A stretch of 37,801 nt of DNA from Deltaproteobacteria bacterium (GTDB lineage: Bacteria; Desulfobacterota; Dissulfuribacteria; Dissulfuribacterales; UBA3076), in contig PQXE01000014.1 in NCBI GenBank assembly GCA_003194495.1, positions 1 to 37,801 on the forward strand, given 5' to 3'. The notes under the pieces were generated by a model, which did not search any database, was not told the origin of the DNA, and was given only the letters and a program-made list of their open reading frames with translations. This document shows positions 1-37,801 of this stretch, piece after piece; the stretch's first letter is position 1, and each line of letters begins with the position of its first letter. The position numbers and the translations under genes were made by a program.

Positions 1-570
1 CGCGCTGGTAGCAATGGAGACACGGTGCCAGCGCTCACTCTGACGGGCAAGAAAGGCATCGGTATCCGCAACGGAAACCTCTAAAAAAATCTGCTGCTGT
101 GTGTTGAACCAAGTAAGGAATTTTTCTATGTGCCACTGGTAATTGGCGACCGTTACCGATGACAATCCACGCTCATTCTGCAAGTTGTTGGTAAAGTGCT
201 CCACCAAGGAGGCAAAGGGTTTTGGTTCGGTCTCAGGGATAGTCAGTCGACCTAAGAACTGTAGCCAAGCGGTAGCAGTTTGTCGGAACAAAATCTGCGA
301 CCAACGCTCCGACTGTGCACGATTTCGGTGTTTTTGTTGCCAAGCCCAACGTTCAGCGGCTACCTCAATCGCTAAAGGCGTGATCATTTCGTTGTTTGCC
401 AGATCCAGTTCCTGAACAATGACAAAAAGTTCCCGCGCCAACTTTACTAAGGTGCTTGGAGCAGCCCCGTTCTTCGCACGTTTAGCTAGAAAGGATGCTC
501 GCTCCGCTGCAAGGGGGGCATTTTGATGGCGCAAAAGTGCGCAAGGTTGTTTGAACAGTTGATCGAACAT
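1..570 (-). CDS. Tyrosine recombinase/integrase N-terminal part, RitA-like (recombinase-in-trio); runs off the left edge
   Basis: Absent from the ORF track. Manual translation from ATG at 570 (GAGGAG RBS upstream) gives MFDQLFKQPCALLRHQNAPLAAERASFLAKRAKNGAAPSTL...WLQFLGRL...LVEHFTNNLQNERGLSSVTVANYQWHIEKFL..., open to base 1. ERGLSxxT is typical of integrase SAM-like domains; the N-terminus resembles RitA proteins. Confidence 0.8.
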   Translation of the reverse strand, partial: MFDQLFKQPCALLRHQNAPLAAERASFLAKRAKNGAAPSTLVKLARELFVIVQELDLANNEMITPLAIEVAAERWAWQQKHRNRAQSERWSQILFRQTATAWLQFLGRLTIPETEPKPFASLVEHFTNNLQNERGLSSVTVANYQWHIEKFLTWFNTQQQIFLEVSVADTDAFLARQSERWHRVSIATSA

Positions 571-607
571 TTTCAGATCTCCTCTGTAGAAGAAATCTGA
601 TCAATAT

Positions 608-724
608 CACATAAATTATGTGGTGCCTAGCTGACTATGATGTTAGTCTAAACAGTTAGTTAGAGTTTTGGCGCCACATAATATCCGGCGCCACATAACG
701 AGTCTTATGTGGTGCGCCACATAA
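608..724. repeat. Terminal array of recombinase-binding repeats (GCGCCACATAA / TTATGTGGTGC) marking the element end
   Basis: Copies at 616-626 (inverted), 671-681, 688-698, 705-715 (inverted) and 714-724. 688-715 forms an 11-6-11 inverted pair. CACATAA-A-TTATGTG palindrome at 608-622. Confidence 0.8.
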
Positions 725-805
725 TGTGCGTAAATAGCGCCAGCACGGTTCTGCGAGGGGCTTGGTGACAATGACTAAATGGTCAAAGAAACCAGTCTAC
801 TCGAC
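725..805 (+). mobile_element. Group II intron 3' end (truncated domain V plus domain VI)
   Basis: tgtgcg-taaata-gcgc-ca-gcacggttc-tgcgagggg matches DV lacking its 5' GAGCCG. DVI stem gggcttggt...accagtct-A-ctc carries the bulged branch A and ends with the canonical CTACTCGAC. Confidence 0.75.
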
Positions 806-948
806 CAGGGCACCGCATCTGCTTTGTTGTCGGGCACTTGAAGTACAGGGAGTACGTCTGCGTACCCGTACGCCTCGCATTTGCAGCACCCTGCTTACAG
901 TTCGGTGGTTTGCGGTAAAACGGGCGTTGTAATTCCGTGAACGGTTAC
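806..948 (+). mobile_element. MITE-like repeat, copy 1 (first 11 bp of left TIR missing)
   Basis: Aligns along its length with 2862-2996 (gggcacttgaagtacagggagtacgtctgc..., cggtaaaacgggc...) and ends in GTGAACGGTTAC at 937-948. Confidence 0.8.
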
Positions 949-966
949 CCTTTTCCGTAACAAGGC

Positions 967-1001
967 TTGCAAACCTCTTCTTTAAGATATAATATATCTT
1001 A
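967..1001 (+). promoter_or_regulatory. Likely TA promoter with operator palindrome
   Basis: TTGCAA at 967 and TATAAT at 988 (15-bp spacer, or 17 bp to TAATAT at 990). A perfect TAAGATATA-A-TATATCTTA palindrome (983-1001) overlaps the -10 box. Confidence 0.6.
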
Positions 1002-1025
1002 TATCTCTTGATGGAGGAAACGAAA

Positions 1026-1262
1026 ATGGAAAAGGTGCTTGTTTCTTTGCCTGATGATCTGGTAGTCCGAATGCGGACAATCATTCCAACTAGACAACGA
1101 AGTAAAGTCCTCGCCAAATTGCTGGAAGAGGAGCTAAAAAAACGAGAAAATGAGCTTTATAAACGCGCTTGCGAGGTAGATGCGGATGAAGCCATCAACA
1201 CAGAAATGGCCGATTGGGACACAACAGTAGGAGACGGAATTGAAGAATCTGAAACGTGGTGA
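1026..1262 (+). CDS. Antitoxin (ribbon-helix-helix/CopG-like) of a MazF/PemK system
   Basis: MEKVLVSLPDDL... RHH-type N-terminus and acidic C-terminus WDTTVGDGI. GGAGG RBS at 1013; overlaps the toxin start. Confidence 0.8.
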   Translation: MEKVLVSLPDDLVVRMRTIIPTRQRSKVLAKLLEEELKKRENELYKRACEVDADEAINTEMADWDTTVGDGIEESETW

Positions 1263-1569
1263 TGTCTATTGGGTAAATCTCGATCCGACAAGAGGCTCTG
1301 AAATTCGCAAAACAAGGCCCTGTATTCTCGTAGGAGCGACACCCATCAACAAAGCAAGACGGACTGTCGTTGTTGTACCTATTTCGTCATCCGGAGTGCC
1401 TAGACCACCTCTAGCCGTTCCTGTCAACTGTTTTGGAAAACAGGCATTAGCAGTTTGTGATCAGATACGCGCAATAGATAAAACTCGTCTTGTTAGACGT
1501 GCGGAGTCTCTTGGAAAGGCAGATTTGGCCGAACTCGACAAAAATCTTCGCCAGGTTCTATCGCTCTGA
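1240..1569 (+). CDS. mazF: PemK/MazF family toxin endoribonuclease
   Basis: KRGDVYWVNLDPTRGSEIRKTRPC...VVPISS...CDQIRAIDKTRL motifs; TTG start with GGAG RBS. Confidence 0.92.
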   Translation: MKNLKRGDVYWVNLDPTRGSEIRKTRPCILVGATPINKARRTVVVVPISSSGVPRPPLAVPVNCFGKQALAVCDQIRAIDKTRLVRRAESLGKADLAELDKNLRQVLSL

Positions 1570-1666
1570 CTGAAGAAAGTGCGAGTAAGTGCGCAACAAG
1601 AGATCGTTTTATCCCGAACAGGAATCAGAAGAAGTTGGGCGACGTGGGGGAGTTAGTTTAATAGTT

Positions 1667-2480
1667 GGTAGTGGTTAAGTCTCATTTTAAATATATTCAT
1701 TATATGCAATAAAAAACACTTTAAAAACTATATGATGCATATATAAAACCTTCGAAAAAGCTAAAGTTTTTCTTGATACCCTCTGCAAACATTGACGAAT
1801 AGTGCAAACAGTCTTTCTATATGATTCGTTTCGCCTGATTCTTTTACAGCGCATTTATGAAATTTAGGATCAAATATATGTTTATAGGATTCCCGAAAAT
1901 CACTAAATGAGCATTTACCTCTATAAAAACATGGAATACGTTTTCATAACTTACGACATCTCTTCTTACTTCTATCACCAATCACAAAAGCAATTACTTG
2001 CCTATTATATCTAGCTATAGCAACCCATATCCAAACCTTAAAAATAGTAGAAAAAACAAAAGACCACATTCCGTCAACTTCTATCACTTCATTTTCATCA
2101 GGTTCTACCAATGTATCCTTCAAATCTTTCTCTTTCGCTTTATTTTTTAGCCAACCAGATACTGTCTGCCGACACACCTTAAATTTTCTTTCAATGCATC
2201 TTAAAGACATCCCCTCCATATAACATCCGATAACTAATTCCTTAAAATTATCTGAATATTTTTTGTACTGTGGGTTATCTCTACTATATTTACCGTAATT
2301 ATTACATTTATATAATTGCTTACCATTTATTGAATTAAATCCATGCTTAACAATATTCTCGCTATTACAATGATAACAATTTATTTTCATAATTTTCTCT
2401 ACCACAGCCTACCTCCTATCAATTTTTATTATATACTGCCATATAAATGACCGTAAATCAAACGCAAATTAACCACTACC
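1667..2480 (-). mobile_element. IS1-family insertion sequence (814 bp, degenerate)
   Basis: Perfect 12-bp TIRs GGTAGTGGTTAA (1667-1678) and TTAACCACTACC (2469-2480). AT-rich; no target-site duplication. Confidence 0.85.
1688..2405 (-). pseudogene. IS1 transposase (InsA-InsB type) pseudogene
   Basis: Zn-ribbon CYHC...KHG...QLYKC, HTH, and D-MWSFV...WIWVA...IAFVIGDRS. TGA at 1944-1946 replaces the usual Trp; homology continues (SDF, GETNHIER, then frameshifted IRQ...RKT and SFSK). Confidence 0.85.
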
Positions 2481-2850
2481 GGGAATAAATATACCCTTCA
2501 GAAAATGCGCAATATGCTATTTGAAAAAAGGAACTGCACGATTGAGCAGGATCATTCCGGCAACCTAGACTCTTTTGGATTGGCAGCATAAAGGGACCAT
2601 TGAAGATCACGTCGCAAAAATGCTATTATCTCTAAGCCAAAAAGGGAAAAACAAAGTCTTATGGTGGAATAATCGAGGTGTCTTTCTACACGCAAGCAAT
2701 CAGTATGAAATGTCATAAAGTGTTCTGAAATATAATCATGGAGCAGTTAACAATAACAACTGCGAAAGTTTAGTATATTATATAACTTAGTATTTATACT
2801 ACTACATAAGGATAATCAAGGCCGAAAAAGAGGAGCCCTTTACCAAATTC

Positions 2851-2996
2851 GTAACCGTTCACAGAGCACTGCATCTGGGCACTTGAAGTACAGGGAGTAC
2901 GTCTGCATACCCGTACGCCCTGCATCTGCACAGCACACTGTAAATGCTTACAGTTCGGTGCGGTAAAACGGGCATTGTAATCCCGTGAACGGTTGC
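2851..2996 (+). mobile_element. MITE-like repeat, copy 2 (intact, 146 bp)
   Basis: TIRs GTAACCGTTCAC (2851-2862) and GTGAACGGTTGC (2985-2996), internal hairpin ggg-a-gtacg...cgtac-g-ccc, no transposase. Abuts the ntrX stop codon. Confidence 0.8.
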
Positions 2997-4384
2997 TATG
3001 TTTTCAGACCCAATGCCTTGATTTTCCTGTGCAGGTGCCTCCTTTCAATTCCAATAGCCTGGGCGGTTTTTTTGATATTACCCTGGTGTTCGGCAAGTTT
3101 TTTTTCAAGATATTCCTGTTCAAATAAGGCCTTTGCCTCCCTGAAGTCCCGGCAACTCAGCCAAGCAGGCCCGGAAATCGAGAAACTAGTCTGTGCCTCG
3201 GTGGCGGCCCCAAGGCCCTGATGAAAAGATGGGGGCAGATCATCTATTGTAATCTCCGGCCCTTTGGTCAAGATTACAAGCCTTTCTATCATATTGCGCA
3301 ACTCTCTCACATTTCCCGGCCAGTCATATGCCATAAATGCATCAATTACTTCCTGGTTTGCCCTTTTCTTGGGACCATGGGCGGTATTACCGGAAAATTC
3401 GCTCAAAAAACCTTCTGTAAGGAGAAAAATGTCATCCTTGCGCTCCCTGAGAGGTAAAACCTCTATAGGTATCACGTTTAGCCTGTAGTAAAGGTCCTCC
3501 CGGAAATCCCCTTTCCTTATCTCTTTTTCAAGGTCTTTGTTTGTGGCTGCCATGATGCGCACGTCTATTGTTATAGTTTTGCTGCCACCGACCCGCTCGA
3601 ACCTCTGTTCCTGGAGTATTCGCAGGATCTTAGCCTGGGTCTTAAGGCTCATATCCGTTATTTCATCAAGGAACAGGGTCCCTTCGTTTGCAAGGTCAAA
3701 TTTTCCCTTTCTCATCGTGGTTGCACCAGTAAAGGCCCCTTTCTCATGTCCAAACAGCTCGCTCTCAATAAGCTCTTCAGGTATTGCAGCACAGTTGACT
3801 TCTATGAGTGGTTTCCGGTTCCGCTTGCTCATTCGATGAATAGTTTGGGCCACGAGTTCCTTGCCCGTTCCGTTTTCCCCCTGGATCAGTACCCACGCAT
3901 CAGTAGGAGCGACAATAGCGAGCTGTTCCTTGAGCCTTCTCATGGCAGGGCTTTCACCAATGAGTTCCCGCCTTTCCCCGGTCTTTTGCCTTAAAAAGAC
4001 GTTTTGTTCCCGAAGGTCGTGATATTTGAGGGCATTCTGGATCGCTAGAAGCAAATGTTCATAGGAAAGAGGCTTTTCTATAAAGTCATATGCCCCCAGC
4101 CTAGTGGCCTTTACGGCCGTTTCAATGGTTCCGTGGCCGGACATGATTACTGCCGGGATAAACGGCCAGTCGGCCTTTATCCGTTTCAATACTTCAAGGC
4201 CGTCCATGCCCGGCATCCAGATATCCAGCAGGACAAGATCCGGAAGGTCCTCTCCCATGATCTCAAGGGACGTCTCTCCGTCCGGTGAGGTCTGCACGTC
4301 AAAGCCCTCGTCTTCAAGGATATCCGTCACAGATTGAAGGATTGACTCTTCGTCATCTACTACAAGTATCTTTTTCTTTACCAT
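2996..4384 (-). CDS. ntrX: Sigma-54-dependent response regulator, NtrX-type (REC-AAA+-HTH)
   Basis: ILVVDDE, LLDIWMPG, GENGTGKE, GAFTGA, LFLDE, WPGNVREL and a C-terminal Fis HTH; directly downstream of an NtrY-like kinase. Confidence 0.9.
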   Translation of the reverse strand: MVKKKILVVDDEESILQSVTDILEDEGFDVQTSPDGETSLEIMGEDLPDLVLLDIWMPGMDGLEVLKRIKADWPFIPAVIMSGHGTIETAVKATRLGAYDFIEKPLSYEHLLLAIQNALKYHDLREQNVFLRQKTGERRELIGESPAMRRLKEQLAIVAPTDAWVLIQGENGTGKELVAQTIHRMSKRNRKPLIEVNCAAIPEELIESELFGHEKGAFTGATTMRKGKFDLANEGTLFLDEITDMSLKTQAKILRILQEQRFERVGGSKTITIDVRIMAATNKDLEKEIRKGDFREDLYYRLNVIPIEVLPLRERKDDIFLLTEGFLSEFSGNTAHGPKKRANQEVIDAFMAYDWPGNVRELRNMIERLVILTKGPEITIDDLPPSFHQGLGAATEAQTSFSISGPAWLSCRDFREAKALFEQEYLEKKLAEHQGNIKKTAQAIGIERRHLHRKIKALGLKT

Positions 4385-4409
4385 GGCAAAATTGTTCTAC
4401 CCGCTCAAT

Positions 4410-6656
4410 TCAGGTAATAGGAAAAATCAATATAAATCTAGCCCCGCCGGGAATATTATCTTCCACCAGTATGCGTCCATTATGGTCCGATACAATAGAG
4501 CTTACAATAGCAAGCCCAAGGCCTGTGCCCCCCTTTCTTTTAGAAAAATAGGGTTCAAAGAGCCTTGGAAGGTCCTCAGGGGAAATACCTGGTCCTGTAT
4601 CGGACACACTGAGACATATTTCATTCCCGTCAGTGTTATATGTTATCTGAATGCCTATTTTACCACCATCAGGCATGGAGGCTACCGCATTGTCCAGAAG
4701 GTTGATAAGTGCCCTCTTTATCTGGTCAGGGTCCAATAAGGCATCCGGCAACCCTTCCTGTGCGTCCAGTTTAAATTTAATATTTGGGTGTCCATCCCTG
4801 TAAAGTGCAAGTACGTCATCTGCCAAACCGTCCAGCCTCGTGGGTTGAAGTCTGGGGACCGGCATCCTGGCAAAATTGGAAAATTCATCTACAAGATGTT
4901 TGAGTTCTTTTGCCTGGCTTATGATCGTATTTGTACATTTGTCAAAAACAACCCTGGCTTCGTCATCCAGCTTGTCAAGATATTTCTTGCGCAGTCTTTG
5001 TGCTGAGAGCTGTATGGGAGTTAAGGGATTCTTGACTTCATGTGCGATGCGCCTGGCTACCTCGCGCCAAGCAGCGAGGCGCTGAATCTTCTCAAGCTCT
5101 GTCAGGTCATCAAAGACTATGACTACTCCGAGAGATTTTTCATCCTGGTCTCTTAATATGGTAAAGCTTGCCAGGAGAGAAAGGGTCTTTTCTTTTATTT
5201 CCATGCGAATCGGACGCTGAAGCGTGCCTTTTGGAGAAAGGCTGAGTTCCTGCCTGATTTCCTCAAATTCCTTGGCTTGATCCTTTGTCAGGAGCTGAAG
5301 ATACGGCTTCCCGATTACCTGATCCGAGGACATATCCAGAATGCTCGCAGCTGATTTGTTCATAAGAGTAACCGCACCCTGTCTGTCAATGGATATTACC
5401 CCTGCTGTTACGTTCTGTAGGATAATCTCAATATAGCGCCGGCGTTGTTCCAGTTCGCCATAGCTCTTTCGCAACTGCCTTGAGGTTTCTTCAGTCCTGC
5501 GTCTGGCTTCCTTAAGGTCCTGGGTCATGATATTAAATGCCCGCACCAGAGAACTGAGTTCATCCTTACCTTTGGCTTCAAGGCTGAAATCCAGGTCTCC
5601 CAGTGCTACACGGTGAGTGGCCTCGGCAATCATCTGGACAGGCTCTGTGATGCTCTTGGCAAGCCGGAATCCAAACCATATTGAAACAAAAATGATCAGG
5701 AAAGTAATCAGGAAAAGGGTGATTAACAGGGAACCCTTAATTGGGTTCTGGAACAGTCGCAACTGGCGATAATCCTCATAACCCGAGCGAATATTATCGA
5801 GCAGGTAACTTATATCCTGGGGCATCAAGTGGCCCAAAGCCAATACGGCCTGAATACTGTCGTCTGCATTTCTTAAAGGGCGTATGACCCGGATTAGTTC
5901 ACCGCCCTCCAAAGAGACACTGTGCACCAGAGAATCCTTACCTTCAAAAACCTGGTCCAGCACTGAGGGAGGAATGCTTGGCGGCATATCCACGAGCGGT
6001 AGCCATATCTTAACAAAAAGTTCTTTATGAGATGAGTTTATTACCTCTATGGAATTAAAGTGGATTGCGCTGCCGGGATTTTGAGTACCAGGTAATAGTA
6101 GTGTTGGATTCACTAGCTGTTCTACGCATACCCTGTTTATTGTATTGTCCTCTTCAAAACATCTCAGGCTCAGGAGTCTCTCCATCTCTTGGGACAGATG
6201 CTGCAACTCAGTAACCTGGCCTTCGTAATATGTTCTTCCTATTGTCAGAGCATTATCAAGGGACCTTTCCACCTTTATGTTAAACCAGTATCCGATGCTG
6301 GTCCGGAGAAACTGGAAGGAGACCAGAAAGAGCAGTATCGTAGGAATAAGGGATAGAGAGACAAAGGCTATTACGAGTTTGGTCCTGAGCTTGGCTCCCA
6401 GCAAATTTTTTCTGTCTTCGAATATCAGTTTGACCAGATTACGTACTACAAGAAAACCTAAAAGCAGGATAAGGAGAATATTAAGGTTGATTACTGCAAA
6501 GATGAGTACATTGCTACTTGTCGATAGTGGACTGAAACCGGAGATCAGATGGTACTCGGCCACGGACAGCAGGGCGATAAGAACCCCTGCTGCCATCATG
6601 ATGATTCGTTCGATTCTTCGTTTTCTAGCTTCGCTAGTAGTTAAAGCGGATTTCAT
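4410..6656 (-). CDS. ntrY: NtrY-type membrane sensor histidine kinase (HAMP-PAS-HisKA-HATPase)
   Basis: N-terminal TM helices, AAWREVARRIAHEVKNPLTPIQLSAQRL H-box, NLLDNA, DTGPG, GTGLGL. Confidence 0.9.
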   Translation of the reverse strand: MKSALTTSEARKRRIERIIMMAAGVLIALLSVAEYHLISGFSPLSTSSNVLIFAVINLNILLILLLGFLVVRNLVKLIFEDRKNLLGAKLRTKLVIAFVSLSLIPTILLFLVSFQFLRTSIGYWFNIKVERSLDNALTIGRTYYEGQVTELQHLSQEMERLLSLRCFEEDNTINRVCVEQLVNPTLLLPGTQNPGSAIHFNSIEVINSSHKELFVKIWLPLVDMPPSIPPSVLDQVFEGKDSLVHSVSLEGGELIRVIRPLRNADDSIQAVLALGHLMPQDISYLLDNIRSGYEDYRQLRLFQNPIKGSLLITLFLITFLIIFVSIWFGFRLAKSITEPVQMIAEATHRVALGDLDFSLEAKGKDELSSLVRAFNIMTQDLKEARRRTEETSRQLRKSYGELEQRRRYIEIILQNVTAGVISIDRQGAVTLMNKSAASILDMSSDQVIGKPYLQLLTKDQAKEFEEIRQELSLSPKGTLQRPIRMEIKEKTLSLLASFTILRDQDEKSLGVVIVFDDLTELEKIQRLAAWREVARRIAHEVKNPLTPIQLSAQRLRKKYLDKLDDEARVVFDKCTNTIISQAKELKHLVDEFSNFARMPVPRLQPTRLDGLADDVLALYRDGHPNIKFKLDAQEGLPDALLDPDQIKRALINLLDNAVASMPDGGKIGIQITYNTDGNEICLSVSDTGPGISPEDLPRLFEPYFSKRKGGTGLGLAIVSSIVSDHNGRILVEDNIPGGARFILIFPIT

Positions 6657-7248
6657 ACCATTCAGTCTGGCAACCCCACGAGGAAAACAGGTCCAAAAGG
6701 CCTTTAAAAGGCAGGGACGATGCTGCTTCTTCCATCTTTGCCCGTACCCGCAATGTATAGGTCTTTCCCCGAGGCAGTTCGGACAAAGAAATTATCGAGA
6801 CGTCGTTGATCTCAAAAGCAAGCGTTTTTGCTTCTTCTAAGGTGCTCACACTGACTACCCTGGGGGAATCCGGACCGGATGAAACCCTGTATTCCCCTTT
6901 GAGATTGTCATATGTAAGTGTTCTTAATATGAAACGTCGGGAAAGGTTCTTTGTAATCAGAAAACGGGGTGCCTGTAGCTCTACTTCGTAGATATAGCGT
7001 ACTATAATCCCGCTTTCTAATGCAATTTGCACATACGGAGGACACCCGTTTTTTAGGGAAAAGTAGGCCAGTAGCTTATCCCGGGAATTTGATACTGTAA
7101 AATCATAGATTTTTGGGCCAGGCCGGTCCTCCGCCAATGATACAGTTGTTTTAATTCTTGGAAATAAAGAACAGGGTGTCAGGATCAAAACAAACAGAAA
7201 AGTTATAAGTAGGATGGATTTTGACGAGATCACTCGGTAGCTTAGCAA
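6634..7248 (-). CDS. DUF4390-like exported protein
   Basis: Signal-like N-terminus, ALESGI...LTYDNL...Y, C-terminal TEWY; this family usually lies upstream of ntrY. Confidence 0.7.
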   Translation of the reverse strand: MLSYRVISSKSILLITFLFVLILTPCSLFPRIKTTVSLAEDRPGPKIYDFTVSNSRDKLLAYFSLKNGCPPYVQIALESGIIVRYIYEVELQAPRFLITKNLSRRFILRTLTYDNLKGEYRVSSGPDSPRVVSVSTLEEAKTLAFEINDVSIISLSELPRGKTYTLRVRAKMEEAASSLPFKGLLDLFSSWGCQTEWYEIRFNY

Positions 7249-7339
7249 TTTCTTTTATCTTCAAACCTTTTTGGTTCCGGCTTGTCCAAGTTAGGATTTT
7301 GTGAGCTTAATGAGTTAGTTATTGAAAAGCAAGGTGATT

Positions 7340-8605
7340 TCAGGGTTGACTGAGCCAAGTCCCATGAACAGCATCCCTGAGCAACAACAGATAGAGTGAT
7401 CCCGGTGCCTTCAGCCTTCCTGCAAGGTTTCCTGCCTCATCGCCTTCTCCGCAATATAGGTCCAGTCTATGTGGTCCTTTAATGGCACTGCCCGTGTCCT
7501 GATTGCACACAAAGCCCTGGAAGATTTCGGCACCTTCGTGGATCGGCCGGCTCACAGGCATTGGCACTTGTAAAAAGCATAGGGCGCCAGGCGGATAGAT
7601 CTTGTGGTCAAGGGCTACGGATCTCATGGGTGTCAGCACTTCTCCCAGCGTTCCTATTGGCCCTTCTTTTTCCCATTTAAAGAAAATGTATCTGGGATTG
7701 GCTGCAAATGCCTTTCTGAATTCACCCGGGTTTTCCTCTGCCCAGGCGCGGATTCCCGGCCAGTCTGCCTGATCCTTGGGTAGCAGTCTCTTGTCTATAA
7801 GCCATCGGCCGATACTATGATAGGGATGACCGTTACTGGAAGCGTAATGGATATATCTCCTGCTTTTGTCCTGAAACCGGAGTATCCCTGAACCCTGAAT
7901 ATGGAGCATAAGCCCATCCACTGGTGACTGTAGCCACGCAAGGACACCGGCACACTTGAGTTTCCCGCAGTTGTCAATGTCCGCTCGTGTATAGTATGGG
8001 ATCAGGCTTTGCCCGGATATCCTCCCGCAAAGGGTCTTGCGCGGAAGAGAGGAGTCAAAATCATGCAGTGCTATTCGAATAAGGTCCGGGGGAATTTCAT
8101 AAAGCGGATAGGAGAATTTTTCATCCGCCTTTAGAGAGGCAGCCAGTTCAGGCTGGAAATATCCTGTCACAAGAAACGGCCCGACAGGCCCCCTTTCCTT
8201 CTCATCACCAGTTATCCTGTAAACGATAAACATGCGGCGGAGTTCCCTCTGGAGATCCTCATGGGGAAGGTCTTGGTCCAGGAGTCTGGAAAAGGCTTTC
8301 AGTGTCTTCTTCAGTATACCTACAGTTATGGATTTATTGCCCCAGGGTATTTGCTCCTTATCCTTATGCTTTTCCAGATATTCCAGGCTGGCGGAAACGG
8401 CCTTTTGCAGGCCTTTTTTGTCCTTAAGATCCTCAAGGGCGGGAATTTGTTCAATGGGGACCTGTTCTATTAAAGGAACAGGTAAAAACACAGGCACAGG
8501 TGGAGTTGGTGGCCAGAAGAGCCGACACAAGACAACCAAGCCACCAAGGACCCCAATCAGCCCGATTAAGAAGATCCATAGGGCAATAGTCCGGTTAATC
8601 TCCAT
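7340..8605 (-). CDS. mltA: Membrane-bound lytic murein transglycosylase A
   Basis: TGYFQP, LHIQGSG, NGHPY, NPRYIFF, SVALD and the 3D-domain QDTGSAIKG..RLDLYCG. Confidence 0.9.
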   Translation of the reverse strand: MEINRTIALWIFLIGLIGVLGGLVVLCRLFWPPTPPVPVFLPVPLIEQVPIEQIPALEDLKDKKGLQKAVSASLEYLEKHKDKEQIPWGNKSITVGILKKTLKAFSRLLDQDLPHEDLQRELRRMFIVYRITGDEKERGPVGPFLVTGYFQPELAASLKADEKFSYPLYEIPPDLIRIALHDFDSSLPRKTLCGRISGQSLIPYYTRADIDNCGKLKCAGVLAWLQSPVDGLMLHIQGSGILRFQDKSRRYIHYASSNGHPYHSIGRWLIDKRLLPKDQADWPGIRAWAEENPGEFRKAFAANPRYIFFKWEKEGPIGTLGEVLTPMRSVALDHKIYPPGALCFLQVPMPVSRPIHEGAEIFQGFVCNQDTGSAIKGPHRLDLYCGEGDEAGNLAGRLKAPGSLYLLLLRDAVHGTWLSQP

Positions 8606-8620
8606 GTGACAGCCGACAGC

Positions 8621-9571
8621 TCATAGGCCTGTAGCCGCAACTTGCTTCCTCACTGCCTCCACAGATTTTTGTAAGGCTTTCTGCTCATCCGGCGCAAGGG
8701 AAAACTCCAGGATACGTTCTACGCCGTTTCTCCCAAGCACCACAGGCACACCCAGGAATACGCCGCTAATACCAAATTCCCCCTCCAGATAGGCTGCGCA
8801 GGGTACCACCCTTTTTTCGTCTTTCAGGATGGATTGGGCCATCTCCACTGCGGCAAGACCAGGAGCGGAGAATGCGCTTCCTGTCTTGAGGTGCTGCACT
8901 ATCTCCGCACCTCCGTGTTGAGTGCGACGGACAATATTTTCAATTTCATCTTTGGACAAAAGCCCCTCTATGGGCACTCCCCCAACGCTTGCAAGCCTGA
9001 CAAGAGGTAGCATGTGGTCGCCGTGTACGCCCATTACAAGAGCTGTCACGTCCGAAGGAGCTACAGCCAAGGCCTGGGCAATAAATGTGCGGTACCTGGC
9101 GGAATCCAGGACACCTGCCATGCCCACAACCTGGTGTTTTGGAAATCCGGATACCTTAAAGACCGTATAGACCATGGCATCAATAGGATTCGTGACAACC
9201 ACCAGGCATGCGTCAGGGGAATATTTGACGATTTCCTCTGTAATCTCTCGAATGATCCGGACGTTTTTCTCTAAAAGGTCATCCCGGCTCATCCCCGGCT
9301 TGCGGGCAAGTCCGGCGGTTATGATGATTACGTCTGACTCGGCGGTATCAGCATAATCATCAGTGCCGATAATATTCCCTGCATATCCATATAACGGGGA
9401 TGTCTGGAAGAGATCCAGGGCCTTTCCATGAGGGAGACCCGCTACGACGTCCAATAGTACTATGGTGTCTGCAATGGATCTGCATACAGCCCACTGGGCA
9501 GCCGCTGTTCCCACTGCTCCTGCACCTATGATACTCAGTTTCTTTTTCCGGTTATTTTTTTTCATAGCCAT
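8621..9571 (-). CDS. mdh: Malate dehydrogenase (LDH-like)
   Basis: GAGAVG, TAGLARKPGMSRDDLL (Arg specificity loop), NPID, LDSAR, HGD. Confidence 0.93.
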   Translation of the reverse strand: MAMKKNNRKKKLSIIGAGAVGTAAAQWAVCRSIADTIVLLDVVAGLPHGKALDLFQTSPLYGYAGNIIGTDDYADTAESDVIIITAGLARKPGMSRDDLLEKNVRIIREITEEIVKYSPDACLVVVTNPIDAMVYTVFKVSGFPKHQVVGMAGVLDSARYRTFIAQALAVAPSDVTALVMGVHGDHMLPLVRLASVGGVPIEGLLSKDEIENIVRRTQHGGAEIVQHLKTGSAFSAPGLAAVEMAQSILKDEKRVVPCAAYLEGEFGISGVFLGVPVVLGRNGVERILEFSLAPDEQKALQKSVEAVRKQVAATGL

Positions 9572-9692
9572 ATATTGCCGACATACTGCCTTTGTCGGGT
9601 TGCTCCTCTACTCAATCGTTATTAATACCTAAATTGAGCTATTAGCTTAATGATTACAGGATGTTCTGCTATTACAAAATTAGGTATTAGCT

Positions 9693-9728
9693 GTTCATCA
9701 CGGATTACCACACTAATCCGTGATGAAC
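9693..9728. repeat. Perfect 15-bp inverted repeat (REP-like hairpin)
   Basis: GTTCATCACGGATTA-ccacac-TAATCCGTGATGAAC. Confidence 0.85.
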
Positions 9729-10086
9729 CATTTTCCAAAGCTAAACGCTAATGGCTAATCGCTCGATTAAAATTATACTCAAGATCGAACTGTATTACCA
9801 GTGCCACGACTACCTCTGCAAACAAACTTCCAACTCTCAGACTTCGTCCCTCAGACACACCCATGCTTTTTACCTTATCGGACGTATGGCCTGATATTTA
9901 ATCAAAAATGCCATCTTCTTGGTTTTTGGCGTTTTTTTAAAATTCAAAAAGCAGATTCTGCTTTAATGTTGGTATTGCGCTGTGCTCGTCTCCAATATAT
10001 ATTGGAGCAGAAATGCCCAGCGCTCACAAGAGTCCCTTTTACACGCTGGTCATTCTGCTCAACTCGCCTATTTTGAAAGGAGAATT

Positions 10087-10530
10087 ATGAAAATCAATAT
10101 TACAAAGAAAGAATATAAATCATTGTTGGATATTTTCTCTATTGGTGATTGGATTCTCAACGCTCATAAGGTTGGCAATGACCCGGAAACGGAAGAATAT
10201 GAAAAACTTGAGCAAAAATTCTATTCATATGCGGAAGATATGGGGTATGGTGATCTTATTACATATGACACAAAACTCAAACGATTTTTCCCAACCAAAA
10301 AATTTGATGAAACCAGTAAATACAGAGACCTCATTGATGAATTTGAGAATGATACATTTTGGGACGAATTGATACACCGTCTAGTAGAGAGAGATCTTAT
10401 AAAGCAGGAAGGTGGCGTAAAAAATATAATGAATATGAATTTTAGAGAAAGGCTTGAGAAGGAAGAACCATTAGAAAAAAAGTATGCTACTGAATTTGAG
10501 GCCAACGGTTTAGAGAATATTAGGATATGA
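10087..10530 (+). CDS. Hypothetical acidic protein (147 aa)
   Basis: GAAAGGAG RBS before ATG 10087; AT-rich open frame MKINITKKEYKSLL...; no recognisable motif. Confidence 0.75.
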   Translation: MKINITKKEYKSLLDIFSIGDWILNAHKVGNDPETEEYEKLEQKFYSYAEDMGYGDLITYDTKLKRFFPTKKFDETSKYRDLIDEFENDTFWDELIHRLVERDLIKQEGGVKNIMNMNFRERLEKEEPLEKKYATEFEANGLENIRI

Positions 10531-10703
10531 CATGAAGATATCACTTGATTCCTCTGAAAAAACAAACACCCAATACCGAACATTCAACAGCTATTTCTGT
10601 TTCTTTATCTTTTCTCATTCAACATTCGATGTTGGAAGTTCGATGTTCATTACTAAAATTAGTTCCCCAACAAAGATCACGATGAGTAGGGGACGGTTTC
10701 CCT

Positions 10704-11342
10704 CTATGTGACAAGTCCACTTGATGGATTTTGGTTTTTCCCTTCATTGAGAGACCAGATACATTCCAGAAGGCGTTGCGGAGCCTGAATGCCATGGTCA
10801 GCGATCAGGCGCTTGGCTGCTTCATTAGAGGAATGAGGTGTCGGATCCATCTGTCTGAGAAACCCTGTAAGATCCTCCACTACTGCCCAGGGATAGATGA
10901 TCCATCGCCATTTGACTATCTTCTGGCCGTAATAATCCGGAATAAGAGGTGAGCTGGTCTTGTGCTGGATCACAGCCGTTCGCACCTCATCCGGGTGTTG
11001 CTGGAGGAGATAAGTTAAAGCGGTTCGGAGCGTATCACCGGTGTCAGTGACATCATCCACAACCAGTATTTTCTGACCGGAGATATCTATATTCAATGGG
11101 AAACGAAGAAGTGCAGCATTATGCTTTTGCGCCCCCATGCCCCAATGCTCGATTTTTATAGCCGTGAGGTCAGTGATTTCCAGAAAGTCGCATACAATAC
11201 GGGCAGGAACATAGCCTCCCCGGCCAATGGCCACAACGAGGTCAGGTCGAAAGGCGGTTTTAAGAATTTTGAGACTGAGGCGACGGGTTAATTCATAGGT
11301 CTTGGCCCAGGAAATAAGGTCACATTTGAAACGCTTGGGCAT
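10704..11342 (-). CDS. Type I phosphoribosyltransferase (purine PRTase-like)
   Basis: PDLVVAIGRGG, PRPP motif ILVVDDVTDTGDT, PDYY, WIIYPW; start moved to MPKRF (AAGGA RBS). Confidence 0.88.
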   Translation of the reverse strand: MPKRFKCDLISWAKTYELTRRLSLKILKTAFRPDLVVAIGRGGYVPARIVCDFLEITDLTAIKIEHWGMGAQKHNAALLRFPLNIDISGQKILVVDDVTDTGDTLRTALTYLLQQHPDEVRTAVIQHKTSSPLIPDYYGQKIVKWRWIIYPWAVVEDLTGFLRQMDPTPHSSNEAAKRLIADHGIQAPQRLLECIWSLNEGKNQNPSSGLVT

Positions 11343-11355
11343 GGGTGGTTTCCTT

Positions 11356-12615
11356 TTATTTCCCCTGCAGATTCTTTGATATCGCAATGTAAAAAGTGGT
11401 TCCTTTCTCTGGTCCCGGCTCTGCCCAAGCCTCTCCTCCATGCCTCTCTGCCACCTCTTTCACAATGGCAAGGCCCAAACCAGCACCTGCGGTCCCTTGA
11501 GAGGTCTTCTCCCGCTGATAGACCCGAAAGATTTTTTTATACTGATCCTTTTTAATTCCAACACCATCATCGCCCACAGAAAGGATATGAAAATTTTTAT
11601 CTTTTCTGTAGCCGATCTTGATTTCGCTTAAGTTATCTCCGCCGTACTTGAGCGCATTGTCAACAAGATTGCGCAGGACCCTGGTGATTGCAAGTCTGTC
11701 TGCCTTGACTATATGATCTTTTTTAGGCTTGATCCAATGAATATGACGGCTTTCCAAAACAGAAGAAAATTCCTCCTTTAACTCACCTATTATTCCCCCA
11801 ATTCTGATATCTTCAATATCCAAAGGCGCAACCTTTGCCTGTACATATATATTTATTTTTTCAACAAGGGTTACTATTTGTTCAGATGTCTTTTGAATCT
11901 TCTCACAATAATCTCTACCCTTATCATCCAAAATGTGACCATATTTCTTGTTGAGGAGTTTGGAGATTCCATAGATTGCAATAGCAGGGCCTTTGAGATC
12001 ATGGGAGGTCGAGTAAGCGAAAAACTCGATCATGTTCTTTTTCTCAAGTAATTTATTTTTCTTTTTTAGAATATTTTCATAAAGCCCGGAGTTTTTTATT
12101 GCTACGGATATTTGATTTCCTATTACCTCAAGAAGGTCTATCATTTTTTGATCAAGCTTCATCACCTTACCGGATGCCAGGTTCATAACACCCACAACCT
12201 CACCGACTGCAATGAGGGGAACGCATATGATGATTTTGAAACCCTTACTTGTGAGCAGGGCGGCCCTTTCCTTATCCTCAAGCTCAGAAACGTGTTGAGC
12301 AATGAAAAAACGTGTCCTGGCGGCCTTTCCTGTAAAACCTTCCGTTATCCCAACATGTTCAAGACCTCCCGGGTCGGTTCCCCTGAATGCCGCCAAGTTC
12401 AAGTGACGCCCGCTCTTGTCCATCAAGTAGATCCTGCAGGCATCAAATTCGAAATGTTCGAGCATCTTAAATGCCGCCCCATTTAAAACATCATCGAGTT
12501 TCAGCGACGACGCCAGAAAGTTGCTGATGTCCAGTATGACAGAAAGCTCCTTATTCCTTTCTATCAAATCGGTTTCGCTGAAATCTATTGAGATATATTT
12601 TTTATCCCGTAACAT
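11356..12615 (-). CDS. Cytoplasmic GAF-domain sensor histidine kinase
   Basis: GAF (ICVPLIA..VVGVMNL), H-box FAYSTSHDLKGP, NLVDNALKY, DDGVG, GAGLGL; no TM segment. Confidence 0.88.
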   Translation of the reverse strand: MLRDKKYISIDFSETDLIERNKELSVILDISNFLASSLKLDDVLNGAAFKMLEHFEFDACRIYLMDKSGRHLNLAAFRGTDPGGLEHVGITEGFTGKAARTRFFIAQHVSELEDKERAALLTSKGFKIIICVPLIAVGEVVGVMNLASGKVMKLDQKMIDLLEVIGNQISVAIKNSGLYENILKKKNKLLEKKNMIEFFAYSTSHDLKGPAIAIYGISKLLNKKYGHILDDKGRDYCEKIQKTSEQIVTLVEKINIYVQAKVAPLDIEDIRIGGIIGELKEEFSSVLESRHIHWIKPKKDHIVKADRLAITRVLRNLVDNALKYGGDNLSEIKIGYRKDKNFHILSVGDDGVGIKKDQYKKIFRVYQREKTSQGTAGAGLGLAIVKEVAERHGGEAWAEPGPEKGTTFYIAISKNLQGK

Positions 12616-12644
12616 CGGCAGTCTTTTTCATAAATGGACAAAAT

Positions 12645-14123
12645 TTAGTGCCCTGGCTTTATTGTCCAGGTGGTTCCTTCAGGCCCGTCCTTAAGAGTTA
12701 TCCCCTTGGCTCCGAGTTCATCCCTGATCCTGTCTGCACTAGCCCAATCTTTTTTCTCTCTGGCCCTGGTCCGCTCCTCAACAACCTTCAACACATCGGA
12801 CTCTGTCATACCAAGAAGGCCCAGTGCCTCAAGGTTCCTCTTTCTAAGATAAGCATCCGGGTCTTGATTGAGTAACCCCAGCACCCTGGCGGCATCCTGG
12901 ATTGCATCTGCTCCGAATTTCAAAGGTCCTATGTAAAGGACCGAGGGCCTCTTTTCGGCTTCTTGGCCAAGACGATTTAAAACCCTAACACCATCAAAGA
13001 GGTGTCCAAGGGCCTGTGCGGTATTGAAATCATCATCCATGGCCTGGTCAAATCCATCTTTCAGATGATTAAGTGTATCTATTGCCTTCCCTGCCTCATC
13101 AGTGAGGGGCCGTTGTTTCTTCATCGGTTTATCAGACTGATGCCTTGCCTCGGAAAGGGCTGTATAGCATCGATCAAGAGCGGATGTCGTCTCGGTCAGG
13201 GCCTCAGGGCTGTAATCAAGGGGACTGCGGTAATGCTTGGACAGGAGAAAAAGCCTCAGGACCTCCGGATGATATTTTCCCAGGATCTCCTGGATGGTTA
13301 CAAAATTTCCAAGGGACTTTGACATCTTCTCGCTGCGGATCGTTACAAAACCATTATGCATCCAGAAACGGACAAAGGTCTTTTCTGTTGCCGCCTCGGA
13401 TTGGGCACGCTCGTTTTCATGGTGTGGAAATATAAGATCCAGACCGCCGCCATGAATATCCAGGGTCGGCCCCAGATACTTCATGCTCATGGCTGAGCAC
13501 TCTATATGCCATCCCGGCCTGCCTGGTCCCCATGGACTATCCCATTTGGGCTCACCTGGTTTTTCAGCCTTCCATAGCGCAAAATCCATGGGGTCTTTTT
13601 TCTGTTCTCCCACGGCTATCCTGGCTCCGGCCCGCATTTCTTCTACATTTCTTCTGGACAAGGCTCCGTAGCCGGGGAAGCTACGCACAGAGAAGTAGAC
13701 ATCACCTCCAGAAACATAAGCCCGGCCTTTATCTATCAATGTCTCTATGAGTTCTATGATTTCCCGAATGTGTTCTGTTGCCCTCGGTTCTGTAGTAGCA
13801 CGAAGCACACCCAGTGCATCAGTATCCTGGTAAAAGTGTTTTATCTCTCTTTCTGCAAGGGCCTCAGGAGAAATTCCTTCCTCAATGGCCCTGTTGATGA
13901 TCTTGTCATCAATGTCAGTAAAATTCCTTATGAAATTTACATCAAATCCTCTATGCCTGAGGTGCCGGAGTACTGCGTCAAAGACTATGGCTGAACGGGC
14001 ATGCCCAATGTGACAGCGGTCATAGGCCGTTATGCCGCATACATACATGCGCACATATCCTGAAGTCAGGGGCTCAAAGGCCTCCTTTTTCCGGGTAAAT
14101 GTATTGTAGATTTTTATAGTCAT
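12645..14123 (-). CDS. cysS: Cysteine--tRNA ligase
   Basis: YVCGITAYD, HIGH, GRPGWHIECSAM, FPHHENE, KMSKS. Confidence 0.97.
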   Translation of the reverse strand: MTIKIYNTFTRKKEAFEPLTSGYVRMYVCGITAYDRCHIGHARSAIVFDAVLRHLRHRGFDVNFIRNFTDIDDKIINRAIEEGISPEALAEREIKHFYQDTDALGVLRATTEPRATEHIREIIELIETLIDKGRAYVSGGDVYFSVRSFPGYGALSRRNVEEMRAGARIAVGEQKKDPMDFALWKAEKPGEPKWDSPWGPGRPGWHIECSAMSMKYLGPTLDIHGGGLDLIFPHHENERAQSEAATEKTFVRFWMHNGFVTIRSEKMSKSLGNFVTIQEILGKYHPEVLRLFLLSKHYRSPLDYSPEALTETTSALDRCYTALSEARHQSDKPMKKQRPLTDEAGKAIDTLNHLKDGFDQAMDDDFNTAQALGHLFDGVRVLNRLGQEAEKRPSVLYIGPLKFGADAIQDAARVLGLLNQDPDAYLRKRNLEALGLLGMTESDVLKVVEERTRAREKKDWASADRIRDELGAKGITLKDGPEGTTWTIKPGH

Positions 14124-14438
14124 GATGATTAAAAGGCGGTTGCGTTAAGCTTCAAGCAGTCAAGCAGAGAATTTTAAGTCGGATTCAAGGCACATAAGTA
14201 ATATATTGATTTCAATTTTTCAATTAGGGATTGATAAATTGAACGTTTTTTTTGGATAGTAATGCGAAAATCCTTGAATCTCTCAATTCCTGAATCTAAT
14301 ATGTTAAATTTGATAGTATAGGAATTTCCATTTAAGAAGCATGTTTTTTTGATGTCTTGAGGATTTAGGGACCGGAATACTTATCTGGGAGACTATGGGA
14401 ACAATGTTTTTTTTACAAATTTTAATCAAAGGTGACAT

Positions 14439-15224
14439 ATGCTTAAAGCAGGAATTTTTTTGGATATTGAAAATTTGGTACGATGCGGGGGCTGGGGAAT
14501 CAGATACCGCGTTGTTAGAGAGTTGGTAGAGGCTCAGGGAGCCACGGTACTACGGGCAAATGCCTACATGGCAATCGATTCGGAGCGGGAAGAAAAGGAC
14601 ATCGACTATAAGAGGAAAAAACAAGAGTATCGAGAAGCGGTCAGACGTGAAAGTTTCCACTTAGTTTTAAAGAAAGTCCAGCGCTATAGAAATTCTGAAG
14701 GAGATATTATTACCAAAGCAAATGCTGACCTTGATCTTGCAATAGACGCATTATTGCAGGCAGATAACCTGGATTACATACTATTAGGCAGCGGTGATGG
14801 TGATTTTTTCAGGCTTGTGCGGGCACTTCAGAACAGAGGAAAGCGAGTCGATCTCCTCTCTTTCTCCAACACGAGTGAAATTCTCAGGTGTGAAGTTGAT
14901 AACCATTTTTCCGGATACCTGGTTCCCGGACTCTTGCCATCCATAGACAATTCGTCGCGTGTACGCGGTATAATGCATGTCTTTAACGAGGAAAAAGGAT
15001 TTGCGTTTCTGGCTGTACGAACCGATCTTGGCGTCTTGGATATTCGTGACGATGTCTTTTGCCATATCAGCGATTTCAGGCACAGAGACGGACGTGTTGT
15101 GACTGATCAGTCCTTTGCTCAATTAAAGACCAGGCAGAAGATTATTGAATTCGAACTTGTTGAACGTAGTGATGGTAAGGTAAAAGCAGTTAATGCCACC
15201 GAGTTTGAACCGGAAGTGAGGTGA
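14439..15224 (+). CDS. NYN (LabA/DUF88) domain protein with C-terminal cold-shock-like domain
   Basis: IFLDIEN, KANADLDLAID and SGDGDF..LV..LQ.RGKRV (NYN acidic motifs); FNEEKGFAFL and DVFCHISD (RNP1/RNP2-like), ending VKAVNA. Confidence 0.85.
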   Translation: MLKAGIFLDIENLVRCGGWGIRYRVVRELVEAQGATVLRANAYMAIDSEREEKDIDYKRKKQEYREAVRRESFHLVLKKVQRYRNSEGDIITKANADLDLAIDALLQADNLDYILLGSGDGDFFRLVRALQNRGKRVDLLSFSNTSEILRCEVDNHFSGYLVPGLLPSIDNSSRVRGIMHVFNEEKGFAFLAVRTDLGVLDIRDDVFCHISDFRHRDGRVVTDQSFAQLKTRQKIIEFELVERSDGKVKAVNATEFEPEVR

Positions 15225-15392
15225 GCCGAAGGGTCGGCATCAGTATCTCCCCCGAACCGGCAATATACAAAAACAGGACTACCATGACAATTGTTGTTGA
15301 ATGTCTGAATTTTTGTTTAATATCACATGTTTTTGTTTAATTTTATCCGGGTTAGGAAATTTTCCTGAAATAATCTGTTATCATGCAGGTCT

Positions 15393-16529
15393 ATGAAAGA
15401 AGAAAATATAGAAATGGCGAGCGATCAGGAACAGAATAATGGACCTGATGCCCCGGCATCAGACCTCAAAGAACCGAACAGCAGCAACGGGGTTAAGGAA
15501 GAAACATCCAGAGTACTTATCGCGGTCCGCTTCAGGCCGAAATGGCCTCCATCCCACTACAATGCGGGCAATATTCCGGTAATGGATGCAGAGTGGGTAG
15601 TGGTGCCCACGGAACACGGAGTCGAGGTTGGCCAGGTACTCGGACGTCCCGTAGTGATCAAAATGCCCATGAAGGTCCTTTCTCCCAAGGTGGAGCGTTT
15701 GGCCAGCACCCATGAAATAGAACTCTACTATCGGAATCTGGATCGGGAAAAGGACGCCCGGGATGTCTGCGCAGAGCGTGTTCGTGCCCTGGGTCTTTCC
15801 ATGAAGCTAGTCAGGGTGGAGAGCTTTTTCGATGGAAGCAAGGTCATTTTTTACTATTCTGCAGAGGGCAGAGTAGATTTCAGGGAATTGGTAAAGGACT
15901 TGGTAAAGACCCTGCGGACAAGAGTTGAAATGCGTCAGATAGGCATAAGACACGAGACCAAAATGATAGGAGGAGTAGGAATCTGTGGTCGGGAGTTCTG
16001 TTGTGCCAGCTTTCTTCAGGGTTTTGATCCTGTATCCATAAAAATGGCCAAAACCCAGAATCTCCCTTTGAATCCAAACAAAATATCTGGAATTTGCGGT
16101 AGATTGCTATGCTGTCTTACCTATGAGCATGGAATATATCTGGAATCGGCCAAAGGCATGCCCCTTCTTGGAAAATTTTGTGATACTCCTGCCGGGCAAG
16201 GTAAAGTAGTGCGCCAAGACATCCTGAGCCGGACAGTCACAGTGGTTCTTTCTGATAATACGCAACTGGATTTTAAAATTTCTGAGCTTGAGCAACATCG
16301 TTTGCAGCAAAAGAAAAAACCCAAATCTTCAGCCGCCCATTCACCAAAGCAGAAGCGATCCGGAAGTAAACCAGGGACGGAGAAAAAGAGGCAGGAGCAT
16401 TCAACTGCATCTAAAGATAATGCCACCTGTCCCAAGGATAGAACTAAAGAGAAGGATTTAAAAACAAAGGGAAAGAATAGGCGTAATAAGGGAAGACGCT
16501 CGCCATCCAAGGCCAAAAAAAACAAGTAA
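15393..16529 (+). CDS. ricT: PSP1/YaaT (RicT) family protein with basic low-complexity tail
   Basis: FYYSAEGRVDFRELVKDL, RQIGIR, GICGREFCC, KISGICGRLLCCLTYE. Confidence 0.92.
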   Translation: MKEENIEMASDQEQNNGPDAPASDLKEPNSSNGVKEETSRVLIAVRFRPKWPPSHYNAGNIPVMDAEWVVVPTEHGVEVGQVLGRPVVIKMPMKVLSPKVERLASTHEIELYYRNLDREKDARDVCAERVRALGLSMKLVRVESFFDGSKVIFYYSAEGRVDFRELVKDLVKTLRTRVEMRQIGIRHETKMIGGVGICGREFCCASFLQGFDPVSIKMAKTQNLPLNPNKISGICGRLLCCLTYEHGIYLESAKGMPLLGKFCDTPAGQGKVVRQDILSRTVTVVLSDNTQLDFKISELEQHRLQQKKKPKSSAAHSPKQKRSGSKPGTEKKRQEHSTASKDNATCPKDRTKEKDLKTKGKNRRNKGRRSPSKAKKNK

Positions 16530-16570
16530 CCGTTCATGGGTTCAAAGGGGCAGGGGGCAAGGCGGGAAGG

Positions 16571-16740
16571 CATCTTCCCAACCGCCAATTGACAAAATAA
16601 CCTGGGTGTTGGGCTAACAAGCCTTGGACACCTTGCGGGTCCTGCTACTTGACCTCAGTTCCGTGATTCCTTCACCTTTCTCAATTGATCTGGCAAGGGA
16701 ACTCAGGCTCTTTATCTTTGATGATAAACGCAGTATCTCC
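16571..16740 (-). pseudogene. Fragment resembling the C-terminal region of a REP-associated (RAYT/Y1) transposase
   Basis: Manual translation EILRLSSKIKSLSSLARSIEKGEGITELRSSSRTRKVSKA, a 16-bp interruption, then RLFCQLAVGKM. Resembles the EL.S.SR...VS.AR...C.LAV segment recalled from such proteins; recognition from memory only. Confidence 0.5.
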
Positions 16741-16815
16741 TTTTGTAACTAATCAGGTATTTAGGTTAAAGGCTGAAGGATTTCAACCAGTTCGCAACGA
16801 TCGAATGCCCAGCTC

Positions 16816-16844
16816 TTGACATACTACATTATGAAAACTATAAT
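16816..16844 (+). promoter_or_regulatory. Consensus sigma-70 promoter
   Basis: TTGACA-17 bp-TATAAT, 30 bp upstream of the antitoxin ATG. Confidence 0.85.
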
Positions 16845-16874
16845 GGTCATAAAAATTACCAAAAGGAAATATAA

Positions 16875-17144
16875 ATGGAAGATTTTCAGCAGATTTTACC
16901 GGTCACCAAAGTAAAGAGGAATCTTCTCGATATTCTTAAGCATATGGAAGAAGAAGAGGCAACCATCGCTCTTACCAGAAATGGTGAGCCAGTAGGAGTA
17001 ATGATGCCTCTTTCCCGGTATGAAGCACTCCTGGAATCCATTGATATACTGTGTAATAAAGAAATTCTCCACTCTTTGGAAAAATCGAAAAAAGACTTCG
17101 AGTCAGGTAGGGTTTTCTCACATGAGGAGGTCTGTAAAGATTAA
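16875..17144 (+). CDS. Phd/YefM family antitoxin
   Basis: ILPVTKVKRNLLDIL...IALTRNGEPVGVMM...YEALLES, ending SHEEV; TAATG overlap with the next gene. Confidence 0.88.
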   Translation: MEDFQQILPVTKVKRNLLDILKHMEEEEATIALTRNGEPVGVMMPLSRYEALLESIDILCNKEILHSLEKSKKDFESGRVFSHEEVCKD

Positions 17145-17393
17145 TGACCTATCGCCTTCTGTATTCCCAAGCTTCCCGTGAGCAGATGAGATCTCTTCAT
17201 CCTCAAATAAAACCAATTATTAAGACACTCATTCAAAAACTCAGGGAGAGCCCTTATTTGGGCAAGGCCCTTGAACAAAAACTTTCGGGTTATTTATAAA
17301 ATCGACCACATGAACCATATCGCCCAGATTCATTATATTGGTCATCGGAAAGATATTTATGAGGTCTTCAAGGAATTCCTCGCTAAGGGATAA
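17144..17393 (+). pseudogene. RelE/ParE family toxin, frameshifted
   Basis: Frame 1 MTYRLLYS...PYLGKALEQKLSGYL* (stop 17297-17299); frame 2 FRVIYKIDH...IHYIGHRKDIYE...* (17391-17393). Confidence 0.85.
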
Positions 17394-17476
17394 TTTTCTC
17401 ATCTTCCTTTTGGCTTATCTACTTTCGTCGGGCGCTTTGTAGATATGATGTTATGGCCACAAATAAAGACTAAACA

Positions 17477-18229
17477 ATGGACGATTATCAACTTTTAGTA
17501 GACCTACATAAGAGAGCAGAACGGCAAGGACCTGGAGGGGGCACCGAGACCAGAAAGGCTATCGACTTAGCTATGCTTGACCCGTCTGCACCATTAAAGG
17601 TTGCGGATATTGGTTGTGGAACAGGAGCCTCTACCATACAGCTTGCCCGCTCACTAAATGCCAAAATCACAGCTATAGATTTTTTACCCGACTTTATCGA
17701 AGTACTCAAAGGCAACGCCGAAAACCAAGGCTTAATTAACAGAATTAACCCTCTTGTATGTTCAATGGAGAACCTGCAATTTGACGATGAGGAATATGAT
17801 GTAATCTGGTCTGAGGGAGCCATATATAATATCGGCTTCGAGAAAGGAATAAATGACTGGAGACGTTTTTTGAAGCCCGGTGGGCTACTTGTTGTATCAG
17901 AAATTACCTGGATAACCAGTGATCGACCATTTGAAATCCAAAAGTACTGGCAAGCTGAGTATCCAGAAATAGATACAGCCTCCTCTAAGATCAATATATT
18001 GGAAAAGAGTGGTTATTCGCCGGTCGCGTACTTTGTTTTGCCAGAGCATTGCTGGTTGGAAAATTATTATCGGCCAATGCAAAGTAGTTTTACAGAGTTC
18101 CTTGCTAGGCATTCTTATAGTGAAAAAGCACAAACAATAGTTGATGCAGAAAATAAAGAAATAGCTTTGTATGAAAAATATAGAGCACATTACAGCTATG
18201 GAGTCTATGTTGCGAGAAAGCTTGGCTAG
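17477..18229 (+). CDS. Class I SAM-dependent methyltransferase (cassette 1)
   Basis: VADIGCGTG, ITAID, YDVIWSEGAIY, LKPGG. Confidence 0.9.
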   Translation: MDDYQLLVDLHKRAERQGPGGGTETRKAIDLAMLDPSAPLKVADIGCGTGASTIQLARSLNAKITAIDFLPDFIEVLKGNAENQGLINRINPLVCSMENLQFDDEEYDVIWSEGAIYNIGFEKGINDWRRFLKPGGLLVVSEITWITSDRPFEIQKYWQAEYPEIDTASSKINILEKSGYSPVAYFVLPEHCWLENYYRPMQSSFTEFLARHSYSEKAQTIVDAENKEIALYEKYRAHYSYGVYVARKLG

Positions 18230-18234
18230 CATAG

Positions 18235-18296
18235 CCATAACAAGGTTTTTGCAGCGGAGCGCAAAAAGCCGCGCCTGCTGAAAAGCGACGTTCGAC
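18235..18296 (+). other. attC site 1 (62 bp)
   Basis: CCATAAC...tttt[g]cagcgg[a]gcgc / gcgcctgctgaaaa...GTTCGAC, with two extrahelical bases. Confidence 0.88.
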
Positions 18297-18310
18297 GAGA
18301 CAAAGAAATA

Positions 18311-18343
18311 TTTACACATTAACCTAAATAAGTTATTATTTAG
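18311..18343 (+). promoter_or_regulatory. Cassette-internal promoter with operator
   Basis: TTTACA-17-TATTAT, overlapped by the inverted repeat CTAAATAA-gtta-TTATTTAG (18324-18343). Confidence 0.6.
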
Positions 18344-18345
18344 TT

Positions 18346-18588
18346 ATGTCGGAATATAACTATACGGAATATTTTGAAAATGAGGTATTACGAAAACGGC
18401 CTTATTTAAAGAAAGAGTGGTGTATTCAGGTCATAGAAAATCCCATCAAGGTTGAGCGTCAAGAGCATAACCGTTTTCGATTTTGGGGAGAAATAAAAGA
18501 ACTTGGTGGACGTGTATTAAGAGTAGTAACGCTTGATGATAAGAAGACTATTCATAATGCCTTCCCTGATAGGAGGTTCAGACTATGA
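18346..18588 (+). CDS. Putative TA toxin (DUF4258/BrnT-RelE-like fold), cassette 2
   Basis: 80 aa with RFRFWG...RVLRVV...TIHNAFPDR; ATGA overlap with a DUF2283 gene. Confidence 0.7.
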   Translation: MSEYNYTEYFENEVLRKRPYLKKEWCIQVIENPIKVERQEHNRFRFWGEIKELGGRVLRVVTLDDKKTIHNAFPDRRFRL

Positions 18589-18803
18589 AACTAAATTATT
18601 ATCATGAAACAGATTCACTCTATATTGATCTATCTTCTAAAACAAGCACGGAAAGCGTAGAAATATCCGAAGGTATCGTCATAGACTATGATGAAGATGG
18701 TCATATAACAGGGATTGACATCGATAATGCAAGTCGCAAAATCGACCTTAAAGAAATTATTCTGAATAAAGTACCCGCACAACTTCAGGCAATTACGGCT
18801 TAA
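18585..18803 (+). CDS. DUF2283 family protein (putative antitoxin), cassette 2
   Basis: MKLNYYHETDSLYIDL...GIVIDYDEDGHITGIDIDNAS. Confidence 0.85.
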   Translation: MKLNYYHETDSLYIDLSSKTSTESVEISEGIVIDYDEDGHITGIDIDNASRKIDLKEIILNKVPAQLQAITA

Positions 18804-18813
18804 TCAAAAAAAC

Positions 18814-18939
18814 GTCGAACCAGTCAGTTCACCCGACCCGAAAAGCCGGAGCGTTCTTCGCGTCAACATCATTTTGTGTATAACTTTACATCTGCCAATT
18901 TCATTCTGGCTTTTCCGGCTGGTGACTTCAGCGTTCGCT
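18814..18939 (+). other. attC site 2 (126 bp)
   Basis: GTCGAAC...agt[t]cacccg[a]cccgaaaagccgga / tctggcttttccggctggtgact...GTTCGCT. Confidence 0.85.
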
Positions 18940-18950
18940 GAAAATAAATA

Positions 18951-18979
18951 TTGACAAGCGTAACCCAAAAGGTTACATT
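18951..18979 (+). promoter_or_regulatory. higBA promoter with operator
   Basis: TTGACA-17-TACATT, with the palindrome GTAACC-caaaa-GGTTAC in the spacer. Confidence 0.8.
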
Positions 18980-18986
18980 TGTGTTT

Positions 18987-19265
18987 ATGATTAAATCTTT
19001 CAAACATAAAGGATTGGAGGACTTTTTTTATACAGACAGCAAGAGAGGCATTAAGCCCGATCATGCAAACAGACTTACAAGAATCCTTGACCGGCTTAAT
19101 GCCGCAAACGAAATAAAAGATATGAATTATCCAGGTTCTTTTCTTCACCAATTGAGTGGCGACAAAAAGGGCCTTCATGCAGTAAAAGTTTCAGGAAATT
19201 GGCGAGTCTTTTTTAAATTTATTGATGGCGATGCCTATATCGTCGATTACGATGATTATCATTAG
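18987..19265 (+). CDS. higB: HigB toxin (RelE superfamily), cassette 3
   Basis: MIKSFKHKGLEDFF...LHQLSG...VSGNWRVFFKF...VDYDDYH. Confidence 0.92.
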   Translation: MIKSFKHKGLEDFFYTDSKRGIKPDHANRLTRILDRLNAANEIKDMNYPGSFLHQLSGDKKGLHAVKVSGNWRVFFKFIDGDAYIVDYDDYH

Positions 19266-19276
19266 GAATTATAATA

Positions 19277-19591
19277 ATGAGAAGAATGATTAGACGTCCA
19301 ACACATCCGGGCAACATTATAAAAGAAGATTATCTTTTGCCCCTGTCCATAACAATCAAGGATATGGCTGATACTCTCGGTGTTTCCAGGAAAACATTAT
19401 CTAAAATTATAAATGAAAAAGGCGCTATAACTCCTGATATGGCTTTACGCTTATCGCGTGCCTTTGATACTACGCCTGATCTTTGGTTAAGCTTGCAAAA
19501 AAACTATGATTTATGGCAGGCAGAGCATGTCTCAAAGGCATGGCAAACTGTCAAGCCCATTTCACCACAATTGCTCCATCATCAAGGATAA
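19277..19591 (+). CDS. higA: HigA antitoxin (XRE HTH), cassette 3
   Basis: PTHPGNII...LGVSRKTLSKIIN...ITPDMALRLS...WLSLQ..YDLW. Confidence 0.93.
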   Translation: MRRMIRRPTHPGNIIKEDYLLPLSITIKDMADTLGVSRKTLSKIINEKGAITPDMALRLSRAFDTTPDLWLSLQKNYDLWQAEHVSKAWQTVKPISPQLLHHQG

Positions 19592-19594
19592 AAC

Positions 19595-19719
19595 AGCAAA
19601 CAACGCCATGCACTCAGATGGGCAGGGTCGTGCGGTTTGAGTTTTTACCAATTTTTATGTTTACTTACCATTTACAAAGGCACGGTTACCCTGCCCACTG
19701 GTGATGGCAAACGTTCGTA
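19595..19719 (+). other. attC site 3 (125 bp)
   Basis: AGCAAAC...gccat[g]cac[t]cag[a]tgggcagggt / accctgcccactggtgatggc...GTTCGTA. Confidence 0.85.
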
Positions 19720-19829
19720 GTTCGTAGAACCGTTGATTTGTGAGTTCTTCCTGCCCACTCGCCAAGCTTGCGAGGCAGACGGGAATGGAGAAGGCATAAG
19801 AATAGAACAATAGAGTAATCAACAATCAT

Positions 19830-22800
19830 CTATTTAAAGGCCACCTCGGCCGTATCCCTGAAGGACATGTTATTTATGACGGCACTGATTATAGATTTCC
19901 CTTGCTTTGTTGAGCTAATACGCCCTGTAGCTAATCCTATTTTGTTTGTTTTAGGGGGCTGTTGAATAATATCAACTTGTCTGTCAGAGATAAGTCTGAC
20001 CCGGACCCCTGGAACAAGGTTGTTATGGGCGTCTCGCACATCAACCACAATCTCCGCAGAACTGTTTCCATCAGCCGGCACGCTGGTATGACTGACGCGA
20101 AGCCGTGAATTTTCAGGATTCGGATTGCCCGGAACGACTGCCACATAGGCCTCTGACCGTAATTTTTCAAAACTTGCGGTTACCTTACCCCTTCCCTGTT
20201 TGGTGGCACGAAATATCCCCGGTGACTCAAAAACGCCGATGTCTCCCTGAACACCCCATTCGACAATAGGGACAGGCACGCTATCTTTTTTAACATCCAA
20301 TCCTGTGACCACAAATTCCTGGACTTTATTGGACACCACAGTCACCGGATTGGGTTCAATAAAGAGGTACTTCAGGTCACCAGGCTTGATTTCCACGCAT
20401 GTATCGGCAACAACCGTGCCGCTGTGAGCAACCACTGTTCCTTTACCAACTTTAGCTGCATGAAAGGTGCCGGAGTCCATTTCAATATGACCAATATCTT
20501 CTGTTACCGCCCACTCTATCTTGGCAGGGACAGCATTTCCTCCTAAATCATAACCAACAGCGGTAAAATGATATGATTTCCCTGCGATGATATCGGTCGC
20601 AGGGGACTTAATCTGCAGGTATTTAAGCTCACCGGGGGTTACCTCAATGTCAATGGAAGTCTCAGCGCCGTCTGATTCCGCCGTCACCTTCCCTTTGCCT
20701 GCTTTTTGGGCCTTAAATACCCCTTTGCCGGTAATCTGCCCCAGATCATTGGGATCTGCGGACCAACTGGCGGAAATGGAGACATTGTTGTCAAATTCAT
20801 CTTTTCCCAAAGCTTTCAAATGAACTTCTTCACCAGCTACAAGACTTACCTGTTTTGGAGAAATCAACAATTGCTTTACGAAAGAGGGTCCCACGCTTAT
20901 CTCGCTGTATCCTTGTTTGTCACCTGCCGATGCCACTATTTTCCCATGACCGGTTTTCCCGGGCAGGAAAACCCCCTGCGCTGTAAATTTTCCCAGATCT
21001 TTCCCTGCATCTAATTGCCATGCGAAGTCTGCGGATGCGATATTGCCGTATGCATCGTACGCCGTAGCTGTAAATGTATACGATTGGCCTGCTGTCAAGG
21101 TCATTTCCGCAGGAGCCACCTTGATACTATTAACCGGACCTGGTTGAACGGTGATACTGCTCACCCCGAAAGTGTTTTTCATCCGGCATGAAGCATATCC
21201 CTGACCTGCAGTTCGTGCATGAAATACCCCGGTCTTGTCTATGTCGCCTATTCCTCCTGAGACAGACCAAACAGGCTCTAATTGCACTTTGTTTCCTTCA
21301 TTATCATATCCTGTTGCCTTAAAAGCGATTTGTGAACCTGCATAAATCTTGTGCATTTTCGGATCAATTTCGATCCGGTCCAACTCGCCGGCATTGATTT
21401 CAACAGGGATTTCCGCAACTATGCTCCCTGAGGTTATTGTGATGTTTCCATCTCCTGCTTTGTGCGCCACAAATACGTTGTCCTTGGTAACGTTTCCCAG
21501 TTCGCGCTCGACCACAAAACGATAGTCAGGCTTGGGAATAAGATTCCCGTTGGCATCAAATACCTTAACCTGAATTTTTACCCTATCACCCGCAACAGCT
21601 TTGATCTTTTTTATACTTACATCTATCGTGGCGGGCTCACCGGGTACGACTTCAACTTCGGCGGTTGCATTAATGTCGTTCAACTTGGCAGTGACTTTGC
21701 CCTTACCGATTTTTTTAGTCACAAGAATTCCGTCCTTATCAATGCTGCCAAGGTCTTGTTGCGCGGACCACTCAGGCCTGACGGCAAGCTCGTTGCATCC
21801 TGCATCAAGGCAAACGGCCTTAAATTGAAACTCTTCACCTGAACGAATAATCTTTTCTTCAGGGAACACCTTGATTGCAGACAACGGGCCGTCTTTCACT
21901 TCTATGGCAATCATTTCAGCAATATTGCGTGCAGTAGCCACGATAAAACCCTTGCCGGTTTTTCCCGCAGCAAAAAGGCCGTCAGTGGTAATATTCCCCA
22001 GCTTTTTGTCTGTGATGCTCCAAAGAATATTCGCAGGGACCACATTGCCGAACCTATCTTCGCCTACAGCCTCAAGGCTCACTTTGTCTCCGGATTTTAC
22101 TGATAAAGCCTCTGGTGTGATTTTCAAAAAAGAGAGTTCTGCCGGTCGTACCTGTACTTCTGCCTCTGCTATAATACCGTTGCCGGCAGCCCTGATTTTT
22201 CCATTCCCAGCTTTAATGGCCTGAAAGAGTCCGTTACCGTCAATATCGCCGGCAGGATAGGCCGCTACGGTCCATTTGATCGGTGCCTCTGCCTTGTTTC
22301 CATAAGCATCATAAGTTGCAGCGACAAACTGTCTTTCTTCTCCAGCTGACATCCGGGCCTTTGCGGGTTCAATTCTGATTTCTGACGGTTCACCTGGTAT
22401 TACGCGTAAAGAAGCGTCGGCTTTTAAGGATTTGCCGGTCTTCAAGCTCTCGAATGTTGCGACGACCTGCCCCTGGCCGGATTTTGTCACAACCATTACA
22501 CCTTGACTGTTTATGGTCCCCAAGTCAGGTGAAAGACTCCATTTAACATCCGCCTTTACCGTATTACCATATGGATCAAGTCCGAAGGCTGTAAATTGCA
22601 GCTCTTTGCCTGCCTCAAGAGATACCGGCCCTTTAGGTTCAATAACTGCTGTTTCTATATCCGCAGGAACGATAGCAATGTTGCTGCTTGTCTTTATTTC
22701 TCCGATTCGAGCCTCAATGACCGTATTTCCCGCCTTTTTTGCTATAAATACACCACCTTGAGCCAATTCGCCCAGCTTCTTCGTTACGGACAAATTCGCC

Positions 22801-24332
22801 TGCGTGGAGACCTGATTTCCAAAGCTATCGTACCCGGTCACCTTGAATTTTATGGATTCTCCTGCAACCATGTTTACGTTTCCAGGTGATATTTGCAGCC
22901 TGGACAGAGTAGATGGGATTATTTTAATCTTGTGTGATTTAAGTATGTTGCCGACTTTAACCGTAATTTCTCCCATACCCGCATACATGGCATGAAAAGT
23001 GGCTTCTTTCGCATCGATAGTTCCAAGAGACTTGGTTAAAGACCATTGTGGGACTATGGAGAAGTGATTACCAAAGGCATCTACACCCCGAGCGTGTAAA
23101 CTTACGGTTTTTCCCGCCTCTATCTGTTTTTCCTTGATATCTATCTGGATATCTGTAAGCGGGCCATGTTCCACTTCCGCCTCGATTTGTGCGGAAACAT
23201 CACCTTTCGAGGCCCTGATTATGCCCTTTCCCGCCTTTTTGGCAATAAAAACGTCTTCTCCGGAGACAGTGCCCAGACCTTTTTCAACTGTCCACGTTAC
23301 GTCAACCGGCAAGCAATAGCCAAACTGGTTATATCCTTTAACACTGATTTTAGTACTCTGGCCTGCTTTTGTTCTTATTTCCTTCGGTTTGAGTTCAATC
23401 TTGGTCGGATTGCCTTCAACTATAGTAAACGTGCTTCCCTGAGTAACATCTTTAAACTGGGCCACTACAATGCCTTTGCCCAACTTTTCCATAATAACCG
23501 ACCCATTGTCGTCCTTTAGTCCGGCATTATTGCCGACCAGTGACCATCGGGCCTGAACAGGACAGTGATTTTTAAATTTATCATACCCCTCTGTCCTAAA
23601 CCGGACAGTCTCTCCGATCTCAAATCTCTCTTTTTCAGGTATTATTACTATACGGGTTATTTTTGTTCCCAATATTTCAATTTTTTTTGTGATTTCAGAC
23701 GTTTTTAATACTACTACATTAAGGCCGGGGGTTGACGACAGTATCACATCGAATTCTGCTTCACCTTGTTGGTTCAGGGTTAACTCCTCTGTGGATAGAA
23801 CGACTCCTTCTGTTGAGGATGATACGGATATCCGGTTAAAGCCAGCCGGAGTTTCATCCTTTGACAGTCCATTAATCTTGATATGGGCGCTTGTTCCAGC
23901 CGGCACCTTGTCTTTGTCCAACAAAACATGGATCTGAGCCACTTCTATCGGCTTGATTGTCACCCGGGCCTCTGCAGAGAGATATCCTAAAGTTGCTTTA
24001 ACCACGACATTGCCCGGCATTTTCGCAATAAACCGGCCTTTTTCATCGATAAGGCCTGCTTCGCCATCAACAGTCCAATCGACCTTAACGCCGGACATTT
24101 CCTTATTTTTCTTTGAAATGGCAGCGGCTTTAAAGGTCACTGTCTCACCCACTGACAGAGTTTTTTCAGTTGGTGTGATCTCAAGTTTTTTAGGTTCAGG
24201 CTTACCACAGCCACTCAGGATACTAGAAAACAAAAGGACTATGATTCCAATTGGATAAAGCCTTTGGATCATTGCCGGATAGCCAGGCAGATACCCTTTA
24301 TCAAGAATTGACATTTCATATCTCCTTTTCAT
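19830..24332 (-). CDS. Large surface lipoprotein with ~17 tandem bacterial Ig-like domains (putative adhesin)
   Basis: Hydrophobic stretch plus lipobox LSGC; ~84-aa repeats (I.P..AG..F.A.G.D..GN...W...G.I..G.F.A.K.G.G.V.A); last domain is invasin/Big_1-like (VPADG...VRDAHNNLVPG). Exact start uncertain. Confidence 0.85.
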   Translation of the reverse strand: MKRRYEMSILDKGYLPGYPAMIQRLYPIGIIVLLFSSILSGCGKPEPKKLEITPTEKTLSVGETVTFKAAAISKKNKEMSGVKVDWTVDGEAGLIDEKGRFIAKMPGNVVVKATLGYLSAEARVTIKPIEVAQIHVLLDKDKVPAGTSAHIKINGLSKDETPAGFNRISVSSSTEGVVLSTEELTLNQQGEAEFDVILSSTPGLNVVVLKTSEITKKIEILGTKITRIVIIPEKERFEIGETVRFRTEGYDKFKNHCPVQARWSLVGNNAGLKDDNGSVIMEKLGKGIVVAQFKDVTQGSTFTIVEGNPTKIELKPKEIRTKAGQSTKISVKGYNQFGYCLPVDVTWTVEKGLGTVSGEDVFIAKKAGKGIIRASKGDVSAQIEAEVEHGPLTDIQIDIKEKQIEAGKTVSLHARGVDAFGNHFSIVPQWSLTKSLGTIDAKEATFHAMYAGMGEITVKVGNILKSHKIKIIPSTLSRLQISPGNVNMVAGESIKFKVTGYDSFGNQVSTQANLSVTKKLGELAQGGVFIAKKAGNTVIEARIGEIKTSSNIAIVPADIETAVIEPKGPVSLEAGKELQFTAFGLDPYGNTVKADVKWSLSPDLGTINSQGVMVVTKSGQGQVVATFESLKTGKSLKADASLRVIPGEPSEIRIEPAKARMSAGEERQFVAATYDAYGNKAEAPIKWTVAAYPAGDIDGNGLFQAIKAGNGKIRAAGNGIIAEAEVQVRPAELSFLKITPEALSVKSGDKVSLEAVGEDRFGNVVPANILWSITDKKLGNITTDGLFAAGKTGKGFIVATARNIAEMIAIEVKDGPLSAIKVFPEEKIIRSGEEFQFKAVCLDAGCNELAVRPEWSAQQDLGSIDKDGILVTKKIGKGKVTAKLNDINATAEVEVVPGEPATIDVSIKKIKAVAGDRVKIQVKVFDANGNLIPKPDYRFVVERELGNVTKDNVFVAHKAGDGNITITSGSIVAEIPVEINAGELDRIEIDPKMHKIYAGSQIAFKATGYDNEGNKVQLEPVWSVSGGIGDIDKTGVFHARTAGQGYASCRMKNTFGVSSITVQPGPVNSIKVAPAEMTLTAGQSYTFTATAYDAYGNIASADFAWQLDAGKDLGKFTAQGVFLPGKTGHGKIVASAGDKQGYSEISVGPSFVKQLLISPKQVSLVAGEEVHLKALGKDEFDNNVSISASWSADPNDLGQITGKGVFKAQKAGKGKVTAESDGAETSIDIEVTPGELKYLQIKSPATDIIAGKSYHFTAVGYDLGGNAVPAKIEWAVTEDIGHIEMDSGTFHAAKVGKGTVVAHSGTVVADTCVEIKPGDLKYLFIEPNPVTVVSNKVQEFVVTGLDVKKDSVPVPIVEWGVQGDIGVFESPGIFRATKQGRGKVTASFEKLRSEAYVAVVPGNPNPENSRLRVSHTSVPADGNSSAEIVVDVRDAHNNLVPGVRVRLISDRQVDIIQQPPKTNKIGLATGRISSTKQGKSIISAVINNMSFRDTAEVAFK

Positions 24333-24551
24333 ATAACAGTCTTGATCATCTTTTCGGACAATACGATGTTAAACTATAGAAGGATGCCCATTATTTTATA
24401 ATATACTATTCCAAAATACCAGAACTGATATTATGCTGAAAAGATGTAGATGCGTTACCTAATTTCAAACTTCGAATTTCCAGTTTCAACATCAGCACTC
24501 AATTCTATAATCCACCCTTTTGGGGAATAAGTGTAAACCGGCGAATGAAGG

Positions 24552-26474
24552 ATGCCAAATTACTCAATGAAAAACAGATTTTATATTACAACACCCATTT
24601 ACTATGTGAATGCAGAACCTCATCTGGGACACGCATATTCAACTGTGATTACGGATGTGCTGAACCGGTTCCACAAGCTTCGCGGGGAGGAGACCTTTTT
24701 CCTGACCGGAACAGATGAACATGGGGACAAAATTGTTCAGGCAGCAGAGAAGCAGGGAACAGACCCAAAAACCTTTGCAGACAGGATAAGCTCCTTGTTC
24801 ATGGAGTCCTGGCCCCTTCTGGACATTGAGCCTGACAGATTTATTCGCACCACGGATCCGGAACATGTTGCAACTGTTCAGCGCATATTGCAGGAGGTCT
24901 ATGACAGAGGGGACATAGTTTTCAGGGAATATGAGGGGCTTTACTGTTTTGGGTGTGAACGCTTTTATATGGAACGGGAGCTTGAGGACGGAAAGTGCCC
25001 GGACCATGGTACTGTCCCAGTACGGTTGAAGGAAAAAAATTATTTCTTTCTTATGAGCCGGTATCAGGACTGGCTGATAGACCATATAAAGAAGCACCCG
25101 TTGTTCATCACGCCTGAGCGTTACAGAAATGAAGTGCTGTCCTTCTTAAAGGACCCCCTGGATGACCTCTGCATCTCAAGGCCCGTCAGCCGTCTCACGT
25201 GGGGCATACCCCTTCCGTTTGACGATAAATTTGTAACCTATGTCTGGTTTGATGCCCTGATCAACTACCTGACCGGGTTGGGATATCCGGATGACCCCGA
25301 TTTTTCAAAATTCTGGCCGGTGGCCGAACACGTGATAGCCAAAGATATCCTGAAACCACACGGCATTTACTGGCCCACCATGCTTAAGGCCATTGGACTT
25401 GAGCCGTATAGGCGTCTCCATGTCCACGGCTACTGGCAGATTCGTGATCAGAAGATGTCCAAGAGCCTTGGAAACATAACAAGACCGAGGGACCTGGTTG
25501 AGTCCTTTGGTGTAGATGCAACCAGGTACTGTTTGATGCAGGAGATGGCCTTTGGCCTGGATGCCGGATTCAGCGAAAAATCCTTCTTGCTGAGGATAAA
25601 CGCTGATCTTGCCAATGACCTGGGAAATCTTGTGAGTCGCACCCTGGCCATGGTCCGGAAATATATCAATGGAGAGGTCCCTGCACCTCATGAACCGGAG
25701 GGAGTGGAAAAAGATCTGCGTGAGGCTGCGCTCAGTCTGGTACCCGCCTGGGAAAAGACCATGGAGTCCTTTGCAGTACACAGGGCCATGCAGGCAGTCT
25801 GGGAAGTAATAAATAAGGCCAATAAAGTGATTGATATATCCGCCCCATGGGTCTTGGCCAAGGACCCGGCTAAAGCCGGCCGGTTGAGGAATGTTCTTTA
25901 TACACTCCTTGAGTCGCTTCGAATTCTTTCAATACTGGTAGCCCCTGTGATGCCGTCAACCGCCAAGAAAATGCAGGAAGCCATAGGTCTTGATCCGCAG
26001 GAGGACCTGAATCTTGACGCGGCCCGGCGATGGGGAATACTGACTCCCGGGACCAAGACCTCACGCATACCGTCCCTGTTTCCCAGGTTGGAAACAGGTA
26101 AAGCAAAGGACAAGAAGGAGGTCAAAAAAAAGACTGTGTCTGAAGATGCTGGAAAACAAATTTCCTTTGAGGATTTTCAACAGATAGACCTCAGGATAGC
26201 AAAGATAACGGCTGCCGAGAGGGTACCCAAGGCAGATAGACTTATTAAGCTTAACGTATGCTGCCCGGAAGAACGAACTATTGTAGCCGGTATTGCGGAA
26301 CACTTTTCACCTGAAGATCTTGTCGGCAGACAGGTAGTTGTGGTTGCCAATCTCAAGCCGGTAAAGATCATGGGAGTACAATCCGAGGGGATGTTGCTTG
26401 TGGTCAAAGACGATAAGGGCCTTCATCTGACTACCGTGGCCACTCCGGCAGAATCAGGGGCAAAGGTGAGATGA
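24552..26474 (+). CDS. metG: Methionine--tRNA ligase with C-terminal tRNA-binding domain
   Basis: YITTPIYYVN, HLGH, GTDEHG, YVWFDAL, KMSKS, NLKP...SEGM. Confidence 0.97.
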   Translation: MPNYSMKNRFYITTPIYYVNAEPHLGHAYSTVITDVLNRFHKLRGEETFFLTGTDEHGDKIVQAAEKQGTDPKTFADRISSLFMESWPLLDIEPDRFIRTTDPEHVATVQRILQEVYDRGDIVFREYEGLYCFGCERFYMERELEDGKCPDHGTVPVRLKEKNYFFLMSRYQDWLIDHIKKHPLFITPERYRNEVLSFLKDPLDDLCISRPVSRLTWGIPLPFDDKFVTYVWFDALINYLTGLGYPDDPDFSKFWPVAEHVIAKDILKPHGIYWPTMLKAIGLEPYRRLHVHGYWQIRDQKMSKSLGNITRPRDLVESFGVDATRYCLMQEMAFGLDAGFSEKSFLLRINADLANDLGNLVSRTLAMVRKYINGEVPAPHEPEGVEKDLREAALSLVPAWEKTMESFAVHRAMQAVWEVINKANKVIDISAPWVLAKDPAKAGRLRNVLYTLLESLRILSILVAPVMPSTAKKMQEAIGLDPQEDLNLDAARRWGILTPGTKTSRIPSLFPRLETGKAKDKKEVKKKTVSEDAGKQISFEDFQQIDLRIAKITAAERVPKADRLIKLNVCCPEERTIVAGIAEHFSPEDLVGRQVVVVANLKPVKIMGVQSEGMLLVVKDDKGLHLTTVATPAESGAKVR

Positions 26475-26477
26475 TTT

Positions 26478-28448
26478 ATGGATACCAAGACCATAATTCT
26501 CGGTACTGCCGGCCACATTGATCACGGGAAGACCGCTCTGGTCAAGGCCCTCACCGGAATAGATACCGACAGGCTGAAAGAGGAAAAAGAGCGGGGCATT
26601 ACTATTGAACTGGGTTTTGCCCTTCTTTCCATGCCTTCAGGCCGGCAGGTGGGAGTAGTAGACGTCCCTGGCCATGAACGTTTTGTAAAAAACATGGTGG
26701 CCGGAGCCATGGGGATGGACCTCGTTGTCCTTGTGGTAGCTGCCGACGAAGGGATAATGCCTCAGACCACAGAGCACCTGGAGATATGCCGTCTCCTTGG
26801 AGTTAAGAAGGGACTTGTTGTTCTGACCAAGAAGGATCTTGTGGAAAAGGAATGGCTTGAAATGGTCACTGAGGACGTCAGTGATTTTGTCTCCGGCACA
26901 TTTCTCGAAGATGCTCCTGTGCTGGCGGTCTCCTCAGTTTCAGGAGACGGCCTTGACGAGCTCCTCAGGGTCCTGGATGAGATGGCGTCAGAAGTGGTGC
27001 CAAAGGCACCGGTCGGGCCATATCGCCTTCCGGTGGACAGGGTATTCACCATAAAAGGTTTTGGCACGGTAGTCACCGGTACTTCCATTTCAGGGCAGAT
27101 CAGATTGGGAGACGAGGTATCTATCTATCCCAAAGGGATGACTGCCAGGATTCGGGGTATTCAGGTCCACGGAAAGGAGGCCCATGAGGCCCATCCGGGG
27201 ATGCGCACGGCCCTCAATCTACAGGGTATTGATAAAGAGGACGTCAGCAGGGGAGACGTTATAGCCACTCCGGGGAGCCTGCATGCGAGCTACCTCGTTG
27301 ATTTGGATTTTCTGTATCTTGCCCACGCAGGCCGTCCCTTGCGGCACAGGAGTCCTGTTCGCTTTCACGTAGGAACAGCCGAGGTTATCGGAAGGGTCCT
27401 GCTCCAGGGCGATGAGCTTGTTCCGGGTTCAGAGGCCTATATCCAGATAATGCTGAAGGAACCGGTGGCGGTCCTTTCAGGAGATCACTATGTTATCAGG
27501 AGTTATTCACCTATTCGTACCATAGGTGGTGGAAGGATCCTCCACCCTGTTCCCAGGAGACGGAAGCGGACCCGGCCGGCACTCTGGACAGAGCTTGATA
27601 TCCTGGCCAAAGGCGTACCGGCCGACATCATTGGATATCATCTGCAACGTGCGGGCGTGAGGGGGTTTTCAAAGTCTGAACTCGCGATGCGTAGCAGCAT
27701 CTATGGAAAACGCCTTGCCCGGGAGCTTGATCCTCTCCTGAGTTCCAGAAAAGTTGTATGCTTTGAGGGAGAGGGACAGAGACTCATCCACGGTAAAGTT
27801 TACGAGGCCCTGAAGGAGCAGGCGCTGGACATCCTGCGGACCTTTCACAACGATAATCCTCTTGTCCAGGGTCTGTCCAAAGAGGAACTCAGGTCCCGCC
27901 TCTTTCCCATAGCCGGACCTGCCGGTTCTGCCTTTCAATCACCAAATCACCAAATCACCAAATCACCAAATCAGAGGCTGTTTCAAATGCTCCTTTCTGA
28001 TCTTGTCAAGTCAGGAAAGATTACACAGGAAAAGGATCTTGTCCGGCTTTCCACCCACAATGTGATTCTTGGGGATGAAGAAAAAGAAATCAGGAGCAAG
28101 CTTGAGATTATCTTCAAACAGGCCGGCTTTCAGCCCCCTTTTCGTGAAGACGCCATTGGCCGTGTGAAAGGGTATGAGAAGGCGGCAGACAAAATATTTG
28201 ATTTGATGGTCAGGGAAGGGATTCTTATACGTCTGAAGGACGATCTTTATTTTTACCACAGCGCCCTGGATAAAATTAAGGACATGGTCATTCGTTTCAT
28301 CAAAGAACACGGAGAGCTTAACATAAAAGAATTTCGGGACCTTGCCGGAGGGCTTTCCAGGAAATACATGATCCCGCTCCTTGAGTATCTGGACAACCAG
28401 AGGGTGACCATACGAATAGGTGATAAGCGCAAGCTACGCGGAGGATAA
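26478..28448 (+). CDS. selB: Selenocysteine-specific elongation factor
   Basis: [33 protein letters not shown] and the winged-helix end [13 protein letters not shown]...T.R.GD.R. Confidence 0.95.
27937..27973 (+). repeat. Octamer tandem repeat (AATCACCA) x4.6 inside selB
   Basis: Read directly; encodes [13 protein letters not shown]. Confidence 0.95.
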
Positions 28449-30090
28449 AAAAATTACTCAATCACCAAATCACCAAATCACCAAATTTCCCTCGGGTTCT
28501 CTTCACTCAAAGCTCCAGAAGGCCATGGAAGATCGTCTGGCCCAAAAGGATTCAGGATATGATGTCAAAGGGACAAAACGAAATTTTGTAATTACATTTG
28601 AGCTTGTGCCCGCCAGGGCCTCAAAGGGCAAGGCCATTGACGAAATTCTCCAGTTTGCCAAAGAGGCGGCGGCCGGCGGCGGCGGCGGCGGCTTGATCAG
28701 CGCCCTATCCATAACAGACAACGCCGGAGGACACCCTGCGCTTACGCCCAGGGCACTTGGCTCTGAGATAATGGCCCTTGGGATCGATCCAGTCATCCAC
28801 TTTTCCTGTAAGGACAAAAACCGTAATCTCGTTGAAAGCCAGTTGTTTGTGCTTGACCGGTCCGGTCTTAAAAATCTATTGGTGCTCACCGGGGACTATC
28901 CCAGATACGGATTTATGGGAAACGCCAAGCCTGTCTTCGATCTGGATTCAGTCCAGGTCTTGGACATGATCTCCCATATGAACCAGGGGTTTGTCCTTGA
29001 TTCCAAGGCACCATTCGGCGGTGTAAAGCTGGCTCCCATGAATTTCCACGCCGGCTGTGTTGTATCTCCATTCAAACGCCTGGAATCAGAGCTTATCCCT
29101 CAATACTTGAAGCTCAAGCGGAAGGTAGTTGCCGGAGCAAGCTTTGTAATAACACAAATGGGTTGGGACGTACGCAAATTCGATGAACTCAGGCGGTTTA
29201 TGGACAGGGAAGGCATCAGGGTACCTCTTATAGGGACAGTATTCATACCAACGACAGGATTGGCCGGGACCCTGTGCAGAGGAGAAATTCCAGGATGTAT
29301 TTTGCCGGACAGGCTTTTTGAACGTATTGAACAGGAAGCCATATCGGATGACCAGGAGGGGGGTCCCAGGCTGGAGCGTGCAGCCCGGTTGGTGTCAATA
29401 CTGAAGGGTATCGGCTACGAAGGGGTACACCTCAGCGGCCCTGGTCTCAAATACTCCCATGTTAGATGGGTCATTGAGCGGGCCAATGAGATAGGCGAAC
29501 GCTGGAAGCTCTTTACATGCCAGTTTCTTTTTCCGGAAGAATGGAAATTCTGGTATTTCAAGGAAGATCCTGAAACCTGGCTTAACTGTGATGAACCAAA
29601 TCCCGGGTCAAAGGCCAGTCTTTCTTTAAGGGATTCACTTGGCCTGAGTCTCGGACGCCTTTTCCACGAACTTGCCTTTGAACCGGGAAAACCTCTTTTT
29701 AAGTCCCTGCGCCGGATGGCCGGATGGATTGATGGTTCATCTTCAAAAAGGCATTTCACGTCTTTTGAATACCGGCTAAAAGAGTGGCTCTATGACTGCC
29801 GGCGCTGTGGAGATTGTGCCTTGGGGGAAATGGGATTTCTGTGTCCCCAGTCCCAGTGTTCCAAATTCCTTCTGAACGGCCCTTGCGGAGGTAGCAGAGA
29901 CGGCTGGTGCGAGGTCTGGCCTGGAAGGCAACGGTGCTTTTACGTAAAGGTATATGAACGGCTCCAGAGCCTTGGCAAACAGGAAAGGCTGGGTGGTCCC
30001 CGGATCCCTCCACGGGACTGGACCCTTGACAGCACCTCCTCGTGGCTGAATTTTTATCTTGGGAGGGACCATTGGGGGATTGATGATTGA
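28420..30090 (+). CDS. metF: Methylenetetrahydrofolate reductase MetF fused to a C-terminal Cys-rich MetV-like domain
   Basis: ITFELVP, SITDNAGG, HFSCKDKNR, LVLTGD, FDLDS, GASFVITQ; C-terminal CRRCGDC..CPQSQCSK.L.NGPCGG...CEV...C. Start uncertain (GTG 28420 vs ATG 28525). Confidence 0.88.
   Translation: MISASYAEDKKITQSPNHQITKFPSGSLHSKLQKAMEDRLAQKDSGYDVKGTKRNFVITFELVPARASKGKAIDEILQFAKEAAAGGGGGGLISALSITDNAGGHPALTPRALGSEIMALGIDPVIHFSCKDKNRNLVESQLFVLDRSGLKNLLVLTGDYPRYGFMGNAKPVFDLDSVQVLDMISHMNQGFVLDSKAPFGGVKLAPMNFHAGCVVSPFKRLESELIPQYLKLKRKVVAGASFVITQMGWDVRKFDELRRFMDREGIRVPLIGTVFIPTTGLAGTLCRGEIPGCILPDRLFERIEQEAISDDQEGGPRLERAARLVSILKGIGYEGVHLSGPGLKYSHVRWVIERANEIGERWKLFTCQFLFPEEWKFWYFKEDPETWLNCDEPNPGSKASLSLRDSLGLSLGRLFHELAFEPGKPLFKSLRRMAGWIDGSSSKRHFTSFEYRLKEWLYDCRRCGDCALGEMGFLCPQSQCSKFLLNGPCGGSRDGWCEVWPGRQRCFYVKVYERLQSLGKQERLGGPRIPPRDWTLDSTSSWLNFYLGRDHWGIDD
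28452..28486 (+). repeat. Second (AATCACCA) x3 tract just after the selB stop
   Basis: aattactc-aatcacca-aatcacca-aatcacca-aat. Confidence 0.95.
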
Positions 30091-30117
30091 TGATTGATGA
30101 TTGATGATTGATGATTG
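30078..30117 (+). repeat. Heptamer tandem repeat (GATTGAT) x5.7 overlapping the metF stop
   Basis: Read directly; supplies the TGA at 30088-30090. Confidence 0.95.
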
Positions 30118-30273
30118 GGGGATTGAGGGGTTAGAGTAAAATTTAAGTTGACAACAAAGGGCTTTGGGTGAATTCATAACATAGTCATTGGAACATTAAT
30201 TTCGGAACGGCGGTTCCAAAAAAGATAGGGTTCTGCAAGCGGGTTACCGAGTCTTCATTGAGGTATAATCGAT

Positions 30274-31470
30274 ATGAGTACACTTAAAAAAATCAACCCT
30301 TCGAGACGGACAGAGCATATTGCTTATGCCATAAGGGATATCGTGCTGGTTGCTGATAAAAGGAAGGCAGCCGGCGGCAATCTCTTTTATCTTAACATAG
30401 GTGATCCTGTGCTCTTTGATTTTCATACACCCAGACACCTTATAGATGCCACCTACAAGGCAATGCTGGATGATTACACCGGGTATTCCGCCTCTGAGGG
30501 GGTACCTGAGGCCATTAAGGCCGTGAGGCAGGAGGCCGTGAAAAGCGGTATAGAACCCTATGAGATACTGATTACCACGGGCGCCAGTGAGGCCATTGAT
30601 TTTGCGCTTTCCGCCCTGGTGAACAAGGGCGAAAATGTGCTCGTTCCATCACCAGGCTATCCTCTTTACAATGCGCTTCTCAGCCGCTTGATTGGTGAGG
30701 CCAGGCCTTATCTGCTGGACGAAGAAAATGCCTGGCAGCCGGATATTGATCATATAGAAAAACAGATAGATGAAAACACCCGGGCAATTGTGATCATAAA
30801 CCCCAATAATCCTACAGGTGCAGTATATAGTGAGGACACCCTGCGCCGGGTAATAGAACTTGCAAGGCATCATAACCTGGTAATTCTCAGTGACGAGATA
30901 TACGACAAACTCATCCTGAACAGCCGGCACCACATCAGTACGGCCTCTTTGGACAAAGAACTCCCTATAGTGACATTTAACGGCCTTTCCAAGTGTTATC
31001 TTGCCCCTGGTTTCCGTATCGGCTGGTCCATAGTAAGCGGGGCACCTGAGCTAGTGGGGGATTACACCGAGGCCATGAAAAAGCTTGTGAGGGCCAGGCT
31101 TTGTGCCTCGCACCCAAAGCAGTTTGCAATATCATACGCCCTGAACGGTGACCAGATCCATATTAAAGAAGCAACAGAAAAACTGATTCGACGCAGGAAC
31201 CTGACAGTCGAAAGGCTAAATGCGATTCAGGGCATATCCTGCCAGAGACCTGACGGAGCATTCTATGCCTTTCCCAGGATCGATGTAGATGTAGACGACG
31301 AGAAATTTGTAAAGGACCTCATCAGTGAGACCGGAGTGGTCGTAGTACATGGCAGCGGCTTTGGTCCCCTGCCTGAGACTCCGCATTTTCGTGTGGTCTT
31401 TCTTCCTCCTGAAGATATCCTGAACGAGGCATATGACAGGTTAGAGGGATATATGAGGCGACATTTCTGA
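30274..31470 (+). CDS. Class I/II PLP aminotransferase, AlaT/AlaA-like
   Basis: YAIRDIV, LNIGDP, INPNNPTG, DEIYD, GLSKCYLAPGFRIGW. Confidence 0.9.
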   Translation: MSTLKKINPSRRTEHIAYAIRDIVLVADKRKAAGGNLFYLNIGDPVLFDFHTPRHLIDATYKAMLDDYTGYSASEGVPEAIKAVRQEAVKSGIEPYEILITTGASEAIDFALSALVNKGENVLVPSPGYPLYNALLSRLIGEARPYLLDEENAWQPDIDHIEKQIDENTRAIVIINPNNPTGAVYSEDTLRRVIELARHHNLVILSDEIYDKLILNSRHHISTASLDKELPIVTFNGLSKCYLAPGFRIGWSIVSGAPELVGDYTEAMKKLVRARLCASHPKQFAISYALNGDQIHIKEATEKLIRRRNLTVERLNAIQGISCQRPDGAFYAFPRIDVDVDDEKFVKDLISETGVVVVHGSGFGPLPETPHFRVVFLPPEDILNEAYDRLEGYMRRHF

Positions 31471-31570
31471 TATCAGTGAGACGCAGGGGTGTATATATAT
31501 GCCATGCAGGAACTTCGCCAACTAACCACTCGAAAGAGATTTTCTGTCAGTGATGGGAGGTAAATGCTTG

Positions 31571-32683
31571 ATGGAAGATGTCTTTGGATTTGCTGATGAC
31601 CTCGGGCCCACCAAGATAATTCACGTGTATGAGCCCTCGGCAGGGCTAAAGGCTGTTCTGGTGGTGGACAACGTAGCCAAAGGGCCGGCAATAGGAGGAG
31701 TACGCATGGCCCCTGATGTCAGTACGGAGGAGTGCATCCGGCTGGCAAGGGCCATGACACTCAAGAACGCCGCTGCCGGTTTGCCTCACGGCGGAGGCAA
31801 GGTGGTGCTCTATGGCGATCCGAAGATGCCCAAGGAAGAGAAAGAGCACCTGATACGGGCCCTTGCCAACTCATTGCGGGATATTCGCGAATACATCTTT
31901 GCCCCTGATATGGGTACTGATGAGGAATGCATGGCATGGGTAAAGGATGAGATCGGCCGGGTGGTGGCATTACCCCGGGAGGTCGGCGGAATCCCTCTGG
32001 ATGAAATCGGGGCTACCGGATGGGGCCTCAGCCATGTCACGGATGTTGCGATCGAATATTGTGATTTCAAGTTGGAAGGGGCCAAGGTCGTGGTCCAAGG
32101 CTTTGGTGCCGTGGGCAAGCATACGGCCCGTTTTCTGGACCGGAAAAGAGCGGTGTTGGTGGGCGCAGCCGATTCCCAGGGGGCGATTCATAATCCTGAG
32201 GGCCTTGACGTCGACGCTCTGATCGAGCTGAAGAAAGCAGGCAGGAGTGTCGCAGATTATCCGGACGGCAACAAGCTCGACCGTGACGCGGTAATCGACA
32301 TTGAGTGCGACATCTGGATCCCGGCAGCAAGGCCCGATGTCATTCACGAGGATAACGTGGGGCGCTTGAAGGCCAGGCTGGTTATTGAAGGTGCCAATAT
32401 CCCGCTTACCCACGGTGCGGAAAAGTACCTTCATAACAGGGGTATGATCTGCGTACCTGATTTTATCGCCAACGCGGGCGGGGTGATTTGCGCCGCCATG
32501 GAGTATCAGGGTGCCGGCGAGGCAGCGGCATTCAAGACCATAGAGGAAAAATTGCGTCGTAATACCCGGCAGGTACTGGAAGAAGCGAAGGGCAAGCAGA
32601 TACCGCCGCGGGAAGCCGCTGTGCATCTCGCAGTTCAGCGGGTGAAGAAAGCAATGAGTTACAGACGCTGGTTGGTTTTTTAG
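31571..32683 (+). CDS. Glu/Leu/Phe/Val dehydrogenase, probably not glutamate-specific
   Basis: GPAIGGVRM, MTLKNA, GGGK, APDMGT, ATGWG, QGFGAVG, EGAN, PDFIANAGGV; GGGAGG RBS before ATG 31571. Confidence 0.92.
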   Translation: MEDVFGFADDLGPTKIIHVYEPSAGLKAVLVVDNVAKGPAIGGVRMAPDVSTEECIRLARAMTLKNAAAGLPHGGGKVVLYGDPKMPKEEKEHLIRALANSLRDIREYIFAPDMGTDEECMAWVKDEIGRVVALPREVGGIPLDEIGATGWGLSHVTDVAIEYCDFKLEGAKVVVQGFGAVGKHTARFLDRKRAVLVGAADSQGAIHNPEGLDVDALIELKKAGRSVADYPDGNKLDRDAVIDIECDIWIPAARPDVIHEDNVGRLKARLVIEGANIPLTHGAEKYLHNRGMICVPDFIANAGGVICAAMEYQGAGEAAAFKTIEEKLRRNTRQVLEEAKGKQIPPREAAVHLAVQRVKKAMSYRRWLVF

Positions 32684-32692
32684 CAGGCCGTC

Positions 32693-33631
32693 ATGTATCG
32701 CATTCGCTTTCACGGACGTGGTGGACAGGGCATGAAGACCGCGAGCCGCATCCTCGGTAGGGCCTTCTTTCTGGAAGGTTTCGAGGTCCAGGATGCCCCC
32801 CGTTATGGTGCGGAGCGCCGTGGCGCCCCGATGTTTGCCTATGTGCGCGCGTCGCGCAACACGATCAACGAGCGCGGGATTATTCGCCGGCCTGACCTGG
32901 TCGTCGTGGCAGACGACACCCTGGTGCCGGTGTCTGCAGCAGGCGTATTGCAGGGGGTCACCGAACATACTGTCATGCTCATCAACAGCAATGAAAAACC
33001 AGAGGTGTGGAAGGACCGGCTTAATATCTCCGGACAAGTACTCACTATGCCTTCGGTCGCGGAGAAGGAGGATCGGCTCGAACCCAGATTTATCAGCGCC
33101 TCCTGTGCGGGTGTGGCAGCGCGCCTCGTGGGCGTTATTTCCCGCACTTCTCTGAAGCAGGCAATCAGCGCCGAGCTTGCTCACCTTGGAGCAGCCGTTG
33201 TCGACAAGAATCTGGCCGGGGCGCTGGAGTCCTATGATCTCATGGGGTCCCACTCCGGGTCTGTTACGCCGGGCCACGAAGTACCTGCATATGCTTATCA
33301 AAATCCCGAGTGGATCGAGCTGCCATTTGAAGATGCCAGGGTCTCGGCCCCAGCCATCCACGCAACAGCCACCAGCGAGAAGATGAAGACCGGCCTGTGG
33401 CGTACCATGCGGCCTGTCATTGACTACAGCCGGTGCAACCGGTGCTGGTGGGTGTGCAGCACTTTTTGTCCGGATAGCGCAATCAGTCTGGATGATGAAG
33501 GCTATCCGCAGATCGACTACGAGCACTGTAAAGGGTGTATGGTCTGCGTGGCCCAGTGTCCGTCTCACGCCATCCATGCCATACCGGAGCAAGAAGCAGA
33601 AGCCGGGACACCGGCAGGAGAGCGGTTATGA
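32693..33631 (+). CDS. 2-oxoacid:ferredoxin oxidoreductase, fused gamma-delta subunit
   Basis: IRFHGRGGQG, YGAERRGAP, TGLWR..RP and two ferredoxin motifs (CNRCWWVC...CP, CKGCMVC...CP). Confidence 0.92.
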   Translation: MYRIRFHGRGGQGMKTASRILGRAFFLEGFEVQDAPRYGAERRGAPMFAYVRASRNTINERGIIRRPDLVVVADDTLVPVSAAGVLQGVTEHTVMLINSNEKPEVWKDRLNISGQVLTMPSVAEKEDRLEPRFISASCAGVAARLVGVISRTSLKQAISAELAHLGAAVVDKNLAGALESYDLMGSHSGSVTPGHEVPAYAYQNPEWIELPFEDARVSAPAIHATATSEKMKTGLWRTMRPVIDYSRCNRCWWVCSTFCPDSAISLDDEGYPQIDYEHCKGCMVCVAQCPSHAIHAIPEQEAEAGTPAGERL

Positions 33632-34875
33632 AGCGCACGCTACTTACGGGAAACGGCGCTGCGGCCTGGGGGGTACGTTTGGCTGGTGTTGATTATGTGC
33701 CTGCCTTTCCCATCACCCCCCAGACAGAGATCATCGAAACCATCGCCAATTGGATCGACCTTGGCGAGATGGATTGCCGGATGGTGACCCTTGAGTCCGA
33801 GCATTCTATGATCACCGCTGCTGGTGCAGCCGCAGCCACGGGTGTGCGTGCATTCACCGCAACATCCAGCCAGGGACTGCTCTACGCAATGGAGATGATA
33901 TACACCGTGGCTGGCTGGCGGGTCCCTTTTGTCATGGTCAACGTATCGCGGGGTTTGTCCGCCCCCATCACCCTGGAGCCTGACCACAATGATATCCTGG
34001 TGGCGCGCGACAGCGGTTTTCTTCAGATTCACTGCGCCACCTGCCAGGAGGTGCTCGACAGCATCCTCATGGCCTTCCGGCTCGCAGAGGACGAACAGGT
34101 ACGGCTTCCTGTCATCGTAAACATGGATGGCTTCTATCTCTCTTTCACCCGGGAGCCTGTGGAGATTCCCGACGCCGACGCTGTTACCCGATTTCTGCCG
34201 CCCTTTGACCCTGAGAACATCTGTTTCCGCGCGAGCGCGCCTGTCAGCGAGGCCGTGGCGGTCCTCGGCGGTCCCCCATACTCTTACTTCCGTTACGAAA
34301 CCCACCTGGCCTCTCTAAACGCTGTCCCGGTTTTTGCAAAGATTGCCGAAGAGTTCGCCCAGGCGTTCGGAAGGACCTACGAGGCGGTCGAGGCCTACCG
34401 CACCGACGATGCAGAGCTGGTTTTCGTGATAATGGGCTCCTTTGCCACCAAGGCCAAAGACGCTGTCGACCGTCTACGCGAGGCCGGCCGGTCTGTCGGA
34501 CTTTTGCGGCCGCGCCTTTTAAGACCGTTTCCGAATGGTGATATCCGGCGCATACTGGCCGGAAAAAAGGGCGTGGCTGTAATCGATCAGAACCTGTCCA
34601 TGGGTATGGGTGGTGTGCTTCATTCGGAGCTGGCCTCGGCACTCTACGGGCAAGCGCACGCACCCCCGGTACTGGTCAGTTTCATCGGTGGACTCGGGGG
34701 TCGTGACATAGGACCGGAGGAGTTTTACGAGATGGCCTCCGTGACCCGCAAGGCCGTTGAAGACGGGAAGGCACCCGCACCTAGGCTGCTCTATACCGAG
34801 AAAGAACTGAGAGAGGTCAGAAAGCTGCAGGCCATCGCTCAAGTGGAGCGAGAAAATTTAGGACAAAACCAATGA
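33628..34875 (+). CDS. 2-oxoacid:ferredoxin oxidoreductase alpha subunit (POR/VOR family)
   Basis: GNGAAA, FPITPQTE, ESEHS, TATSSQGL, DGFYLS, RPFP, GLGGRD; AGGAG RBS and ATGA overlap. Confidence 0.92.
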   Translation: MKRTLLTGNGAAAWGVRLAGVDYVPAFPITPQTEIIETIANWIDLGEMDCRMVTLESEHSMITAAGAAAATGVRAFTATSSQGLLYAMEMIYTVAGWRVPFVMVNVSRGLSAPITLEPDHNDILVARDSGFLQIHCATCQEVLDSILMAFRLAEDEQVRLPVIVNMDGFYLSFTREPVEIPDADAVTRFLPPFDPENICFRASAPVSEAVAVLGGPPYSYFRYETHLASLNAVPVFAKIAEEFAQAFGRTYEAVEAYRTDDAELVFVIMGSFATKAKDAVDRLREAGRSVGLLRPRLLRPFPNGDIRRILAGKKGVAVIDQNLSMGMGGVLHSELASALYGQAHAPPVLVSFIGGLGGRDIGPEEFYEMASVTRKAVEDGKAPAPRLLYTEKELREVRKLQAIAQVERENLGQNQ

Positions 34876-35801
34876 GCGAGACGGTGTTCAAACGCATGAA
34901 AAGCCTCCCTTCCGCCCATCTGTTGGGAGCAGGCACCTCCCTGTGCGCCGGGTGCGGGGGGCTGGAGGCACTCAAGGAAATCTATGACATACTTGGCGAG
35001 AAGACCGTGATTGTTAACGCAGCCGGCTGTATGACACTGCTGACAATCTATCCCTTTACGCCCTTCAGGGGATCCTGGCTCTATACTGCCATGGCCTCAG
35101 CGCCCGCCGGTGCTCAGGGAATACGGGACGCCCTGGACATACTTCTCCACAAAGGACGGATCAGTCCCGAGGAGGACCTGAAGGTGGTGGTATTGACCGG
35201 AGACGGCGCTGCATACGGAATGGGGCTTTCCTCCACATCCGGCGCCATAGAGCGGGAATTGGACTTTCTGTACATCTGCTATGATAACGAGGGCTACGGC
35301 AACACTGGGCAGCAGTTTTCAGGTGCCACACCTCACGGGGCAAGGACGTCAACCAGCAAGGGCCCAAGGGGCTTTCCGGGATACAAGAAAGACCTGTTTG
35401 CCATCTGGTCTGCACATCGCCCGTCCTACGTAGCCACTGTCGTTGGGGCAGAAGCCCTGGACCTGGCCCGCAAGATCGAAAAGGCCGCCGGCCTTAAAGG
35501 CCCACGGCTGATCATCGCGTTGTCTCCTTGTCCTACCGGGTGGAGCTATGACCCAAAGGAAACGGTGGAAATCGGCAAGCTGGCGGTCAAGACCGGTGTT
35601 TGGCCCCTCAAAGAATCTATCAACGGCGAGGTAGTGCATACCAAGGTTCCGCACAAGCGACTGCCGGTTGAGGCATACCTGGAGAGACAAGGGCGCTTTG
35701 CCCATCTCTTCAGTCCCCAACGCAACAAAGTGCTCCTGAAGGAAATTCAGGCCAGGGTCGATGCCTATTGGGAGAGAGTAAGCCAGCCGACCCTTCTGTA
35801 A
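34872..35801 (+). CDS. 2-oxoacid:ferredoxin oxidoreductase beta (TPP-binding) subunit
   Basis: CAGCG, AGC, GDG...YDNEGYGNTG, SPCPTGW, QGRFAHL. Confidence 0.92.
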   Translation: MSETVFKRMKSLPSAHLLGAGTSLCAGCGGLEALKEIYDILGEKTVIVNAAGCMTLLTIYPFTPFRGSWLYTAMASAPAGAQGIRDALDILLHKGRISPEEDLKVVVLTGDGAAYGMGLSSTSGAIERELDFLYICYDNEGYGNTGQQFSGATPHGARTSTSKGPRGFPGYKKDLFAIWSAHRPSYVATVVGAEALDLARKIEKAAGLKGPRLIIALSPCPTGWSYDPKETVEIGKLAVKTGVWPLKESINGEVVHTKVPHKRLPVEAYLERQGRFAHLFSPQRNKVLLKEIQARVDAYWERVSQPTLL

Positions 35802-35840
35802 AGGGGGACTCTCTGACGAGTGCCGCGTCAAGGAGACAGG

Positions 35841-37562
35841 ATGTCACGGATGCATAAGAGTTATTTTCAGCGGGGAGGGACAGTCCCGCTGCTGGGTGCA
35901 ACAATCCCTGAACATTTCGCAAGCGTGGCTGAACGTTTCCCTGCGCACGAAGCGGCCGTCTTTCTCGCGCAAGGGCAACGCCTGACCTATGCCGCCCTTG
36001 CGAAATTAATCGATCATCTTGCCTGTGGACTGCTAGGCATGGGATTTGGCAAAGGTGACCGCATCGGCGTCTGGTCTACTGATAATGTGGAATGGCTGAT
36101 GCTCCAAATGGCCACGGCCCGTGTCGGGGCCATCCTGGTCAACATCAATCCTGCCTACCAGCGCAAGGAGCTTGCCTATGCCATGCAACGATCCGAGGTC
36201 CAGGGCCTGTTCGCCATCCCTGCCTTCCGCACCAGCGACTACGTGGCCATGCTGGCAGAACTGATACCGGAACTCAAAGAGCCTTCCGGGGTTGAGCTGA
36301 AAAGCAAGGAGTTCCCGTTCCTGCGGTTGGTGGTCCTGTACGACCCCGCCAAGCCAGCCAAGACCCTTCGACCCTACCCAGGCTTTACCACTTGGCCTGA
36401 AGTCCTGGACCCTGCTAACAGCATTTCCAGGGAAAAGCTCGACGAGATCACCGCTTTGCTGGATATGGACGACCCGATTAACATCCAGTACACTTCGGGC
36501 ACCACGGGATATCCCAAGGCCGTGGTGCTCTCCCATCACAACATCCTCAACAATGCGTTTTTCGCCGCCCAGGCCATGGGCTTCACAGAGCAGGACCGCC
36601 TGTGCGTCCCAGTCCCTTTTTACCACTGTTTCGGCATGGTGCTGGCCAACCTGCTATGCCTGTCGGTCGGGGCCTGCATCGTGGTCCCGTCCGAGCACTT
36701 TGATCCCCTGGCGGTGTTGCGGACAATCGAAGCTGAAAAATGCACTGCTATTCACGGTGTCCCCACTATGTTTATTGCCGAAATGGAACAACCGCAGTTC
36801 AAGGAATTTGATCTGTCGAGCCTGCGCACAGGCATCATGGCCGGCGCCCCCTGTCCGCCTACCCTCATGAAGCGGGTGATGGAGGACATGCAGTGCCCTG
36901 AGATCCTTATTGGCTACGGTGAGACAGAGGCGTCCCCGATTACCCACCTGACATCACGGGACGATAGCATGGAGCGCCGGATCGAGACCGTGGGAAAGAA
37001 CCTTCCCCACCAGGAAGTAAAGGTGGTCGATCTCCATAGCGGGCAGACCGTGCCCCTGGGACAAACAGGTGAGGTCTGCTTCAGGGGTTATCACATCATG
37101 AAGGGCTATTACAGGGACCAAGAGGCCACCAACAAGGCCGTAGACGAGAACGGCTGGCTCCATTCCGGAGACCTGGGGTCAATGGACACTGATGGCTATG
37201 TGCGGATCACAGGCCGGCTCAAGGAAATAATCATCCGCGCTGGCGAGAATATCTATCCCAGGGAGATCGAGGACTTGATCTTTACCCACCCCAAGGTGGC
37301 CAGGGTGGCGGTATTTGGTGTGCCGGATGATTATTATGGCGAGCAAGTCATGGCCTGGATCGAGCTTCATGCCTGGGAGACCGGGACAGAGCAGGAGATC
37401 CGGGATTTCTGCAAAGGACAAATCGCCCACTTTAAGATCCCGAAACACATCTGGTTCGTGGAAGAATTCCCAATGACCGTCACCGGCAAGGTACAGAAGT
37501 TCCGTATGCGGGAGATAGCAATCAAAAAGATGCGAGAAGAAAAGGGACCGCTTGCCGCATGA
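35841..37562 (+). CDS. AMP-forming acyl-CoA synthetase (ACSF2-like)
   Basis: NIQYTSGTTGYPK, YHCFG, YGETE, HSGDLG, GRLKE.IIR.GENIYPREIE, TGKVQK; AAGGAG RBS. Confidence 0.92.
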   Translation: MSRMHKSYFQRGGTVPLLGATIPEHFASVAERFPAHEAAVFLAQGQRLTYAALAKLIDHLACGLLGMGFGKGDRIGVWSTDNVEWLMLQMATARVGAILVNINPAYQRKELAYAMQRSEVQGLFAIPAFRTSDYVAMLAELIPELKEPSGVELKSKEFPFLRLVVLYDPAKPAKTLRPYPGFTTWPEVLDPANSISREKLDEITALLDMDDPINIQYTSGTTGYPKAVVLSHHNILNNAFFAAQAMGFTEQDRLCVPVPFYHCFGMVLANLLCLSVGACIVVPSEHFDPLAVLRTIEAEKCTAIHGVPTMFIAEMEQPQFKEFDLSSLRTGIMAGAPCPPTLMKRVMEDMQCPEILIGYGETEASPITHLTSRDDSMERRIETVGKNLPHQEVKVVDLHSGQTVPLGQTGEVCFRGYHIMKGYYRDQEATNKAVDENGWLHSGDLGSMDTDGYVRITGRLKEIIIRAGENIYPREIEDLIFTHPKVARVAVFGVPDDYYGEQVMAWIELHAWETGTEQEIRDFCKGQIAHFKIPKHIWFVEEFPMTVTGKVQKFRMREIAIKKMREEKGPLAA

Positions 37563-37675
37563 AACTAGCTATTTGACCTTCTCTTTAACTCTTCTCCTCA
37601 GTTTTGGTGATTTCCTTTATCGCCTCCGTGGTCATAGGGCTTGCGAAGAAATGTTGAATCCCATAATACTCAGTC

Positions 37676-37801
37676 GAGCCTCTTGCAAAACTCAGAGAAT
37701 AGAATGTTTTTTTGGCTTTTGAGAAAGCAAAAAAAATAGAATAAATTTTTAAAATGATACCATCAAATTGTATTTTATGGAAGTGTCAATGAATAATTTT
37801 T
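37676..37801 (+). mobile_element. Possible left end of an IS5-family element (truncated by the window)
   Basis: GAGCCTCTTGCAAAAC resembles IS5-type TIRs; sequence turns AT-rich; ATG at 37789 (MNNF...). No partner TIR visible. Confidence 0.3.

Follow-up and report, generated by a model that had tools for sequence, protein, structure and literature searches.

RIT (recombinase-in-trio) elements have been described as three adjacent and overlapping tyrosine-recombinase genes, ritA, ritB and ritC, which span about 3.5 kb between end inverted repeats with an overlapping palindrome, and several identical copies occur in one genome (Van Houdt et al. 2012, PMC3414803). The three genes lie on one strand with short overlaps, and the inverted repeats at the ends are given as about 30 bp long. 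They are occasionally found in other mobile elements, for example in the transposase gene of a Tn6049-like transposon (PMC3414803), and RitA is described as the longest of the three proteins because a second CB domain, which binds DNA, is added at its N-terminus (PMC8138268). According to the main texts of two descriptions, the mobility of RIT elements was never shown experimentally, no convincing layout of binding sites was recognized and no circular junction was detected (PMC3414803, PMC5737581), and their target specificity is tabulated as not tested (PMC10214605). The word "intron" is absent from PMC3414803, PMC5737581 and PMC8138268. No link between RIT elements and group II introns was found in the main texts of the literature searched; Ricker et al. 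2013 and the supplements lay outside this search and could mention introns. The elements studied here resemble RIT elements as described in the gene trio, the length of about 3.5 kb, and the end repeats with a palindrome. However, the main texts of those descriptions give no defined target, crossover site or intron link, whereas a whole branch here shares one precise target, nucleotides 7 to 12 of intron domain V (DV), which exposes a 7-6-7 site layout.

Other systems share parts of this arrangement. In nested group II introns (twintrons), introns home into introns, and class C group II introns insert at integron attC sites or terminators. As in nested introns, a mobile element lands in an intron here, but the invader is DNA moved by recombinases instead of a retroelement, and its landing site is the catalytic hairpin. 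In the class C introns and at the present locus alike, a hairpin-forming DNA site connects a group II intron to a tyrosine-recombinase system, with the direction reversed: the class C intron targets a recombination site, whereas the recombinase element here targets the intron hairpin. Tn554 reportedly makes no target duplication. Tn554, SE and GInt elements also combine several tyrosine recombinases with site-specific insertion, and SEs carry a 6-bp flank to the next site, which resembles the hexamer carry-over proposed below (PMC10214605). However, they have other gene sets and chromosomal targets, and none is reported to target an intron in the text of that source that describes them (PMC10214605).

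Architecture of the first 948 nucleotides

The window analysed here is a stretch of 37,801 nucleotides from a Deltaproteobacteria bacterium (assembly GCA_003194495.1, contig PQXE01000014.1). Window base 1 is also the first base of the contig, and the left side of the locus therefore lies beyond the assembled sequence. Positions 1 to 724 read as the ritA-side end of a RIT element, 725 to 805 as the remainder of a group II intron, with DV from nucleotide 7 followed by domain VI, and 806 to 948 as a MITE copy minus exactly its first 11 bases. We read this as a three-level nest, in which the RIT lies within the intron DV, the intron lies within the MITE terminal repeat, and a RIT branch targets this DV position; we give this reading a probability of about 0.88. 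The initial annotation, made from the letters alone, had placed a RIT-like recombinase element, an intron 3' end whose DV lacks GAGCCG, and a MITE terminal repeat at these positions, and each of these assignments held when compared with the homologues described below.

The first 190 codons of ritA occupy positions 1 to 570 on the reverse strand, and the gene runs off the contig start. Its product matched Pfam Phage_int_SAM_1 with 36.9 bits at residues 123 to 187. Positions 1 to 699 were 99.6% identical to positions 5507 to 6205 of locus L023 (3 mismatches in 699), in which the full trio could be read, with overlapping ritA, ritB and ritC encoding 414, 311 and 331 amino acids and all three products matching Phage_integrase. 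Trios were found in most loci long enough for one (e.g. L021, L024, L025 and L030). The SAM-like domain of RitA begins only at residue 123, after about 120 N-terminal residues without a Pfam match. Each recombinase of a RIT element is expected to carry the catalytic residues R...HxxR...Y; the columns invariant among five aligned RitA sequences include R264, H359, R362, H385 and Y394, and RitB and RitC were assessed by their Pfam Phage_integrase matches. A tblastn search of the 166-contig assembly did not find the rest of ritA, ritB or ritC on other contigs. The integrase on contig C49 was considered as a missing part of the trio and rejected, as it is a different, integron-type gene whose start lies after a stop codon. 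Depth in run X1 was 450.6 on the contig with the RIT body, 48.3 on the piece with the intron 3' end and 17.7 on the piece that covers 920 to 1000; these figures, which are not copy numbers, hint at many RIT copies.

The end of the element is rich in repeats. Just 5' of ritA, an inner pair of 7-bp repeats resembling recombinase-binding sites, CACATAA-A-TTATGTG, lies at 608 to 622; it also precedes ritA in related loci and may be an operator or arm site. The RIT terminal inverted repeat at 670 to 698 (forward strand) consists of two direct 12-bp repeats, GGCGCCACATAA, at 670 to 681 and 687 to 698, and the same array stands inverted at the ritC end in contig C125 of the same genome and in L023. 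Both ends thus carry GGCGCCACATAA-N5-GGCGCCACATAA, which together with a 20-bp palindrome at 705 to 724 gives the inverted repeats and palindrome of a RIT element; the two RIT ends of L021 have at least 33 bp in common. The sequence GCGCCACATAA occurs at 671, 688 and 714. Between the array and the palindrome, positions 699 to 704 (forward strand) carry CGAGTC, the reverse complement of GACTCG, which we call the inverted 6-bp "memory" hexamer O'. The palindrome itself is a module of 7-6-7 layout, TTATGTG-GTGCGC-CACATAA.

The remaining part of the intron follows directly after this module. TGTGCG at 725 to 730 (forward strand; O, the putative 6-bp crossover region) is identical to DV nucleotides 7 to 12 of the intact DVs in two RIT-free homologues, L012 of genome G007 and L011 of genome G017. 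Together with the DV loop and 3' strand at 731 to 751 (forward strand, ending in CACGGTTC), which was placed by homologue comparison and Rfam alignment, it corresponds to nucleotides 7 to 33 of these homologues. A DV is a hairpin of about 34 nt that carries the catalytic triad at nucleotides 2 to 4 and a 2-nt bulge. The DV of these homologues begins GAGCCG TGTGCG; in the window, nucleotides 1 to 6 with the catalytic triad are absent. Domain VI and the intron 3' end follow in the Rfam alignment at 752 to 805 (forward strand, ending in CTACTCGAC), and the domain VI region is 99% identical over 70 bases to contig C163 of the same-genus genome G008. Nested introns are also present in the data, in this C163 and in L081. 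The sequence GTCTACTCGAC also occurs on contigs C12 and C144 without DV upstream, and these occurrences were taken as unrelated.

The covariance-model check suggested in the initial annotation fell short for the window; an intact homologue passed the same model. Positions 735 to 805 reached 13.1 bits on Rfam Intron_gpII (E=5.9), below the gathering score of 40, and no Intron_gpII match at the gathering score was found anywhere in the whole window, as expected of a DV whose 5' strand is missing; 44.7 bits were reached by the intact homologue from G017, and 61.2 bits by DV plus domain VI of L081. For the window copy, domains I to IV and the RT/maturase would lie to the left of the contig start; homologous loci with a RIT do have them, as shown by RF02003 or RF02005 matches in L023, L024, L027, L060 and L130 and by matches to RVT_1, either alone or together with GIIM. 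In the genome of the window, a RIT occupies all assembled 3' ends of both intron types concerned (4/4), and no RIT end adjoining a DV 5' half was found. In run X1, the sample with the best coverage of the stretch, one contig continues from the RIT end into the reverse complement of a DV 5' half, with a loose end at 704. No joint across the RIT, and so no empty site, was seen in the public-run contigs, which drop rare variants and are uninformative on excision.

The MITE is 156 bp long and non-coding and gave 143 BLAST hits in the genome, with 56 end-to-end copies. It has terminal inverted repeats, GTAAGCGTTCAC...GTGAACG[C/G]TTAC, and target-site duplications, with perfect 8-bp flanking repeats at 30 copies and one mismatch at 5. 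The copy at 806 to 948 (forward strand) lacks GTAAGCGTTCA at its left end and retains the right terminal repeat GTGAACGGTTAC at 937 to 948, and the uninterrupted variant copy used for comparison, at 2851 to 2996 (forward strand), begins GTAACCGTTCA CAGAGCAC. CAGGGCACCGCATCTG, which stands directly 3' of the intron, is preceded by GTAAGCGTTCA in about 85 other genomic copies and by GTAACCGTTCA in a few; the same 11 bases precede position 806 in contigs of all four public runs examined. In contig C4 of the same genome, the intron interrupts the opposite MITE terminal repeat at the equivalent base. These data support insertion of the intron after GTAA[C/G]CGTTCA of the MITE terminal repeat.

The 5' side of this homing site could be seen in G008, where GTAACCGTTCA directly followed by GTGCG occurs 9 times, against 1 for a control pattern. 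Two of these junctions, those that had enough sequence to test and scored, are directly followed by RF02005 matches of 108.2 and 49.7 bits, which identifies intron domains D1 to D4, and the D1 loop carries TTGAACG, complementary to CGTTCA of the MITE end. Since no contig spans both ends, we only infer from the sequences that the G008 5' ends and the window 3' end belong to one intron family. A pattern search of the genome of the window found no GTAA[C/G]CGTTCA followed by GTGCG. The intron 5' end on contig C76 was set aside, as it lies at a non-MITE site and its D1 complements its own flank, not the MITE end. Among the loci fetched by the pattern of a MITE terminal repeat followed by GTGCG, L124, L127 and L128 gave no intron model match, and in L116 the similarity to the G008 intron ended about 100 bases in.

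Recurrence of the domain V junction

A close group of 72 RIT loci was defined by a RitA identity of 47.5% or more to L023. DV junctions at the same position were found in 61 of the 67 flanks long enough to judge, and at least one DV junction was present in 57 of the 61 loci with an informative flank. A looser count, which includes shorter flanks with a visible junction, gave 75 of 81 (44 DV-5' junctions and 31 junctions of the module plus DV-3'). The remaining six of the 67 informative flanks were not DV junctions (e.g. the ritC side of L023, L026, L055 and L065). The junction classifier partly encodes the expected spacing, and the chance rate of about 1% per flank comes from arithmetic, not from a control. 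L021 and L042 were labelled "other" solely from an NN gap and a short flank, and L029 was excluded from all tallies because its sole match was weak and RitC-like, with no RitA.

The DV 5' half could be followed into the body of the intron. The 3' end of an RT gene faces the RIT in 17 loci, on the ritA side in 10 and on the ritC side in 7, and DV nucleotides 1 to 12 directly abut the RIT terminal repeat in all 17. In L043, whose RIT is 88 to 91% identical to the type in the window, an RT (RVT_1 match) is followed by GAGCCG TGTGCG against the RIT end. Twenty-one DV-5' flanks are 700 nt or longer, and searches with three reference RTs detected an RT in 12 of them; the introns of the remaining 9 may be truncated or lack an ORF. 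The complete order is present on a finished plasmid of Mesorhizobium huakuii (NZ_CP050298.1), where D1 to D4 (102.4 bits) and an annotated ltrA lead to the DV 5' half, and the trio and the module separate this half from the DV 3' half and domain VI. The genome annotation calls such loci only three integrases beside an ltrA gene.

Thirteen contigs carry both junctions, 7 with the RIT in one orientation and 6 in the other, and the left and right hexamers are identical in 12 of them. When the RIT was removed in silico, the 33-nt hairpin (9 bp, 2-nt bulge, 4 bp, 5-nt loop) was restored in 8 of the 13, with z of -3.1 to -4.6, a shorter helix with unpaired end bases was obtained in 4, and nothing in 1; the two DV halves of L025 do not pair. 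The DV 5' half was present on both sides in five contigs (L022, L051, L085, L086 and L088), and in the genome of the window both RIT ends were seen adjoining DV 3' halves. Path ambiguity through inverted repeats, or recombination between copies, would fit these doubled halves. In the 31 junctions on the DV-3' side, the last two repeats form the palindromic module as a separate 20-bp unit, at the ritA or the ritC end, and the module is always on the DV-3' side whatever the gene direction.

Related elements take up this DV position across many other bacteria. That dozens of independent loci, with introns of several types, share the same DV junction speaks for target specificity rather than one accident. 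This recurrence shows that the RIT branch integrates site-specifically at one DV position, and the branch appears to live specifically inside introns. A quick RitA tree was computed from 66 loci and 2 plasmid loci, with rows lacking a full-length, stop-free RitA match excluded; its backbone was unresolved, and we therefore make no claim that all DV-targeting RITs form one clade. The proposal of the initial annotation that the intron homes into the MITE terminal repeat and that the recombinase element targets DV was supported, and the search for other RIT copies in DV that it had called for yielded the junctions counted above. What it had predicted for the left side was met at other loci, namely the trio in L023, the RT followed by GAGCCG in L043, and the MITE end joined to GTGCG and D1 to D4 in G008, while the window's own left side lies beyond the contig start.

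Alternative readings of the junction

The recurrence would require no target specificity if a single RIT insertion had happened once in the past and the composite had been inherited and spread as a unit. Some kin do share the junction by descent, as seen from the identical rows of L050, L051 and L052 and of L096, L097 and L098, and such kin are not independent. However, nearly identical RIT ends occur in two intron types of the same genome (C29, C4 and C63 versus C125), and the RIT copy of L023 sits in a third. The RIT proteins of L043 and L023 are 91% identical, including RitA, whereas their RTs are only 35% identical, and the host introns span two Rfam D1-D4 families, RF02003 and RF02005. 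The RIT is found in both orientations, and copies of one genome differ in their overlap hexamers (C29, C4 and C63). DV has a catalytic role, and an intron with a split DV should not retrohome, which also argues against spread of the composite. A single ancient accident is thus very improbable. It is harder still to credit, indeed scarcely believable, that the flanks resembling DV and domain VI are the RIT's own intron-derived ends, with no host intron, although both RIT ends lead outward to a DV 3' half and domain VI in the genome of the window (C29, C4 and C63; C125) and the ritC side of L021 does likewise. The same DV and domain VI also occur free of any RIT and then exceed the Rfam threshold; on the opposite side, D1 to D4 and an RT lead up to a DV 5' half; the hairpin is restored upon removal in silico; and copies with RIT ends of 98% identity or more have widely different flanks.

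The hexamers raise a different possibility, that the RIT would act as an invertible or excisable switch for intron splicing or mobility, or would be compatible with splicing because the insert folds as a closed RNA stem. In 20 of the 31 junctions of the module plus DV-3', the inner hexamer and the one on the other side of the module are exact reverse complements of each other, so that the core sites at the element ends would be matched for in-place inversion and an RNA insert could close on itself. Both orientations also occur within the same intron and RIT family (L033 versus L024 and L039), and the RT genes beside RITs are often intact. However, the same palindromic module is found in RITs at non-intron targets (L092, L096 to L098 and L100), which makes it a trait of the element itself instead of an adaptation to DV, and the hexamers mismatched in the other 11 of the 31 would weaken an RNA stem. 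IS21 istA was observed as the target in L092 and is probably the target in plasmid NZ_CP014580.1 as well. We regard a switch of either kind as improbable.

Proposed recombination and its consequences

For the preferred reading, the three-level nest, we propose that a group II intron entered the MITE immediately behind base 11 of its terminal repeat, and that a RIT of about 3.4 kb with three tyrosine recombinases would then have entered the DNA encoding DV, with DV nucleotides 1 to 6 on the far side and nucleotides 7 to 33 and domain VI on the side seen here. The recombinases would bind the 7-bp sites CACATAA and TTATGTG, and a tyrosine-recombinase strand exchange would take place across a 6-bp overlap between such sites, corresponding to DV nucleotides 7 to 12, with the hexamer left on both sides of the RIT. 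Bases 725 to 730 would be this recombination overlap, not simply remaining DV. The excised form would contain a palindromic joint, with two mirror-image 7-6-7 core sites flanking a central hexamer. Either core site could be used, which would place the trio in both orientations and the 20-bp module always on the DV-3' side. Copies C4 and C63 carry GACTCG at the O position in place of TGTGCG; this hexamer and the CGAGTC at 699 to 704, both foreign to the local DV, would be carry-over from a previous site. Since the insertion splits the catalytic hairpin, a RIT-occupied intron should be unable to splice or move.

A bolder form of this proposal would make the RIT branch obligate hyperparasites of group II introns that recognise DV as a folded DNA hairpin with a bulge, much as attC is recognised by the integrases of integrons, with the mirror-image cores of the joint allowing both orientations. 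Such a hairpin could form, for instance, when the DNA is single-stranded during replication or retrohoming. Some occupied introns might then still fold DV in the RNA and carry the RIT by retrohoming, since the insert is able to close on itself. We consider this extended version unlikely.

The movement of RIT elements has been a standing question ever since they became known. The DV site offers an exact, highly conserved and easily cloned target, which would provide attachment sites, a 6-bp overlap, 7-bp binding repeats and a testable palindromic-end model for these elements. The RIT branch would also represent a new kind of group II intron enemy, a DNA transposon that disables the catalytic hairpin of the ribozyme, and the occupation of all four assembled intron 3' ends in this genome may bear on the control of intron populations.

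A RIT end, an intron 3′ end and a MITE

The window (1-37801) makes up the start of contig C29 in the 166-contig assembly, with window base 1 as the contig's first base. At its start, the minus strand (570..1) codes for the N-terminal 190 residues of a tyrosine recombinase, with a SAM-like core-binding domain at residues 123-187. An array of 7-bp repeats lies between this gene and position 724, including an inner repeat pair CACATAA-A-TTATGTG (608-622), two direct units GGCGCCACATAA (670-681 and 687-698), the hexamer CGAGTC (699-704) and the palindrome TTATGTG-GTGCGC-CACATAA (705-724; hereafter the module). The initial annotation of a recombinase-in-trio (RIT)-like element is supported by L023, a contig from another assembly that is 99.6% identical to window 1-699 and carries the full trio as overlapping genes (414, 311 and 331 aa), all of them with a Phage_integrase domain. 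The remainder of the RIT was not found in the own 166-contig assembly. At the start of contig C125, from the same genome, stand the final 90 bases of ritC together with this repeat array, and thus both RIT ends occur in this genome. A 3335-nt contig of the public run X1 ends at window 692, fitting the RIT length of ~3.5 kb stated in PMC3414803.

The module is followed by TGTGCG (725-730), TAAATAG CGCC AG CACGGTTC (731-751) and a 54-nt stretch ending CTACTCGAC (752-805). Rfam at gathering thresholds gave no match in the whole window. In permissive mode, the sole match was Intron_gpII at 735-805, at 13.1 bits (E=5.9) and below gathering, aligned as a domain V (DV) stub with a full domain VI. RIT-free introns, sought in same-genus genomes, were present in G007 (L012), with a DV identical to that of the window, and in G017 (L011), with a close DV variant and a long domain VI with the same CTACTCGAC end. 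These copies show the same sequence without the recombinase array, starting GAGCCG TGTGCG, which agrees with the earlier claim that the window DV lacks the six triad-bearing bases and has the last CACATAA repeat in their place. The comparison is decisive: since the RIT-free copies begin in this way and the intact G017 copy scores above gathering (44.7 bits; gathering score 40), the window retains DV nt 7-33 together with domain VI from a genuine group II intron.

The MITE body and right end follow at 806-948, and the same repeat is intact at 2851-2996. This 156-bp MITE gave 143 BLAST hits, with 56 end-to-end copies; the 8-bp flanking duplications were perfect in 30 copies and had one mismatch in 5. 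The sequence 3′ of the window intron is preceded by GTAAGCGTTCA in ~85 other copies, and also in contigs of all four public runs examined. In contig C4 of the own genome, the same intron end adjoins CGGGATTACAACGCC, the inner side of the other MITE terminal repeat; 31 of 62 copies have GTAACCGTTCA in front of it. In the same-genus genome G008, the intron 3′ end is 99% identical to that of the window, and the junction TAA[C/G]CGTTCA/GTGCG occurred 9 times, versus once in the reversed control. RF02005 matched directly after two of these junctions (108.2 bits in L122; 49.7 bits in L115, cut by the contig end), and the D1 hairpin loop of L122 holds TTGAACG, which is complementary to the final six bases of the exon. 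We infer that the G008 5′ ends and the window 3′ end belong to one intron family. Homing of the intron into the MITE terminal repeat, as first suggested, is supported by the C4 and G008 junctions. The intron 5′ junction with the MITE end was not found in the own assembly.

The 11-base end GTAACCGTTCA / GTAAGCGTTCA (201 and 234 occurrences in the own genome) heads several different short repeat families, e.g., one continuing CACTC... and others of GGTTCA-like units, and one transposase may mobilise several MITE families with this end. Right beside the nested elements, an overlapping gene pair at 1008-1569, encoding 84 aa without a Pfam match and a 109-aa PemK/MazF-like toxin (93.2 bits), is probably a type II toxin-antitoxin pair. 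A 153-aa ORF (1944-2405, minus strand) in an AT-rich island combines an HTH with positions 1-50 of the IS1 transposase domain and probably represents the N-terminus of a transposase of the IS1 family. Elsewhere in the genome, and unrelated to the RIT, were a tyrosine recombinase resembling integron integrases, where contig C49 begins (C49:101-850), and, by pattern scan, a repeat family of ~100 bases or more containing GAGCCTGCAAGGTTATGTTG (C42, C66, C72, C129 and C132).

Domain V junctions at homologous loci

We searched RitA alignments against genome and metagenome contigs (9 and 80 loci). An RT gene pointed its 3′ end towards the RIT in 17 loci (10 on the ritA side, 7 on the ritC side), and in all 17 the twelve bases RARCCG + NNTGNG adjoined the terminal TTATGTG-type repeat. 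The left side of the window copy lies beyond the contig start; the predicted GAGCCG TGTGCG with an RT upstream (RVT_1 47.7 bits; GIIM 20.4 bits, below cut-off) was seen in exact form in L043, whose RIT is 88-91% identical to the window type. On one strand of the 109-kb contig L024 lie D1-D4 (RF02003, 99.4 bits), RT, the DV 5′ half, ritC<-ritB<-ritA, the module, the DV 3′ half and domain VI. A finished plasmid of cultured Mesorhizobium huakuii shows the same series, with ltrA annotated (RF02003, 102.4 bits). An RT match was absent from 9 of 21 long DV-5′ flanks.

Both junctions were present in 13 contigs, with the intron 5′ half adjoining ritA in 7 and ritC in 6. The 20-bp module lay on the DV-3′ side in all 13, and the hexamer before the RIT equalled that after the module in 12. 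In-silico excision gave a 33-nt hairpin (9 bp, 2-nt 3′ bulge, 4 bp, 5-nt loop) in 8, in 4 a shorter helix whose end bases were unpaired, and in L025 nothing that fitted. The repeated hexamer therefore is DV nt 7-12, which over 32 distinct 5′ junctions follow K-A-T-G-C-G (position 3 is T in 31 and position 6 is G in 30). In 20 of 31 junctions, the outer hexamer had its reverse complement between the inverted repeat and the module. The module's central hexamer was mostly palindromic (e.g., GTGCAC, GTCGAC); in the own genome it was GTGCGC in ritA-side copies and the reverse complement in the ritC-side copy.

Flanks were called DV5 where a repeat at most two mismatches from CACATAA was separated by six bases from DV nt 1-6 in reverse complement, and module+DV3 where the order was repeat, six bases, inverted repeat, six bases, repeat, six bases and a DV 3′ strand whose end fell within the next 13-17 bases; by our arithmetic, chance would give each pattern in ~1% of flanks. 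Other RIT copies in DV were found in the close group of 72 loci, defined by a RitA identity to L023 of at least 47.5%: 61 of the 67 flanks long enough to judge were DV junctions, or 75 of 81 with shorter flanks showing a visible junction (44 DV5, 31 module+DV3), and at least one such junction was present in 57 of the 61 loci that had an informative flank. The distant group (16 loci below 47.5%) yielded a DV5 call in 2, one doubtful, and 12 loci with informative flanks without DV; within this group, the RIT of L092 lies in an IS21-type transposase gene. A quick RitA tree placed the DV-associated rows in four supported groups, with the other rows outside them and the backbone unresolved.

Inheritance of a single RIT-intron composite is argued against because several intron types are occupied, the hexamers differ, and RitA proteins 91% identical accompany RTs only 35% identical. 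In the own genome, the first intron type (C29, C4, C63) and the second (C125) were all occupied by RIT, with three different hexamer combinations among the four copies, and the nearly identical RIT of L023 sits in a third type. Five contigs had a DV 5′ half on both sides, and the own genome had DV 3′ halves at both RIT ends; these may stem from assembly paths through the inverted repeats, or else from copies in opposite orientation having recombined.

A proposed insertion mechanism

The layout CACATAA-N6-TTATGTG matches that of a tyrosine-recombinase core site. With its ends joined, the excised element would read repeat, repeat, the 699-704 hexamer, inverted repeat, the central hexamer of the module, repeat, the 725-730 hexamer, inverted repeat, inverted repeat. 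The joint would be a palindrome about the central hexamer and would offer two core sites that mirror each other. If either of them exchanged with a DV sequence (nt 1-6, outer hexamer, loop), the observed product would result, in both gene orientations and always with the module beside the DV 3′ half. The same outcome would follow from inversion in place between the left junction and the inner core.

Hexamers foreign to the local DV would fit carry-over from an earlier site. C4 and C63 have GACTCG where intact homologues have TGTGCG, and window 699-704 reads CGAGTC. GACTCG is the hexamer beside the second intron type's DV (C125, L010, L025), and in run X1 it also lies beside a GAACCG 5′ half joined to the window's RIT end. 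The coupling sequences of Tn916 are a comparable carried flank. For SE elements, PMC10214605 describes a 6-bp flank that travels on to the next site. The whole mechanism is our reading of sequence patterns.

Deeper nesting and relation to known RITs

In L010 (G008:C163, ~1570-1585, minus strand), an intron of the second type with a RIT end in its own DV ends ...TATCCCGAC and directly adjoins the 3′ strand of the first type's DV (CCAGCACGGTTC...); here one intron lies within the DV of another, which adds a level to the nesting seen in the window. L081 (~5100-5390) is probably also an intron within an intron, the RIT-bearing one ending ~230 bases upstream of a second, intact DV and domain VI (61.2 bits) that also ends CTACTCGAC. 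The RT beside the RIT in L103 (9295-12700) is in two blastx pieces ~2 kb apart, and therefore another insertion lies in the RT gene. In L028 (535-1179) and L105 (2859-3503), RitA stops after residue 106 with an antisense group II intron RT fragment directly next, which may be an intron or rearrangement inside the RIT and would turn the main finding round. In L038 (2487-5486), another RIT-like trio, only distantly related (24-41% identical), starts inside the first ritB, perhaps because one RIT has inserted into another. The palindromic module is retained in more distant RITs (RitA 44% identical) that lie in or next to elements of the IS21 type, with a translated IS21-like transposase at the RIT in L092 (~5230-5300) and an annotated istB beside two RIT copies in L131 (plasmid NZ_CP014580.1); different branches of RITs may thus have different mobile elements as targets.

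Inverted repeats, terminal palindromes and the location of some copies in other mobile elements are described for RITs in PMC3414803 and PMC5737581, and a table in PMC10214605 gives their target specificity as not tested. In the main texts searched, no paper mentioned 'recombinase in trio' together with 'group II intron', and the word 'intron' is absent from the available text of the RIT papers PMC3414803, PMC5737581 and PMC8138268. Within the literature searched, RIT elements themselves are known and their link with group II introns appears to be new.
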